Virus record (IMG/VR): IMGVR_UViG_2554235223_000001
DNA from: an uncultured virus (IMG/VR IMGVR_UViG_2554235223_000001)
Taxonomy: Duplodnaviria > Heunggongvirae > Uroviricota > Caudoviricetes
Length of the DNA stretch: 64,000 nt
Strand: one strand, 5' to 3'
The notes beneath the pieces were generated by a model, which did no database searches, was not told the DNA's origin, and saw only the letters and a list, made by a program, of their open reading frames with translations. This document shows positions 1 through 64,000 of the stretch, piece after piece; the first letter of the stretch is position 1, and every line of letters starts with the position of its first letter. The position numbers were made by a program, and so were the translations under genes.

Positions 1-579
1 GGCACGCTGATGGGCGACGACGGGAGCGGCGCCCCGGCCCGGGAGTCGTTCTTCAACTCAGCGCACCCCAGCCCGCGCACCGCCTCAGAGCTCGCCGGCC
101 AGCAGTTGCTGGAGGCGGGAGTGGATGTCAGGGTGGTCCGCTTACCGCAGGTGCATGACACCGTGCGTCAGGGACTGCTGACCTGCTATATCGAACGCGC
201 GGTCGCCAACGGGGCGGTAGCCCTGCGCGGCGAGGGAAGCAACCGCTGGTCAGCCGCCCATGTCGATGACGTCGCACGTCTGTATGTCAGCGCGCTGCTT
301 CAGGGCGCGGCCGGCGAGCGCTATCATGCGGTGGCCGAAGAGGGGATCGCGTTACGCGATATTGCCGCGGTAATTGCCCACGGATTAAACCTGCCGCTGA
401 CCCACCTGGATGAGTCGCAGGTCGACGCCTGGTTCGGCTGGTTTGCGCCGTTTACCGCCCTTGACCTGCGCGCCAGCTCGGCATGGACCCGCGAGCGCTT
501 GCAGTGGCAGCCGGTTGGCCCCGGGCTGCTGGAGGACCTGCAGAACATGGACTATCATAAAGTGACACTGTCACAATAA
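1..579 (+). CDS. NAD-dependent epimerase/dehydratase (SDR) family protein, 5'-truncated by window
   Basis: Open frame from base 1; motifs VRLPQVH, WSAAHVDDVARLY and ERYHAVAEEG typical of atypical SDRs. Confidence 0.75.
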   Translation, partial: GTLMGDDGSGAPARESFFNSAHPSPRTASELAGQQLLEAGVDVRVVRLPQVHDTVRQGLLTCYIERAVANGAVALRGEGSNRWSAAHVDDVARLYVSALLQGAAGERYHAVAEEGIALRDIAAVIAHGLNLPLTHLDESQVDAWFGWFAPFTALDLRASSAWTRERLQWQPVGPGLLEDLQNMDYHKVTLSQ

Positions 580-912
580 TCGAAACACGCTCCCCCTGTA
601 TCACACCCGACGGGTACGGCTAGTCGCCCGTCGGGTCATCGGCTTTCTCCCCGCTATACTGAATCTATTCTCTAGCGTCCGCACGCCGTCGCCGTTTGGT
701 CAACCGCGGCCAAACAGAGCTGACTGGCGATATCGGCGATAAAAAGTTACCATGTTTCACTATACAGACTCGGTTCCGCGACTATTTTAATCAATTGACT
801 GAATACTATACGCACCCGGTAACCGCATTATCCCTCAGGCTTGTTGAAGGCGGTGGTGAATGTCTATTAATCTTAATAAGATAGAGTTCAGCTCTATAAT
901 CAAACAGAAAAT

Positions 913-2556
913 ATGCGCCTGAAATTGTCATCTCTCCTGGCAGCCGTTTCCCTGCTGTGTGGGCCAGCTTTTGCCGCCCCTGCGCTCCCCGACCGCGCCG
1001 ATATCCGCGATAGCGGTTTCGTCTATTGCGTCAGCGGCCAGGTTAATACCTTTAACCCGCAGAAAGTCAGCAGCGGCCTGATTGTCGATACGCTGGCCGC
1101 TCAGATCTACGATCGTCTGCTTGACGTCGATCCCTATACCTACCGGCTGGTCCCCGAGCTGGCGGAGAGCTGGGAAGTTCTCGATAACGGCGCCACCTAC
1201 CGCTTTCACCTGCGCCGCCACGTCCCGTTTCAACGCACGGCGTGGTTTACCCCGACGCGGGACTTTAATGCCGATGACGTCATTTTTACCTTTGGCCGTA
1301 TTTTTAACCGCGACCATCCGTGGCACAACGTCAACGGCAGCAGCTTCCCCTACTTCGACAGCCTGCAGTTTGCTGACAGCGTGGAGAGCGTCCGCAAGCT
1401 GGATAATCAGACCGTGGAGTTTCGCCTCAAGCGGCCGGACGCCTCGTTCCTCTGGCATCTGGCCACCCACTATGCGTCAATTACCTCTGCCGAATATGCC
1501 GCCCGCTTAACGCAGGACGACCGCCAGGAGCAACTGGATCGCCAGCCGGTTGGCACCGGCCCGTTCCAGCTATCCGATTACCGCTCCGGACAATATGTTC
1601 GCCTGCAGCGCCACCCCGGCTACTGGCGCGGCAAACCGTTGATGCCCCAGGTGGTGGTCGACCTTGGCTCCGGCGGCACCGGCCGCCTGTCGAAACTGCT
1701 GACCGGAGAATGCGACGTGCTGGCCTGGCCAGCCGCCAGCCAGTTGACGATCCTGCGTGACGACCCGCGCCTGCGCCTGACGCTGCGCCCGGGAATGAAC
1801 ATCGCCTGGCTGGCCTTCAACACCGCCAAGCCGCCGCTGGATAACCCTGAGGTGCGTCATGCCCTGGCGCTGGCGATCAACAACCAGCGCCTGATGCAGT
1901 CTATCTACTATGGCACCGCGGAGACGGCGGCGTCCATGCTGCCGCGGGCCTCGTGGGCCTACGATAATGACGCTAAAATTACCGAATATAATCCGCAGGA
2001 GGCCCGCGCCCGCCTGAAAGCCCTGGGGCTGGAAAACCTGACCCTCAAGCTGTGGGTGCCCACCAGCTCGCAGGCGTGGAATCCCAGCCCGCTGAAAACG
2101 GCGGAGCTTATCCAGGCGGATATGGCGCAGATTGGCGTTAAGGTGATTATTGTGCCGGTAGAGGGACGTTTCCAGGAGGCGCGCCTGATGGACATGAGCC
2201 ACGACCTGACGCTCTCCGGCTGGGCGACGGACAGTAACGATCCGGACAGTTTCTTCCGACCGCTGCTGAGCTGCGCGGCCATCGCCTCGCAAACCAACTT
2301 TGCCCACTGGTGTAACCGGGAGTTTGACGACGTGCTGCAAAAAGCGCTGCTCTCGCAGCAGCTCTCCTCGCGGATGGACGCTTACAAAGAGGCGCAGCGG
2401 ATCCTCGCCCGCGAACTGCCGGTCCTGCCGCTGGCCTCGTCGCTGCGGCTGCAGGCCTACCGCTATGATATGAAAGGCCTGGTGCTCAGCCCTTTCGGTA
2501 ACGCTTCGTTCGCTGGCGTATCGCGGGAAAATACCGAAGAGGTGAAGAAGCCATGA
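913..2556 (+). CDS. sapA: ABC transporter substrate-binding protein SapA
   Basis: Signal peptide, family-5 SBP motifs ([16 protein letters not shown]); first gene of sapABCDF. Confidence 0.95.
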
Positions 2557-3518
2557 TTATTTTTACCCTGCGCCGTCTGCTGCTGCTGCTAATCACTCTC
2601 TTTTTTCTGACCTTTGTCGGTTTCAGCCTGAGCTATTTCACCCCTCATGCCCCACTGCAGGGCGCTTCCCTGTGGAATGCGTGGCTGTTCTGGTTTGAAG
2701 GGGTGCTGCACTGGGATTTCGGCGTCTCCAGCATTAACGGCCAGCTGATTTCTGAGCAGTTGCGCGAGGTTTTCCCGGCGACCATGGAGCTGTGCATCCT
2801 CGCCTTCGGCTTTGCCCTGCTGATAGGCATTCCGGTGGGGATGATCGCCGGCGTAATGCGCAATAAATGGCCCGATACCCTGATCAGCGCCGTCGCGCTG
2901 GTCGGTTTCTCGATCCCGGTCTTCTGGCTGGCGCTGCTCCTGACCCTCTTCTTTTCCCTGACCCTCGGCTGGCTTCCGGTCTCCGGTCGCTTCGATCTGC
3001 TGTATGAGGTGAAAAACGTCACCGGTTTCGCGCTGATCGACGCCTGGCTTTCGGACTCGCCGTGGCGCCATGAGATGATCGTCAGCGCCGCCCGGCATAT
3101 GGTGCTGCCGGTATTGACCCTGGCGGTCGCCCCCACCACTGAAGTGATCCGCCTGATGCGCATTAGCACCAGCGAGGTGTATGACACTAACTATGTAAAA
3201 GCGGCCGCCACCCGCGGCGTGTCGCGACGCAAAATTCTACTGCGCCATGTGCTGCACAACGCCCTGCCGCCGGTGATCCCGCGTCTCGGCCTGCAGTTTT
3301 CCACCATGCTCACCCTGGCGATGATCACTGAGATGGTGTTCAGCTGGCCTGGACTAGGCCGCTGGCTGATCAACGCTATTCGCCAGCAGGACTACGCGGC
3401 GATCTCCGCCGGAGTGATGGTGATTGGCGCGCTGGTGATTATTGTCAACGTAATTTCCGATATTCTCGGTGCCATGGCTAACCCACTGAAACATAAGGAA
3501 TGGTATGCCCTACGATAG
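2553..3518 (+). CDS. sapB: ABC transporter permease SapB
   Basis: 321-aa permease ending [12 protein letters not shown]; overlaps sapA stop. Confidence 0.95.
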
Positions 3519-3519
3519 C
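3504..3519 (+). repeat. Left att core TATGCCCTACGATAGC
   Basis: Identical to 61338-61353; contains sapB stop and the original sapC ATG. Confidence 0.95.
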
Positions 3520-3629
3520 ACCTACAAAATAAATATTTTTGTCAATTAAAAACAATGAGTTAAATTTTAAAATTGTGCAATTTTCCTGATTTTAATACAC
3601 AATTTTGTACACATTGTTTTTGACGTCAT

Positions 3630-3662
3630 CTCCGACAGTCATCAGTTAGATGGCTGTCGGAG
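3630..3662. terminator. Stem-loop CTCCGACAGTCATC-agtta-GATGGCTGTCGGAG
   Basis: 14-bp near-perfect inverted repeat just inside the left att; may end sapAB read-through. Confidence 0.45.
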
Positions 3663-3722
3663 TTCCCTTCCTACGTTTCCCCCACACCTTCTATACTTTC
3701 AGTCTGAAGACTGGAGGTAACC

Positions 3723-4397
3723 ATGTGCGGACGTTTTGCCCAATCACAGACACGCGAAGAATACTTGGCTTATCTTTCAGAAGAAGCCGAGCGCGACATC
3801 GCATACGACCCTGAGCCGATTGGGCGTTACAACGTGGCGCCGGGGACTAAAGTTCTACTCCTGAGCGAACGAGACGAACAGCTACACCTCGATCCGGTTC
3901 ACTGGGGTTACGCACCCGGGTGGTGGGATAAACCACCCTTGATTAATGCCAGGGTTGAGACCGCAGCCAACAGCAGAATGTTTAAACCTCTGTGGCAGCA
4001 CGGTCGTGCGATATGCTTTGCCGATGGCTGGTTTGAATGGAAGCGCGTAGGAGACAAGAAGCAGCCTTACTTTATTCATCGCGCCGACGGCCAGCCAATC
4101 TTCATGGCGGCGATCGGCAGCGTGCCTTTTGAGCGCGGCGACGAAGCCGAAGGGTTTTTGATAGTGACCGCGGCAGCAGATCAAGGGCTCGTAGATATTC
4201 ACGACCGCCGGCCGCTGGTCATGACGCCGGAAGCAGCTCGCGAATGGATGCGGCAGGATATAGGGGGAAAGGAAGCCTCTGATATCGCCGCCGATGGCTC
4301 AGTGTCAGCAGATCATTTTATATGGCATCCTGTTTCCCGTGAAGTGGGCAATGTGAGAAACCAATCTAGCGAACTGATAAATAGCATCTCTATTTGA
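3723..4397 (+). CDS. yedK: SRAP-family abasic-site processing protein (YedK-like)
   Basis: N-terminal MCGRF; RYNVAP, INARVET and IHDRRP motifs; GGAGG RBS. Confidence 0.92.
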   Translation: MCGRFAQSQTREEYLAYLSEEAERDIAYDPEPIGRYNVAPGTKVLLLSERDEQLHLDPVHWGYAPGWWDKPPLINARVETAANSRMFKPLWQHGRAICFADGWFEWKRVGDKKQPYFIHRADGQPIFMAAIGSVPFERGDEAEGFLIVTAAADQGLVDIHDRRPLVMTPEAAREWMRQDIGGKEASDIAADGSVSADHFIWHPVSREVGNVRNQSSELINSISI

Positions 4398-5031
4398 TGC
4401 TTATTAAGAAGGCGACAGATATAAGAAATGCCACATAAAATAGTGCTTGCAACACTAAACATAAACTTTGATAAACTACGCATGTCACAGCACTTCGATT
4501 ACCATGAAGCTTGTCTTTGCCTATCTTATCAAATGTCTTTTTTATTTTTTTTCTCAAGAAACCAGTAGGATATAAGTTCATGTAATCATTATAGAATTCA
4601 TTGACATCTACATTTTTATCACTAACACAATTTATTTCACTCCCTATTTCATCTCGTTCCTTACAGTGCTCATGGTATTTCTTTAACTCTTCTGCAGAAA
4701 TCTGAGCCATACGAATGCTAACTGCAACTGACGAATGCACCACTATAGAAAAGTATTTTGCTAAAAAACCAAAAATCGCAGACGCGCACAAAAATAAAAC
4801 AATATATTTAAATCCGCCTATGCCAGTGTATGGAGTTACCTTATCAATATTCGCAATAATCAATGCAGCCGTACCGCCAACACCAGCCAATAACCACATA
4901 CTAAACTTATCTAAAATAGATGTTATCTCGCTTGTGGCCAAACTAGCTCCATTTATCATGCCACTATGAAAGTTATTGTGTATTACCTCATCCCATTCCT
5001 CAATGGCTTTTTTTAGTTTTTCTTCTTGCAT
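4390..5031 (-). CDS. AT-rich hypothetical membrane protein
   Basis: 213-aa ORF, GAGGA RBS, about three hydrophobic segments. Confidence 0.7.
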   Translation of the reverse strand: MQEEKLKKAIEEWDEVIHNNFHSGMINGASLATSEITSILDKFSMWLLAGVGGTAALIIANIDKVTPYTGIGGFKYIVLFLCASAIFGFLAKYFSIVVHSSVAVSIRMAQISAEELKKYHEHCKERDEIGSEINCVSDKNVDVNEFYNDYMNLYPTGFLRKKIKKTFDKIGKDKLHGNRSAVTCVVYQSLCLVLQALFYVAFLISVAFLISIK

Positions 5032-5072
5032 TTATTCCTCTGGATTGAAATTTAATTTATAGGCATAAACTC

Positions 5073-6338
5073 TTATCGTACTGAAAGAATATCTGAAAAT
5101 CGAGTTGTATACCTCGGCGAAAGCATTTCCCGTTTCATCTGCCAGACAGTCTGGATCCCCTGCCCTGCAAAATACAGAGTTCCTCTTCCGCCTTTCGCAT
5201 TGAGATGGTCGAGAACTTCCATCAGTTTCTCGCTATTCTTCCGTGGTGCGTTGTCGTCGAAGAGGTTGAGCTGGGCCACGCCCTGACTGTAGAAATCCCC
5301 CAGCATCACGCCTGCTTTCTGATAGCGATGTCCGTCTCGCCATATTGCATCGAGGCATTTCGTCGCCGCGGTGATAATGTCCCGGCTGTCCTGGGTTGGC
5401 GTTAGCAGCTTTACCGATGCACTGTTCCCATAGTACGGCTCGTTCAGCGCAAAGGGGCTGGTTTTGACAAATGCCGAGATAAATCTGCAATACTGGTGCT
5501 CACCACGGAGTTTCTCCGCTGCACGTGAGGCGTAGCTGCATATTGCCTGCCTCATCTCATGGTATTCCGTGATACGACCGCCGAACGAACGGCTGCAAAC
5601 GATTTCCTGCTTTACCGGTGCGAACTCCTCCAGCCCGAGGCATGGTTCGCCACGCAGCTCCCGCACGGTTCGCTCCAACACAACGTTGAAGTGTTTCCGG
5701 ATAAAACGGATATCGGTATCAGCCAGTTGAAGCACTGTTTTAATGCCCATAGCCTCCAGTTTTTTACTGATGCGGCGCCCGACTCCCCAGACCTCATCCA
5801 CCGGAAGCAAAGCCATCAACTTCCTCTGCCTTTCCAGATTAGACAGATCCACAACTCCTCCGGTCTGTCGCTGCCACTGTTTCGCAGCATGATTGGCCAG
5901 CTTCGCCAGGGTTTTAGTCTGGGCTATGCCGACGCCGACCGTGAGGTGCGTCCTGCGCAGAACCGTCTCGCGAATTTCCCTGCCAAAATCGGTAAGGTCG
6001 CGACAGTTACGAACACCAGTCAGATCGCAAAATGCCTCATCAATACTGTAAATTTCGCAGCGTGGAGAGAGTTCCTCCAGCGTTGTCATCACTCGGTTGG
6101 ACATATCAGCATAAAGCTCATAGTTGCTGCTAAACGCGATAATACCGTGCCGGCGAAACATGTCCTTTTGCTTGAAATAAGGCTCCCCCATTTTGACGAA
6201 GGGCTTCGCCTCAGCAGAACGAGCAATAACACAGCCATCATTGTTTGACAGAACGACCACCGGCCGCCCCTTCAGGTCAGGACGGAAAACAGTTTCGCAG
6301 GATGCGTAAAATGAGTTCACATCGCAAAGTGCAAACAT
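5073..6338 (-). CDS. umuC: DNA polymerase V catalytic subunit UmuC
   Basis: MFALCDVNSFYASCE, YSIDEAF and C-terminal MKREMLSPRYTT. Confidence 0.96.
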   Translation of the reverse strand: MFALCDVNSFYASCETVFRPDLKGRPVVVLSNNDGCVIARSAEAKPFVKMGEPYFKQKDMFRRHGIIAFSSNYELYADMSNRVMTTLEELSPRCEIYSIDEAFCDLTGVRNCRDLTDFGREIRETVLRRTHLTVGVGIAQTKTLAKLANHAAKQWQRQTGGVVDLSNLERQRKLMALLPVDEVWGVGRRISKKLEAMGIKTVLQLADTDIRFIRKHFNVVLERTVRELRGEPCLGLEEFAPVKQEIVCSRSFGGRITEYHEMRQAICSYASRAAEKLRGEHQYCRFISAFVKTSPFALNEPYYGNSASVKLLTPTQDSRDIITAATKCLDAIWRDGHRYQKAGVMLGDFYSQGVAQLNLFDDNAPRKNSEKLMEVLDHLNAKGGRGTLYFAGQGIQTVWQMKREMLSPRYTTRFSDILSVR

Positions 6339-6339
6339 T

Positions 6340-6759
6340 TCAGCCAGCCGATTTGATGATGTAAGTTACGACCCCGAACACATCGAGAGTATCCACGCTA
6401 CCAACGACTATCGGCGAATATGCAGGGTTCATTGGGTTAAGCTGAACCCGCGGATGCAGCTGCAGCTTCTTAACGGTAAATTCCCCATCCACAGCAGCAA
6501 TAACGATATCGCCATGAACTGCTGTCCTTGAGCTATCCACAACCAGAAGATCCCCTTCCCCTATGCCGGCGTCTTTCATGCTGTCGCCGGCGGCTTTGAC
6601 AAAATACGTCGCACTGGGGTGATTGATTAGTAACTCATTCAGGTCTATGCGTTGCTCAACGTAATCCTGTGCAGGGCTTGGAAAACCACATTGCACAAGG
6701 TCACTGTACAACGGGATCAGCATGATCTCACGTAACTCAACGGGCGTATAAAACTGCAT
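6340..6759 (-). CDS. umuD: DNA polymerase V subunit UmuD
   Basis: CGFPSPA cleavage site, GDSM and FTVKKL S24 motifs; start taken at MQFYTP. Confidence 0.95.
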
Positions 6760-6781
6760 AATTGACTCGCTCAGATTAACA

Positions 6782-6797
6782 CTGTTTTTATATACAG
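6782..6797. promoter_or_regulatory. LexA (SOS) box CTGTTTTTATATACAG
   Basis: CTG-N10-CAG with AT-rich spacer just upstream of umuD. Confidence 0.88.
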
Positions 6798-6977
6798 TAG
6801 TTTTAGCAGGGCGACAGATCAATATAGGTTCTGGCTATCAATTTATGTCATTGCCGTAACACATTGATGTAACGAGTGAGGTAAGTCTTAAAGTGTTTTC
6901 AGGCCTTAGCTCTTTGATGGTTTTGCGAACAATGCGAGGTTAAAATTTTTCAGCTATGGCAATGCATTCATAGCAAA

Positions 6978-7020
6978 TTGCTCACCTGCGATCTCTTGCA
7001 TACGGTTCGCAGGTGAGCAA
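6978..7020. terminator. 14-bp perfect stem-loop TTGCTCACCTGCGA/TCGCAGGTGAGCAA
   Basis: Perfect inverted repeat right after an invertase 3'-end relic. Confidence 0.45.
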
Positions 7021-7022
7021 AC

Positions 7023-7080
7023 TTAACCGGCTGGAAAATATTTATAAATCGTCTTCACCCCCTCCTATTACATCGGCTAC
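7023..7080 (-). pseudogene. Relic 2 of serine-invertase C-terminal HTH (frameshifted)
   Basis: Minus strand reads VADVIG, then shifted frame GVKTIYKYFPAG*; matches invertase end VADAIGVDVKTIYKYLPAT. Confidence 0.75.
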
Positions 7081-7209
7081 CGACCCAATGTTTTAACTGC
7101 TCAGACCAGAAATATCTGGAAGCTTTAGGCATCTTCTTGGAAGATAGATGAGCGCAAAGACGCACACAGCAATGATGTTATGTAGTATTTTCCCCTTGAG
7201 TGTGCCTGC

Positions 7210-7300
7210 TCAAGGGGATTTTTTATCGCCGTATTGTACTGGCAAATATTTGTAAATAGTCTTCACCCCCACGCCTGTCACATCGGCCACACGCGACTGG
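7210..7300 (-). pseudogene. Relic 1 of serine-invertase C-terminal HTH
   Basis: Minus strand reads QSRVADVTGVGVKTIYKYLPVQYGDKKSP*. Confidence 0.8.
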
Positions 7301-7308
7301 ACAGGCGG

Positions 7309-7731
7309 TTAGTCCGGTATGTTTCTCGCGCTACTACTGCTTACGTTAACGTCTGGTAATGATCTAGCGGCGCGACGTAAAGCGGCGTTGAAAGCAATTA
7401 TAGTGACCGGCCGGCGTTGGTACTTCACACGGTTAGAATGGCTCTGAAATAAAAAAACATCTTCTGGATAGCGTTCTCTTCTACGAGCAATGATCCCCTC
7501 CACTGGAGGGGTTGATTCAACACGTAGCGCCTTCAGATGTCCCGGTTCCCGTATCATTATCGAACAACCATCAATGTCATCGTAACGGAGTGACAGCAAC
7601 CTTCCCGCACTTAAACGTGTGTAAAAAATCAACGCCCACAAATCAGCCCATGTATCGGACATGTGCATAAGGTTATGGTTAATAGTTAGAAAATCTCTAA
7701 AACTTATTATTTTCTTACTCATCACAAACAA
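7309..7731 (-). CDS. Small degenerate tyrosine-recombinase-like protein
   Basis: LIFYTRLSAGRLLSLRYDDID resembles integrase box I; FLFQS motif; no HxxR/Y box II. Confidence 0.5.
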   Translation of the reverse strand: MFVMSKKIISFRDFLTINHNLMHMSDTWADLWALIFYTRLSAGRLLSLRYDDIDGCSIMIREPGHLKALRVESTPPVEGIIARRRERYPEDVFLFQSHSNRVKYQRRPVTIIAFNAALRRAARSLPDVNVSSSSARNIPD

Positions 7732-7808
7732 ACCAAACTGTTTTCAAAGCTGAATGAATTGATTAAGCCAAACGTAACATATCAGGAAAAGTAGTGAAAT
7801 CTTTGTCT

Positions 7809-8357
7809 TCAAGTCGCCGGGAGGTACTTGTAGATTGTTTTCACGTCTACACCTATTGCATCGGCTACCTGCTGCCGCGTAGCGCCCGTATCCAGCATCC
7901 TGCGGCAGCGCTCCACCACTTCTTCAGTCATTACCCGACGGCGGCCGCCGACTCTCCCCTGCTCCCTAGCAGCGGCTAAACCGGCGCGGGTACGCTCGAC
8001 GATCAGCTCGCGCTCCATTTCCGCCAGGGCGCTCATGACGTGGAAGAAAAAGCGGCCTGCTGGCGTACTGGTATCGATGCTGTCGGTCAGGCTGCGAAAA
8101 TTCACCCCGCGCGCCTGCAGCTCCGACACGAGCGTAATCAGATCGCGCACGCTGCGGCCCAGCCGGTCAAGTTTCCAGACCACCAGCACATCGCCCGGGC
8201 GGAGCCGCCGCAGCGCTCGCTTTAACCCTGGCCGCCGGGCATTCTTCCCGCTGGCCATATCCTCGAAAACCAGCTCACATTCTGCGCGGATCAGCGCGTT
8301 TTTCTGTAAATCGAGGTTTTGATCCCCTGTAGAGACCCGTGCATAGCCAATCAGCAT
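7809..8357 (-). CDS. Serine DNA invertase (Hin/Gin/Cin/Pin family)
   Basis: GYARVST catalytic Ser, VWKLDRLGRS, C-terminal HTH; start lies 44 bp from the left inversion site. Confidence 0.95.
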   Translation of the reverse strand: MLIGYARVSTGDQNLDLQKNALIRAECELVFEDMASGKNARRPGLKRALRRLRPGDVLVVWKLDRLGRSVRDLITLVSELQARGVNFRSLTDSIDTSTPAGRFFFHVMSALAEMERELIVERTRAGLAAAREQGRVGGRRRVMTEEVVERCRRMLDTGATRQQVADAIGVDVKTIYKYLPAT

Positions 8358-8400
8358 GTTGTAACCCGTTGAAATAGCTGATTGTAAAAAGCTGCGGCCA

Positions 8401-8427
8401 TTCGCTCAAACCCTCGTTTGGGCGAAC
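8401..8427 (+). repeat. Left inversion site TTCGCTCAAACCCTCGTTTGGGCGAAC
   Basis: Exact reverse complement of 16798-16824; gix/hix-like AAAC-core-GTTT layout. Confidence 0.93.
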
Positions 8428-10806
8428 GCCTTTTTTGGAGCAAAAAACATGGCCTTTGATCCGCCACTTGGGAGCACTTCGCCCGCGGTGCTGCTCGATA
8501 ACGCCACTCGCCTGGATAACCTGCTGAATAGCCTGGCGCTGGTCTTCCCTGACCGCGCAGGCGAATTGCTTTACACCTGGCGTGGCATCCATCAAAATCT
8601 GATCCCGCTCAGCAAGCAATACATGACGTTAGCAGATGCGCAGGCAGATATCGTGAATATCCCTGTTGGCTCGACAACGTATTACCGCAGCCCGGATGAT
8701 AGTGCTCTTGCCGTCGAAGTGATCAATAACGGCGGTACACTTGAGGAAACTGGAAGGAAAATGCCTTCAGGTGCGGGGGTTGATGCAAAAGTAAGTGCTT
8801 TATATGAATACATAAATGATAAAATTGGCACCATTAATGTTTTGCTTAGCGAAATCTCATCACTTCCGCTAACTAAGTTTACCAGTATCTCAATGCCTGG
8901 TGACACTGTAGTCAATGTCGGGAAAGAATCTGTTTTACGCATTAACTCCCTGTCAGCTGCTGAAACTTCTGACGCCCGAAACCAGAAAAACACACTAAAA
9001 GTAACCCATCTGCAAAGCGGTGTCACAACAGTAATTGCAGAACTACTTCCGGCTGAATACTTTGCTGATAATGTACTTAACTCTCCATATCACTCTGTTC
9101 AATTGGCAAAGTTAAGACCAGCAACAGTTTTGTTTGATGAGACAAATTCAGTTGCCCGAGCAATATTTACCAATGTTCCGCTTATCAATACCTATAAATC
9201 GATCACTGCCTATGCCGTTATCGACAAGTCAGGTGATTTTATTTCCGGTAACACCGGTGCGTATGGCTCAGATGGTAAATATTGCACGCTTTACTCTAAC
9301 CCTGACGGCTCAACCTCAATCCAGCTAACATTCCCCTATTCTGATATTACGGGGGCAGGGTTTAGCATTACTGATGATGGCGTTAAAAACTATTTCTATG
9401 CCTCATTTGATGATGTACATCTTTATTACAGAAGTACCGATGTATCAGTATATAAAACGGCTTACCTTGCCAAATTAAGCGCCGAACCTGCGACAATTTC
9501 TGTAAACGATTATCTGACCATTGACGCAGATATTCTTTATTACAACGGAATTTCCAGGCAGAACACTGACAATAACCCTTTTACCCGTTTTGTTGCTGAT
9601 GTAGTAAATGACATGGCTACCGACTACAGTGGTCCTGTCGAGTTAAAAGTGAGTTTCCCTGCAGGAATGGTGTTTGGTCACAACTGCATTAAGGTATCTG
9701 ACGCTGAAGGAAACGTGTTTGATGCGCAATTTTCTGCAGATGATTTCGTGAACCTTCGCTTTCAGTCAACTGAAGGTTATCACCCTGATGGCTCATTCAA
9801 AACGGGGGCCGTGTGGATCGTCGATTCCGTATCGGCGGGACAAAAAAAATATTATAACGTGGATGTTTTTGGTTATCGCTATGATGATACGATCTATTCC
9901 GAAGGCCTGGAGTACTACGCGCCTTCTGATGCCCTGAAGCGTTATAACATTAAAGTGGGTGATTTGTATTACCGCTTTGGTTTTGCCGGTGGAGCCTATG
10001 GCCTCACATCCATTGATGCTGCTAAAAATGATGATATCAACCGTATCAGATGCACGCTAAGCCCGCAGCATCGCTACGTGACTGCAGGCGCTCAGGTTAT
10101 CGAATATTTCACCTACAACGTTACGCTGAAGGTAATCAATACCGGCCCGCTTTTTACCGAGATTGAGCGCACAGGCTACAATGCCGCCAGTGCCGTTTAT
10201 GCGGCAGGCATTATTAAGGCCACCACTCGCTTCCGCATTTTTAAAAACGGAATTGTCGTTGTGAAAAATATGGTGACTGCCCTGGAGGATATTCCTGTTG
10301 GTAAGATGTGTGGAGCAACTATTAGCTCTAATGTTATTTATAAAAACGGGACGACTCCAGCCTATTCCGGTACCGCTGCTGCAGCAATCACAACCGGAAA
10401 TACAGCCGGTAACGGCAGGTTTTCCTATGTGCCGACCATTGTAAACGGGGATATTCACAGGGATGGAACCTCTGCGGGCCCAACCAGACCGACAGGCATC
10501 ACGATGACGAATGCCGCGTCAGAGTTTACGCTGGGCGTAACCACAGGCTGGCAATATTCATCCCTGTCGGATTATTCATTTCTTAACTGGCCTGTTGAGA
10601 AAAACTGGACATGGACCATTGAAGCCTGGCTGAATGCCAGTGAAACTGAAACAGACCCGTTAACGCTTGCGAAGAAAGTTTACAATCGGCCTGTGGGTTT
10701 TGCGCGTGGCGGGAGACTTCCTAACTTTGCAGTAAAAGAAGCTGAGAATAAGCTGAGAGTATTGCTTGATGGGGTTGCTGACTTCTGGATGAATGGAGAC
10801 TCAGCT

Positions 10807-12135
10807 CTGAGAGATCCCCTCATAATTTCCCCAAAGCGTAACCATGTGTGAATAAATTTTGAGCTAGTAGGGTTGCAGCCACGAGTAAGTCTTCCCTTGT
10901 TATTGTGTAGCCAGAATGCCGCAAAACTTCCATGCCTAAGCGAACTGTTGAGAGTACGTTTCGATTTCTGACTGTGTTAGCCTGGAAGTGCTTGTCCCAA
11001 CCTTGTTTCTGAGCATGAACGCCCGCAAGCCAACATGTTAGTTGAAGCATCAGGGCGATTAGCAGCATGATATCAAAACGCTCTGAGCTGCTCGTTCGGC
11101 TATGGCGTAGGCCTAGTCCGTAGGCAGGACTTTTCAAGTCTCGGAAGGTTTCTTCAATCTGCATTCGCTTCGAATAGATATTAACAAGTTGTTTGGGTGT
11201 TCGAATTTCAACAGGTAAGTTAGTTGCTAGAACCCATGGCTCCTTTGCCGACGCTGAGTAGATTTTAGGTGACGGGTGGTGACAATGAGTCCGTGTCGAG
11301 CGCTGATTTTTTCGGCCTTTAGAGCGAGATTTATACAATAGAATTTGGCATGAGATTGGATTGCTTTTAGTCAGCCTCTTATAGCCTAAAGTCTTTGAGT
11401 GACTAGATGACATATCATGTAAGTTGCTGATAGGTTTCCAGTTTTCCGCTCCTAGGTCTGCATATTGTACTTTTCCTCTTACTCGACTTAACCAGTACCA
11501 ACCCAGCTTCTCAACGGATTTATACCATGGCACTTTAAAGCCAGCATCACTGACAATGAGCGGTGTGGTGTTACTCGGTAGAATGCTCGCAAGGTCGGCT
11601 AGAAATTGGTCATGAGCTTTCTTTGAACATTGCTCTGAAAGCGGGAACGCTTTCTCATAAAGAGTAACAGAACGACCGTGTAGTGCGACTGAAGCTCGCA
11701 ATACCATAAGTCGTTTTTGCTCACGAATATCAGACCAGTCAACAAGTACAATGGGCATCGTATTGCCCGAACAGATAAAGCTAGCATGCCAACGGTATAC
11801 AGCGAGTCGCTCTTTGTGGAGGTGACGATTACCTAACAATCGGTCGATTCGTTTGATGTTATGTTTTGTTCTCGCTTTGGTTGGCAGGTTACGGCCAAGT
11901 TCGGTAAGAGTGAGAGTTTTACAGTCAAGTAATGCGTGGCAAGCCAACGTTAAGCTGTTGAGTCGTTTTAAGTGTAATTCGGGGCAGAATTGGTAAAGAG
12001 AGTCGTGTAAAATATCGAGTTCGCACATCTTGTTGTCTGATTATTGATTTTTCGCGAAACCATTTGATCATATGACAAGATGTGTATCTACCTTAACTTA
12101 ATGATTTTTACCAAAATCATTAGGGGATTCATCAG
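10807..12135 (-). mobile_element. IS10 (IS4 family), 1329 bp, 9-bp TSD GACTCAGCT
   Basis: Ends CTGAGAGATCCCC / GGGGATTCATCAG; TSD at 10798-10806 and 12136-12144. Confidence 0.97.
10820..12028 (-). CDS. IS10 transposase
   Basis: 402 aa starting MCELDILHDSLY; YSKRMQIEETFRDLK (YREK) motif. Confidence 0.97.
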   Translation of the reverse strand: MCELDILHDSLYQFCPELHLKRLNSLTLACHALLDCKTLTLTELGRNLPTKARTKHNIKRIDRLLGNRHLHKERLAVYRWHASFICSGNTMPIVLVDWSDIREQKRLMVLRASVALHGRSVTLYEKAFPLSEQCSKKAHDQFLADLASILPSNTTPLIVSDAGFKVPWYKSVEKLGWYWLSRVRGKVQYADLGAENWKPISNLHDMSSSHSKTLGYKRLTKSNPISCQILLYKSRSKGRKNQRSTRTHCHHPSPKIYSASAKEPWVLATNLPVEIRTPKQLVNIYSKRMQIEETFRDLKSPAYGLGLRHSRTSSSERFDIMLLIALMLQLTCWLAGVHAQKQGWDKHFQANTVRNRNVLSTVRLGMEVLRHSGYTITREDLLVAATLLAQNLFTHGYALGKL

Positions 12136-13251
12136 GACTCAGCTGGAATAGGCGGTATGGATTCGAATGCCGGGCCATATGATATTAATACCCCGTGGGG
12201 ATACCTTGCATATCGTGAACTGCAAAAGCCCTCACCTAATATTGCGGCAGTATGGGCCAGGTTTAAACGGTGCTGGGATGATAACTGGCGAAGCACAAAT
12301 ATCGGAACCCGCTATCTTGAGGGGGTTATTAATGTTGCTGATTTGGTCACTCCGGTACTCAAACCATGTGTTTCTGTATATCGTGCGGCTGAGTTTTTGG
12401 GTGACACCGCAACAATGGCGGCAATGCAGCCTTATATTAAGTCCTGGGCTGACGCAATGGTTACAGCAGTCGCAGCAAAAGGAGGTGTGCCGAACACCTA
12501 TACGCCATCTTCAGTCAGTGCCGCCGTGAATATTAATATCTACGGCATGCTGCTTGTCGCGCTGGCAATACACGCCGGGATGGATACTGGCGGAGCTTAC
12601 CAGTCATGTTATAACACGGTGATGACGAATCTGACCAATAGCAGCACCATTGGTCGATATCTGCCAAGCATGCTGGATTCGATGCCAGTCAACACCTCCC
12701 TGGCAAGGAGCCGGTGGTACAACTACGATATGGACCTGGCGCCTGAATACCTCATGATGACGGAGTTACTCGGCGGAACGCCCCTGTTTAACAACGTCAA
12801 CTATGGACTTCAGGGGCTGTGCGGTGATGGCAGGCTGAGGGGGATTGATTTCATTATCTCTGAAAGCCGAAGGGGGATCATTTCGACTCCGGTTAGCGTT
12901 GCATTGACGATGATGCTGGTCCGACGGGTATCAACCGGAAATGCTCTGCTGGCTTGTGTTCAGGCCTACGAAAAAGATTATCTTACCAATCCGTATTCGT
13001 CCGGACGTTTCTATGGTTTCTCCCCACGCCTGGCGTCTGGCATACCAACGACTATCTCAAGTCATAACAAAGTGATGATTGAGATGTTGTCATCTTATTT
13101 TGTACACCAGATTGCAAAAGGTAAGGCGTCAGGAACGTAACTCTACTCGCCCCGAAGCCTGAAGCTAAAGGGCGCAAAAGATACTCATACACCCATGCAG
13201 ATTTAATGCCATTCATCGGCTTCCCCCGGGTGGCTCCGGGGATGATTTTAA

Positions 13252-14550
13252 TTACACCAGAGTCGACAGCAGCATATCAAAACTCGTAAATTGCTGAGCC
13301 GGGGAATAATCTTCCGGCACAAAATAGCGATACACCTTAGCCTCAAATGGTGCTGAGACGTAAAGCACATCACCGCCGTTTCCTGGTGCAGATCCCAGGC
13401 GCAGAAGTGTGGGGGCGCTGTTGCCAAGTACCGAGTAGACCCATCCAGAACGTGCATTTTCCGCCAGGACAATGACAGCGACAGTATTCCCGGAAGACGT
13501 GTATTCCACCGAAAAATACACCCTCCGTTTGCCCCCCTGAACGGTTGCCGCCAGTGCTGCAGAAGTGTTCCCCCTCTCCGGCGGGACATATGCGATCTGC
13601 TGCTCGCTCCATGCAGACCCCGCCCATGTTGCAACGTAGACCCCAAACTTACTGAACCAGGTCCCGGAAGGATCATCCACGGTTCTGAAACGGTAAGTGA
13701 TATGCGACAACCCCTCGCCATCAAACGCAAATTTCGCAGACTGAATCCCCATTTTCAGCCCGTCACTTATCGCCGGGTTTTCACCCGGCTGCAATGGCTT
13801 ATACGCCAGCTGTCCCTGCGTTACCGGCATTGGCAGGGGCGTGTTATTTATCGTTCTCATCAGTCCATCGGTACCAATGACGCCATATTCCCCGACATGG
13901 CGGACGGCAGACGACGGGTAGGCCGACCACTGAAACAGAAGATGGACGCCATCCTCGTTAATGGCTATATCATCCGGGTAAATAGCGCGGTTGGCTGTTT
14001 CAGCCACATGCGCATAACGGGTCCATCGCAGCGTGCCGACGTCAAAGCGATAAAGGATACCCCCGCGTTTATTTTCCCCGGTGGTGCTCCGGCTGGCGAC
14101 CCGCATCAGGCAATACACATCACCATTGGGACCTCTGCCGGTGATCGGGTACGTCCAGACCCAGTCCACATCCGGAAAGTCCAGGGTCGCATCCACCATT
14201 TGCGACACGTCGCCAGGGCGCACGCTGCGAAAGTACCGCAGCAGGTTAACGTGCATCGACGTAAACACGTGGATATATCCCGCACCGTCCACAACCACAG
14301 ATGGCTGATTATGGCCCACGTCATTGTTAAATTCCGCGACCGTCCCGTCGACGTTCTTACACATTCCCCGCGTGAGAGTACCATCGGCATCACGGCGAAC
14401 GATTTCGACCTGATGATAACCGGCGGTACCGTACTCTTTACACAGCCCGTAACATTCCACTCCCTGAAAGCTGTCAAGGGGGTGCCACCACCCCGCCTGA
14501 TTGCTCTCAGATGCCTGGTCTGAAATAACCGAAATCGACAAATCAGCCAT
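13252..14550 (-). CDS. BNR-4/beta-propeller-like protein, putative depolymerase
   Basis: DVGHNQPSVVVDGAGYIHVFTSMH and WTYP motifs; overlaps the upstream gene. Confidence 0.6.
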   Translation of the reverse strand: MADLSISVISDQASESNQAGWWHPLDSFQGVECYGLCKEYGTAGYHQVEIVRRDADGTLTRGMCKNVDGTVAEFNNDVGHNQPSVVVDGAGYIHVFTSMHVNLLRYFRSVRPGDVSQMVDATLDFPDVDWVWTYPITGRGPNGDVYCLMRVASRSTTGENKRGGILYRFDVGTLRWTRYAHVAETANRAIYPDDIAINEDGVHLLFQWSAYPSSAVRHVGEYGVIGTDGLMRTINNTPLPMPVTQGQLAYKPLQPGENPAISDGLKMGIQSAKFAFDGEGLSHITYRFRTVDDPSGTWFSKFGVYVATWAGSAWSEQQIAYVPPERGNTSAALAATVQGGKRRVYFSVEYTSSGNTVAVIVLAENARSGWVYSVLGNSAPTLLRLGSAPGNGGDVLYVSAPFEAKVYRYFVPEDYSPAQQFTSFDMLLSTLV

Positions 14551-15217
14551 TCACCGTTACTCCCAGATAACGCGCCCTTTTAATAAGGCGTTCTGCCACC
14601 CGCTCCATTTCACTGTCACTGAGCTTGCGGTCATAGAAAGCCGAACCATAGCCTGCCCACGCTGCTGCCAGGCCTGCCTGATTGGTCCCTCCCATCCAGG
14701 TGGCTGTCGTCCCGCTGTTCACCGCCGTGGAGGTGGATTTCTGAATGCCTGAAGCCGTCACAATACCAAACGCATGCCCGGTGCTGTCACCACACAGGAA
14801 TACGGCGAACGCGCCCATTGCAGGCGCAGTGATATCCGAAACGCTGGTACCGGCATCCATGACGCGCCGGAGCTTTTTGCTGGCATTTGTGCTGATACGA
14901 ATATTGCGGTGACGCAGTATCCCTGCATCCGGGCCCACGTCGACCAGCACGATGAAGGTGTAAGCATCCGGCGTAAAGGTACCCAGAGTCAGACGGCTTT
15001 CCGTACCCGCTGCCGCTGCAACACCTTTTGCTACCAGCTGAGCAATACCGGACAGCGCAAAGGTACCTCCGAGGCTACCGAAGTTTTTAAGGCGCCGACC
15101 TGCCGGCAGCAGATCGCTTTCCAGATTGGCCCAGGCTAGCGGGCCAGTGACCGGCGGAAGATAATTATTTGCGTACGCTGATGCATCAGTGCCAGCGGCC
15201 ATAATTGCTGTGCCCAT
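14543..15217 (-). CDS. Tail-spike-associated protein, possibly LamG/ConA-like
   Basis: C-terminal FYDRKLSDSEMERV resembles the end of 15230-16777 (YFDHSLSAQQV). Confidence 0.55.
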   Translation of the reverse strand: MGTAIMAAGTDASAYANNYLPPVTGPLAWANLESDLLPAGRRLKNFGSLGGTFALSGIAQLVAKGVAAAAGTESRLTLGTFTPDAYTFIVLVDVGPDAGILRHRNIRISTNASKKLRRVMDAGTSVSDITAPAMGAFAVFLCGDSTGHAFGIVTASGIQKSTSTAVNSGTTATWMGGTNQAGLAAAWAGYGSAFYDRKLSDSEMERVAERLIKRARYLGVTVNG

Positions 15218-15229
15218 ACGGAGACTCCT

Positions 15230-16777
15230 TTACTGTAAGTTAAGTGCGCGCTCAGCCATACGCTGGCGGGAATTGTGATAAACGGCCTGGACCTGTTGCG
15301 CAGAAAGCGAATGGTCGAAGTAGATGAATTCAGCGATGTCGAGATTTTTGGTTTTGAACATGGCGTTATCACACCACCCGTTGCCAATGGCGATGTTGCG
15401 GCCGGAAAGAATCAGGCGATCTGCATCGGCCTCGCGCAGCATCTGATATTCTTCGCCACCCACGCTGATTGCCTGGTAACGCAGTCCGCTGCCCTCAAGT
15501 TTCACCACATGTGAAATGAACAGCCACTGGCCGACAGGCGGCTGTAGTGTCGGATAATGCCGGGACGTTCCCCGGTAACCGGAATTTTTCACACGCAGCC
15601 ATCGCCGATCATCCCTGTCGGAAAACATCGACAGCTGATTGCCGGTGTAGGTGTCGTCGTCATCCCGAAGTGAATACCCGTCCTGTGTGCCGTAAATCAC
15701 CACGCAGTCGGTTAACGGGGCCTGTTCAGGTACTCTGACCACCGCGCAGACAGTGTATTCCCCGGCATCGGGGATATCGGTCATCAGCGCGCCGCCCCAG
15801 GCGGAGATCGAAATGTAATTGTTATTGAATTCCGGCGCGGCCTGCGGTGTCAGCGTTTTATACCCCACACGGCTTGTATACGACGTGGACTCATAGCCAA
15901 ACAGCCAGTGCGCTGCTGCGCTGCTCTCCAGCACAGAGGGCACAGGTTCGACGCTACCGCCGTCTCCATTCTTGCTGACCACATCACCATTTAATTTCAC
16001 GCCTTCGATAACATACCCGAAGGGGTCAACGGTACAGCGTGCCCAGTCCGGCGCGTCAAATATGATGTTATCCCCGGCATACAGCCGCCCCTGCTTATCA
16101 ACCAGAATCAGCTCGTTCCCGAATTCATCAGGGAAGGAAATAAGCGACTCTGAATCTGACAACTCATTATTTCCGGCAACCAGCGCGCCTCTTTCGGAAA
16201 ACAGATTCACCGCATAACCGAAATCATCAACCAGCGTCAGTAGCGGCCCTGTCTCTGACTGGATCAGTCTGAGTTTTCTCGTTTCGAAACTATTCTCAGT
16301 GATCCGCCCGGCTTCATATCCCCATTCATCGCACAAAGAGAGCATGGTCTGGTCATCACTGCTGAATATCAGACCTGTTCGGGCCATGACCTCCGCCGTT
16401 ACTGCCTGGCTGATGGCCGCCACCAGGTCATATGAAGGCATACGGCGGCCGGTAGGCTGCAGCGTCCCGCCAACGTTCATCACCTCGATTGCGAGCGCGC
16501 TGTCGTCCGGGCTACGGTAGTACGTGGTCGAGCCCACCGGAATATTCGCGATATCCGCCTGTGCAGCCTCCAGCGTTTGATACTGCTTACTGAGCGGGAT
16601 GATGTTTTGCCGAACTTCGTCATTCTTAGCCATCATCTGGCGCCAGGTATCGAGCGGTTCGCCTGCGCGGTCGTTAACCGTTCCGGCCGGACCGTTAACC
16701 AGCTCGTCAGCGCGCTTGACGTTATCCAGGAATATTTCAGGCGTCGTCGTTCCCAAAGGCGGGTTAAGTTCGGCCAT
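15230..16777 (-). CDS. Tail fibre/RBP anchor protein in the expressed orientation
   Basis: Start MAELNPPLG with GGAG RBS; QYQTLEAAQADIANIPVGSTTYYRSPDDSALA anchor; LamG-like C-terminus. Confidence 0.8.
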   Translation of the reverse strand: MAELNPPLGTTTPEIFLDNVKRADELVNGPAGTVNDRAGEPLDTWRQMMAKNDEVRQNIIPLSKQYQTLEAAQADIANIPVGSTTYYRSPDDSALAIEVMNVGGTLQPTGRRMPSYDLVAAISQAVTAEVMARTGLIFSSDDQTMLSLCDEWGYEAGRITENSFETRKLRLIQSETGPLLTLVDDFGYAVNLFSERGALVAGNNELSDSESLISFPDEFGNELILVDKQGRLYAGDNIIFDAPDWARCTVDPFGYVIEGVKLNGDVVSKNGDGGSVEPVPSVLESSAAAHWLFGYESTSYTSRVGYKTLTPQAAPEFNNNYISISAWGGALMTDIPDAGEYTVCAVVRVPEQAPLTDCVVIYGTQDGYSLRDDDDTYTGNQLSMFSDRDDRRWLRVKNSGYRGTSRHYPTLQPPVGQWLFISHVVKLEGSGLRYQAISVGGEEYQMLREADADRLILSGRNIAIGNGWCDNAMFKTKNLDIAEFIYFDHSLSAQQVQAVYHNSRQRMAERALNLQ

Positions 16778-16797
16778 GATTTTTGCTCCAAAACGGT

Positions 16798-16824
16798 GTT
16801 CGCCCAAACGAGGGTTTGAGCGAA
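16798..16824 (-). repeat. Right inversion site GTTCGCCCAAACGAGGGTTTGAGCGAA
   Basis: Perfect 27-bp inverted repeat of 8401-8427. Confidence 0.93.
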
Positions 16825-16852
16825 AGAAAAGTTGAAAGGGGTTTTTTTGGTA

Positions 16853-19800
16853 TTAAGCAGCGTCGCCGGGGTATGTGGCGTCGTCGTACTGGTAGAACGA
16901 TTCGAGGTATTCTTTAGCGGTGACCTGACAGGTTCCGTCTGACTGCGGAGCGATCTCCTCTACAATGGCGTCGTAGACGTGGCGCGTTGAGCCGCAGAAC
17001 ACCAGGCGGATCGGCTCGATGGTTGCCGACGACAGGTCAACCTTCATCGGGTCATCAAACTCGCTCAGGTGCGGGACTGACAGCTGAAAATCGCCCACCC
17101 TGCTCGCCACCATCAGCCCGGATGCAGAGCCATCCTGATAGCGGATCAGCGCTCGGGGGTTTTCGAAAGACCAGTCCAGCGGCTCCGTAACGGTGAACGT
17201 TGTCACGCCACCAGCCGTTGTCATCGCCTCCACCAGACAGGAAATCGTGTTGTTACCCGGAATATCATCCGTGAGCACAATGCGATCTCCCGTGTTGTAG
17301 CACAGCGCGTCCAGCTCGGTAGTGGTCTGAAACGTCACCCGCTGCTGCAGGTATTTCATCAGGCGACGCATGCCGATCTGGTAGGCGTGATCCTGATTCA
17401 GTACCCCGTCAAGTTTGTAGTTCTCGATTTTCACCGGCGTGGGATTGTCCGGCGTCCGGCATTTAACGGTCTCCTCTGCCCAGGTAGTCCCGTTGATGTA
17501 CGTCACGTCGACACCATCAAAATCATCATCTGAGGGCACGGTAAATCCGCTCTGCAGCTCCTCCACCATCTCATGCGGAGTGATCACACCGGTCCATGGC
17601 TTAATCCCCTCGCGGTTGACCGTCGCCAGGCCATCACTCAGCAGAAAACGTGACTTCCCGGCATTGGCTATCTTCTGCAGCATTTCCAGCGCCGAGATAC
17701 TGTCGCCCGTGGCGAAATCGAAATTTTCGCCCCGTGGCGTCCAGTACGCGGATTCCAGCGCGTTGATGGTGTCGACATCCATTTCCAGCCCAAGAGAGTT
17801 CGCGACATGCAGCAGCGCTCCCGAAATGGTTCTGGCCGTTCCTGAGTCGTAGGCCCGCGTGGCCACAACGTTTACGCGGCGGTCCGACTGCGCCGCCAGC
17901 TTCCCGCCCGTCTCAACGGTCACCGCCATCAGCGACACGCCGGGATAGGATGAAGGGCGCGTCAGCAGTCGCCCGCGCAGTGCCTGCCAGTACATACTGT
18001 CTCGCGCGTTGTTTGAGCCCTGCTCATTGCGCCGACGGCAGCGAACCTCTACCAGCCCCGGAGAGCTGAGGGTGATCCGCTCAGTGAAACCTAACCCGTT
18101 GACGTTTTTCAGCGCATACTCGCCCTGGTGACTCACCCACCCCGATCCGGAACCGTAGACGCGATACTGTATCTCCCACTCCACGTGGCGGATCCGTTTT
18201 TTGCCCTTACTGTCAAAGCCACAGATGCCGTTCGGGAAGGAGAAATTCACCTCGAATGCATCCACCACTTCATTCTCAGGGCAAACCAGGAACGGCCCCA
18301 GCCAGCTCAGCGTGTCGTTAAGACCAGTGGCCTCATAGTCGATCATCGTCCTGGCGGTGAATCCCGGCCATGACTCATCAACGGCACCGGAAACCAGGCG
18401 CGCCACCGTCGCCGTCGTGCCGTCAGCTGACACAATCCGGTACTCATTCCCGCGGTGAGCAAGTGAAAGCCGTTGCACCCCCTCCGGCATGCCGGAAAAG
18501 GCCGTTCCCGTGGCAGAGTTATAGGCGAGTGTCACATTCGCCGTTACCGCCGGGCTGCCGCCGGTTGATGCCGTGCCGGAGGTGTAAACCGGGGCATCAC
18601 CGAAAACAGCTGCAGGCAGTGAAGAGGACGTGATCGCCCCACCCGCGAACGGACTGGCCGACTCGGTTATCAGTACAGTTCCGCCGTTGTCCTGCGCAAC
18701 CAGGCCGGAGCCAGTGAGTCCCTCGGTGATGGCCGCCAGCAGTCCCGACATCGAGACGTAGTTAGCAACCAGCGACACCGGGTAGGTAACCCCCTTCCAG
18801 GTGATCGTGAACGTGCTGGAGCTGGTCGAAAAATCGTAGGTGGTCGGGGCCGCACTGGCCTGGACTTTTGCCGCACTCCCCCCGGTGCCGGGCACTGCAG
18901 CCTGACCGGGGGTATATGACGCGATAAACAGATCGTAATCGACAGAGTTAAACCCCAGCGTCACCGGCATACCTACTACCGGCGCGATCTCCGTCAGCAG
19001 CGGGCTTGCGATAACGCTGTATCCAGCCGCCGTGGTGATCTGGTAGTTCGCCGGGGCTTTAAGTTCGACCACGGCGCCAGCGACCCAGCTGGGCGGCAGT
19101 GCGTTATCGTTCTCGTCATTATCGTCATCATCATCCGTATCCAGCCCCGTAAACGTCACGCTCGATCCGGAGACGGTCATGCTGTCTGCGATAATGTCGT
19201 CTGCGTCCGGCGACGTCTGGGCCATATCCAGCCCGGTGCCGGATGACGTCCCGCCAACTTCGGTGGAGTTGACCCAGTTTTCGCTGCGCTCATCACCGGA
19301 AACGTCCGCGCCTGGCGGGTAATGGGTGCTGCTGAATCCCGGTAGCGTTGAAGCTGGCGTACTGCCAACCCTGATATCGCCATTGGTATAAATCAGATCA
19401 CCGACACCGAGACACAGCAGCATCTGGACGCGCATTTTCGTAGGATCGGCGGCATCAAACCGGGTAACCGGCTGCACCACATAATCAGGGTAGATACGCA
19501 CCCGGCCAAATACCTCACGAATGGCATCACCGAGTTTTGCGGTATTCGCCTTTGCCGGGTTCAGGTCGAGACTCCGCCCTGTGGATGAGGTATAGCCGCC
19601 CGTATCGATGTTGCTCATCATAAAGTACGAATAGGCTGCAGCGGCAACGGAGATACCGACGCCGATCCACGCGATTGTGGCGGCCTCCAGCCCGAAGGGA
19701 ACCGGATAAAGCCTGACATCACTATCAGGGCGAATCACACACTTAGCCCACTCGCCTGGCGGAATTAATAGCCCCTCAACCTCAACGGTCAGCGGTGGGA

Positions 19801-19921
19801 CATCCCGATCCTCGTAGCCTTCAACATTTGCCACCAGCCACTTGCGAATACTGGTTACACCATGCTCATGCGTTTCGAGTGGTTCACCGGGAAGCCGGGA
19901 CGGGTAAAAACGAATGGTCAT
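16853..19921 (-). CDS. Central tail/host-specificity protein (lambda J-like position)
   Basis: 1022 aa; IREVFGRVRIYPD motif; follows the NlpC/P60 gene. Confidence 0.8.
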   Translation of the reverse strand: MTIRFYPSRLPGEPLETHEHGVTSIRKWLVANVEGYEDRDVPPLTVEVEGLLIPPGEWAKCVIRPDSDVRLYPVPFGLEAATIAWIGVGISVAAAAYSYFMMSNIDTGGYTSSTGRSLDLNPAKANTAKLGDAIREVFGRVRIYPDYVVQPVTRFDAADPTKMRVQMLLCLGVGDLIYTNGDIRVGSTPASTLPGFSSTHYPPGADVSGDERSENWVNSTEVGGTSSGTGLDMAQTSPDADDIIADSMTVSGSSVTFTGLDTDDDDDNDENDNALPPSWVAGAVVELKAPANYQITTAAGYSVIASPLLTEIAPVVGMPVTLGFNSVDYDLFIASYTPGQAAVPGTGGSAAKVQASAAPTTYDFSTSSSTFTITWKGVTYPVSLVANYVSMSGLLAAITEGLTGSGLVAQDNGGTVLITESASPFAGGAITSSSLPAAVFGDAPVYTSGTASTGGSPAVTANVTLAYNSATGTAFSGMPEGVQRLSLAHRGNEYRIVSADGTTATVARLVSGAVDESWPGFTARTMIDYEATGLNDTLSWLGPFLVCPENEVVDAFEVNFSFPNGICGFDSKGKKRIRHVEWEIQYRVYGSGSGWVSHQGEYALKNVNGLGFTERITLSSPGLVEVRCRRRNEQGSNNARDSMYWQALRGRLLTRPSSYPGVSLMAVTVETGGKLAAQSDRRVNVVATRAYDSGTARTISGALLHVANSLGLEMDVDTINALESAYWTPRGENFDFATGDSISALEMLQKIANAGKSRFLLSDGLATVNREGIKPWTGVITPHEMVEELQSGFTVPSDDDFDGVDVTYINGTTWAEETVKCRTPDNPTPVKIENYKLDGVLNQDHAYQIGMRRLMKYLQQRVTFQTTTELDALCYNTGDRIVLTDDIPGNNTISCLVEAMTTAGGVTTFTVTEPLDWSFENPRALIRYQDGSASGLMVASRVGDFQLSVPHLSEFDDPMKVDLSSATIEPIRLVFCGSTRHVYDAIVEEIAPQSDGTCQVTAKEYLESFYQYDDATYPGDAA

Positions 19922-20298
19922 TGCCAGAACTCCACTTTGACAAATCGCCGCTTAAACCGCGGCAACGGCAGAAAGGTGACGTTCGTTCCCGGATTGCATT
20001 CCGCCACATGCAGCAGACCATCGATACTGACCACGATCCCTACGTGGGTGACAGTCGACCCGGAATAACAGGCCACCCCGGCCCCTTCGCAGGGTTCGCA
20101 GCGCTCAAGGGTAAGCATCATCCGGCGCGCTTCCCGGTCGAGGCCGCCGTCGTCTTTGGTGACCCCTGCAAAATCGGGCCAGACGGGTAAATTCAGGTCG
20201 CGGCGTATCTCGTTCACAATGCCGAAGCAGTCGAGCTGCGGGTATACGCGCCCGCCCTTCAGCCAGGTGACTGAACGGTATTTATCAGGGTTAAACAT
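19918..20298 (-). CDS. Tail tip NlpC/P60-like protein (gpK-like)
   Basis: GGR..P.LDCFG and THVGIV motifs. Confidence 0.8.
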   Translation of the reverse strand: MFNPDKYRSVTWLKGGRVYPQLDCFGIVNEIRRDLNLPVWPDFAGVTKDDGGLDREARRMMLTLERCEPCEGAGVACYSGSTVTHVGIVVSIDGLLHVAECNPGTNVTFLPLPRFKRRFVKVEFWQ

Positions 20299-20307
20299 TG
20301 GGATTCC

Positions 20308-20790
20308 TTAGCTGATATAACGCAGTCCGGGGAATACAGGTAGCGTGTAGCGGTAACGTGGCCAGGCTGTATCAAGGATATTCATATAACCCGCGGTAAT
20401 CTGCGCCTCTGTCGCCGTCCAGTAACCAGACTTGATTTTCAGCGTATACGGCACTTCCGCAGGGGCCGCTAAATCCGTGGAGATATAACGCCGGTACGTC
20501 AGCAATGCAGACAGACGGTTAGCCAGCGCATAGCGGATCGCCGTGGACACAACACCATCGATATTGCACAGGGCAAATTTGAGGTCCTGCGTGCCGTCCG
20601 CATTGCGCGCCGGCAGAGCAATGTCTATCGCACAGGCGGTAAACGTTACGGTATCGCCGTTCTCCGTCGTTGCCGTAATACCCTCGTAGCCCTGGCACAG
20701 ATAATGGACGTCAGAACCAATGGTGATCTGCAGCGTCTCAATGATCACCTCCGGCCCGCTGCTGGCGTAGAGGCGGTTGAGTATTGTCAT
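20308..20790 (-). CDS. Minor tail protein (DUF1833-like)
   Basis: Position in tail module; ends YTLPVFPGL. Confidence 0.7.
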   Translation of the reverse strand: MTILNRLYASSGPEVIIETLQITIGSDVHYLCQGYEGITATTENGDTVTFTACAIDIALPARNADGTQDLKFALCNIDGVVSTAIRYALANRLSALLTYRRYISTDLAAPAEVPYTLKIKSGYWTATEAQITAGYMNILDTAWPRYRYTLPVFPGLRYIS

Positions 20791-20970
20791 GATTTTTACC
20801 CAATAAAAAAGGCCACCCGAAGATGACCTTAAAAATTGGTGTCGAATGTGGGTGTACCCTCACCGGCAGGATCGCTATTCCGCGCTTTATTTCACGCTCC
20901 GGCTACGGAGCGGCATGAAGGACTTTCCCACAAATCGACACAAGTGATTATGAAGGAGAAACGGTTTTAA

Positions 20971-21435
20971 TCAAGCCTTGGGCCACTCCTTATTCAGCGC
21001 AATATCCAGCAGTGAGCTGCCGACGATCCATTCCGGGTAATTACCCCATGGGGCAGGAGCAAGGGGGCGTTCCCATAATTCAAGCGTCGCCGTGTACTTC
21101 CAGTAAATCGGGGCCACCAGCACCGGTCCCTGATAAATATCTGTGAAGCGGCATTTGTAAAACTTAATGCCTGCCGGCGTCTGCAGCTTCATCATGAACC
21201 ATGCAGCCCCGTCAGATAACGCATCACGGAACCAGGACTCAAACGCCAGTCCCTGCGCATCGGTTTCCATAAACCAGGTGATGCTGGCCTGCGTCGGCGT
21301 GGACGTATAAGCTCGCCTTTGCCGCGCGCGGCCGGTGATTAACTGGGTACGTTTTAACGGGCTTACAGGCTGGAATCCGTATCCTTCCTGTAATGGCATA
21401 GGGAGGCTGTCATGTGGGTAGTTGATATCAGTCAT
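20971..21435 (-). CDS. Distal/minor tail protein
   Basis: Follows tape measure gene; LKRTQLITGRARQRR and FESWF motifs. Confidence 0.7.
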   Translation of the reverse strand: MTDINYPHDSLPMPLQEGYGFQPVSPLKRTQLITGRARQRRAYTSTPTQASITWFMETDAQGLAFESWFRDALSDGAAWFMMKLQTPAGIKFYKCRFTDIYQGPVLVAPIYWKYTATLELWERPLAPAPWGNYPEWIVGSSLLDIALNKEWPKA

Positions 21436-21749
21436 GCAGTCTCCCGGTAAAGTATCTCGAATAAAATTTCACCATTAACCTCAGGAGGATATTCATTTCA
21501 GAATAAAGCACGATGGAATCGAAGAAATCTCTGATTTTTTGGTTCAGATTAACGAAGATAAAAATCTTATTAAATCGACACAAACACACAAGGCGATATA
21601 TTTATCAACTCATCTTAAGAGCTAAAAGAAATCAGAAAAAACAGCATTATCAATATATTAATTTTATTGACTTTAATGTGAGCTTACATTGTTTCGGCAC
21701 AGCCCCACATCAAAATAAAAAAGGGCGATGTGCCGACAGGAAATATACG

Positions 21750-22085
21750 TCAATGTGACTGCTTGTTTAAAAGCAACTCCTGAAGAAGAAGCGCAATAGA
21801 AACAAAGATCAAAACCCCACAAAAAACAATTTTTGCAAAATCATAGTTAAACACGGTTGTAAGCGTATCATTATTATATAAGTGATTATGCCTATAGGAA
21901 TAAGTTGTGTAAATCTCATCACATATTTCAAGAATTCCACCAACTATCAAAACAAGCCAAAGAAATGAAAACTTCACTCGGACCTCCTTACGTTTACGTC
22001 TCCTATTGAAGATAAGCCCGCCAATAAAAAGAGGAATCATAAAAGCTATAAAGTCTTTAAATGTAAATGTTAACAACGCTTCCAT
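21750..22085 (-). CDS. AT-rich small membrane protein (moron)
   Basis: Three hydrophobic stretches and a basic RRRKRK loop; start uncertain. Confidence 0.6.
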   Translation of the reverse strand: MEALLTFTFKDFIAFMIPLFIGGLIFNRRRKRKEVRVKFSFLWLVLIVGGILEICDEIYTTYSYRHNHLYNNDTLTTVFNYDFAKIVFCGVLIFVSIALLLQELLLNKQSH

Positions 22086-22168
22086 TAATAAGATCCTTGT
22101 GTTTTCTTGCACCTACTCAGATTGTTAGACTTACCTACCTAATCAAGTCTCAGCTAATGCAGTTTAGC

Positions 22169-25066
22169 TTACCTAGGACCGTGTCGTGTATAGTTTCCTT
22201 TTAGAGCGTTGCCAAAAGCCCCTTGTGGCATGGTAACCTCCTTTGTGAGCTCACCTTTTAACTGCCTGGAAAGCTGTCGATTATTCTGATTGAGTGTAGC
22301 GCTCAACTGCTCCGGAGTAATACCCTGGAGATGAAACTCCTGATTAATCGGCGCGTGTACAGTTGTTTGCCTACGGTTATCGCTGTTAACGTTCTGAACA
22401 CCAGTACCAAACCCTGTACGCCCCAGAGTTGCATCAAGCGGTTGGCCATTTCGAAGTGCCTCAAGCTGAGACACGCCGATCCGGTTCGTTGACGCCTGGT
22501 CGAAGACGTACTCACCTTTGTGAACAATACCCGCGGGCTGATACTTACCACCGGGGCCGGTGTAACCGCCGGAGGCGAAGCCAACTCCTGAAACAGCCTG
22601 GATATTTGAGACGATACTGGCGGTCTGCGCAGCGATTGAGGCCATAGCGATGATGTTGGCCGGATAAGGCGCGCTAACTGCACCGCTTGCTATAGCCTGC
22701 TGGATTTTCACCATTGAGTCCGCGATAGCGAATGCCTTGCTCGCAGCAAAAGCAACCTTGTAGATTGCCGATTGCTCACCAAACCCCGTTCGCATGATGT
22801 CGGCGGTACTGTCAAACAAGGACTGCGTGGCCGCAGATATGATGGTGTTTTTCTGAGCCTCTATGACCTGATTTGCATCCGCCGCACGTTGACGAATAGA
22901 GGTCATTCTGGCCTCACCCTCGGCAGTTATTTCACCGGCCTTCGCATAAGCTTCCTCCTGAGCTGCCAGCCAGCGCTGGAGCTCTTGCTGAGCCTGGTCA
23001 TATTCGTTGATTTGCCCCTGCATCCCCTCAAAAGTTCCAGAGAGTCGCCCTCCTGTGGGTGTCAGGTTTCCTACAACATTACGAACCGTCGCGGGCAGTT
23101 GCATATCGGTATTTTGATAAATATCTGCCCGTGTTTTTTCATATTCACCGGGCTTTAGTTGCCCGGTTGCTTTGGCCTTCTCCAGAAGTTCAAGACGGGT
23201 TTTAAGCAGATCGTTGGTCCGCTCATCCTTCGTCTTTACCTGTTCCTGCATTTTCCGGTAATCATCCAGGGTTTTTACGGAGTTTTGCAGTGCCTCCTGC
23301 TGCTTATACGCCTGGAGGATTTCATCTGAACGGGAAAGGATCGATTTCTGGTCAGCGGTGAGCTGCGTTTTAGACTTGAGGTCAGTAATTTGCTGTTCGA
23401 ACTTAACACGTGCCTGGGTTGCGCTGTTAAGCTTGTCACTGGCATCCAGTTGTGACTGCAAGGCAGCTGTCTGCTGGTTTATTTGATCAAGCAACCTGGT
23501 TGCTGCGTCCTCGGTATATGCTTTACCCTTTGGCGTCTTGGGTGGTTTCGGATCTTTGTACATCTCGTTAATGCGAGAAACATTTTTTGCATATTGCTCT
23601 GCAGTAATTGCACCAGCCTTCAGGAATTCGCTTTGCTGCTTAATAGCTTTATTGCGCTTATCCGCATTGCTCAGATATTGCTGGTTAACGCGATCTGCTT
23701 CCTGCTGCGTTTTAATTCTTTGCTGTTCGGCTTCCTTAGCCTTCGCCTGTCCTTTGGTTACATCCCCCTGAAGATTGGCAACTGATTCGAGCAAATCTCT
23801 CTGTTTTATCATCTCCGGGAGGTTGGTAAACCTCGCGCTAAAACTGTTCCAGAACCCACCATCTTTTTGCCCTTTTTGGGCTTCAGCAATATTTTCGTTT
23901 AAGGTGGCAAGTTTATCCGTTAGTGTTTGTTCACGCCCAATATTGAGCATCGCATCCCAGGCGCCTTTGGCCGTTTTACCCAGCGAGTCCCATGCACTTT
24001 CAAGAAGACCAAGATTCTGATGAATATCATTCGCACGCTGCTGCATGGCATTGGCGTAAGCATCAGTAGCCACCCGTGCAGCATCCTGCTGATTACCTTC
24101 ATCCTGTAGCGCTTTAATCTGGTTGTAGGTTGCCAGTGTCAGAAAGTGGTACTGGTCGTTAAGTTTGGTAATGGCCGCAACCGGGTCAGCAGTAATGTCG
24201 TTGAAATCACCAACCAGCTTATCGGTAGCAATGCCCGTCGCCTCGCTGGTCTTAACAATGGCGGTTGTCACGCGCTCCAATGAGTCGCCAGCTACTTTAC
24301 CGGATAACACCAACTGATTCAGCGTTGAAGCTGCTGCACCGGTTGTGGAGTTAGCTGCGACCGATACACGGGCCGCCATATCTGCCAGTTGACCGGAAGT
24401 TTTGCCTACCAGATTACCAGTGAGAACGAGAGACTTATAAAATTCGTCCTGCTCCTGAGTGCCTTTGTAATAGGCCAGACCAAGAAATCCGACCGCCGCA
24501 GCTGCAAGAGTTAAAGGGTTAACCAACCCCATAACATAGGTGCCCACACCCTTAATTGCCGGACCAATACCACCAAACATATCTTTTAACTGCCCGCCCT
24601 GCTGCATAAGCACCATAAACGGTGACTGACCTGTAGATAAGCCGACAATAATGTCGGTCATCTGCGCCGGGATCATGCGCATGGCATAGGCAGTCTGGGC
24701 GGCGGATTGGCCGGTTTTACCAAGGTCGTCGCGAAATCCTGTTAGCCTGTTTCGTGTTTCCTCGATTTTCTTTGAATAAAGATCGAATGTATCGGTATCT
24801 ACCATCCCCTTGGATTTGAATTTCGCAAGATCCTGCTGCTGTTTATCCAGTTTGTTCAGCGCGGCGTTTACCGGGTCGATACGATCTAAAAGTTCAGAAA
24901 GGGACTGTTTTTCTTCATCAGTGGCCTTTGTCACTTTCCCTGCACTGGTGGCAGCACGTTCACCTGCCTGCGTCATTTTTACAAGTGCAGTTGCGAGATT
25001 GTCAGCCTGCTTTTCTGCCCCAGAGCTGTCAATAATAATGGCCAGGCGGGAGGTTTGTTCTGTCAC
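22169..25066 (-). CDS. Tail tape measure protein
   Basis: Long helical ORF; lambda-H-like QQGGQLKDMFGG; FASGGYTG..GIVHKGEYV; GTG start after GGAG. Confidence 0.92.
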   Translation of the reverse strand: MTEQTSRLAIIIDSSGAEKQADNLATALVKMTQAGERAATSAGKVTKATDEEKQSLSELLDRIDPVNAALNKLDKQQQDLAKFKSKGMVDTDTFDLYSKKIEETRNRLTGFRDDLGKTGQSAAQTAYAMRMIPAQMTDIIVGLSTGQSPFMVLMQQGGQLKDMFGGIGPAIKGVGTYVMGLVNPLTLAAAAVGFLGLAYYKGTQEQDEFYKSLVLTGNLVGKTSGQLADMAARVSVAANSTTGAAASTLNQLVLSGKVAGDSLERVTTAIVKTSEATGIATDKLVGDFNDITADPVAAITKLNDQYHFLTLATYNQIKALQDEGNQQDAARVATDAYANAMQQRANDIHQNLGLLESAWDSLGKTAKGAWDAMLNIGREQTLTDKLATLNENIAEAQKGQKDGGFWNSFSARFTNLPEMIKQRDLLESVANLQGDVTKGQAKAKEAEQQRIKTQQEADRVNQQYLSNADKRNKAIKQQSEFLKAGAITAEQYAKNVSRINEMYKDPKPPKTPKGKAYTEDAATRLLDQINQQTAALQSQLDASDKLNSATQARVKFEQQITDLKSKTQLTADQKSILSRSDEILQAYKQQEALQNSVKTLDDYRKMQEQVKTKDERTNDLLKTRLELLEKAKATGQLKPGEYEKTRADIYQNTDMQLPATVRNVVGNLTPTGGRLSGTFEGMQGQINEYDQAQQELQRWLAAQEEAYAKAGEITAEGEARMTSIRQRAADANQVIEAQKNTIISAATQSLFDSTADIMRTGFGEQSAIYKVAFAASKAFAIADSMVKIQQAIASGAVSAPYPANIIAMASIAAQTASIVSNIQAVSGVGFASGGYTGPGGKYQPAGIVHKGEYVFDQASTNRIGVSQLEALRNGQPLDATLGRTGFGTGVQNVNSDNRRQTTVHAPINQEFHLQGITPEQLSATLNQNNRQLSRQLKGELTKEVTMPQGAFGNALKGNYTRHGPR

Positions 25067-25139
25067 GTGCTTTTCTCCGGGCAATAAAAAACCCCGCCAA
25101 AGCGAGGTTGGAACTTTTTGAAACTGTCGGGTCTTTACT

Positions 25140-25696
25140 TCATTGGCGGTAAAACATTATTGCTACGATAATCACCGCAAAGACAGTAATTGAAATTCCA
25201 GCGATTAACTTTACATTGACATCAGCCAGCCTATCACTAGCTCCAGTATTGTCAGTGTTAGCTATTATCTTCGAAGGAGTGGTAATGATACCAACGTGTT
25301 GATTTCGTATTTTCACTGACACCAGGATCATCCTGATGTTACAAGGATTGAATGACTACAGATTAAAATAGTCATCAACAGGTTGACAGCATTACCCGAA
25401 GGAGTTACATCACTCCCGCAATGCTTGCACTTCACCGCTTCGGAATTTATTAATTCTGCGCAGTAAGGGCATTTGACTGAAGTTCCGGACGCTTTTAGCT
25501 TATCTCCCACCAGAGCAATAATGATACCTGCGATGGCTACGAAACCTCCAAATATCATGTAATTTTGGCGCGATGACATTAATCCAAGATTGTTAACCCT
25601 ATAGCCACCGCTTGTCGCTACTGTCACATCCATAAATAGCGCCGATACAGCAAAGATCACCCCTATTACAATCGCTAAGTATCCAATAATCTTCAC
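25140..25696 (-). pseudogene. Zinc-ribbon membrane protein (~143 aa) split by a MITE
   Basis: CPYC..CKHC motif; removing 25281-25396 plus one TSD fuses ...SDVTPS to KIIANTD... in frame. Confidence 0.85.
25281..25396. mobile_element. 116-bp IS1-like MITE with 9-bp TSD CGAAGGAGT
   Basis: Terminal IRs GGTAATGATACCAACGTGTTGAT / GGTAATGCTGTCAACCTGTTGAT (19/23 identical); TSD at 25272-25280 and 25397-25405. Confidence 0.88.
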
Positions 25697-25743
25697 TTGT
25701 CTACCCCATAAATTAAAAAGCCACCCGATGGTGGCTTTATCAT

Positions 25744-26100
25744 TCAGCTTGCGTTCTCACAACCCGGCAGGCTGCGGTCAATCACAAGATTACCCTCAAC
25801 ACGCAGACCAATTTTACCGAACAGGAAGGAGTGGTTAAGTTGAGTGACAACTACGTCAGACAGACCAACTGCACAGCGATCTTTTTCAATCGCTCGATCA
25901 GCGGCTGTTTTAACGTTCGGGATGCCAAGAGGGAAGATGATAACCGGATAGCTATCTTCTGCTGTTACACGTTTCCCTTTATAGAACTTACCCCCATTGA
26001 GATTGTAATTTTTAGTACTCGCCACAGTCAAATCTGCAACACGTACTGTACAACCAGAAAGTAACAGCGCTCCAAGCGCCAAAGCGATGACTTTTTTCAT
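25744..26100 (-). CDS. Lipoprotein (moron)
   Basis: Signal peptide with LSGC lipobox; terminator at ~25714-25740. Confidence 0.8.
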   Translation of the reverse strand: MKKVIALALGALLLSGCTVRVADLTVASTKNYNLNGGKFYKGKRVTAEDSYPVIIFPLGIPNVKTAADRAIEKDRCAVGLSDVVVTQLNHSFLFGKIGLRVEGNLVIDRSLPGCENAS

Positions 26101-26176
26101 TATATGTTTCCTTTGATTGCAATCGGAAACATCCTATCATCGACTTTCAGGAGCATGGACCACCATTAATGGTAGG

Positions 26177-26533
26177 TCAGTTACTTCCTTTCTTATCCGC
26201 TGCACGTTTCTGTGCCTCTGCCCACTCAGCCCTCCAGGCATCATCGAGAGCCAGTATGGCTGCGTCAAACTCAATGCGGTCGATCAGGATGGTGCGCGAT
26301 GCCAGGTAAAGCTCGATATCGTTCAGGGATAGAGGGAGCGGCACTCCGGCCATGCCGGCATACTTCCTGCCGCGCGATATCATGGCGTAAGCGTTGAGGA
26401 TCTCCCCAGTGACTGCATCGATTTCAGGCTCCTGAATGGGCGGGAGATTTAGTTTCTCCCTGCGCCACTTTGCTTTCTCGCCCTGCTCGCCGGCGAATTC
26501 CTTTAGCCACTTTTGGGCCTCTATGGCTTTTTT
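26177..26533 (-). CDS. Tail assembly chaperone frameshift extension (gpT-like)
   Basis: -1 frame open from slippery AAAAAAG (26527-26533) to stop at 26177. Confidence 0.8.
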   Translation of the reverse strand, partial: KKAIEAQKWLKEFAGEQGEKAKWRREKLNLPPIQEPEIDAVTGEILNAYAMISRGRKYAGMAGVPLPLSLNDIELYLASRTILIDRIEFDAAILALDDAWRAEWAEAQKRAADKKGSN

Positions 26534-27003
26534 ACGGTTTCCTGAGTCTGCTGCTCCTTACCCTGAGCAATATTCGCCGCCTCAGCCAGAATAAGCCAGT
26601 ACAGAGAGGGGTTTTGCTTCAGTAACGCAACACCACGCTCCGGTGTATACGCTACCGCCGTCTCCGTACCATCCACCAGCTCCCCCACGCCTTCCCAGTC
26701 TTTCAGAAGAAAGCGCGCGCAATTGTCGATGAGAAGATCATCAACCGAGTCAATCTCGCCCACACTGGCGAGATCGAAAGCATCCGTACCGACCTGGTAG
26801 CTCGCGTCCATTTTGTCGATATGGCGCCGCACCAGCGCATTGCGTGAGCGGTATTGTGGATTCTCGCTACTGGCCACCAGCAGACGGAGTTTAAATAGCG
26901 CCTCGTCTTCCGGCGTGAATTTCTTTTTACTTCCTGCTGGCTTTTTGTAAGGGTAAAACCAGCGTTCTCCGTTCAAATCAATTTGAGAAGAAATAATCAG
27001 CAT
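26521..27003 (-). CDS. Tail assembly chaperone (gpG-like)
   Basis: Between tail tube and tape measure genes; ends GTA AAA AAG CCA TAG. Confidence 0.8.
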   Translation of the reverse strand: MLIISSQIDLNGERWFYPYKKPAGSKKKFTPEDEALFKLRLLVASSENPQYRSRNALVRRHIDKMDASYQVGTDAFDLASVGEIDSVDDLLIDNCARFLLKDWEGVGELVDGTETAVAYTPERGVALLKQNPSLYWLILAEAANIAQGKEQQTQETVKKP

Positions 27004-27056
27004 AAAGACTCCCAAAAAAGCCCGTTCCGCGATGACTGCAGAACGGGCCAGGTAAA

Positions 27057-28229
27057 TTAAGGCGCGGTAACGGTGATTTCAGACGTTGCGGTAAAGGTGC
27101 GGGCCTTACCGGTGATGGTTGCAGTACCGGCTGCGTTACGTGTGACTTTCGCTGTTTTCTGCCCGGTAGAAACCACGCTGGCGATAGTCGGATCCGATGA
27201 CGTCCACTGGACGGTATCAGTTGAATCAGCTGGCGTAAGCGTGGCGGTTAACGTCACAGTAGATCCCACTGCTCCAGTTGAAGTGGCTGGCGCAACACTG
27301 ATTGCCGTCGCCGGCACTTTGGGAACGCGGGTGATAGTTGGCGGAGTATTGGCCGCGGTGATATCCAGCTGAACCTGAACAATGTCAGTGCTCCCCGCAT
27401 CCGGCCAGTCGCCGGAGATCTGCACTTCCGGGAAATCGAAGGTATAGGCGCCTTCAGCATTCTCCAGCGTGAAGCTAAACGGCACCGTTTCGCCGGTGAA
27501 CGTTTTTTTGTAAACCTCCCAGGCAGCCTTTGACCATGACAGCGTGATTTGACCTGACGGGGTAAAGGTTGTCGGAATGTTTGCGCCGGCGAATGCCGAA
27601 CCGGTACCAATGCAGCGCTGAGTCTGCATATTGTTGTTGAACTGGATGTTGAAGGTGTCGACGCAGAAACCTGTCCCGCCATCAACACCATTTAGCCGGA
27701 TGTTCGTGACCTCTTTAAAGGAGTAACGCAGCGCCCCCGCTAAATCCACCGGCGCGGTGAAATAGCTGGTATCGTCCCCCTTCGTCTCCCAGTCCAGCCC
27801 TGCAAACGTAATGGTTGCAGTGATATCACCATCGGCCGGGATTTCCATCTGGAAGGTGCCAACCTGGCAACCGCGGGCAATCTGGGCGATCCCCACATCA
27901 CTGGCAAAAGTCGCCACGGAGAACGTAATGCGACCATTACCCATCGTTAGCACGTTATTTAGCCATTCGGAACCGAAGCAGCTGGCAAGAAAATCATCAT
28001 GCTGGTTCCAGCGAAACCGCGTGCCGACATCGCCGCCGACATCCACTGTGCCGCGTGAAACACCTTGCGCCATGCGGTCACCAGCGATTTCGTCATTGTC
28101 GTTGGTGTTCTGCGTTGGTTTCAGACCAAATGAAGAACGACGCAGCAGGTTCCACGCCCCTGCTGTAGGCGTGATTCCTGGCGTTGTCTCGCGAATAAAC
28201 GCGGCTACTACTTTTGCACCTGAGCTCAC
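27057..28229 (-). CDS. Tail tube protein with C-terminal Ig-like (Big_2-type) domain
   Basis: C-terminal TATLTPADSTDTVQWTSSDPTIASV Ig signature. Confidence 0.85.
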   Translation of the reverse strand: MSSGAKVVAAFIRETTPGITPTAGAWNLLRRSSFGLKPTQNTNDNDEIAGDRMAQGVSRGTVDVGGDVGTRFRWNQHDDFLASCFGSEWLNNVLTMGNGRITFSVATFASDVGIAQIARGCQVGTFQMEIPADGDITATITFAGLDWETKGDDTSYFTAPVDLAGALRYSFKEVTNIRLNGVDGGTGFCVDTFNIQFNNNMQTQRCIGTGSAFAGANIPTTFTPSGQITLSWSKAAWEVYKKTFTGETVPFSFTLENAEGAYTFDFPEVQISGDWPDAGSTDIVQVQLDITAANTPPTITRVPKVPATAISVAPATSTGAVGSTVTLTATLTPADSTDTVQWTSSDPTIASVVSTGQKTAKVTRNAAGTATITGKARTFTATSEITVTAP

Positions 28230-28252
28230 AGGAGCCTCCTGTTTTTTGTGCG

Positions 28253-28645
28253 CTACAGAGCGCGATAAGGAATTTGAAGATTGAGCTGTAACCAGCCATC
28301 GGTCTCACCCGCCGGCACAGCAGAAACAGCGAAATAACTCAGCTTTCCGTCATCCTTAAACTCGAATAGCTCCGTTAGCTGATCGGCCGTTCGGGAGATA
28401 AGCAACGTCCCGGAACCGACCGGAACAAAAAGCTGAATGATGAGTAAGCCCGTCCTGTGGACTACCGGCCCGTCCCCGATCTCGGTTGCGCCAGCCTGCC
28501 CAGCAATGTTGGTTAGTCGGGCCCAGATATCGCGGTTACTGGGGTCAAATACCGGGCCATTCGGATAATCCACCGCATCAGAGGCAATAGCGGTCTGTGC
28601 CGCCATTCGGGAAATGACAGCGTTTCTGATTTCTGTAAGGGTCAT
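28253..28645 (-). CDS. Tail terminator-like protein
   Basis: Position; GLLIIQLFVPVGSG motif. Confidence 0.65.
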   Translation of the reverse strand: MTLTEIRNAVISRMAAQTAIASDAVDYPNGPVFDPSNRDIWARLTNIAGQAGATEIGDGPVVHRTGLLIIQLFVPVGSGTLLISRTADQLTELFEFKDDGKLSYFAVSAVPAGETDGWLQLNLQIPYRAL

Positions 28646-29193
28646 TTGTAGGCCTGAATAACACCATTAAACGAGACGGCATAGACGCCTGTCGGCGCCT
28701 GTGTTGAGTGGCCATTCTCCAGAGGCACGGAGTAAGGCAGGTTCGACTGGATGTAAATCACCGAGTAGGCTGGCGCCTGGTCAATGATATTTTTGCCATT
28801 AAGAAACGTCATTGTCCCGCGCGGATCCGGTTCGGTCGGGACGGAATGATTAGGTTCGCCGATGCTGACGAAATGCGATGCCCTGAAGGTTCCTGCGCGA
28901 TACTCAGCCGGCCGCCTGATATCCATGCTGTCATTAACACGGACTTTCTTTCTGAGACGGCCTGTCTTTGTCAGGTTGGCAGGATCGGCATAAAGAGATT
29001 CGTTCCATTCCCCAACAGCTTTGTTGTACTGAACCGCGGTCGCGTTAATGGCCCACAGCTCCGGGTTTCCTACCGGCGACCGCCGAACGATTTCATTCAG
29101 CAGCTGAATGGCGATTGTCCGCTGGCGTAGTTTGACATCTTCTGCCACCAGCCCGGCGAATGCCGCCGGGTCAATGTTCCAGCCCTTAGCCAT
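28642..29193 (-). CDS. Neck protein (HK97 gp10-like)
   Basis: RSPVG..GTFRAS..NLPYSVPLENGHSTQAP; start MAKGWN. Confidence 0.7.
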   Translation of the reverse strand: MAKGWNIDPAAFAGLVAEDVKLRQRTIAIQLLNEIVRRSPVGNPELWAINATAVQYNKAVGEWNESLYADPANLTKTGRLRKKVRVNDSMDIRRPAEYRAGTFRASHFVSIGEPNHSVPTEPDPRGTMTFLNGKNIIDQAPAYSVIYIQSNLPYSVPLENGHSTQAPTGVYAVSFNGVIQAYK

Positions 29194-29194
29194 A

Positions 29195-29578
29195 TCACGC
29201 CCTCCGCAGTTGAATGGAGTACGCAGCGCCAGCAGAGTCGGCAGAAGCGGTGATGACCTCGTAGCGCTGAAGCTCACCCGTAACCGGATCCGGTGCGGTG
29301 ATGATATGCCCGACGGCCGGCTTATCAGTCACCTCGTTAACCAGTGCGGTTAGCTTCACATCACCATGCAGAATGTTAACGCCATCGATACGGCGCAGCT
29401 TATAGCGCGCCAGTACTCCACGCCCCGAGTAAGTCACCTGCGTTTCAGTGCCGGTTTCCGTCACCGGGTCCCAGGCACCCCGAACGGTATATGACCCAGT
29501 GAAATCCTTAACGGCATCCTGCAGGTCGGTATCGAATGCCGCGGCGACTTCGGTTTGCAGCTCGTCACGAATGCCCAT
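29195..29578 (-). CDS. Head-tail adaptor/closure protein
   Basis: Position and size. Confidence 0.6.
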   Translation of the reverse strand: MGIRDELQTEVAAAFDTDLQDAVKDFTGSYTVRGAWDPVTETGTETQVTYSGRGVLARYKLRRIDGVNILHGDVKLTALVNEVTDKPAVGHIITAPDPVTGELQRYEVITASADSAGAAYSIQLRRA

Positions 29579-29798
29579 TGCACCCACCAATACGCTGCTG
29601 AGGTTTAACGATCACTGTACCGTGGAGTTTGCGGGTATAAATTTCGCCATTGCGCTTAACCCGCAGCGGGAGCGGAGCAAACTCTACAACACCCTTTGCC
29701 TGGTTTGCGTAAACGACATGTCTGATCGGGTTTCCATTCACAAACACATCGCGGGGACCGAGCCCGTCGCCGGCATAATGCACATATGGATTTTGCAT
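29565..29798 (-). CDS. Hypothetical phage protein
   Basis: 77-aa ORF with RBS, inside the operon. Confidence 0.55.
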   Translation of the reverse strand: MQNPYVHYAGDGLGPRDVFVNGNPIRHVVYANQAKGVVEFAPLPLRVKRNGEIYTRKLHGTVIVKPQQRIGGCNGHS

Positions 29799-29807
29799 GT
29801 TACCCCC

Positions 29808-30062
29808 TTACCGCCGCTCAATATGAGCATGGATAAAGTCGGTTTTAAGCGACTCCATAGCGCCAACCATCACATAGGGGCGTCCACCGTTATGCCAGCA
29901 ATCAATCGCGTTACCCTCATCATCAAGCAGTATCACTGCGACACTGTGGCAGCCGCCGTTTTCGGCTCTCTCCAGAGCCTGTTTCAGCAGGCGAATAACC
30001 TGGTCGTTATCGAGGTTGTGATGGCTGGGCTTTTGAAATGGGACCACCTTCAAATCGGACAT
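29808..30062 (-). CDS. Hypothetical phage protein
   Basis: 84-aa ORF directly after the upstream gene. Confidence 0.6.
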   Translation of the reverse strand: MSDLKVVPFQKPSHHNLDNDQVIRLLKQALERAENGGCHSVAVILLDDEGNAIDCWHNGGRPYVMVGAMESLKTDFIHAHIERR

Positions 30063-30063
30063 A

Positions 30064-30459
30064 TCACGCCCTCACAAAGAATGTCTGGAAAGGGTTAATC
30101 ATCCACGGTTTGAGCATATCCAGCGCCAGCTGCAAATCAGGATCGAGTAATTCAGTGCTGGTGGTTGAAAGCTCGGCAAAAGTGCGGGAAACCTTCACAT
30201 CGTCGGCCTCAACGCTTTTGCTCGTCACCACGCCGGAATCTGTTTTTTGCTGATACAGATTGCCTGCAGCGGCTACGGAAGCGATAAACGCTCCGGCTTG
30301 CTTAACTTCTTCAGGAATATGCTCCGGGTCGATATCCTGAAGGTTAAGCGCCGTTATCCAGGTGTTTGCCTGGAGCACGGCTTTACCCTTTTTGTCGGCG
30401 GCAGCCCAGGTATCCCCCAGCAACTCGTCAACGTCCTGGATTGTTATATAAACGGTCAT
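30064..30459 (-). CDS. Head completion/connector protein
   Basis: Start MTVYITIQDVD after GAGGA; follows the capsid gene. Confidence 0.6.
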   Translation of the reverse strand: MTVYITIQDVDELLGDTWAAADKKGKAVLQANTWITALNLQDIDPEHIPEEVKQAGAFIASVAAAGNLYQQKTDSGVVTSKSVEADDVKVSRTFAELSTTSTELLDPDLQLALDMLKPWMINPFQTFFVRA

Positions 30460-30499
30460 CGGATCCTCACCAAAAGAAACGGGGCTTTCGCCCCGTCGG

Positions 30500-30790
30500 T
30501 TAACCACCCGCAGGAGCAGTGAACGCAATCGCTTCAGTTGTTTTCACCACACCGTCAACGGTAGCCGTCACCGTGAAGGAGCCGGCCGTAGCAGAGGTGA
30601 GTTTCACCGTCGAGCCACCAGCAGACCCTGTCTGTGACGTCGAAGCACTGAGTGTGCCGCCTGTAGACGTCCACGCCACAGATGCCCCGGAGACTCCTGC
30701 ACCATTTCTGGTGTACTTGAGCGAAACGGTCACCGCGTCGGTACTGTCAGCAGTTGCGGAAGTTTTATCCACTGACAGGGTTACTCCCCC
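30500..30790 (-). CDS. Ig-like (Big_1-type) domain probably fused to capsid by -1 frameshift
   Basis: -1 frame from GCG GGG GAG TAA reads GVTLSVDKTSATADSTDAVTVS... Confidence 0.7.
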   Translation of the reverse strand, partial: GGVTLSVDKTSATADSTDAVTVSLKYTRNGAGVSGASVAWTSTGGTLSASTSQTGSAGGSTVKLTSATAGSFTVTATVDGVVKTTEAIAFTAPAGG

Positions 30791-31734
30791 GCAGGGGCTT
30801 CCAGCTTAATCAGTACGCCTGCAGTGGATTTGTTACTGGTGAAATGTTTCTTCCAGTTCGCACCGGTGCCGATTTTGGTCAGGTCAGGGTTAGCGCCCTT
30901 CGTCTCATCCCAGCTGTAACCCAGCAGTTCAACGTTAACCGTGCCCTCTGCGCGATAGCCAATGGCAAGGTTTTCCTGGTCGTTGATATCGTAGGAACGG
31001 AAGCCCGGAGCCTGTGATTCCGTTACGGATACCGCGCCGGCCACCAGCCCCAGAATCGCATCAACTGGCATGGTGTCAGTTACCAGCACCGGTTTACCCA
31101 ACGTGCCTGGCTGTCCGCCATAAACCACCACGCCAGCTTCTTCGTAAATTTTGTTGTCGATAGCCTGATCAACAATGTCGAAATAGGTCGTGGAATGCAT
31201 AACGAACAGCGCAACACGGTTAAATTTATCGCCGTATTTACGCAGGCCACGGGTCAGCGTTTTCTTACCATCAGTGGCAATATCCGCGGATACCGTCATG
31301 TCAGCATTTGCGCCAATGGCTGCAACAAGACCCTGTAGGGCATACTTGATATAACCTTCAAGCGTTGCATCAGCGACGTCGACGCCGATCACCTCGGAGA
31401 ATTCGCTAACGTCGCGACCCCGACGTTTAAACGCCTCCTCCGTGGTTTCATACGGGCCGTATTTCCACGGCGCCTTAACGCTGACAGATTCACCGGCACC
31501 GATTTTTTTACCCGTTACCGGGTCGGTGGAGTTAACGTTGCGCGATTCGATAGAACCACCAACTTTATAGAAGGTGCGCTTGCGAAAATCACCCTCGATC
31601 AGTTCGTTGTCGAGAATGATTGCGCCGTTTGAAGCGGCGTTGAAGACTTCCAGATTATCCTGGCGACGCTCAAGAAACGCAGTCTGCGCGAGGTCGTCAT
31701 AGATAATCAGGTCACTGTTTACGGTCGTAGGCAT
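30781..31734 (-). CDS. Major capsid protein
   Basis: 317 aa after scaffold; GTLGKPVLVTD motif. Confidence 0.85.
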   Translation of the reverse strand: MPTTVNSDLIIYDDLAQTAFLERRQDNLEVFNAASNGAIILDNELIEGDFRKRTFYKVGGSIESRNVNSTDPVTGKKIGAGESVSVKAPWKYGPYETTEEAFKRRGRDVSEFSEVIGVDVADATLEGYIKYALQGLVAAIGANADMTVSADIATDGKKTLTRGLRKYGDKFNRVALFVMHSTTYFDIVDQAIDNKIYEEAGVVVYGGQPGTLGKPVLVTDTMPVDAILGLVAGAVSVTESQAPGFRSYDINDQENLAIGYRAEGTVNVELLGYSWDETKGANPDLTKIGTGANWKKHFTSNKSTAGVLIKLEAPAGE

Positions 31735-31744
31735 TGATTAGTCC

Positions 31745-32530
31745 TTACTTAGGCAATTTGAGATAGGCCTGCTGGCCATGTTTGCGGATGTAGTCCGCTT
31801 TGTCGCTTGAGCTCATTTCTGAACGTTTCAGACTACCGCCACCGCCAGCGGGTTTATGACCACCAGCCCCGGAGCCTTCGGCGCGCGGGAACAGGTGCGG
31901 GGCCGTCTCTTTCAGAGATTCAGCCCACTCAACCGGGGTGAGCGGAGTTTTGCCGTCTTTACCGAACAGAACATCGCCATTTGCATCAACTGCTACGGCC
32001 TCGCCTTCGTCGTTGAGCTGGAATGTGCCTTTAGCACGAAGAATCAGATCGTCGGATGCTTCTGGCAGCGCGCCAGCCTTAAGCGCTGCGCTGCGGATAG
32101 CATCACCCAGGACACGATCACGGAATTTGTTGGAGAACGCTTCCGCCTTTTCAGCGCGTTCATTAGCGGCTTTGATTTGCTTATCAACATCAGCACGTAG
32201 CCGCTCAGTGCGTTTATCCAGTACCTCGTCAATTTTCCCGGCGGCGATCAGTTGCGCCTCTTCATCATCAGAGAAACGCTGGAGAATAGTTTTCACCGCG
32301 TCAGGATCGATACCTTCAAAACGCTTAAGCGACTCAGTGGACTCTTTGAGCTTACCGAGTAACTCACTATTTTTATTTTTCAGGCCTGAAACCTGAGCAC
32401 TGACCTGCTCATCGATCAGCTTTTGGATTTCCGGCGTAATCTCGGGCGCACCACTACCGGAGCCACCGCCATCACCACCTTCACCACCAGCTGCCGAATA
32501 ATATTTAATGAGCATGTTACGAATAAGCAT
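31745..32530 (-). CDS. Capsid scaffolding protein
   Basis: Coiled-coil ORF with PHLF and Gly-rich tail; precedes capsid gene. Confidence 0.75.
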   Translation of the reverse strand: MLIRNMLIKYYSAAGGEGGDGGGSGSGAPEITPEIQKLIDEQVSAQVSGLKNKNSELLGKLKESTESLKRFEGIDPDAVKTILQRFSDDEEAQLIAAGKIDEVLDKRTERLRADVDKQIKAANERAEKAEAFSNKFRDRVLGDAIRSAALKAGALPEASDDLILRAKGTFQLNDEGEAVAVDANGDVLFGKDGKTPLTPVEWAESLKETAPHLFPRAEGSGAGGHKPAGGGGSLKRSEMSSSDKADYIRKHGQQAYLKLPK

Positions 32531-32643
32531 GTTGTCCCCTTGGGATAGTAACTGTGGGCCTGGCCCAATAAAAAAGGCCGCCCTTAGGCAGCCTGTTGTA
32601 AATTTCAGATAATAAAAAAGCCGCGCTAAGGCGACCTCTTCAT

Positions 32644-32820
32644 TTAGCTATTTTCTAGCATATATTCTTTTGCATCTTTAATGGCTTTATCCATTCTCTG
32701 CAAAGAAGACTTTGGCTCTGCAATGCTTCGCACTGTGCAAATCTCTTTAATGAGCCCTCTTGCGATTACCAGCTCTTCATACAGGCTTGCAATAAGGTCT
32801 CTTTGTTTTTGTGAATCCAT
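32644..32820 (-). CDS. 58-aa hypothetical protein (not in ORF track)
   Basis: MDSQKQRDLIASLYEELVIARG...ENS*; GAGG RBS; terminator at ~32612-32637. Confidence 0.6.
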   Translation of the reverse strand: MDSQKQRDLIASLYEELVIARGLIKEICTVRSIAEPKSSLQRMDKAIKDAKEYMLENS

Positions 32821-32916
32821 AACAACCTCGTCTCGTTGCTTGTCGGGTTATTGGTTGTAGGTGGTGACGATTCCGCTTTTCGGGAGCGACCCTAGCCACT
32901 GACAATACAATTAGGT

Positions 32917-33048
32917 GTGGTGGCCGGTGCTGCCACGGCATTCTGATACTTCAGAACGGCGGGGACTCACCGAAGTGAGTCTGGTTTCCGGCTTGCCCGT
33001 TTCTCACGGGACGCTTTGGCGCGCAGGTCAGCATCCTGCATTCACCAC
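32917..33048 (-). ncRNA. Candidate multibranched structured RNA, copy A
   Basis: Closing stem GTGGTG/CACCAC, five hairpins, complementary first and last loops; strand inferred from the late operon. Confidence 0.6.
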
Positions 33049-33060
33049 GAATTTACTCTA

Positions 33061-34173
33061 TCACACTCTGGCATCCTTAAACGCCTGCGCGTCAAGGTTG
33101 CGCAATTGGTCAAGCGTCAGCCACTCGCCCCTGTCGTTGTAGAACTCATCGGGAGACATGCCGCCATCACGAATCAGCCTGGCGCGCGTTTCTCCGACAA
33201 TCTCAGCTTGTCGCGTGAACGACTGCCGGGAGAACCAGTCCTGGTAATTCGTGTCAGCCGGAACCTGTCCATCCATGCTGGCGCGTGAGCTATCCTTGAT
33301 TTCGCCGAATTTAATACCCAATTCCTCGGACGATTTCAGGATGTAAGTTTCGGTGCTCCGACAGCAAAAGTGGATTTTCCCCGGCCCCTGCAAATAAGGC
33401 ACCTTGTGTCCTATCGGTTTGTTATCCAGCGTGTACTTGAGTCGGTCGCGGATCCGACAATCCTTTGATGTCCGGTTATCCAAAGTGGATAACCACTGCT
33501 TACCCTTCAGAATGTCGTCGTTCGCCGACGCAAAGCTTTGTCTTGCTGTTGATGCAAGATGCCCTACTGCCGTTTTTGCAATGCTGGCTGCATTGGCCCG
33601 GCTCATCTGCAGCGCACCATCCTGGTAACCACGATTAGCATGGCCACGGACCTTTTTTGCGATTTGCTCCTGCGTATCGCCCAGCAGGAATCCCTGCCGC
33701 ACCGTATTGGATATCCGCGCCATCCGATCAGCTTCGAGGTTGCTGGCCCATTCACTCAGCAAACGTCCCTGGAATGGACGCCCCATCGCCGCGGCATAAA
33801 CCGCATCCGGGGAGATGCCCACCAGCGGATGAAGAGCAAGAACATCGTCGGGAATGGCAAACTGGAAGAGGCTCATCTGAAAAGTGGCTTCGTGCTTCGC
33901 CAGTTCCTGCAACTCGGCAGTAAGAGCTGCATACATCGACTGAATCGCATCCTTGTTTATCGCCCTGACGCTTACCAGTAACGCTTCCAGCCTAGAAACG
34001 GTAAAGCTCTCAGCGTCCAGCGTATCAATAGCCACCAGCAACCTTGCGGTAAGTTCGGCGTCGCTGTCATTCAGGACTTTTATCATCCTGTTGGCAACGC
34101 CGGTGCTGTAGCGACTAACCCATATAGCGTGGGCTATGGATTCATCATGCAGTTTGTCATTCGCCGTTGCCAT
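33061..34173 (-). CDS. Minor head protein (SPP1 gp7/MuF family)
   Basis: QWLSTLDNRTSKDC..RD and HFCCRS motifs. Confidence 0.85.
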   Translation of the reverse strand: MATANDKLHDESIAHAIWVSRYSTGVANRMIKVLNDSDAELTARLLVAIDTLDAESFTVSRLEALLVSVRAINKDAIQSMYAALTAELQELAKHEATFQMSLFQFAIPDDVLALHPLVGISPDAVYAAAMGRPFQGRLLSEWASNLEADRMARISNTVRQGFLLGDTQEQIAKKVRGHANRGYQDGALQMSRANAASIAKTAVGHLASTARQSFASANDDILKGKQWLSTLDNRTSKDCRIRDRLKYTLDNKPIGHKVPYLQGPGKIHFCCRSTETYILKSSEELGIKFGEIKDSSRASMDGQVPADTNYQDWFSRQSFTRQAEIVGETRARLIRDGGMSPDEFYNDRGEWLTLDQLRNLDAQAFKDARV

Positions 34174-35557
34174 TATTGCCACCAATCAGGTTAGGCGCGC
34201 CGTTACGAATAGCGTCAATGACAGTTTCAGGGTCGTCAGCAGGATCTATCAGGTCAAGCCTCTGCAGAGCTCTGACCATATCAGTGTCGCGAATCGCACC
34301 GTACTGCCAGGCATTGACGATTGCCGTTACCATGCCGGATTCTGCGACTTTGGCGATAAACTCCTGATTGATGCTGTAACGATATTCCTCGCCTTTTATG
34401 CCGAGATATCTGGCGCACCAGCCGAGCGCCAGCGTATAGGCCTCCGAGACATTGGAAACGCAAATGCCGAGCACCGATGTGGATGCGGTTTGCTCGCCGC
34501 TGGATTGCGTGGCGGTTTTAACCGCGCCGTTCTGCTCGATAAGCCGGGCGCCAAGCTGAACAGAATAATCACGCTTACTGTCCATCGCCTCTTTAGCCAG
34601 GGTGTTTGGTTGCGCCTGAGCATAGGTAAAACTCCCCTCCTTCGGCAGCAGGAATGGAGAACGAGAACCGACACGAATTCCCTTATCCTGCAGCCAGTCA
34701 CGCCAGGCGGTATCAAGCCCGGAAATCACCGGCTGAACCTGACCGCAGAAAAATACGCTGTCTTCGTAATCCGCCGAATTTCGATAATGACCAAGGTTAA
34801 TTTCAACGAGGGCGGCTAAAGGCGACTCGTCGATGGTGGGATCATTATTCTGCGCACCAACGAAGGTAAAGGGGATCTCATCCCAGAAATCCTCACCTTT
34901 TGGCTTAGGATGATACTCGGAAGTGACGGAAAAAGAGCCTGCGTCAGCTGACTTTCGCCATACCCGGCAGACAAACTTTCCGTTCTCCAGAGCCAGTTCG
35001 CGATACTGGATTTCATCCTCGTACGCAAAACCATCTTCCTTTTCCATGCATTCGCGTAAAACCACCAGCACCAGTTGATCACGCCCATTGATGCGTTTGG
35101 TGCGCCAGTTAATGATGCTTTCCGCCTGATAACGAAGGATGATCGCCTCGTCGGTCTCAGCTGCATAATCCGTATAAAGCCCCTCGCGCGCGGCCTCCAG
35201 AATATTTTCTGTAACCTGCTGGGACTGCTGATAAATGCTGGCACCAGCACCATCGGCGTTGTCACGAAGATAATTCAGTTTATCCGGCGCGGTCATGGTC
35301 GGGTCTTTTCTGAATGCCAGCCCCAGTAGACCCACTTTTGTATTGCCCGTTATCGCGTAGAAAACGGCGCGCTGAATGTAATCAGCATTGCGCTTTTTAT
35401 TGCGTGCAGACTTATCGGACGGATCCAGAAAAGGGAGGTATTCATTCCCGGCGGCCTTTACAGCATCAGCCCCTTTGCACACGTCACGAATTTTTTTCCA
35501 CACGGGCATTGCCGCCCTGACCTCAGGGCGAACGTAAGTAATATCGTTATTGGCCAT
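34157..35557 (-). CDS. Portal protein (DUF4055-like)
   Basis: Follows terminase; YIQRAVFY and NLGHYRNSADY motifs. Confidence 0.8.
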   Translation of the reverse strand: MANNDITYVRPEVRAAMPVWKKIRDVCKGADAVKAAGNEYLPFLDPSDKSARNKKRNADYIQRAVFYAITGNTKVGLLGLAFRKDPTMTAPDKLNYLRDNADGAGASIYQQSQQVTENILEAAREGLYTDYAAETDEAIILRYQAESIINWRTKRINGRDQLVLVVLRECMEKEDGFAYEDEIQYRELALENGKFVCRVWRKSADAGSFSVTSEYHPKPKGEDFWDEIPFTFVGAQNNDPTIDESPLAALVEINLGHYRNSADYEDSVFFCGQVQPVISGLDTAWRDWLQDKGIRVGSRSPFLLPKEGSFTYAQAQPNTLAKEAMDSKRDYSVQLGARLIEQNGAVKTATQSSGEQTASTSVLGICVSNVSEAYTLALGWCARYLGIKGEEYRYSINQEFIAKVAESGMVTAIVNAWQYGAIRDTDMVRALQRLDLIDPADDPETVIDAIRNGAPNLIGGNNGNGE

Positions 35558-36864
35558 CAGAATGTCGTGTCCAGTGAAATAGAGAATGCAGGTCGAACGA
35601 TTGGGAATTGCTTCACAATGAAGTAACCGGCAGCATCGTTGGGGTGATCGTTATCGCTCTTTTTATCCGGCTCGCCATTTTTATCCCACACCTGTTGTTC
35701 CAGGCAGTCGGCATAGACCGGGCAACGGGCCACATTCACCTTGTACCGGCGATCGCCATTACCATTGCAGAACATGGCGTTCATGGAGTTAATGCGGTCC
35801 TTTACCGGCGGGTTAGCATCATCAACGATGACGTTAAATCCGGCCTGCCGGAGCTGCTCAATATCTGTTTTGCTGGCGTTGTTTGACTTCCTGGAATCAC
35901 CAGAGGCATCCGGGTAAATATAAATCTCGCGGACCTTGCGGTAGTCACCGTCGGCATACAGCCAGAAACGTTCCTTGATGATGCGTATCATGTCGGGCGT
36001 ATCGTAAGCGTTGATAATCTCTGTTACCGCGTGTGGTAAGCCGAGCCGCAATACATGGACGATCCCGGCCATCTTCCCGACGTTGAAATCCATCCCGATA
36101 TACAGCGCTTCACCTGGCTGCTCTTCCTCACTGGAATTATTCAGCACTCTGTCGAACTGATGATAAATGGTGCCGCTGGTCAGGTTAGTAAACTGGCCGT
36201 TCAGATATGCCTTGATCAATTCCGGCGGGTAACTCGCCAGAAGCGAAGGAATATAGTCATCCGGCAGGTTCTTTTCGTTGTCGAATGTCGAAGCCTGTAC
36301 CAGACCATACATCGACCTTAGTTCAGGCTTTTCCCTCACAGCCTTAACAAACTGGTTATAGACGAACTTAAATCCTTCAGGTGTGGTAGTCACGTCAATG
36401 CCATTACGCAGACCATCAACTTTATAACGCATACGCGCGATTATTTTTCGCCACGCCTGACGCGCCTTATCCGCTTTCAGAACGTCGAGTTCATCCACCA
36501 GCGCATTGCCGATTTTAAAGCCTACTATCGTGTCGGGCTTTTCCATCGACCGACAAATTGTCGTGCCGCGGTACTGGCGCCCACTGTAGAAATGGACCTC
36601 TTTGTTGCTTTCAACGATTTTGACTTTCAGTCCCCAGTCGTGAGCAACTTCTTCCACCGTGGGGTAGAAAATATCGCGGATCTGAGGATAAGTCGGGGCA
36701 AAGTAGCCCTGGTTTATTTTGGGGAACTCCCAGAACCCTTTGCATATTCCACCGCAGCCAACCCATGTCTTACCGGATCCAAAACCAGCTACATAGGCTT
36801 TAAACTTCTGCTGCATAGCCAGAAAACGAGCCTGGGGAACGTTAAGCGTCGGAGCTATCGCCAT
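35557..36864 (-). CDS. Terminase large subunit
   Basis: Walker A GFGSGKT, Walker B LVDE, TTTPEG; nuclease GMDFN and DHPNDA. Confidence 0.93.
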   Translation of the reverse strand: MAIAPTLNVPQARFLAMQQKFKAYVAGFGSGKTWVGCGGICKGFWEFPKINQGYFAPTYPQIRDIFYPTVEEVAHDWGLKVKIVESNKEVHFYSGRQYRGTTICRSMEKPDTIVGFKIGNALVDELDVLKADKARQAWRKIIARMRYKVDGLRNGIDVTTTPEGFKFVYNQFVKAVREKPELRSMYGLVQASTFDNEKNLPDDYIPSLLASYPPELIKAYLNGQFTNLTSGTIYHQFDRVLNNSSEEEQPGEALYIGMDFNVGKMAGIVHVLRLGLPHAVTEIINAYDTPDMIRIIKERFWLYADGDYRKVREIYIYPDASGDSRKSNNASKTDIEQLRQAGFNVIVDDANPPVKDRINSMNAMFCNGNGDRRYKVNVARCPVYADCLEQQVWDKNGEPDKKSDNDHPNDAAGYFIVKQFPIVRPAFSISLDTTF

Positions 36865-37846
36865 CCTCTTCCCTCACTCGCGCATCGACTACGTTGATAT
36901 TGATCGCAACTGGCGTTGGTTCGTCATCTTCCGGGTCAGCGGCCAGCTCTTTACGGAGCTTGTCGATCTCCAGCTGCCGGCGCTCGATTTCAATCTGCTG
37001 TAGACGCTGGGTGAACTCACTGTCAGCCAGGCCGAGACGTTTCATCACCGCCTCGTACATTCGCTCGCGGCTGATAGCGGTTATCTCCACGCCATTCTTC
37101 CCGAGCTTAACGCCGGAATAGGCAAGCGCAGCATCAGGCGCCAGCTTGCGCGTATCGGCGAAGAATGGCTGGCCGACGCCATCACCATTGCAGCGAGGAC
37201 ATTCCGGGTTAGGTGCGCTGGTGTGGTTGTAACCGTAGCCGCCATCATCCAAAGGCTCTCGACGTTTACGCTCAAGCGCTTCAAGCCGCTTCTCTTCGTA
37301 CTCCACCGCATCGCGCCATTGATACTGGTGACCGAAGCCCCAGCAGTAGCGGCAGCTCCCGCGGCGATACTGAGAAAGTTGGTTGGCGTCGAATGTTGCC
37401 AGCCGCCACATCTGCTCAAGCACTTCATCAGCGCTGCCAAGCGTGCGCACAATGGATGCTTTCTGCTGCTGCGCAATGGCCTGCGCAACTGAAGTTTTCT
37501 GAAGCAGCTGATAGCCAATTTGTTCAGCAGTCTTCTTGCTGTACCCGGCACGGATAGCGGCCTGCGTGGCGTTGTGGTCCTTCAGGTATTCTGCGACAAA
37601 TAAACGTTGCTGATCGGTGAGGCCATCATCATCCACCAGCTCTTCTGCGCACTTTTCCTTTTGCGCAGTGCGCAATTTCTTCTGCGCAGGTTTTTGCGCA
37701 GTTTGCGCAGTGGGTTTCTTGATGTATCGGCGGGCAGTAGCGTAATTCAGTCCCTGCGCTTCACACCAATCCTTCGGTGATACGCCGGTTGCGGCATGAT
37801 CGGACAGGAACCGTTGCTGAAGCTCGCCCCAGTCCGGTTTTGCCAT
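36842..37846 (-). CDS. Terminase small subunit (long, with Zn finger)
   Basis: NATQAAIRAGYSKKTA HTH; CRYC..CPRC. Confidence 0.88.
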   Translation of the reverse strand: MAKPDWGELQQRFLSDHAATGVSPKDWCEAQGLNYATARRYIKKPTAQTAQKPAQKKLRTAQKEKCAEELVDDDGLTDQQRLFVAEYLKDHNATQAAIRAGYSKKTAEQIGYQLLQKTSVAQAIAQQQKASIVRTLGSADEVLEQMWRLATFDANQLSQYRRGSCRYCWGFGHQYQWRDAVEYEEKRLEALERKRREPLDDGGYGYNHTSAPNPECPRCNGDGVGQPFFADTRKLAPDAALAYSGVKLGKNGVEITAISRERMYEAVMKRLGLADSEFTQRLQQIEIERRQLEIDKLRKELAADPEDDEPTPVAININVVDARVREEDGDSSDA

Positions 37847-37950
37847 GGATTATTCCTATTTAACGTGAAGGAGAAAAAGGAATTACTGATTCTCCATAAA
37901 ATATTCACTTTTATGTTTTGGAATTAAGGCTCTTTAGTTCAGGAGTTATT

Positions 37951-38091
37951 ATGAAAAGAATTATGCTTGTTGTTTTTGTTATCTGTGGTGCGCTGTCTCT
38001 TTCAGGATGCATTTTGCCTCCGGGAGGCCCGGGCGGCGGACATGGTGGTGGTCCTGGCGGCGGGTTCTCACATGGTCCGGGTTTGCGTTAA
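37951..38091 (+). CDS. 46-aa Gly/Pro/His-rich lipoprotein (not in ORF track)
   Basis: MKRIMLVVFVICGALSLSGC-ILPPGGPGGGHGGGPGGGFSHGPGLR; AGGAG RBS; downstream hairpin. Confidence 0.75.
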   Translation: MKRIMLVVFVICGALSLSGCILPPGGPGGGHGGGPGGGFSHGPGLR

Positions 38092-38194
38092 TAACAGAAG
38101 GCCCTTTTCAGGGCCTATTCGTATCAGTTGGTATCAGTCGATACCTCCTTTCCTGAACGAAAACAATACTTCCATAGGCACCAACTGTAATGCC

Positions 38195-38440
38195 TTAGCT
38201 GGCCTGCTCAGCTGCGGTATCAAACAGCGCCAGCGCTTCGGTCGCTTCCTGAATCGCTTTACGGGTCTTCGAGACAATCTCACTTTCAGTGAAGACGCGA
38301 TCGAAAGAGTCAGCGAATAGCTCAGCTTTCAGATTGCTATCACCAACCCAGTCAATGGCCAGCTTGGCCGCTGCGGTGTCGTAGTTAACTTTCTTGATGA
38401 TATCCAGGCGGATTTGCTCGGATGTGGTGATCTCTGACAT
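38195..38440 (-). CDS. Hypothetical phage protein (DUF2560-like)
   Basis: IRLDIIKKVNYDTAAAKLAI; GAGG RBS. Confidence 0.6.
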   Translation of the reverse strand: MSEITTSEQIRLDIIKKVNYDTAAAKLAIDWVGDSNLKAELFADSFDRVFTESEIVSKTRKAIQEATEALALFDTAAEQAS

Positions 38441-38724
38441 GTCTTACCTCTGTGCGATGTGGGAAATATTATAGAAACCACTCGGCAGAATAGCTTCTGT
38501 AATGCTTTCCCACTATCCGAGGGAGTCACTCTTATGCCCTTGAATTGCTGTCAACCGTCATTGCGGTGCTTGTCGCAGCAGCCTGAGCGGTCCGTAATTA
38601 TGCTTGCACATCCGCGCTTACGACATGCGGGGGAATTAACGGTGGCATTGGTTACTACTTAGCATTCGAGGCGCAATAAAAAGCCCCGCACAAACGGGGC
38701 TGTAGATTCAGATAAATGGTTTGG

Positions 38725-38949
38725 CTACTGGTAGCTATCTGCAAAATGCCCTTCGATCTGAGATCTGACATCAACAGCTTCGTCTAACTTTAAGGAATCA
38801 TGGCCCTTAATATGGAAATGAGGCTCATATGCATAAATCGTAATAAACGCATATGATCCTTCATCTCCTGAAAAAATCTCATATTTGACGCGAGAAAGAC
38901 CGGTACCAACTAACATGTATGTATCCAGAAGCTTATGGGTATTCATCAT
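38725..38949 (-). CDS. Hypothetical protein
   Basis: 74-aa ORF, AAGGA RBS, downstream terminator. Confidence 0.55.
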   Translation of the reverse strand: MMNTHKLLDTYMLVGTGLSRVKYEIFSGDEGSYAFITIYAYEPHFHIKGHDSLKLDEAVDVRSQIEGHFADSYQ

Positions 38950-39052
38950 CCATTCCTTTTCCTTTAAAAATCCTTATCAGCATACATGAATTCGATGGAT
39001 GACGGCAGCTATGGATCCTTACAGACGTCGAAATAACCTCAATATCAGAGAG

Positions 39053-39265
39053 TCAATACCCACGCAGCCCCCCAAGAATGCCAAAAAATAAAGCGGCAAT
39101 CAGCCACGCAAGCGCAGCCTTCTTCATTAACACTCCGTAAAATGCTATGGACATTGCCAGACACAGTGTTATAAAAACTGGCCACATAGTTAATAACAAA
39201 AACAAATAACCAAATAATCCACTATTAATAGTTATATTCACTACTGACTTAACCCTGACGTTCAA
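39053..39265 (-). CDS. Small membrane protein
   Basis: Hydrophobic 70-aa ORF; start uncertain. Confidence 0.5.
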   Translation of the reverse strand: MNVRVKSVVNITINSGLFGYLFLLLTMWPVFITLCLAMSIAFYGVLMKKAALAWLIAALFFGILGGLRGY

Positions 39266-39686
39266 AATATGAACTGCATCTCATGACAGCATGCAATCTG
39301 CTTTTCCTGGTGAACTATAGCATTATCTATGGCACTCAGTGAATGCTCGATTCCTCAGTTGCTGAACTCCGCTAATTGATACACGCCCGCTACGCTTGTT
39401 ATATCCGAAATGTTACCTAAACTAAGTTATGACTTTGCTCTGCCATGACAAAGTCTGCCGTTCTACCCGTGAGCTCAGGGATGAGCCACTCTCAAGCCTT
39501 CTAGGCTCTCAGTTTTATTCTCAACCAGTAGATAATAAACCAACTATGTGGCTACAATCCGCCATTGGCTGGCTGTTCAGCACCCCGTAGTTTTGGGATT
39601 TCCTCCACGGGGTTTTTTATCAGGCTTTAACCCGATCTTTCGGTTTAGCATTATCGAAGCCCCTAGCTCAGGAGCTTCTGTAATGC

Positions 39687-39887
39687 CTACTGCTGGACCC
39701 TGTGTTCGTAACGGGAAATGGTCTTGCCGTTTGCGTTCATCACATAGGCAACCTCTCCCTGCTTCAGGAATACGTTCTGGTCCATTCCCGATACGGCAAT
39801 ACTCTGCTGGTTGGGGTTGAAACCAACACTCAGGCCACAATGGATTTCTTCGCCACCATCTGGTGACATCACTTTTACTGTTAACAT
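39687..39887 (-). CDS. Hypothetical phage protein
   Basis: Starts MLTVKVMSPDGG after AGGAG RBS. Confidence 0.6.
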   Translation of the reverse strand: MLTVKVMSPDGGEEIHCGLSVGFNPNQQSIAVSGMDQNVFLKQGEVAYVMNANGKTISRYEHRVQQ

Positions 39888-39943
39888 GCTTCTTCTCCTG
39901 CTTCTGGTAATAAAAAGCCCCGCTATTGCGAGGCCTTGGTTAG

Positions 39944-40156
39944 TCATAATTTCGGACAGTTGGCCTGTACCGATTTGTTGTGCGCCAGAATGTCGCGCTT
40001 GGTCTGCATATCCATCACGTCAATATCGTGGTCGGTCAGGTAGATGACCCTCACCCAGCTGCAGGCCGTATCAACGACTACCGGGGCGGGTAAATCTTTC
40101 GCGCAGCTCGCGATCAACATCGTCATCGCCCATACGCTTAACGTCTTCCTGTACAT
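39944..40156 (-). CDS. o-spanin (Rz1-like lipoprotein)
   Basis: IASC lipobox; overlaps i-spanin 3' end in another frame. Confidence 0.75.
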   Translation of the reverse strand: MYRKTLSVWAMTMLIASCAKDLPAPVVVDTACSWVRVIYLTDHDIDVMDMQTKRDILAHNKSVQANCPKL

Positions 40157-40352
40157 CACTGGCCCCTTTCACAACTTCCGCCTTACGTTCTGCCGCGGCG
40201 ACGGTGGCGGCGGCGTTCTCTTCGGTACGCTGCTGATCGGCTTTGGCTTCCGCCTTACTGGTCCCGCGAGCGTGGCCGATGCCGAACGCGCCAGCGATAG
40301 CACCCAGGATGACAACCACCAGCCCCGCGATTGCTTCGATTCCCATGATCAC
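40071..40352 (-). CDS. i-spanin (Rz-like)
   Basis: N-terminal TM plus coiled coil; follows endolysin. Confidence 0.75.
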   Translation of the reverse strand: MIMGIEAIAGLVVVILGAIAGAFGIGHARGTSKAEAKADQQRTEENAAATVAAAERKAEVVKGASDVQEDVKRMGDDDVDRELRERFTRPGSR

Positions 40353-40978
40353 ACCACCAGTACCGCTTTTGCTTTCAGGAAGCGGGCGCGCCGGTCATCT
40401 ATGCCGTTCTGTCCGCCGTTGATAATCTGCGTGACGCGTGCAAGGTCACCGGGATAACGCAAACAGCCGCGTGAGGCATAAAACCAAGCAGCACTGCGCG
40501 CCGCATACTCATCCTGGGCCAGCAATTCAGGCTGTTTAACCAGATCAATCTTCAGAGCATTCCCGCAGTCGCGGTAATTGTTCAGGCCGGTGATCTGGAT
40601 GAGCCCACGCCCTCGGTAAAACCAGCCGTCTGTTGCCCCGTTATTACCCATGCGTTTGCTGTACACCAGGTTGGCGATCGCTCTTTGCCTCTCCAGTGGC
40701 AAAGAGGGCTCACCCTGACGGCGGCCGAGCGAATTAGCCTGACCCTGCGTCAGCCGCCCGGCGCGGACAAAACTATTCAACCCGGCCACGCTATAATTGA
40801 AGCTCTCAACAAGCTGGGTAAATCCCGTGCTTTCATGCCCTACCTGGGCAATGAACATCGCCTGATCGATAGCTGCTGTTATGCCAAACTCTTTCATCGC
40901 GGCTGTAATATGCGGAAACCAGCGCGCAGCTAACCCGGCGCTGATACCAGCCGCCTTCTGGAATTGTGTTTGATTCAT
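40349..40978 (-). CDS. Endolysin, glycoside hydrolase family 19
   Basis: FIAQVGHES, YRGRGLIQITG..NY and TQIINGG motifs. Confidence 0.92.
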   Translation of the reverse strand: MNQTQFQKAAGISAGLAARWFPHITAAMKEFGITAAIDQAMFIAQVGHESTGFTQLVESFNYSVAGLNSFVRAGRLTQGQANSLGRRQGEPSLPLERQRAIANLVYSKRMGNNGATDGWFYRGRGLIQITGLNNYRDCGNALKIDLVKQPELLAQDEYAARSAAWFYASRGCLRYPGDLARVTQIINGGQNGIDDRRARFLKAKAVLVV

Positions 40979-41259
40979 TAGTGCCTCAGTGTATCGACCA
41001 GACGCGCCACGTTACCCCGTGCCCACAGCACGGCGGCGCATATCATTACGTTTGCCATTACCACCAGCCAGTGGGACTGTACGTAAAGACCGAAGATAAA
41101 TTGGAAAGGAATGCTCGCGTAAATCAATACCAGCAAGTAAGCAAGAATGGAGATACCAGGGCGATGCCTGGCACCGCGACGTTGATAAAACATCAAAGCG
41201 CAGACAATAACGGCACATATCACCGCATTGACCAGCGCTGCCGGGTCATTTATTACCAC
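40978..41259 (-). CDS. Holin-family protein
   Basis: Three TM segments ending RGNVARL; upstream of endolysin. Confidence 0.75.
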   Translation of the reverse strand: MVINDPAALVNAVICAVIVCALMFYQRRGARHRPGISILAYLLVLIYASIPFQFIFGLYVQSHWLVVMANVMICAAVLWARGNVARLVDTLRH

Positions 41260-41641
41260 TCGAACCTCCTCCCCTTAATCGGGAAAGTAATCCGAACAGG
41301 CTGCTCAAGTCCTGGCTGTTAATGAAAGTCAGGACCTTGATGGTTACAGCAGATGCCACCACCGCACCGAGCGCATCAAGCGGACGATCCGTATAGCCTG
41401 TCCATGCAGTAAATTTTGAGCCTAATAATCCTGCAGCCAGAACACCGACAATAAACGACGTCATGAAGTAAGCTATTTGCCTTCCACGTGTCAGGTTTGC
41501 GGTCGTAGCCACGTAAAACACTGCGCCGCCAAAAGCCCCAAATACCACACCAAAATCGGTATGGGTGATAACGCCATATATGACGGAACCAATTAAACCG
41601 CCACCAAAAATCAGGCCGGTACCAGTTAAAGGATCGGACAT
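41246..41641 (-). CDS. Holin/antiholin-family protein
   Basis: Start MSDPLTG; GVVFGAFGGAVFYV; hydrophobic. Confidence 0.75.
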   Translation of the reverse strand: MSDPLTGTGLIFGGGLIGSVIYGVITHTDFGVVFGAFGGAVFYVATTANLTRGRQIAYFMTSFIVGVLAAGLLGSKFTAWTGYTDRPLDALGAVVASAVTIKVLTFINSQDLSSLFGLLSRLRGGGSSGNK

Positions 41642-41946
41642 TAAGCCCCCTCTTATTGCTGTGAGTCCTCTCAGAATTGAGGGGAAAATGAAAAGGCCGC
41701 GCATAAGCGCAGCCTCAAATGATTTGTTCCTCAGCTTGCCGAGGAGCCTTATTCATGGCGAAAAAAAGCCCGCTCAGAGGAACGGGCAGAAAGTAGGCAT
41801 TCTAGGTAGTAACAAACGAAAACGCACCTAATAGTCCGAGCTACCGATTTACCAGGAGAGCGCTCGCTTTTTCCGTTACTGCCTTTTAAACATAGCTGGA
41901 GAAGCCGAAACGGCAACCCACAACCTAATGTCTTAGTAGTATTGCA

Positions 41947-42053
41947 TGGTGCCGGGTGCCTCCCGGTGAGCATGTCCCAGCCGACATGACTCGCGCTGCA
42001 TTTACAGATCACTGTAAGTGACTGGTCGCCCCACCGCACAGGGGGATTCACCA
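41947..42053 (-). ncRNA. Candidate multibranched structured RNA, copy B
   Basis: TGGTG/CACCA closing stem, four hairpins, GTGC/GCAC loop complementarity; same layout as copy A. Confidence 0.6.
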
Positions 42054-42227
42054 CATGAATAGATTAACAAGATGTTATTTTTCTGGTCAATAAGATGTAA
42101 GCAAATGATGGCATGCAGTTTTCTTATTGCTGAGCTAAACCAGAAATCTGGTTCAGGGCTCTGCGCGGAGGGCTTTAACGTGTCGTGCGGCACGTCTCTA
42201 CCCAAGAGCCCTGACCGGATCGCAGGC

Positions 42228-42258
42228 ATAAAAAAGCCCCGGCGGGATGCCGAGGCTA
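42228..42258 (-). terminator. Intrinsic terminator downstream of Q (tR'-like)
   Basis: AGCCTCGGCATCCCGCCGGGGCTTTTTT on the minus strand. Confidence 0.7.
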
Positions 42259-42345
42259 ATTTTACAAACTGGTATGTGACTATCATCTTCATGCCGCCAC
42301 TTAAAGTTAAGGCAGCATATCAAAGTAGACTCAAATATGACGCAT

Positions 42346-43035
42346 TTAATTGACTTTTGCAAGACCCTGCTGCGAAAAAGTCGCTTTTTGTTGTGATCGT
42401 GTTCTCACGACACAGAGAAGAGAGTCGCTATCAAGCCGCTTAAAAATGGCGCACATAGTCCGCCAGTAATCAGCGTAGTTATGGCACCAGTTATCAGGTT
42501 TAACGCCACACAGGGCTGCAAGATCCTGGTGCTGGTATACATACTTACCCGCCAGCTCTGCTTTCACGTCCTGCGCTGCCAGCCATATCAGTTTCTTCAG
42601 CCGCTGCATCGTCTTGCCGGCCACTTTCTTAGCGCCGAGTTGATCACGGAATTCTTCCCATGCCCACTGTGTTATCGCTACCTGATACTCAAAGCGGATA
42701 TTGTCGCTGTAGTTCCACAGCAGCCAGGCTTTCTGATGCTCTTCCAGCGACAGCAGAGCCCGGCGCCAGCTTGCCGTCGAGTACTCAACGGGCAGAACGA
42801 GAGCGATTGATGAACCTTTTGCGCGCGACTGCTGCCCGGGGATTGGCGGGCTGGATGGGTTTACCATGCGGCCTGTTACCGGATCGGCTACTTTCTTCCT
42901 TCCCCGGCTGCGCGCCGTAGCGGTGAATTGTGCGTTCTCTGCAAAAGCAACCAACTGTCCTTTCGTCGCACCGCTCAGATCCGCGGTGGCCACTATCAGC
43001 TGCTGGCGAACATACTCAAGGTACTGGGTATTCAT
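42346..43035 (-). CDS. Late antitermination protein Q
   Basis: ATADLSGATKGQL N-terminus; between nin region and lysis genes. Confidence 0.82.
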   Translation of the reverse strand: MNTQYLEYVRQQLIVATADLSGATKGQLVAFAENAQFTATARSRGRKKVADPVTGRMVNPSSPPIPGQQSRAKGSSIALVLPVEYSTASWRRALLSLEEHQKAWLLWNYSDNIRFEYQVAITQWAWEEFRDQLGAKKVAGKTMQRLKKLIWLAAQDVKAELAGKYVYQHQDLAALCGVKPDNWCHNYADYWRTMCAIFKRLDSDSLLCVVRTRSQQKATFSQQGLAKVN

Positions 43036-43172
43036 GCTTTCTCTCCTGAAGCCTGATAGATGCGGACGAAATTCTTCAAAATTCGGTAGTCAACCAGTAC
43101 GGTGCCACGGTGCCGGCATAGACGCAGCTTTTGCCAGCGGTCGCGGATGCGTTCGATAACGTCACGGCTCAT
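43032..43172 (-). CDS. YlcG-like small protein (46 aa)
   Basis: MSRDVIERIRDRWQKLRLCRHRGTVLVDYRILKNFVRIY; ATGA overlaps on both sides. Confidence 0.65.
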   Translation of the reverse strand: MSRDVIERIRDRWQKLRLCRHRGTVLVDYRILKNFVRIYQASGEKA

Positions 43173-43807
43173 GCGGCCTCCTGATGGCGGGCGCGGCGCT
43201 TTTCCAGCGCGCGGGCTCTGCGGGTGAATATGGATTTGATTCGCTGCAGGTAGGGAATATCGAACCGGCGCGGCTCGTTATCAGACTCAAGGCGCTTTAC
43301 GCGATCCAGGCCAATGCGTTCAATCAGGTGAATGCGATATTCAACAGCGTTGCCGCTCAACTGCCGGTTGCAGCGGGTGCAGGCGGAGTGGACATTGAAC
43401 ACGTTGAATTTCAGGTGCGACGCCGCACCACGGGAACGGTAATGACTGGCGTCAATTGCGCTGCCGGTCAGGTAGTTGCTCTTACCAATAAGCGGGTTTC
43501 CGCAGCTCACGCAGGGCTTACCTTCATCACGAATGCGAATATACCGGTTAAAGGCTGACTGAGCCTCTTTATCCCATTGGGCCTTTGTCTTGAATGACTC
43601 TCGCTTGGCCCGGCGACGCTGGCGACCTTCCTTTTCGGATTCGCGCTGGCGCTTCACCGCCCTGGCCTTCGCCGCCTCCCGGGCTTTTGCTGTCTGTTTT
43701 TTGCCGATCGCGCTGGCGCATTCAAAACTGCATACCACCTGCCCCTCCCGGGCAGGATGGAACCATTCGCGGCAGTGGGCGCATTTACGGCGTGCTGGTT
43801 TACGCAT
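43169..43807 (-). CDS. ninG: NinG (Rap) recombination endonuclease
   Basis: FNRYIRIRD..CVSCG..DASHY..NVHSACTRCN. Confidence 0.88.
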   Translation of the reverse strand: MRKPARRKCAHCREWFHPAREGQVVCSFECASAIGKKQTAKAREAAKARAVKRQRESEKEGRQRRRAKRESFKTKAQWDKEAQSAFNRYIRIRDEGKPCVSCGNPLIGKSNYLTGSAIDASHYRSRGAASHLKFNVFNVHSACTRCNRQLSGNAVEYRIHLIERIGLDRVKRLESDNEPRRFDIPYLQRIKSIFTRRARALEKRRARHQEAA

Positions 43808-43976
43808 GTGGCCTCCTTGCTCTCAGGCGTAGCCACTTCTTATCGACCAGGCGGGCGGTATAGTCTTTCAGGGTCGGTATGTCGGAAGGCTTAACTTCGA
43901 CCTTGCGCTTGCGGCGCGCCGGCACGCGGAAGATGCCGCGCTCCATTACTTTGGCGAGAAGACATTGCATAGCCAT
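43800..43976 (-). CDS. NinE-like small protein (58 aa)
   Basis: GIFRVPARRKRK..PSDIPTLKDYTARL..KWLRLRARR. Confidence 0.6.
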   Translation of the reverse strand: MAMQCLLAKVMERGIFRVPARRKRKVEVKPSDIPTLKDYTARLVDKKWLRLRARRPHA

Positions 43977-44572
43977 CACCCCGCAAAGCTCAGCAGCTGA
44001 CTGGCGGCGTTTTCAGCCTCAGCTGGCGAGTGGAACTTGCGACGCAGAATGTAGTTCCAGAGCACATTCAGCACTGATTTGTAGACGCCGTTAAACTGGC
44101 TGTCGTCCATGCTGGCGAAGGAGATCGACTTTGCGACACGACGACGGCTGCCGTCAGGCATCTGGTATTCGTCGTAAAAGCCAGCCTGAATGGTTGCCCA
44201 CTCGCGGAAGGATTCGAAGTGTTTCAGAAGCGCCATATCGCGGGAACGAGAAATACCGACAGAGGAGAGATACATCTCCGCGGCGTTCTGGAGCGCAGCG
44301 CGCTGATCGAAGTCAGATGAAAGGAAGTCGATAAACCCGGATATGAGGGCGCGCTCAGCGGGCTCAATGAGGCCACCGGAAGGCGTCCAGTAGTGATACC
44401 CGAGAGTCAGAAGTTTGAAGAACTTCTTGTGGAATGCGTAATTCCGGGGCTTGCGGAACTCACCGCAAAGCAGTTGCCCTACTGGGATAAGTTGCAGGTA
44501 TTCGCTGGTTCCCGGCTCTGCAGGAATCAGTACGTTTTGATAACTCTTCTCAAATTGCAGTGTTTGCGCCAT
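43976..44572 (-). CDS. DUF1367-like phage protein
   Basis: PRNYAFHKKFF and KSISFASMD motifs. Confidence 0.75.
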   Translation of the reverse strand: MAQTLQFEKSYQNVLIPAEPGTSEYLQLIPVGQLLCGEFRKPRNYAFHKKFFKLLTLGYHYWTPSGGLIEPAERALISGFIDFLSSDFDQRAALQNAAEMYLSSVGISRSRDMALLKHFESFREWATIQAGFYDEYQMPDGSRRRVAKSISFASMDDSQFNGVYKSVLNVLWNYILRRKFHSPAEAENAASQLLSFAG

Positions 44573-44667
44573 GTGTCCCCACTTGGCGCCGGGGTAAAGT
44601 TGTCAGTTGTCCAGACTGACGAGATAATTATGACGGGCTAAATCCCGAATTGCAAAACGAGCATAGG

Positions 44668-44925
44668 CTATTTTTTCTCGTTCTGACTGGCCATTTCCAG
44701 ATAGCGCGGATCGGATGCTCGGAGTAGCTGGATACTCTGCTCTCGGTAGTGGCGGACGCGCTCCATGAAGTAGTTTCTCAGGTGCTCTGGCTGCTCTCTG
44801 GCGACCACTTCGGCGACAACCGGCATGTTCAGGCGCTCTTTGTAGGCGACGCCGGAGGCTGCGAGATCAACGTTGACTTTGTTCTGCTCTTCTAGGCCTT
44901 TGGATGCTATGTTGTAGTTAGACAT
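44668..44925 (-). CDS. DNA polymerase III theta homologue (HolE/Hot-like)
   Basis: [33 protein letters not shown]. Confidence 0.88.
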
Positions 44926-44948
44926 AAATATCTCTCTTAGGCTCAAGA

Positions 44949-45188
44949 ATGAATAATCAAAAATACATCTGTATTGCTGCTTCAGTGATAGTGGCATGCA
45001 TGTTTGTCATTGTCCCGTCAGATAAAATGGTTAGCGGTCAGTCTCTTGATTTTACATATAAATTCATTTGGAACTTAGGTGTTCCTGATGGGGATATATT
45101 TCCTTATGTGCCGAATGTTGGCTTTTTGATTGCCCAGATAATAGGCGTCCTTGCCATTGTGTGGTTGTTAAGTAAGGTAAAAAGATAA
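44949..45188 (+). CDS. Small AT-rich membrane protein, opposite strand
   Basis: 79 aa with two hydrophobic segments. Confidence 0.55.
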
Positions 45189-45284
45189 TCAGCTCAGTTG
45201 CATGGCTGGTACATCTTTAGGTTATTGATTACTCGCCGGCAGCCAACTGCCGCGCGCTGCGCGGCTTTGCGTTCAGCGGGGGAT

Positions 45285-45509
45285 TTAGGCATCGCCAGAT
45301 CCCCGCGTCGGTGCAGTGTCGATAGCCAGCAAATGTGGCGATTCAAGATAACGAATCATCGTTTCTGCTACCTGCTGGCGAGCCTTTAAATCCTGAAGCA
45401 CTATTAGTAAGACTGGCGAAAGAGACTTTCTATCGACGTTGTAGCCATAACGCTGCAGGGTGCCAATGAGGTCTGCAAGGATCTGGCTATCTGTAAGCTC
45501 ATGACTCAC
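45285..45509 (-). CDS. Hypothetical phage protein
   Basis: Overlaps the upstream gene; GGAGG RBS. Confidence 0.55.
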   Translation of the reverse strand: MSHELTDSQILADLIGTLQRYGYNVDRKSLSPVLLIVLQDLKARQQVAETMIRYLESPHLLAIDTAPTRGSGDA

Positions 45510-46248
45510 TCTTCACCTCCTGCGGTGCGGCCGGCAGCGGCATCCAGTGAGTTGGTGTCCATGACGCGCCGGGGATCAACCAGCCGCTACTCTGCGCATC
45601 AGGGTGGCCAGGGATATACGTTGCCCATTTGCAACACCACCGCGGCTTCTCTCCCCACCAACGCCCGACCAAAACCTCATGACGACTTGGCGGCATCTGC
45701 TCGCTTACCTGAATCCATCCCTGGCTTTGCGCTGGAGTGTCGCCGTTTTGCTCCGGAGAAACGTGGTTTTGCGCCGGGCAGCAATCGGATTGCGCCGGAG
45801 ATTTGGTGTGCAGCACCTGCACATTTTCGTCACTCCTGCAGATCGCTTCAGTTCCTGCACTTTTTTTTAATTCCTGCAGCATGGCGGCGCGGCAGGCGTT
45901 CCAGCCCTTCACCTCAGCGATGGCTGCTACTGCATCCACGGCGTACATGCTCAGTGTATTTGGAATTGATTTTTCCTCCGGCACTACCGGCACCGGCTGC
46001 GCGTGGCGATAGAGCGGCAGTACGGCCACATCACCATCTTTTGCTACAAATGCTGCCCGGCATTTATCGTTTGTAACATGCCATTGCTCACGATAGTGCC
46101 ATGTCCACGCCACCGGCTCGCTGTCCATTGCGACCAGCGTCATGCGGGCCAACTCTTCTATTTCATCGTGACTCGGCGGCAGCGTCATTGCGCGATGAAA
46201 GTTCGCTATTAGCTCTATGCGCTCTCTGGTTATGGTTGATTTGGTCAT
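45499..46248 (-). CDS. DUF551/Eaa-like mosaic protein
   Basis: GWNACRAAML, WIQVSEQMP and THWMPLPAAP modules. Confidence 0.75.
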   Translation of the reverse strand: MTKSTITRERIELIANFHRAMTLPPSHDEIEELARMTLVAMDSEPVAWTWHYREQWHVTNDKCRAAFVAKDGDVAVLPLYRHAQPVPVVPEEKSIPNTLSMYAVDAVAAIAEVKGWNACRAAMLQELKKSAGTEAICRSDENVQVLHTKSPAQSDCCPAQNHVSPEQNGDTPAQSQGWIQVSEQMPPSRHEVLVGRWWGEKPRWCCKWATYIPGHPDAQSSGWLIPGASWTPTHWMPLPAAPQEVKSES

Positions 46249-46541
46249 GGTTGACTCCAGTTATCCTCGATAGCCACACCTAAACGGTGCAGCCAGTCGG
46301 CAAGTTTCAGCATCGACTCACGGTCACCAAGTCCTTCCGGAAAGTCTTTCAGTTCGATAGTCGGTATGAAACGACCGAAACTATCGCGCTCTATCGTCAA
46401 ATGCTGCTCCAGAACAGTCTGATGAATGCGGCTGTTATGCCGCACCAGGTAAACGGATTTGGAGTCTTTGGCTTTAGGGTCATAGCGATACTCGGTCAGT
46501 ATCATCTGGCTTCTGGTGCGATCTGTTCCTCTCCACATCAC
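46245..46541 (-). CDS. Hypothetical phage protein
   Basis: Translationally coupled ORF. Confidence 0.6.
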   Translation of the reverse strand: MMWRGTDRTRSQMILTEYRYDPKAKDSKSVYLVRHNSRIHQTVLEQHLTIERDSFGRFIPTIELKDFPEGLGDRESMLKLADWLHRLGVAIEDNWSQP

Positions 46542-46858
46542 TCAGCCTCCACCTTGATGCCAGAGGCAGTTAGTATCCGCTCGACCTGTTCCTGATAACC
46601 CTGACCGCCTGCGCTAACAGCTTGCGGCAGCTTCACGGTGACGGTGCGGGACTCCAATGACGACAAAAGCGCTTTAATTTCTCCTTGCTGAAATGCAATC
46701 GTCTCCTGCGCCTTCTCCAGCGCCTCTACCAGCGCGAGGATGTATTTACGCAGCACTCGAGCGTATTGAGTAGACGGCGTGGGGTATTCGCTGATCTGCT
46801 TCAACTGGGCCAACGCATCATTAATTTCAGATTGCGCCAGTTCGGTGATATCAGTCAT
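46538..46858 (-). CDS. Ead/Ea22-like protein
   Basis: MTDITELAQ..ILALVEALEKAQ. Confidence 0.55.
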   Translation of the reverse strand: MTDITELAQSEINDALAQLKQISEYPTPSTQYARVLRKYILALVEALEKAQETIAFQQGEIKALLSSLESRTVTVKLPQAVSAGGQGYQEQVERILTASGIKVEAE

Positions 46859-47061
46859 GCTGCACGCTCCGCCTTCTGCTTGTTGTATATGGCCCAGCTA
46901 AGGGCATCGAGTTTGCGCTGACCGGCTTTGTCGAAGAGGTGAATGCCGTTTTTGCAGGCATGCTCGGCCTTCACTTGCTCTTCCAGTTGAGCCAGTTGCT
47001 CATAGGTGAGCGTTGCCAGCTTCAGGCGGCTCCAGCCAAAGTTAGGGATACGGTTGCTCAT
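46855..47061 (-). CDS. Hypothetical phage protein
   Basis: ATGA-coupled ORF. Confidence 0.6.
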   Translation of the reverse strand: MSNRIPNFGWSRLKLATLTYEQLAQLEEQVKAEHACKNGIHLFDKAGQRKLDALSWAIYNKQKAERAA

Positions 47062-47318
47062 TTGTCGGCCCCATCGCTGCGGAACATCATGATTGTCAGG
47101 TCGCCTTTAGTGGCCAGGCGAACGGTAGAGCCAGGTTCCATGCTGTTAAGCCCAAAGGCGTCATAAAGATCATTCACAGCTTTCTGGCGGCGAGATTCCT
47201 TACGACGCTTGTCCCACTGCCTCAGAGCATTTTTGGTAATCCACTGGCCTGTTTTGACCATGATGTATGCCCATCCAAGAATGGCTAAACCGGTATTGAG
47301 ATAAGTGGCGATGCTCAT
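47058..47318 (-). CDS. Hypothetical phage protein with N-terminal TM
   Basis: ATGA-coupled ORF. Confidence 0.6.
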   Translation of the reverse strand: MSIATYLNTGLAILGWAYIMVKTGQWITKNALRQWDKRRKESRRQKAVNDLYDAFGLNSMEPGSTVRLATKGDLTIMMFRSDGADK

Positions 47319-47737
47319 TTGTCGGCCCCCTCGCGCAGTTGCTCGAAAAACTCCTTACCGCAGTCGATAGCGCCAACAATTACGGCAACTTCATCGCCTA
47401 CAAAATCACCCTCATCGACATGCTGCTGCAGGAGACCAATGAACTCCTCAACCCCATCAGCCTTAATCCCGGCTACGATGCGGTCGGTGGCGGGGGTTTC
47501 GTCTGCAAACGTGTCGCAAATCATATGCAGGTAGCCTTCATTCGTTGGTCTGATACGGTTCATCACCCCAGCGATGAAATACTCCCGGCATTCGCTGATT
47601 ATTTTTTTTGCCTCCACATTCTCCGCAGCCAGCTGCTTAAACGCTTTCGCCAGCTTCAGGAACTTCTGCTCTCTGATCGACAGCTCGCCTGCGCTCTCCA
47701 GGGAGGCGATGAGCTCGTTTACTGTTTCGATGTTCAT
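47315..47737 (-). CDS. Hypothetical phage protein
   Basis: Start MNIETVNELIASLESAGELS; coupled. Confidence 0.6.
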   Translation of the reverse strand: MNIETVNELIASLESAGELSIREQKFLKLAKAFKQLAAENVEAKKIISECREYFIAGVMNRIRPTNEGYLHMICDTFADETPATDRIVAGIKADGVEEFIGLLQQHVDEGDFVGDEVAVIVGAIDCGKEFFEQLREGADK

Positions 47738-48036
47738 TTTCTTACTCCCGCCAGGCACTGGTTAAAAAGATTGGTCATTGGGTTTACGCCGCCAGGACGC
47801 TGGCGATACTGAGCCGACGGATCGCTTTCGGTTACGGCTGTCGTGTCGATCAGGGTGTAGCGGTAGCTCCTGCACTCACCCGCACGCTGTACCTGGCCGT
47901 CACGGTGCATCTGCCACAGGGAGGAATTGACCACTGAAGAGTCAAGGCCGGTACCGCGGCGGATATCCTGAAAGCTGCAGCCAGGATGCTGGCCGATGAA
48001 GTTAATAACGGCTTGTTTGCCAGAGTTCTTTTTCAT
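47734..48036 (-). CDS. Winged-helix protein downstream of P
   Basis: HTH-like FIGQHPGCSFQDIRRGTGL. Confidence 0.55.
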   Translation of the reverse strand: MKKNSGKQAVINFIGQHPGCSFQDIRRGTGLDSSVVNSSLWQMHRDGQVQRAGECRSYRYTLIDTTAVTESDPSAQYRQRPGGVNPMTNLFNQCLAGVRK

Positions 48037-48770
48037 GACCGCCCTCTCCCCAGTCCAAATTTCGCCCGAATTTCTGCGATTTTGTTTAACCCCTGCTCCT
48101 GACTTAATGGCCGGCCACCAAGTTTTGGAATCTGCTTAACCGGCTCTGGAATCGCTTCTCCTGCGTTTAAACGACGCACCATACGCATCAGCTCATCCTG
48201 AGCCTTGCGGCGCAGCTCAGCGTCGCTGAGGCCGTTTGCGCGCATGTCTGCGTACAGTCCAGTAACCATCCAGTAGCAGGCCTTGTGCTTCAGCGTTACC
48301 GGCGTGACGTTGTGCTCTGGCCACGGATAGGACTCAGCATCCGGGTATTGCCCGCGGGTCCGGCAGTACTGGTAAACCATATCGACCAGCTCCACTGCAT
48401 CCGGCAGTCTGGCAGATACGGCTGATTCCGATTTGCACCAGGCGACAAATTGACCCGGCGATGGCATGAATGGACGATCCTGTTTGCGGGCAACGCGCAT
48501 TCCGGCGTTGATTTGCTCCATCGAGACAATCCCGTTTTCCTTGAACGCCAGAAGCCACTGCCGGCGCATCTCGTTCATCTCCTCGGGTGTTTTGCTGGCC
48601 AGCGCCGGGAACACAGCGAGCAACTGGCGGAACAGTTCGTTGAAGATCTCAGCAGTCTTTGCCGCCTGGCGCTTTACTGCCTGCTCGCCCTGCAGTTCAG
48701 GAAGCCCGGCAGCCACGCGCTGGAAGTTTTCCCGGTCGAAGTTGTGCATGCTTTCAGCGATTGATTTCAT
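48033..48770 (-). CDS. Replication protein P (helicase loader)
   Basis: RRQWLLAFKENGI..PFMPSPGQFVAWC. Confidence 0.9.
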   Translation of the reverse strand: MKSIAESMHNFDRENFQRVAAGLPELQGEQAVKRQAAKTAEIFNELFRQLLAVFPALASKTPEEMNEMRRQWLLAFKENGIVSMEQINAGMRVARKQDRPFMPSPGQFVAWCKSESAVSARLPDAVELVDMVYQYCRTRGQYPDAESYPWPEHNVTPVTLKHKACYWMVTGLYADMRANGLSDAELRRKAQDELMRMVRRLNAGEAIPEPVKQIPKLGGRPLSQEQGLNKIAEIRAKFGLGRGRS

Positions 48771-49795
48771 TCGAGCACCCCATAAATCCAGTCAGTGTTG
48801 TTCAGGTCGACTTTTGGCTTCCCGGCAACCTGAACCCCTGGCGCGCTGCGCTGCATGGTCAGCTTGTCCCACTGCTTGCGCAGCGCTTCAGGGCTCAGGA
48901 TGTTGCGATGCCAGAACGAGTCTTTGCTGGCCCAGTCGTACATGGCGCAAATGTCCTGGTGGCTGCGGTTGTCGATCTGGCGCATCAGTCGAACCGTGTT
49001 TGACCAGGCGGTCATGTCAGGGGCTTTGCAGGTTGGGTTGATCATCCTGACCCTGGAGAAAATCCACTTGGCAACCCGAAGGTCTTCAGCGGTTCCCCAC
49101 TTGCTTCCGCTGGGCGTGTAAACCGCAGCATCAGGATGAGCAGACAAAAATTTCTTCAGGCGGGCGTCAGAGGATTCGCCAGAATTCTCGGACGAAGATC
49201 TTTTAATATTTTTATTCTTGTTATTACCTTCTTGTTCATGTTGTGCGGTTGTTTGTGCGGATTCATGTGCGGCTTCATGTGTGGGCACCACCTTCAAACC
49301 CGCGCCATTGCTGGGCTCGCCATGTGCGGAAGTATGTGCGGCTTCATGTGCGGCTTCATGTGCGGGTAAACTGTCTGTTTTTTGAGCATACTCTGCAAAA
49401 TTTGTGATGGTAATCACTCTCCCTTTTTGCTTCTCACCTTCGATAGAAATCATCCCTTCGCGCACAAAAACGGCCAGCATTCTCTCCACTGAATCGCGAC
49501 TAGTAGGATTCCCTTTCCGGTCGCAAAGCTGCAGCCCTAAATCGGCCGCTGTGACCACCAGTTGACCGGGCAGCAGTGACCACTCATGACCTTTGAAAGT
49601 CGCTTTGAATGGCTGACGAGCAGCATTAAGCAGCAGGTTTTCCCACAGGGTTCTGAGGTACACATCTTTTGCCCAGGACTGCTTGAGAACGCTCCGGTAC
49701 AACGGGATGTAGCCAGATTTCTGGTTTTCCATCCGGTTGCTCCTGAATTGCCCCGGCGCGGCGCCGGGAAACTTGAGTATTTCTGCGGTGTTCAT
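48767..49795 (-). CDS. Replication initiator (O-like)
   Basis: Lambda-O-like C-terminus FWHRNILSPEALRKQWDKL; internal iterons. Confidence 0.88.
   Translation of the reverse strand: MNTAEILKFPGAAPGQFRSNRMENQKSGYIPLYRSVLKQSWAKDVYLRTLWENLLLNAARQPFKATFKGHEWSLLPGQLVVTAADLGLQLCDRKGNPTSRDSVERMLAVFVREGMISIEGEKQKGRVITITNFAEYAQKTDSLPAHEAAHEAAHTSAHGEPSNGAGLKVVPTHEAAHESAQTTAQHEQEGNNKNKNIKRSSSENSGESSDARLKKFLSAHPDAAVYTPSGSKWGTAEDLRVAKWIFSRVRMINPTCKAPDMTAWSNTVRLMRQIDNRSHQDICAMYDWASKDSFWHRNILSPEALRKQWDKLTMQRSAPGVQVAGKPKVDLNNTDWIYGVLE
49200..49365. repeat. Replication origin: two blocks of four TGTGCGG iterons (12-bp period) plus AT-rich tract
   Basis: Copies at 49242, 49254, 49266, 49278 (variant), 49323, 49335, 49347, 49359; AT-rich 49200-49230. 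Confidence 0.8.
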
Positions 49796-50589
49796 GCTTC
49801 ACTCTCCCAGCCGGCCTCTTTCAGGAATTTGCGATAGTTGTCCAGGATGGCGCGCGCATTAGCTGGCAGCTCAATGTCAGCCTGATCAGCGATTATCTGG
49901 AGAAACTGGCGCGCCTTTGCTGCGCTAAACTGCGGCAGCGCCGCGCTGCGGGTTAATTTCGATTTACCTGACGCTCTGGCCTTATCCATCTGGCGAATGG
50001 CTACAGAGGCCGCCTGGGGGCCGTGCTCGCGGGATAGTGCAACCGCGGTTGTTGGGGATACCTCGCCGGCACGCACCATGCTGATCAGCTCTTCTCCACA
50101 GGTCAGCAAATGCAGGTGATAGTCGACGTCGGACAGAGAACGCTTAACTTTCTTCGCGATCTCGTCCGGTTCCCACCCCTGATTTCTCAAACGCTGATAT
50201 GCAGCTGCGCGTTCCAGAGCAGTGAGAGGCTTGCCCTGGTTCCGGGTAACCATGAAGGCGATACGATCAGCTTCGTTCCCGACGAAGTCTTTGCACTCAA
50301 GCCGGATGATGTCAGCGCCTGCTTTCGTCGCTTCAATGGCGCCGTAATAGCGGTGGTGGCCGTCGATAACCTTCACGCCCTTCTCGGTAACCTGGACGTC
50401 CAGCGGAGGCACCGACTCGCCGGCGATAAACGCATCGCGGAACTCAGCGACGTGATCCTGGTCGATTTCGCGGATGTTCAGTCCGGGTTCGACGTACAGC
50501 TCTTTCAGGGGAACGATAAACGTCCGGTTCACCTTAATGCCGGTTCCGTTTTTATCTTTTTGGTTGTAATGCTGGTAAAGTGAACTCAT
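49792..50589 (-). CDS. ParB/Srx-like protein
   Basis: VIDGHHRY; LTALERAAAYQRL..GWEPDEIAKKV HTH. Confidence 0.8.
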   Translation of the reverse strand: MSSLYQHYNQKDKNGTGIKVNRTFIVPLKELYVEPGLNIREIDQDHVAEFRDAFIAGESVPPLDVQVTEKGVKVIDGHHRYYGAIEATKAGADIIRLECKDFVGNEADRIAFMVTRNQGKPLTALERAAAYQRLRNQGWEPDEIAKKVKRSLSDVDYHLHLLTCGEELISMVRAGEVSPTTAVALSREHGPQAASVAIRQMDKARASGKSKLTRSAALPQFSAAKARQFLQIIADQADIELPANARAILDNYRKFLKEAGWESEA

Positions 50590-50675
50590 AATTACTCCTG
50601 TGAATTGATCCAGTTAATTCGCGTAGAAAGCCGTTAGTGTTGCTGCACTGCGGCTTTCGCCTTTTACGCACTTCA

Positions 50676-50996
50676 TCAGTCCCACCCAAGCGGACCAGGG
50701 CGGCACCGCTCCGCACGCAAACCGATATCTGCCAGCGTTTCTACTGACTGCAGGTAGTGGCGGGAAACTACCACCGCCTCCGGCGGAACAACCTGCAGAC
50801 CCAGCGCTGATATTTCCTTCGCCATTTCGGCGTAATACCCCTCGCTCTTGCGGCGACTGATTGTCGACTCGCTAACCCCTCGCATTTCCGCAAAAACCTT
50901 TTGGCCAATGGATAAAAGCCGGTTTAACAAAATGCCTTCAATCTCAATTGGGTTGAGGATTGGCGGCTCTAACTTTCGGGCTATTGCATTCTCCAT
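50676..50996 (-). CDS. cII: CII transcriptional activator
   Basis: GQKVFAEMRGVSESTISRRK HTH; follows cro. Confidence 0.8.
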   Translation of the reverse strand: MENAIARKLEPPILNPIEIEGILLNRLLSIGQKVFAEMRGVSESTISRRKSEGYYAEMAKEISALGLQVVPPEAVVVSRHYLQSVETLADIGLRAERCRPGPLGWD

Positions 50997-51035
50997 CTGT
51001 GATACTTCCTCTGGTGGTGTTTGAAAGGCCGCTGG

Positions 51036-51263
51036 TTAGGCGGCTTTAGGCTTGCTGACTTCCCGGATCTGAGCAGCGGTAAACTGGCCGCCAGAAGCGA
51101 GAGCGATCTTTTCTGCGTAGTTGGTTTCTTCGGTGTAATCCGTCCTCGGCAGGCTTCCGTTAGCAATCCATTTGTAAATTGCGCGCGGCGAGCAACCACA
51201 GGCTTCAGCTACGACAGGAACCCGAATCTTTTTGATGATTTCGCCAAGACTATTCGGTGCCAT
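51036..51263 (-). CDS. cro: Cro-like repressor
   Basis: VAEACGCSPRAIYKW HTH; divergent from cI. Confidence 0.85.
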   Translation of the reverse strand: MAPNSLGEIIKKIRVPVVAEACGCSPRAIYKWIANGSLPRTDYTEETNYAEKIALASGGQFTAAQIREVSKPKAA

Positions 51264-51279
51264 GTTTAACCCTCAATAA

Positions 51280-51351
51280 TGAACTGTAAGTACATATTAA
51301 GTCGGAACTGATAGTTCACGCAAGTGATATTATGATTGAACATATGGTTCA
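51280..51351. promoter_or_regulatory. OR: three 15-bp operators (TGAAC-N5-GTTCA type)
   Basis: TGAACTGTAAGTACA at 51280, GGAACTGATAGTTCA at 51304, TGAACATATGGTTCA at 51337. Confidence 0.75.
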
Positions 51352-52054
51352 TGAAGAAAGAGCGCGAAAAGAATTCTCTCAGAGGCTAGCGCTGGCCTGC
51401 GATAAAGCTGGATTGATACCACATGGTCGACAGGCTGAGATCGCCAAGAGGATGAAGTTGACCCCTAAGGCCGTAAGCAAATGGTTCAATGGAGAGTCGA
51501 TTCCAAGACGCGGAACGCTGAAGGCACTGGCGTCTCACATTGGTACGTCAGCGTCGTATCTGCTCGGTGATGTCGATGAGGACGGAATCGATACAGAGAC
51601 AACCCCAACCCTTAAGGATGTCTTTCGCATTGACCTATTGGATATAACGGTTAGCGCTGGACCAGGCGTTATCAATCAGGAGTTCGTGGAGATCCTCCAC
51701 TCCGTTGAGTATGCGCCAGCGGAAGCCCGGCACATGTTCGATGGGCGTAAGGCTGAGAACATCCGGATCATCAACGTCCGGGGTGACAGCATGTCTGGGA
51801 CGATTGAGCCGGGTGATCTGCTGTTCGTCGACATCAGCGTTAAGAGCTTCGACGGCGACGGGATATACGCCTTCCTGTACGACGACACTGCTCACGTCAA
51901 GCGCCTGCAGAAGATGAAGGACAAGCTACTGGTTATCTCAGATAACAAGAGCTATGCAGCCTGGGACCCGATCGAAAAAGACGAGATGAACCGGGTGTTC
52001 GTGTTCGGCAAGGTGATCGGCAGCATGCCGCAGACGTACAGGAAACATGGGTAA
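51344..52054 (+). CDS. cI: CI repressor (HTH + S24 peptidase)
   Basis: AVSKWFNGES HTH; SAGPG cleavage site; GDSM and VKRL; start 51344 or 51332. Confidence 0.93.
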   Translation: MVHEERARKEFSQRLALACDKAGLIPHGRQAEIAKRMKLTPKAVSKWFNGESIPRRGTLKALASHIGTSASYLLGDVDEDGIDTETTPTLKDVFRIDLLDITVSAGPGVINQEFVEILHSVEYAPAEARHMFDGRKAENIRIINVRGDSMSGTIEPGDLLFVDISVKSFDGDGIYAFLYDDTAHVKRLQKMKDKLLVISDNKSYAAWDPIEKDEMNRVFVFGKVIGSMPQTYRKHG

Positions 52055-52076
52055 AGCCTTAGCACGCAGAGGAAGC

Positions 52077-52196
52077 ATGTCTGATCTGATTATCCCAATA
52101 CTCATTACTTTACTGATTATCGGACTGGTTGGGATAGTGCTCAGGCTGGATAAAGTTTTCTTCAAGCGGAAGGATGAGCGGGATGACTTTGAGTGA
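52077..52196 (+). CDS. 39-aa single-TM protein (not in ORF track)
   Basis: MSDLIIPILITLLIIGLVGIVLRLDKVFFKRKDERDDFE*; GAGGA RBS. Confidence 0.65.
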   Translation: MSDLIIPILITLLIIGLVGIVLRLDKVFFKRKDERDDFE

Positions 52197-52314
52197 GCCA
52201 GACCGGTAGTTCGATGTGTTTTTGGTAATGCCGAAGACGTACAGGAAGCATGGGTAGCCAGCAAGTGGCCTGAAGAGATGTTTGGGTGATCTAGAAAGAC
52301 GAAAAATGGCGTTT

Positions 52315-52377
52315 GCCCGCCACAATTTAACAAGGAAAATCAAATGGTTAATGAGATAAAGCCAATATCGCCCCGCC
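52315..52377 (+). promoter_or_regulatory. aba-like (anti-BstA) 63-bp element
   Basis: GCCCGCCACAATTTAACAAGGAAAATCAAATGGTTAATGAGATAAAGCCAATATCGCCCCGCC; terminal CCCGCC repeats; ATG after 29 bp; resembles BTP1 aba as recalled. Confidence 0.75.
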
Positions 52378-52536
52378 AAGGAAATCTCCAATTATTTTCC
52401 TGTAAAAGAGGTTTGAGTTGAAGAAGTGGCAATAGGTGATCTGAATAATCTGGATCCATATCTTGTTATTAATGGGCTTTCACATTTGAGTAGAGTTGAT
52501 TCCGCAACAATGATTAGACTTTCCACAAATCTATGA
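52344..52536 (+). pseudogene. Decayed 5' relic of a bstA-like gene
   Basis: MVNEIKPISPRQGNLQLF, frameshift, then PVKEV*VEEVAIGDLNNLDPYLVINGL... Confidence 0.65.
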
Positions 52537-53677
52537 TGAAAGGGAGTAATGTATGACAGCTGAAATAGTAGTTATTAATAACACAGGGATCGCCCTAGCA
52601 GCTGATTCAGCTGTTACGACTGAACACAATAGGCTTATAAAAATTAATAACAGCGCTGAAAAGCTGTTTGAACTATCAAAGCATCACCCTGTTGGGATTA
52701 TGGTTTATAATAACGCTGCTCTAGGGGGAGCCCCCTGGGAACTGATTATAAAATCATATAGAAAGCAGCTTGGCACCGAAAAATTTGGTACCGTTAATGA
52801 TTATGTTCATGATTTCCTACATTACATCAATAAAAACGAGGACTTAATAACTCCCAGTATGCGCCAATCGTGCGTAATAAATTTAGTTATAGATAATATA
52901 AAAGGGTTGATGCAACACATTAACAGTAACAACATTGTTAACTATTTAACTTTAAACCCTGGAACTAACATAAATAACAATATATTTCAAAGCATAGTAA
53001 AACAACAAATTGATAATGAAATCAACGCATTGCGAAACAACCCTTTCTTTGAAGGTTTTGATGAGCGCGACTTAGGCGAAATCATCACATATATCTCAGA
53101 TGTAATAAAACCATTAATCCCGTCGGTTATAGTGCTTGATAACTTTGAGAGTTTAGAGGAAGATTTAATTGACAAAATAATATTATATTCCTCTTATTTA
53201 ATATGTAAGGTGCACACTAGTCGGACATACTCAGGTATAGTCATCACCGGTTACGGTGATAATGAATTTTACCCATCTATAAATACACTCCATGTATTCG
53301 GCATATACAAAGACAGAATTATGTTTAGATACGTTGAAGATAAAACACACAATAATATTTCGAATAACGGATATGTAATACCATTCGCCCAAGAAGATGA
53401 AGTGCTAACATTTATTGATGGTTGCAACCCTAACATTAATGTTTTCACCAACACACTCAGCGAAGAAATATTCGACAGACTCAATAATTTTATTGAAAGT
53501 AATATATACCCGAGTTTAAACAATCAACTACTAGAAGGTCAATTTAAAACCGAAGTTTCTCAACTCAAAAATTTAATTATGAGTGATTACGATAATAAGT
53601 TGAACAGTTACATTGAAAACAATCATACCAAGAAGATGACATCGATGCTTCAGTCTCTTGGCAAGGCAGACTTAGCA

Positions 53678-55006
53678 CTGATGAATCCCCTAATGATTTT
53701 GGTAAAAATCATTAAGTTAAGGTAGATACACATCTTGTCATATGATCAAATGGTTTCGCGAAAAATCAATAATCAGACAACAAGATGTGCGAACTCGATA
53801 TTTTACACGACTCTCTTTACCAATTCTGCCCCGAATTACACTTAAAACGACTCAACAGCTTAACGTTGGCTTGCCACGCATTACTTGACTGTAAAACTCT
53901 CACTCTTACCGAACTTGGCCGTAACCTGCCAACCAAAGCGAGAACAAAACATAACATCAAACGAATCGACCGATTGTTAGGTAATCGTCACCTCCACAAA
54001 GAGCGACTCGCTGTATACCGTTGGCATGCTAGCTTTATCTGTTCGGGCAATACGATGCCCATTGTACTTGTTGACTGGTCTGATATTCGTGAGCAAAAAC
54101 GACTTATGGTATTGCGAGCTTCAGTCGCACTACACGGTCGTTCTGTTACTCTTTATGAGAAAGCGTTCCCGCTTTCAGAGCAATGTTCAAAGAAAGCTCA
54201 TGACCAATTTCTAGCCGACCTTGCGAGCATTCTACCGAGTAACACCACACCGCTCATTGTCAGTGATGCTGGCTTTAAAGTGCCATGGTATAAATCCGTT
54301 GAGAAGCTGGGTTGGTACTGGTTAAGTCGAGTAAGAGGAAAAGTACAATATGCAGACCTAGGAGCGGAAAACTGGAAACCTATCAGCAACTTACATGATA
54401 TGTCATCTAGTCACTCAAAGACTTTAGGCTATAAGAGGCTGACTAAAAGCAATCCAATCTCATGCCAAATTCTATTGTATAAATCTCGCTCTAAAGGCCG
54501 AAAAAATCAGCGCTCGACACGGACTCATTGTCACCACCCGTCACCTAAAATCTACTCAGCGTCGGCAAAGGAGCCATGGGTTCTAGCAACTAACTTACCT
54601 GTTGAAATTCGAACACCCAAACAACTTGTTAATATCTATTCGAAGCGAATGCAGATTGAAGAAACCTTCCGAGACTTGAAAAGTCCTGCCTACGGACTAG
54701 GCCTACGCCATAGCCGAACGAGCAGCTCAGAGCGTTTTGATATCATGCTGCTAATCGCCCTGATGCTTCAACTAACATGTTGGCTTGCGGGCGTTCATGC
54801 TCAGAAACAAGGTTGGGACAAGCACTTCCAGGCTAACACAGTCAGAAATCGAAACGTACTCTCAACAGTTCGCTTAGGCATGGAAGTTTTGCGGCATTCT
54901 GGCTACACAATAACAAGGGAAGACTTACTCGTGGCTGCAACCCTACTAGCTCAAAATTTATTCACACATGGTTACGCTTTGGGGAAATTATGAGGGGATC
55001 TCTCAG
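53678..55006 (+). mobile_element. IS10, 1329 bp, 9-bp TSD GACTTAGCA
   Basis: Ends CTGATGAATCCCC / GGGGATCTCTCAG; TSD at 53669-53677 and 55007-55015. Confidence 0.97.
53785..54993 (+). CDS. IS10 transposase
   Basis: Protein identical to 10820-12028. Confidence 0.97.
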   Translation: MCELDILHDSLYQFCPELHLKRLNSLTLACHALLDCKTLTLTELGRNLPTKARTKHNIKRIDRLLGNRHLHKERLAVYRWHASFICSGNTMPIVLVDWSDIREQKRLMVLRASVALHGRSVTLYEKAFPLSEQCSKKAHDQFLADLASILPSNTTPLIVSDAGFKVPWYKSVEKLGWYWLSRVRGKVQYADLGAENWKPISNLHDMSSSHSKTLGYKRLTKSNPISCQILLYKSRSKGRKNQRSTRTHCHHPSPKIYSASAKEPWVLATNLPVEIRTPKQLVNIYSKRMQIEETFRDLKSPAYGLGLRHSRTSSSERFDIMLLIALMLQLTCWLAGVHAQKQGWDKHFQANTVRNRNVLSTVRLGMEVLRHSGYTITREDLLVAATLLAQNLFTHGYALGKL

Positions 55007-55220
55007 GACTTAGCATATATGGCGGAATCTTTGGTTAACCTAACGGCTTTCAAACGAAAAGTATCTCATGAATATGAGACTGTTGGCGGTCCAGTCGATG
55101 TTGCTGTATTATCAAAAGTAGATGGCTTTGTTTGGGTTAAAAGAAAGCACTATTTCCCGAAAGAGTTAAATTCTAACTTTTTCAAACGCTAACAACAGTT
55201 ACCAACTTTAGGAGAATCAA

Positions 55221-55328
55221 ATGTCCGTTAAACAAGCTCTTGATAGCGCTTATAAAATAATTATAAACCAGAAGTTTAGCTCTCAACCCCCTCAGAAAAC
55301 GAACGCTAAAAATTACAACGAGCAGTAA
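55221..55328 (+). CDS. 35-aa peptide (not in ORF track)
   Basis: MSVKQALDSAYKIIINQKFSSQPPQKTNAKNYNEQ*; AGGAG RBS. Confidence 0.6.
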   Translation: MSVKQALDSAYKIIINQKFSSQPPQKTNAKNYNEQ

Positions 55329-55329
55329 C

Positions 55330-55358
55330 AAAACCCGGCCTCGTGCCGGGTTTTTATT
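55330..55358 (+). terminator. Intrinsic terminator closing the cI-accessory operon
   Basis: AAAACCCGGC-CTCGT-GCCGGGTTTTTATT. Confidence 0.85.
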
Positions 55359-55442
55359 GCCCTACTCTTCCCTCAGCATCAGCACATCCAGTGCCAGCTC
55401 TACTGCCAAACAACCATCACCAAAAACAAAACGTAAAATAAA

Positions 55443-55534
55443 TATACTTTAAGTTCATTGACTTACATTGGAATGAACTATTTCCAAATTAAAAATGTAC
55501 TTTTGGTACTTTACATTGATGAACCATTAGTACA
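55443..55534. promoter_or_regulatory. OL operators and probable PL
   Basis: TATACTTTAAGTTCA at 55443, TGTACTTTTGGTACT at 55496, TGAACCATTAGTACA at 55520; TTTACA possible -35. Confidence 0.7.
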
Positions 55535-55617
55535 TTATCATCTCATCCAAACAACACCGGCAACGCCGGGGTGAAGTCAAAACGTCCCGTTAGCCGCGAT
55601 AAGGCAAAGGTGAAGAG

Positions 55618-55725
55618 ATGATCCGCGAAGAAGACAAGCCTGCATGGCGTAATTTTTGGTTAAAGGTCGTTCCGTTTTTGGTTGCTGTTCTCGCAGTTAG
55701 CTATCCGTGCTGGGGTGGCAAATGA
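55618..55725 (+). CDS. 35-aa hydrophobic early protein
   Basis: MIREEDKPAWRNFWLKVVPFLVAVLAVSYPCWGGK*. Confidence 0.5.
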   Translation: MIREEDKPAWRNFWLKVVPFLVAVLAVSYPCWGGK

Positions 55726-55832
55726 GCAAACAAGGCATTCGTTAACTGATTTACTGCCTGCTGATCTGCGGCGTTATCTGGGCGGCAGTGGTTATCAAAA
55801 TTCTGCACGTTACGGGGGTGTTCAATGGCTAA
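55722..55832 (+). pseudogene. Small TM protein with in-frame TAA at codon 8
   Basis: MSKQGIR*LIYCLLICGVIWAAVVIKILHVTGVFNG*; overlaps both neighbours. Confidence 0.5.
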
Positions 55833-56019
55833 CTCAATTCCTAACAACGGACGCGCCGTGATGATGCGCAATCGCCGCACCGGCGCCGCCTGGCTGGTCA
55901 GCTTCGACTATCGCGACGGCAGTTACTGGCATGAGCCGCAGGGAAATCTGCGCCACATCCGCCGGCCATACGCTTCGCGCAGTATCGAACCGAACCTGGT
56001 TCCAGCCGGGACGCATTAA
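55825..56019 (+). CDS. Hypothetical early protein
   Basis: 64-aa ORF in the PL operon. Confidence 0.6.
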   Translation: MANSIPNNGRAVMMRNRRTGAAWLVSFDYRDGSYWHEPQGNLRHIRRPYASRSIEPNLVPAGTH

Positions 56020-56107
56020 CCGCGCATATCAGCGCACGAATTTAACTGAGCTATCAGGCAGCCAATACGGTGCCGGGATTATTACAACCAAATTTCAGGA
56101 GCGAGCT

Positions 56108-56392
56108 ATGAACGCATACCGCGCATACGACGCTATCGAAGAACGGAAATGGGCTGAACAGTCGCTCACCGAAGAGAAGCAAAAGTGGATTGAAGATCGG
56201 GCGCAGGAAATTATCGACGCCCTGCCGAAAGAGCCGTCAGGCCTTTTCCGTTTCTCTGTGCCGATGGAGAAAAGCCCATACGAAGGCCTCCGCAGCGATG
56301 CAGCTGGCGAGGCATATAACGATCTCATCTCGGCAGTAGCTTACGCCCAGGCGGAATACGACTGGGATCACCGCACCGGCTGCCCGTTTTAA
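56108..56392 (+). CDS. Hypothetical protein upstream of bet (Gam position)
   Basis: Start MNAYRAYD after AGGAG. Confidence 0.6.
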   Translation: MNAYRAYDAIEERKWAEQSLTEEKQKWIEDRAQEIIDALPKEPSGLFRFSVPMEKSPYEGLRSDAAGEAYNDLISAVAYAQAEYDWDHRTGCPF

Positions 56393-56408
56393 CTTTGAGG
56401 GGAATTCT

Positions 56409-57155
56409 ATGAGCACAGCACTTTCTACAATGGCCGGGAAGCTTGCCTCCCGCCTCGGCATGGATGCCGGAACTGACCTGATGAACACTCTGAAAAATAC
56501 AGCATTTAAGGGTGGGAATGTCACTGATGAGCAGTTCACGGCACTGCTGATCGTCGCCAACCAGTACGGACTAAATCCGTGGACGAAGGAGATTTATGCA
56601 TTCCCGGATAAAGGCGGAATTGTTCCAGTGGTCGGCGTTGACGGCTGGGCTCGAATCATCAACGAACATCCTCAGTTTGATGGAATGGAGTTTGCCTACG
56701 ACAAGGAAGAAGGCGCGTGTACCTGCAAGATATACCGGAAAGACCGGACACACCCGACCATCGTTACTGAGTACATGGGAGAGTGCAAACGCAACACTCA
56801 GCCATGGCAGTCCCACCCTACCCGTATGCTTCGTCACAAGACGCTGATCCAGTGTGCGCGTCTCGCATTTGGGTTTGCTGGCATCTTCGATCAGGACGAA
56901 GCCGAGCGTGTCATTGAAGGGAGTACGGCAGAGGTTCATGTAGGGCATGAGTCGGATGGTCGTCGCCCGGAACTGATCGCAAAAGGCGAGTCTGCCGCAC
57001 GCCTTGGAACTGTTAAGTACCAGGAATTCTGGGTTGCGTTAAGCGCAGAAGAGAAACAGGTTATCGGCGCGGTTGAGAAGCGTCGCATGTATGACATGAG
57101 CCTTGCAGTCGACAACGCAGAACCTGTCGATGCCGCAGCGCCGGAGGATAAATGA
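56409..57155 (+). CDS. bet: Recombinase Bet
   Basis: ANQYGLNPWTKEIYAFPDKGGIVPVVGVDGW..PTRMLRHK. Confidence 0.93.
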   Translation: MSTALSTMAGKLASRLGMDAGTDLMNTLKNTAFKGGNVTDEQFTALLIVANQYGLNPWTKEIYAFPDKGGIVPVVGVDGWARIINEHPQFDGMEFAYDKEEGACTCKIYRKDRTHPTIVTEYMGECKRNTQPWQSHPTRMLRHKTLIQCARLAFGFAGIFDQDEAERVIEGSTAEVHVGHESDGRRPELIAKGESAARLGTVKYQEFWVALSAEEKQVIGAVEKRRMYDMSLAVDNAEPVDAAAPEDK

Positions 57156-57775
57156 TGGAACAACGCACCCCAGAATGGTTTGCCGCTCGCTGCGGAAAAG
57201 TCACAGCCAGCCGCCTTGCTGACGTCATGGCCAGAACCAAGTCTGGCTATGCAGCAAGCCGACAGAACTACATGGCCGAGCTGATTTGCCAGCGCCTCAC
57301 CGGGAAGCTTGAAGAAGGTTTCTCCAACGCCGCAATGATACGCGGAACAGAACTCGAGCCGGTAGCACGCGAGATGTATGCGCTGAATGAGTTCGATGCC
57401 GAAATCACTGAGGTGGGGCTTATCGATCACCCAACTATACCAGGATTCGCAGCAAGTCCTGATGGGCTTGTTAATGGTGATGGGCTTATCGAAATTAAGT
57501 GCCCCAACACCTGGACTCATCTTGAGACCTTAAAAACTGGCGAGCCAAAACGCCAGTACCTGTTGCAGATGCACGCTCAGATGATGTGCACAGGGCGCAA
57601 ATGGTGTGATTTCGTTAGTTTCGACGATCGTCTACCGCCAGACCTCGCCTATTTCAAAAAGCGCATTCACTTCGACGAAGCACTGGCAAATGAGATTCAG
57701 TCCGAAGTGAAAAAGTTCTTGGAAGAGCTGGAGAAAGAGATTTCCAGCATAAAAAACCACGACCATGCCGCATGA
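57152..57775 (+). CDS. exo: Lambda-exonuclease/YqaJ-family nuclease
   Basis: QRTPEWFAARCG.VTAS; ASPDGL; IEIKCP. Confidence 0.9.
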   Translation: MMEQRTPEWFAARCGKVTASRLADVMARTKSGYAASRQNYMAELICQRLTGKLEEGFSNAAMIRGTELEPVAREMYALNEFDAEITEVGLIDHPTIPGFAASPDGLVNGDGLIEIKCPNTWTHLETLKTGEPKRQYLLQMHAQMMCTGRKWCDFVSFDDRLPPDLAYFKKRIHFDEALANEIQSEVKKFLEELEKEISSIKNHDHAA

Positions 57776-57803
57776 GAAAGGCAGACACGAAACGAGGTGC
57801 GCA

Positions 57804-58331
57804 ATGACTGATTTCGGCGGATCGAAAACTCCAAAAAATGAACGTGACTACTGGCAAACGCCGATTGAAATTTTCAACGCGCTCGACCGCGAGTTTGGCT
57901 TCTGGCTGGATGCTGCAGCCTCTGAGAGTAACGCGCTATGCGCTCACTATCTCACTGAGCTGGATGACTCGCTGAACAGCGAATGGACGTCATGCGGCGC
58001 GATATGGTGTAACCCGCCCTATTCCGATATCGGCCCGTGGGTAGAAAAGGCTGCTATGCAATCCCGGGCGCAGTCTCAGGCCGTAGTGATGTTGCTACCG
58101 GCTGACATTTCTACCGGCTGGTTTATTTCAGCCATGCAATCAGCTGATGAACTCAGGCTGATAACGGGTGGCCGTGTTCAGTTTGTTCCTGCATCCGTTA
58201 CAGGAAAGCGCCAGAGCAACCCAAAAGGCTCGCTCCTGTTTATCTGGCGCCCGTACATCACCCCGCGACACATCATCACGACCGTATCGCTGGCTGAGTT
58301 AAAGCGGATCGGAAATCTGGAGGCAGCATGA
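57804..58331 (+). CDS. Phage N6-adenine DNA methyltransferase
   Basis: WQTP..LDAAA..WCNPPYS. Confidence 0.88.
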   Translation: MTDFGGSKTPKNERDYWQTPIEIFNALDREFGFWLDAAASESNALCAHYLTELDDSLNSEWTSCGAIWCNPPYSDIGPWVEKAAMQSRAQSQAVVMLLPADISTGWFISAMQSADELRLITGGRVQFVPASVTGKRQSNPKGSLLFIWRPYITPRHIITTVSLAELKRIGNLEAA

Positions 58332-58549
58332 CGCCAGAAGAAAAAGAAAACGCCCTCCGCGCCCAGGCTCGTCGCTGCGCAGAAGAGATAACCAAAGCGA
58401 TGAGCGCAAAGCCTAAACCGAAATGGAACGCTGTATGCCCCCCCATCCTTCGCAAGCACTACGAGAAGGTAAAGCCGATGGGTGTCAGCCTTGTGAAATT
58501 TGTCAGTGTTATTGGCCGCATGAATGGGCGGTATGGAGTGGAATCGTGA
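58328..58549 (+). CDS. Hypothetical phage protein
   Basis: ATGA-coupled ORF. Confidence 0.6.
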   Translation: MTPEEKENALRAQARRCAEEITKAMSAKPKPKWNAVCPPILRKHYEKVKPMGVSLVKFVSVIGRMNGRYGVES

Positions 58550-59202
58550 AAGAACGCGGAATGATTTTTAACGGGGAGATGGTGCGGGCGCTGCTGAGTG
58601 GCCGGAAGACGCAGACGCGCAGGATTATAAAGGACTGCACGGTCGGAAGAGACCAAATTTCAAAATTCATTCAGATCGAGAAGAAGTTTATCGGCTGCTA
58701 CCCGGAAGATGTACCTGAACTGATCAGGGAATGCTGCCCATACGGAATACCAGGCGATCGCATCTGGGTGCGGGAGGCCTTTCGGGTGCATAGCCGGGCT
58801 ACAGACGTCGCCACCCTGGTATACAAAGCCAGCGAGCGAAATTCATGGACTGAGCAAACCCACCGTGTACCCGTAGCTGTCTGCAATAAGCCGGCAACGC
58901 CTGAGAAATGGACTCCTTCGCTGCACATGCCACGCTGGGCCAGCCGCATTCTGCTGGAAATCACCGACGTGCGGGTTGAGCGGCTAAACGCTATCAACGA
59001 GCATGATGCTCAGGCAGAAGGTGTGGCGAAGCTACGAGGGGGCTTCTGGAAGCACTATCAGCCAGGCTGGACTCAACATCAACTGAGCGCCCGCGGCTCA
59101 TTCGTAACCCTTTGGAAATCAATCTACGGCGACGAATCATGGAATTCCAATCCATGGGTTTGGGTTATTAAGTTCAAACGAATTGAGGAGCTGACAGCAT
59201 GA
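58546..59202 (+). CDS. ASCH/PUA-like phage protein
   Basis: GRKTQTRR, GDRIWVRE, HMPRWASRI and NPWVWVI motifs. Confidence 0.7.
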   Translation: MKERGMIFNGEMVRALLSGRKTQTRRIIKDCTVGRDQISKFIQIEKKFIGCYPEDVPELIRECCPYGIPGDRIWVREAFRVHSRATDVATLVYKASERNSWTEQTHRVPVAVCNKPATPEKWTPSLHMPRWASRILLEITDVRVERLNAINEHDAQAEGVAKLRGGFWKHYQPGWTQHQLSARGSFVTLWKSIYGDESWNSNPWVWVIKFKRIEELTA

Positions 59203-59507
59203 GTCTTAAACATCGATTACCTGAGCTGGAAGCCAGCATCGACCCGGCAGCATTGCGTGCAGCCGCCGACGAATATTCGGATCTGCTTCTGACTTTGTGC
59301 TTATGCATGAAGATGGCCGGCCCCACCCGGGCGAACGTGTGCGCCTGCGCCAGCGAGCTTAAAAAACGCCTGACAACCTGGCACAGCCATAAAGAGCTCA
59401 ATGCAATTCTGTCCAGTTGGGATCCCGTTGGCTATGTTCTCGGCCTCCGCCGTGAAGCGAACGACAACGCGCGCGCAGCTGGCGATCCGGTTGATGTCTT
59501 TGTGTGA
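59199..59507 (+). CDS. Hypothetical phage protein
   Basis: Coupled ORF. Confidence 0.6.
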   Translation: MSLKHRLPELEASIDPAALRAAADEYSDLLLTLCLCMKMAGPTRANVCACASELKKRLTTWHSHKELNAILSSWDPVGYVLGLRREANDNARAAGDPVDVFV

Positions 59508-59514
59508 GGTGAAT

Positions 59515-59754
59515 ATGCGACTGATTAACCGAAGCAAACAATCACCGCTGGGCCGCCAGGCGTGCGATGCGGCACTGGCAAAACACGTTGAGCTTTATGG
59601 AGCCTACGGGCGACAGAAAACGAAAAGAACTTATACGGTGGTGGTTCAAGGCTCAAAGATCACTGTAGAAGTTGTTAACAGAAAAAGTAGCTATGTGGCC
59701 ACAGCCATGAGCTGCGCGCGCCGGCTACACCATCTGCCTGGACAATGTAACTAA
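59515..59754 (+). CDS. Hypothetical phage protein (DUF4060-like)
   Basis: Start MRLINRSKQSPLGRQAC after GAGG. Confidence 0.55.
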   Translation: MRLINRSKQSPLGRQACDAALAKHVELYGAYGRQKTKRTYTVVVQGSKITVEVVNRKSSYVATAMSCARRLHHLPGQCN

Positions 59755-59763
59755 GGGGTTTCT

Positions 59764-60078
59764 ATGACTAATACATCTCATAAATCAGATGAAATTTTGA
59801 TAACCGATGACGTTCTGTCCAGATACAAAATATCGCGCAGCACACTCTATTTCTGGAGCACCCCATCCCGGATGCCCTCTTACTTTGCTCAACCATTCCC
59901 GCAGCCTAAAATAAATGGCAGCCCTAAAAGGTGGAGACTTTCAGACTTGTTGGCCTGGGAAGATAACGTGGGGATTAAACCAGAGGCTGACCAACCAGCT
60001 TCTCAAGGTGATCCTGCCAAACAGCAAGCCAGTGACGCTGATCATCCAGATAATCATGCAGGTTATAACGTGCCATGA
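59764..60078 (+). CDS. xis: Excisionase (AlpA/HTH type)
   Basis: VLSRYKISRSTLYFW..PFPQP..KRWRLSDLLAWE; next to int. Confidence 0.8.
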   Translation: MTNTSHKSDEILITDDVLSRYKISRSTLYFWSTPSRMPSYFAQPFPQPKINGSPKRWRLSDLLAWEDNVGIKPEADQPASQGDPAKQQASDADHPDNHAGYNVP

Positions 60079-61171
60079 CACCTGCCATATGATGGCCAAG
60101 CAGTTTTTCCACAACATGTGGCGGCGCACCTAATTCAGAAAGGCGTGTCGCCACTGTTCGCCTGAGGTCATGGAGAGACCAGGGTTTCATGCCTGTTTTA
60201 GCTATAATCTGAGCAGAAAACAGAGCGACGTTTGGTTGTAGTGGCGGTCTGTCATCTTCTGGCCCCCTGTAGCGTGACAGTGTCACAACGTGTTTTGAAA
60301 CTGACGTTTCCTTCTCTGCTAACATCATTCTTACTACTGCCTCGGGAAGTGCCCTTCTGACCGATTTCCCGGTTTTATAATCACTTGCCGGAATGGTCCA
60401 CGTTTGCTCATGGAAATCGAACCACTCCCATCTTGCTGTCCTGATCTCTGTACTCCTGCAGCCAGTCATGATGAGAAACTTCATTATCAGCTGTTGTCTG
60501 TACTTCAATTCAGGAAGGATATTCCAAACTGTTTTGATTTCCTCATCACTCAATCTGCGATCTTTAACGGATGCTGTGAGACCTACGTCAGAGCGCCTAA
60601 GGCTCTCAATTGGGTTCACATTAATGACCCCTCGATTGGAGCAAAAACGGAACGTACGCTGCATCAGCCCAAGCATCTGACCAGTGACAACTCTTCGCCC
60701 CATGCCATCAAAAAGGTTAAGCCAGTGCGCTTTAGTGGTCTGATCAACAATCATGTTCCCCAGCACAGGCGCTATATGGTTATTGAAGTCCCGTCGGTTA
60801 ACCTTGATTTTCACAAGACCTTCGGGGATGCAGTAATACTTTTCCCAGTAATCGAAAGCCTCTTTAACGGTGAGCGCTTCGACTTTTTTCTGTTTCTCCA
60901 GAACTGTTTGCCGTCTCGGATCGAGTCCTTCTGTCAACCAGGCCCTGAACTGCTGTCTACGTTCGCGAGCTTGAGATAAGGAGGTGGTGGGATAATCGCC
61001 AATCGTTAGCTGAGCGGCTTTCCCGTTCCATCTGTAGCGGTAAAAGAATGTTATACTGCCGGAAGTAGACAACCGGACATTCAGACCATGGGCGTCCGAT
61101 ATGACCTCGATCTGGTCTCTCTTTTTGCCAAGAGCTTTTCTTAATTTTGTGTCGGTAAGCAATGTGTACAC
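59975..61171 (-). CDS. int: Tyrosine integrase with arm-binding domain
   Basis: TGCRSTE, HDLRRT, LLGH, RYN; start approximate (GTG 61171 or TTG 61162). Confidence 0.93.
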   Translation of the reverse strand: MYTLLTDTKLRKALGKKRDQIEVISDAHGLNVRLSTSGSITFFYRYRWNGKAAQLTIGDYPTTSLSQARERRQQFRAWLTEGLDPRRQTVLEKQKKVEALTVKEAFDYWEKYYCIPEGLVKIKVNRRDFNNHIAPVLGNMIVDQTTKAHWLNLFDGMGRRVVTGQMLGLMQRTFRFCSNRGVINVNPIESLRRSDVGLTASVKDRRLSDEEIKTVWNILPELKYRQQLIMKFLIMTGCRSTEIRTARWEWFDFHEQTWTIPASDYKTGKSVRRALPEAVVRMMLAEKETSVSKHVVTLSRYRGPEDDRPPLQPNVALFSAQIIAKTGMKPWSLHDLRRTVATRLSELGAPPHVVEKLLGHHMAGVMARYNLHDYLDDQRHWLAVWQDHLEKLVGQPLV

Positions 61172-61337
61172 TCCGGAAGATGATATACACATCAGTGTAC
61201 ACATTTTGGTTAAATTGATAACCTTCAAATCAATGCAGAACACACAAAATTAAAGCACTCAATGCTGGCAAGGTGTTGGTATTAGCGGGATTTTTGAAAA
61301 GACTTAAAGCATGACTAACAAACTTAAAACGGATTCA

Positions 61338-61353
61338 TATGCCCTACGATAGC
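61338..61353 (+). repeat. Right att core TATGCCCTACGATAGC
   Basis: Identical to 3504-3519; supplies the sapC ATG. Confidence 0.95.
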
Positions 61354-62229
61354 GTTTATCTGGAAAAGCGTCCGCCCGGCGCGCTGCGCACCGTATGGCG
61401 TAAGTTCTATGGCGACACCACGGCGATGATCGGTCTGTACGGCTGCGCGGGCCTGCTGCTGCTCTGCGTCTTCGGCGGCTGGTTCGCCCCCTATGGCATC
61501 GATCAGCAGTTCCTTGGCTATCAGCTGCTGCCGCCGTCGTGGTCGCGCTATGGCGAAGTCTCCTTCTTTCTGGGAACCGATGACCTCGGCCGCGATGTGC
61601 TGAGCCGGCTGCTGAGCGGCGCGGCGCCAACGGTCGGTGGCGCTTTTGTCGTCACCCTCGGCGCCACGCTGTTTGGCCTAGTGCTGGGCGTGATTGCCGG
61701 GTCGACTCACGGCCTGCGCTCGGCAGTGATGAACCATATCCTGGATACCCTGCTCTCTATTCCCTCGCTGCTGCTGGCGATTATCGTCGTCGCCTTTGCC
61801 GGGCCGCATCTGAGCCATGCGATGTTCGCCGTCTGGCTGGCGCTGCTGCCGCGCATGGTGCGCTCCGTCTACAGCATGGTCCACGATGAGCTGGAGAAAG
61901 AGTACATCATCGCCGCCCGCCTCGATGGCGCCTCGACGCTGAATATTCTGCTGTTCGCCATCCTGCCCAATATCGCCTCCGGCCTGGTGACCGAGATCAC
62001 TCGCGCCCTGTCGATGGCCATTCTGGATATTGCCGCGCTGGGCTTTCTTGATCTCGGCGCCCAGCTGCCTTCGCCGGAATGGGGAGCCATGCTGGGCGAT
62101 GCGCTGGAGCTTATCTATGTGGCGCCGTGGACCGTGATGCTCCCCGGGGCGGCGATTATGCTCAGCGTACTGCTGGTCAACCTGCTGGGCGACGGTATTC
62201 GCCGGGCGATCATTGCCGGGGTAGAATAA
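61339..62229 (+). CDS. sapC: ABC transporter permease SapC
   Basis: Starts [18 protein letters not shown] and SPEWG motifs. Confidence 0.95.
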
Positions 62230-63221
62230 TGCCGTTACTCGATATTCGTCACTTAACCATTGAATTTAAAACCAGCGAAGGCTGGGTAAAAGCCGTCGAT
62301 CGCGTCAGCCTGACGCTGACCGAAGGCGAAATCCGCGGCCTGGTGGGGGAATCCGGCTCCGGGAAAAGCCTTATTGCCAAAGCTATCTGCGGCGTGACCA
62401 AAGACAACTGGCGGGTCACGGCCGACCGCATGCGCTTCGATGACATCGACCTGCTGCGACTGTCGAACCGCGAGCGCCGGAAGCTGATCGGCCATAACGT
62501 GTCGATGATTTTTCAGGAGCCCCAGTCGTGCCTCGATCCCTCTGAGCGCATCGGCCAGCAGCTGATTCAGAGTATCCCCGGCTGGACCTACAAGGGCCGC
62601 TGGTGGCAACGGCTGGGCTGGCGCAAGCGCCGGGCCATCGAGCTGTTGCACCGCGTCGGCATTAAAGATCACAAAGATGCCATGCGCAGCTTCCCCTATC
62701 AGCTGACCGAGGGCGAGTGTCAGAAAGTGATGATCGCCATCGCCCTGGCCAACCAGCCGCGTCTGCTGATTGCCGACGAGCCGACCAACGCCATGGAGCC
62801 GACCACCCAGGCGCAGATTATTCGCCTGCTGACGCGGCTCAACCAGAACAACAACACCACCATCTTGCTGATCAGCCATGACCTGCAAATGCTCAGCAAA
62901 TGGGCGGATAAAATCAACGTCATGTACTGCGGGCAGACGGTGGAGAGCGGGCCCAGCGAAGAGCTGATCACCCTCCCACATCACCCCTACACCCAGGCGT
63001 TAATCCGCGCGATCCCGGATTTCGGTAGCGCCATGCCGCATAAAAGTCGCCTCAACACCCTGCCTGGAGCGATCCCACTACTGGAGCAGTTGCCTATCGG
63101 CTGTCGGCTGGGGCCGCGCTGCCCGTACGCCCAGCGCGAGTGTATCGAAACGCCGCGTCTTACCGGGGCGCGCAACCATCTGTACGCCTGTCATTTCCCG
63201 TTGAACATGGAGAAAGAGTGA
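62229..63221 (+). CDS. sapD: ABC transporter ATPase SapD
   Basis: Start [15 protein letters not shown] and LLIADEPT. Confidence 0.95.
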
Positions 63222-63222
63222 A

Positions 63223-64000
63223 ATGGTCGAAACATTGCTGGAAGTTCGCCAACTCAGTAAGACCTTTCGCTACCGCACCGGCTGGTTTCACCGTCAGACG
63301 GTTGAGGCGGTTAAGCCACTGAGTTTTACCCTGCGCGAACGGCAGACGCTGGCGATTATCGGCGAGAACGGCTCCGGGAAATCGACCCTCGCGAAGATGC
63401 TGGCGGGCATGGTGGAACCCACCAGCGGCGAACTGCTGATTGACGATCATCCGCTGACTTTTGGGGATTACTCCTACCGCAGCCAGAAGATTCGCATGAT
63501 CTTTCAGGATCCGTCGACCTCGCTAAACCCGCGCCAGCGCATCTCGCAGATCCTCGATTTTCCGCTGCGACTGAATACCGATCTCGACGCCGAGGCGCGG
63601 CAGAAGCAGATAATCGACACCCTGCGCATGGTCGGTCTGCTGCCGGACCACGTCAGCTACTACCCCCATATGCTGGCGCCCGGTCAGAAGCAGCGTCTCG
63701 GCCTCGCCAGGGCGCTGATCCTGCGCCCGAAGGTTATCGTCTGCGATGAGGCGCTGGCCTCGCTGGATATGTCGATGCGCTCCCAGCTTATCAACCTGAT
63801 GCTGGAGCTGCAGGAGAAACAGGGCATCTCTTATATCTATGTCACTCAGCACCTGGGAATGATGAAACACATCAGCGATCAGGTGCTGGTGATGCATAAC
63901 GGCGAAGTGGTCGAGCGCGGCAGCACTGCCGATGTGCTGGCCTCGCCGCTGCACGACCTGACCCGGCGCCTGATCGCCGGCCACTTCGGGGAAGCCCTCA
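63223..64000 (+). CDS. sapF: ABC transporter ATPase SapF, 3'-truncated
   Basis: MVETLLEVRQLSKTF..GENGSGKST; open to window end. Confidence 0.92.
   Translation, partial: MVETLLEVRQLSKTFRYRTGWFHRQTVEAVKPLSFTLRERQTLAIIGENGSGKSTLAKMLAGMVEPTSGELLIDDHPLTFGDYSYRSQKIRMIFQDPSTSLNPRQRISQILDFPLRLNTDLDAEARQKQIIDTLRMVGLLPDHVSYYPHMLAPGQKQRLGLARALILRPKVIVCDEALASLDMSMRSQLINLMLELQEKQGISYIYVTQHLGMMKHISDQVLVMHNGEVVERGSTADVLASPLHDLTRRLIAGHFGEAL

What the first reader, a model, noticed from the sequence alone, without database searches (positions are those of the whole stretch)
52553..55358. Candidate undescribed defence system: proteasome-beta-like Ntn hydrolase in the RexAB/BstA slot
Seen: an AT-rich gene co-oriented with cI, 433 aa once IS10 is removed. 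After Met removal it starts with Thr1 and has Asp17 (ALAADSAVT), Lys36 (EKLF) and a C-terminal TVGGPVDVAVLSK. Known: Thr1/Asp17/Lys33 and a late SGG motif define proteasome beta/HslV proteases, and this slot carries anti-phage genes in lambda and BTP1. It is about twice the size of a beta subunit, with large helical inserts that could gate or sense. Inference: an infection-triggered protease that replaced BstA; the IS10 insertion is compatible with a fitness cost. I cannot exclude that it is already catalogued.
Basis: partly seen in the sequence, partly recalled or inferred. Interest (0 to 1): 0.85.

Follow-up and report, generated by a model that had tools for sequence, protein, structure and literature searches.

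The report
Proteasome-like enzyme with tiny partner gene
A dormant virus in Klebsiella carries a broken copy of a widespread, untested relative of the proteasome's cutting subunit together with a tiny partner gene, in a spot where related viruses keep anti-virus weapons, so the pair is a good but unproven candidate for a new bacterial immune system.

Summary
Observation confirmed. A 1329-bp IS with a 9-bp target duplication splits a 433-codon gene; intact alleles are common in Klebsiella. Thr1, Asp17 and Lys36 are invariant in 108 homologues and the model matches proteasome beta chains best (Z 17.1). The protein itself is probably not uncatalogued: it fits PMI-4 (Fuchs, Alva & Lupas 2021), a computational family with no function and no gene context reported. 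The scan met this family before on other DNA (e1-2561562). New here: (1) a small, fast-evolving ORF follows the gene in 153 of 155 assessable loci (92/155 with a ribosome site against 57/483 controls), so it is a two-gene unit; (2) it did displace bstA: an aba element and a frameshifted bstA start lie upstream, and a sister prophage has the same leader with intact BstA; (3) 5 of 12 sampled sister prophages hold RexAB, BstA or PADLOC candidates in this slot. Best reading: an anti-phage threonine peptidase held in check by its small partner. Defence, catalysis, trigger and binding are all untested; neighbours outside phages are mixed, and the IS says nothing about cost.

The parts
51332..52054 (+). 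Prophage repressor cI (HTH + S24 peptidase); its promoter probably drives the cassette
   Evidence: Pfam; co-transcription is inferred from orientation and from PMC8585504's discussion of this slot
52077..52196 (+). 39-aa hydrophobic ORF between cI and an older cI 3' end; shared with the BstA-bearing sister prophage L202
   Evidence: no family hit below E 0.02
52228..52256 (+). Second copy of the cI 3' end (27/29 like 52025-52053): scar of an earlier cassette swap
   Evidence: (D2)
52315..52377 (+). aba-like self-immunity element left over from bstA; 57 of 63 bases match the published BTP1 aba
52344..52464 (+). Frameshifted 5' remnant of bstA (overlaps aba); similarity to intact bstA fades near 52464
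   Evidence: L202 carries intact BstA, E 1e-123
52553..53677 (+). 5' part (375 codons) of the proteasome-beta-like (PMI-4-like) gene: Thr1, Asp17, Lys36, helical insert 1 and most of insert 2
53678..55006 (+). IS10-type element, transposase 53785-54993, 9-bp target duplication on both sides
55016..55192 (+). 3' part (58 codons + stop) of the same gene: last core helix, TVGGP loop, last two strands, conserved WxKRKHYF tail
55221..55328 (+). 35-aa partner ORF with its own ribosome site; intact in this genome
   Evidence: (called on 160 contigs)
55330..55354 (+). Intrinsic-terminator-like hairpin with T run closing the unit
   Evidence: -17.2 kcal/mol, z -3.7, 1 of 200 shuffles as good; the consensus scan did not list it

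Best explanation
A mobile two-gene anti-phage module: a proteasome-beta-fold threonine peptidase of the PMI-4 type plus a small cognate partner. SHOWN: fold, invariant Thr1/Asp17/Lys36, two helical inserts, the conserved two-gene layout, movement as a unit between prophage accessory slots, and displacement of bstA here. INFERRED: it is read from the repressor promoter in the lysogen; Met removal frees Thr1 with no propeptide; the inserts prevent a proteasome-like barrel, so the enzyme is a narrow-specificity peptidase rather than a bulk protease; the small, basic, two-helix partner binds it and keeps it off; infection (loss or displacement of the labile partner, or a phage protein binding the variable insert) releases it to cut a host or phage target and abort infection. 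In this genome the enzyme is dead (the IS removes the last helix and strands of the core) and only the partner is intact.
For: Fold: best 9 rows are 20S proteasome chains, top Z 17.1, rmsd 3.6, 187 aligned; Anbu 14.8, HslV 11.6, BPH 11.2, connectase 10.6; Foldseek agrees, E 6e-5. Catalytic residues invariant in 108 of 108. Partner: 153 of 155 assessable loci; 92/155 vs 57/483 with a ribosome site; 9 of 9 hits of the window-type peptide lie on contigs with the large gene; annotated as a CDS in 4 of the 8 annotated records opened that hold the gene. Slot: 5 of 12 sister prophages hold RexAB, BstA, a BstA-like KilA-N protein, PDC-M63 or PDC-M66; bstA remnant upstream. Other accessory slots: after cI in E. 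coli, between Q and lysis, reversed beside lysis, end of a Streptococcus satellite. 7 of 16 cellular loci have a credible defence gene within about 5 kb. Patchy, pan-phylum spread, 6321 representatives at 50% identity. The enzyme is broken while the peptide is intact, in a lineage seen on several contigs, which suits peptide = harmless part.
Against: No experiment. No PADLOC, NCBIfam or Pfam family covers it. 8 of 16 cellular loci had no credible defence neighbour, four lying among plain housekeeping genes, one had only methylases; loci were hand-picked and there is no background control. 7 of 12 slot loci gave no PADLOC hit. The active site departs from the proteasome: Val at Ser169, probably Ala at Ser129, and Asn instead of the family's Gly at the probable Gly47 position in this clade, so amidase or ligase chemistry is open. 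The partner subfamilies show no detectable homology to each other (probability 0.4%). The IS may be polar on the peptide, which would void the argument from the broken allele.
Confidence: 0.45

Rival explanations
1. RosmerTA-like logic: the peptidase is the antitoxin and constantly destroys the small protein, which is the toxin; infection or loss of the element lets the toxin build up (defence or addiction).
For: The conserved half is the enzyme and the hypervariable half is the small protein, as in RosmerTA (recalled); upstream enzyme, downstream coupled ORF; a RosmerTA locus lies near one homologue.
Against: The enzyme is IS-broken with the peptide intact here and in L173 and on 4 contigs, unless the IS is polar; the peptide has no membrane segment or known toxin family.
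Confidence: 0.15
2. Connectase-like ligase: Thr1 cuts the small protein, holds it as an acyl-enzyme and joins it to an incoming amine, tagging phage proteins, a ubiquitin-free conjugation defence.
For: Connectase is a monomeric proteasome homologue whose helical insert sets peptide specificity and which ligates (PMC8665760); inserts here should also block rings; altered Ser129/Ser169 positions; a dedicated small partner with a kept Phe-Pro motif.
Against: Fold is closer to proteasome beta than to connectase (Z 17.1 vs 10.6); the inserts are not at the connectase site (S3/S4); no shared cleavage motif across partner subfamilies.
Confidence: 0.1
3. Not defence: a stress or proteostasis accessory enzyme with a small assembly factor or propeptide in trans, which spreads through any permissive slot.
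For: Half of the sampled cellular loci lack defence neighbours; Fuchs et al. found no suggestive context and suggested ATP-independent clearance roles; the family lacks a propeptide.
Against: It replaced bstA in the RexAB/BstA slot; it recurs in prophage and satellite accessory sites; patchy spread, AT-rich.
Confidence: 0.22
4. The large protein acts alone and the small ORF is a by-product (translated junk or a remnant).
For: Low sequence conservation; the permissive rule behind 153/155 has no control; a few picks are doubtful.
Against: Ribosome-site enrichment 59% vs 12%; frequent overlap of stop and start; a shared motif in 42 picked ORFs from many phyla; invariant AYK in the window subfamily.
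Confidence: 0.08

Closest known systems
PMI-4 (and PMI-3), 'Proteasome homolog with Multiple Insertions', Fuchs, Alva & Lupas 2021, PMC8665760
   Same: Proteasome-like core with Thr1/Asp17/Lys, no propeptide, long inserts in the H1/H2 region and between H3 and H4; large family across most bacterial phyla, Euryarchaeota and phages (Table 1 row of PMI-4).
   Different: The paper reports no function, no gene context and no partner; the small ORF and the link to prophage defence slots are not in the main text I read. Direct comparison with its representative sequence or profile was not possible.
20S proteasome beta subunit / HslV / BPH / Anbu
   Same: Ntn fold (Z 11-17) and catalytic triad positions.
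   Different: Twice the length; VGG for SGG; PFAQ for GSG; no alpha subunit, unfoldase or Anbu-type operon among the neighbours examined; below Pfam's cut-off.
Connectase
   Same: Proteasome homologue with a helical insert and a specific peptide partner.
   Different: Inserts at other sites; H1/H2-region helices present; bacterial, mobile; ligation untested.
BstA/aba and RexAB
   Same: Same slot behind cI; this cassette sits on a bstA remnant.
   Different: No sequence relation; enzyme plus peptide rather than DNA-binding or channel proteins.
RosmerTA and other protease-containing defence or toxin-antitoxin pairs (recalled)
   Same: Conserved peptidase with a variable partner in a two-gene unit.
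   Different: Threonine Ntn fold rather than M78 metallopeptidase; no DNA-binding domain; partner only 30-80 aa.

Membership tests
Proteasome-like family (Ntn clan) | Beta-sandwich core of proteasome beta | tested here: met
   AF2 model pLDDT 89.5; Z 17.1, rmsd 3.6, 187 aligned; Foldseek E 6e-5
Proteasome-like family (Ntn clan) | Thr1/Ser1, Asp/Glu17, Lys33 | tested here: met
   T2, D18, K37 (ORF numbering) invariant in 108 of 108; D and K fall on Glu17 and Lys33 of Thermoplasma beta in a weak alignment, E 0.27. Geometry not measured.
Proteasome-like family (Ntn clan) | Gly47 oxyanion hole | tested here: inconclusive
   Gly is the family consensus after strand 47-53, but this clade has Asn54; equivalence inferred from position
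20S proteasome beta / HslV proper | Ser129 (GSG) and Asp166/Ser169 (SGG) helper residues | tested here: not met
   Invariant Val before GG; PFAQ with invariant Ala at the probable GSG site (placement inferred)
20S proteasome beta / HslV proper | Stacked rings, alpha subunit or unfoldase partner | not testable with these tools
   No oligomer model; no such neighbour among 121 proteins of 16 loci
PMI-4 | Long insert at the H1/H2 (pore-loop) site | tested here: met
   About 170 helical residues lie between strand 47-53 and strand 227-233, against two helices in beta; exact placement relative to H2 is not resolved (one search aligns part of it to beta H1-H2)
PMI-4 | Insert between H3 and H4 | tested here: met
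   Helices 293-322 and 325-368 between helix 281-289 and helix 371-391
PMI-4 | No S3/S4 insert (marks PMI-5/6, connectase); no propeptide | tested here: met
   Strands 38-40 and 47-53 are adjacent; homologues start M-T
PMI-4 | Large family, broad phyla, Euryarchaeota and phages (PMI-3 is small and narrow) | tested here: met
PMI-4 | Clusters with the paper's PMI-4 sequences (representative HDY66466.1, HHpred profile) | not testable with these tools
   Sequence, alignments, figures and supplement were not available; this is the defining test and it is open
Catalogued defence system (PADLOC 2.0, 2023) | Full-length match to a system profile | tested here: inconclusive
   No family matched more than 2 of 108 members, best E 8e-6; later catalogues (DefenseFinder updates) not available
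Abortive-infection system | Phage-dependent protection or death | not testable with these tools
   Needs the bench
Type II toxin-antitoxin pair | Toxic partner neutralised by direct binding or proteolysis | not testable with these tools
   Layout fits; toxicity and binding untested

The most novel reading that the evidence does not exclude
The pair is the first anti-phage system built on the proteasome fold, present in thousands of bacteria, archaea and phages: a non-barrel Thr1 enzyme controlled by, or conjugating, a small disordered partner, a prokaryotic parallel to PI31/Ump1-type peptide control or to connectase-type tagging of phage proteins. That would give PMI-4 a function and tie proteasome evolution to immunity.
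Probability: 0.4. Interest if true: 0.9.

Novelty: new variant of a known kind. Interest (0 to 1): 0.7.

Why it matters
Fuchs et al. listed 22 proteasome homologues with no clue to function and no gene context. For the largest PMI group this gives a partner gene, a candidate role and a two-gene, 1.5-kb test with an obvious catalytic control (T1A). If it protects, a proteasome-fold enzyme joins the bacterial immune arsenal, and a defence carried by Klebsiella and E. coli prophages but missed by PADLOC 2.0, Pfam and NCBIfam would bear on predicting phage susceptibility. The locus is also a clean record of cassette turnover: cI scar, aba and bstA remnant, new cassette, IS knock-out.

Tried and rejected
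Sequence libraries: no Pfam, NCBIfam or PADLOC family for either protein; PF00227 only weakly in 5 of 108 members, best E 0.0013; no PDB sequence hit for the 5' part. Insert 1 folded alone (pLDDT 91.6) has no clear structural match (best Z 4.8), which shows neither a new fold nor a sensor. No fused longer forms among 7999 candidates of 817-2330 aa (weak). Partner: no PHROG family for 42 ORFs, no atlas hit for one, subfamilies not linked by hhalign. Binding of the two proteins: no verdict, no complex model could be made. Promoter scan at chance level, 11 found vs 10.3 expected. IS as evidence of cost rejected: the truncated cluster members inspected (10 of 18) are 9 clean prefixes, probably contig ends, and 1 frameshift; 13 of 15 listed members of the main cluster are full length. 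Expression: contigs of 4 RNA-library runs from 2 studies cover the cassette and one ends at the hairpin, but contigs cannot show level or exclude DNA, and the runs were found with this gene; uncovered lytic genes prove nothing. The nearest held provirus G001 matched only the IS and a flank. The clustering of all neighbours of the 160 loci was planned but not run; 16 of 80 cellular loci were examined instead. Literature: searches found no paper linking a proteasome-like protein to anti-phage defence (41 timed out); term searches in three preprints found no 'proteasome' or 'Ntn'. Subscription journals and supplementary candidate tables were not searchable, so prior listing as a candidate is not excluded.

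Full report
1. Observation. The window holds a lambdoid prophage; close relatives of the gene are labelled Klebsiella pneumoniae, quasipneumoniae and michiganensis. Behind cI (51332-52054) lies an AT-rich gene (34-37% GC vs 52%) split by a 1329-bp IS at 53678-55006 with a 9-bp duplication. The parts, 1125 and 177 nt, are in frame and total 433 codons plus stop; both map end to end on PHROG 5990, 'unknown function'. Intact 433-aa alleles are common (P0260 on 149 contigs; the IS form P0266 on 4), and contigs in 4 of 4 runs laid skip the IS exactly. An identical IS copy lies at 10807-12135.

2. The protein. In 108 aligned homologues Thr1, Asp17, Ser18, Lys36 and the GG of TVGG are invariant. The model of an intact allele (pLDDT 89.5) matches 20S proteasome chains best (Z 17.1, rmsd 3.6, 187 aligned), then Anbu 14.8, HslV 11.6, BPH 11.2, connectase 10.6; Foldseek agrees. 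Extra length is helical: about 170 residues between strands 47-53 and 227-233, and helices 293-368 between the probable H3 and H4. The first insert is highly variable (20% mean identity), folds well alone, and has no clear match. Departures from the proteasome site: Val at Ser169, PFAQ at the probable GSG site, and Asn at the probable Gly47 site in this clade though Gly is the consensus. The last two placements are inferred from secondary structure; I did not measure geometry.

3. Is it catalogued? A scan note (e1-2561562) pointed to PMC8665760. I read its main text (parts 1-5 of 6; figures and supplement unseen, and these hold the alignments that would settle membership). PMI-3 and PMI-4 have inserts after H1/H2 and between H3/H4; PMI-4 is the large, broad one and the only PMI marked in phages. 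All features I could test fit PMI-4 (my odds about 0.8); the direct sequence test is open. The authors state that they found no genomic context suggestive of function.

4. The partner. Of 160 loci (80 cellular, 80 viral), 5 were too short; 153 of 155 have an ORF of 25-110 aa starting within -40 to +70 nt of the stop. That permissive rule has no control, a few picks are doubtful, and viral loci are redundant. With a ribosome site required the count is 92 of 155 against 57 of 483 ends of other long frames in the same loci. Many starts overlap the stop. 42 ORFs picked by eye from cellular loci share S-x-x-E...F-P...G-x-x-L-A, with Pro at 90% or more (selection inflates this). The window's subfamily has invariant AYK (10 sequences). 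The subfamilies are not linked by profile comparison. All 9 viral hits of the window-type peptide lie on contigs with the large gene. A hairpin with a T run closes the unit.

5. The slot. 52230-52464 is 82.8% identical to the BTP1 cI end and bstA start. 52315-52377 matches 57 of 63 bases of the aba element printed in PMC8585504 (passages read); the bstA frame is shifted and fades near 52464. Sister prophage L202 has a nearly identical leader followed by intact BstA, so the cassette did displace bstA. Of 12 of 80 prophages with a related cI that I opened, 5 carry PADLOC matches there (RexA+RexB, BstA, a BstA-like protein, PDC-M63, PDC-M66) and 7 do not. The pair also sits behind the repressor in E. 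coli, between Q and lysis genes, reversed beside lysis genes, among head genes of a Porphyromonas prophage, at the end of a Streptococcus satellite and on an Enterococcus plasmid.

6. Cellular neighbourhoods. In 16 of 80 loci, picked for full flanks and variety, 121 neighbours were scanned. Seven loci have a credible defence gene within about 5 kb (PDC-S26; R-M methylase at a prophage end; PDC-S01; type IV REase with a zeta-like protein; dCTP deaminase; type III methylase with a NucC-like protein; RosmerTA), one has methylases only, eight have none, four of these amid housekeeping genes. I discounted cross-hits of UvrD, FtsK and a radical SAM protein. There is no background control, so this is suggestive only.

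7. Mechanism. Shown: fold, catalytic conservation, two-gene layout, mobility, bstA displacement. Inferred: lysogenic expression from the repressor promoter (RNA contigs are weak support at best); a non-barrel, specific peptidase (PMC8665760 argues such inserts hinder rings); control by the small protein; release on infection. I put this at 0.45; reversed toxin-antitoxin logic 0.15; connectase-like tagging 0.10; non-defence role 0.22; peptide irrelevant 0.08. Some anti-phage role overall: about 0.6-0.65. The broken enzyme with intact peptide favours the peptide as the harmless part, unless the IS is polar. The IS is no evidence of cost.

8. Novelty. The protein family is probably known on paper only. 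The partner gene and the defence link were not found in searches or in term searches of three preprints; subscription papers and supplementary tables were out of reach. RosmerTA logic, PI31/Ump1 and the name IS10 are recalled, not from calls. Verdict: new variant of a known kind, a strong and cheap-to-test candidate; interest 0.70.

Noticed in passing
window 10807-12135 (minus): Second, 100% identical IS copy with its own 9-bp duplication, splitting a long tail-spike/depolymerase-like gene (8449-13140) of the same prophage (gene identity by eye).
   Followed up: partly
window 913-3518 and 61339-63221: The prophage appears to be inserted between sapB-like and sapC-like ABC transporter genes (names recalled from the translations, not tested).
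   Followed up: no
window 52077-52196: 39-aa hydrophobic ORF directly behind cI, kept in several sister prophages whatever cassette follows; possible superinfection-exclusion peptide.
   Followed up: partly
window 52315-52377: An aba variant is kept although bstA is dead; it is nearly identical to that of L202, so it might still shield this phage from that BstA variant.
   Followed up: partly
L186:5381-6933, L190 same; L193:4769-5787; L208:4778-5601; L188:4855-5910; L174, L199 single ORFs: Further occupants of the cI slot without PADLOC match (a 340-aa plus membrane-protein pair, two-gene units, a ParA-like ATPase): uncatalogued defence candidates.
   Followed up: partly
L044:6531-7475 and L062:12873-14649: HTH + M78 (RmrA/IrrE-like) peptidase genes near the family in two loci.
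   Followed up: no
L067 and L072: Homologues with frameshifted large genes in two cellular genomes; may be assembly errors.
   Followed up: no
P0003 cluster (E. coli): Databases annotate a 466-aa start 33 codons too far upstream, which hides the N-terminal Thr.
   Followed up: partly
ESM atlas: A 325-aa, half-archaeal cluster with PF00227 in 75% of members scores 0.89 to this protein: a possible bridge (PHI-like) between it and the proteasome.
   Followed up: no
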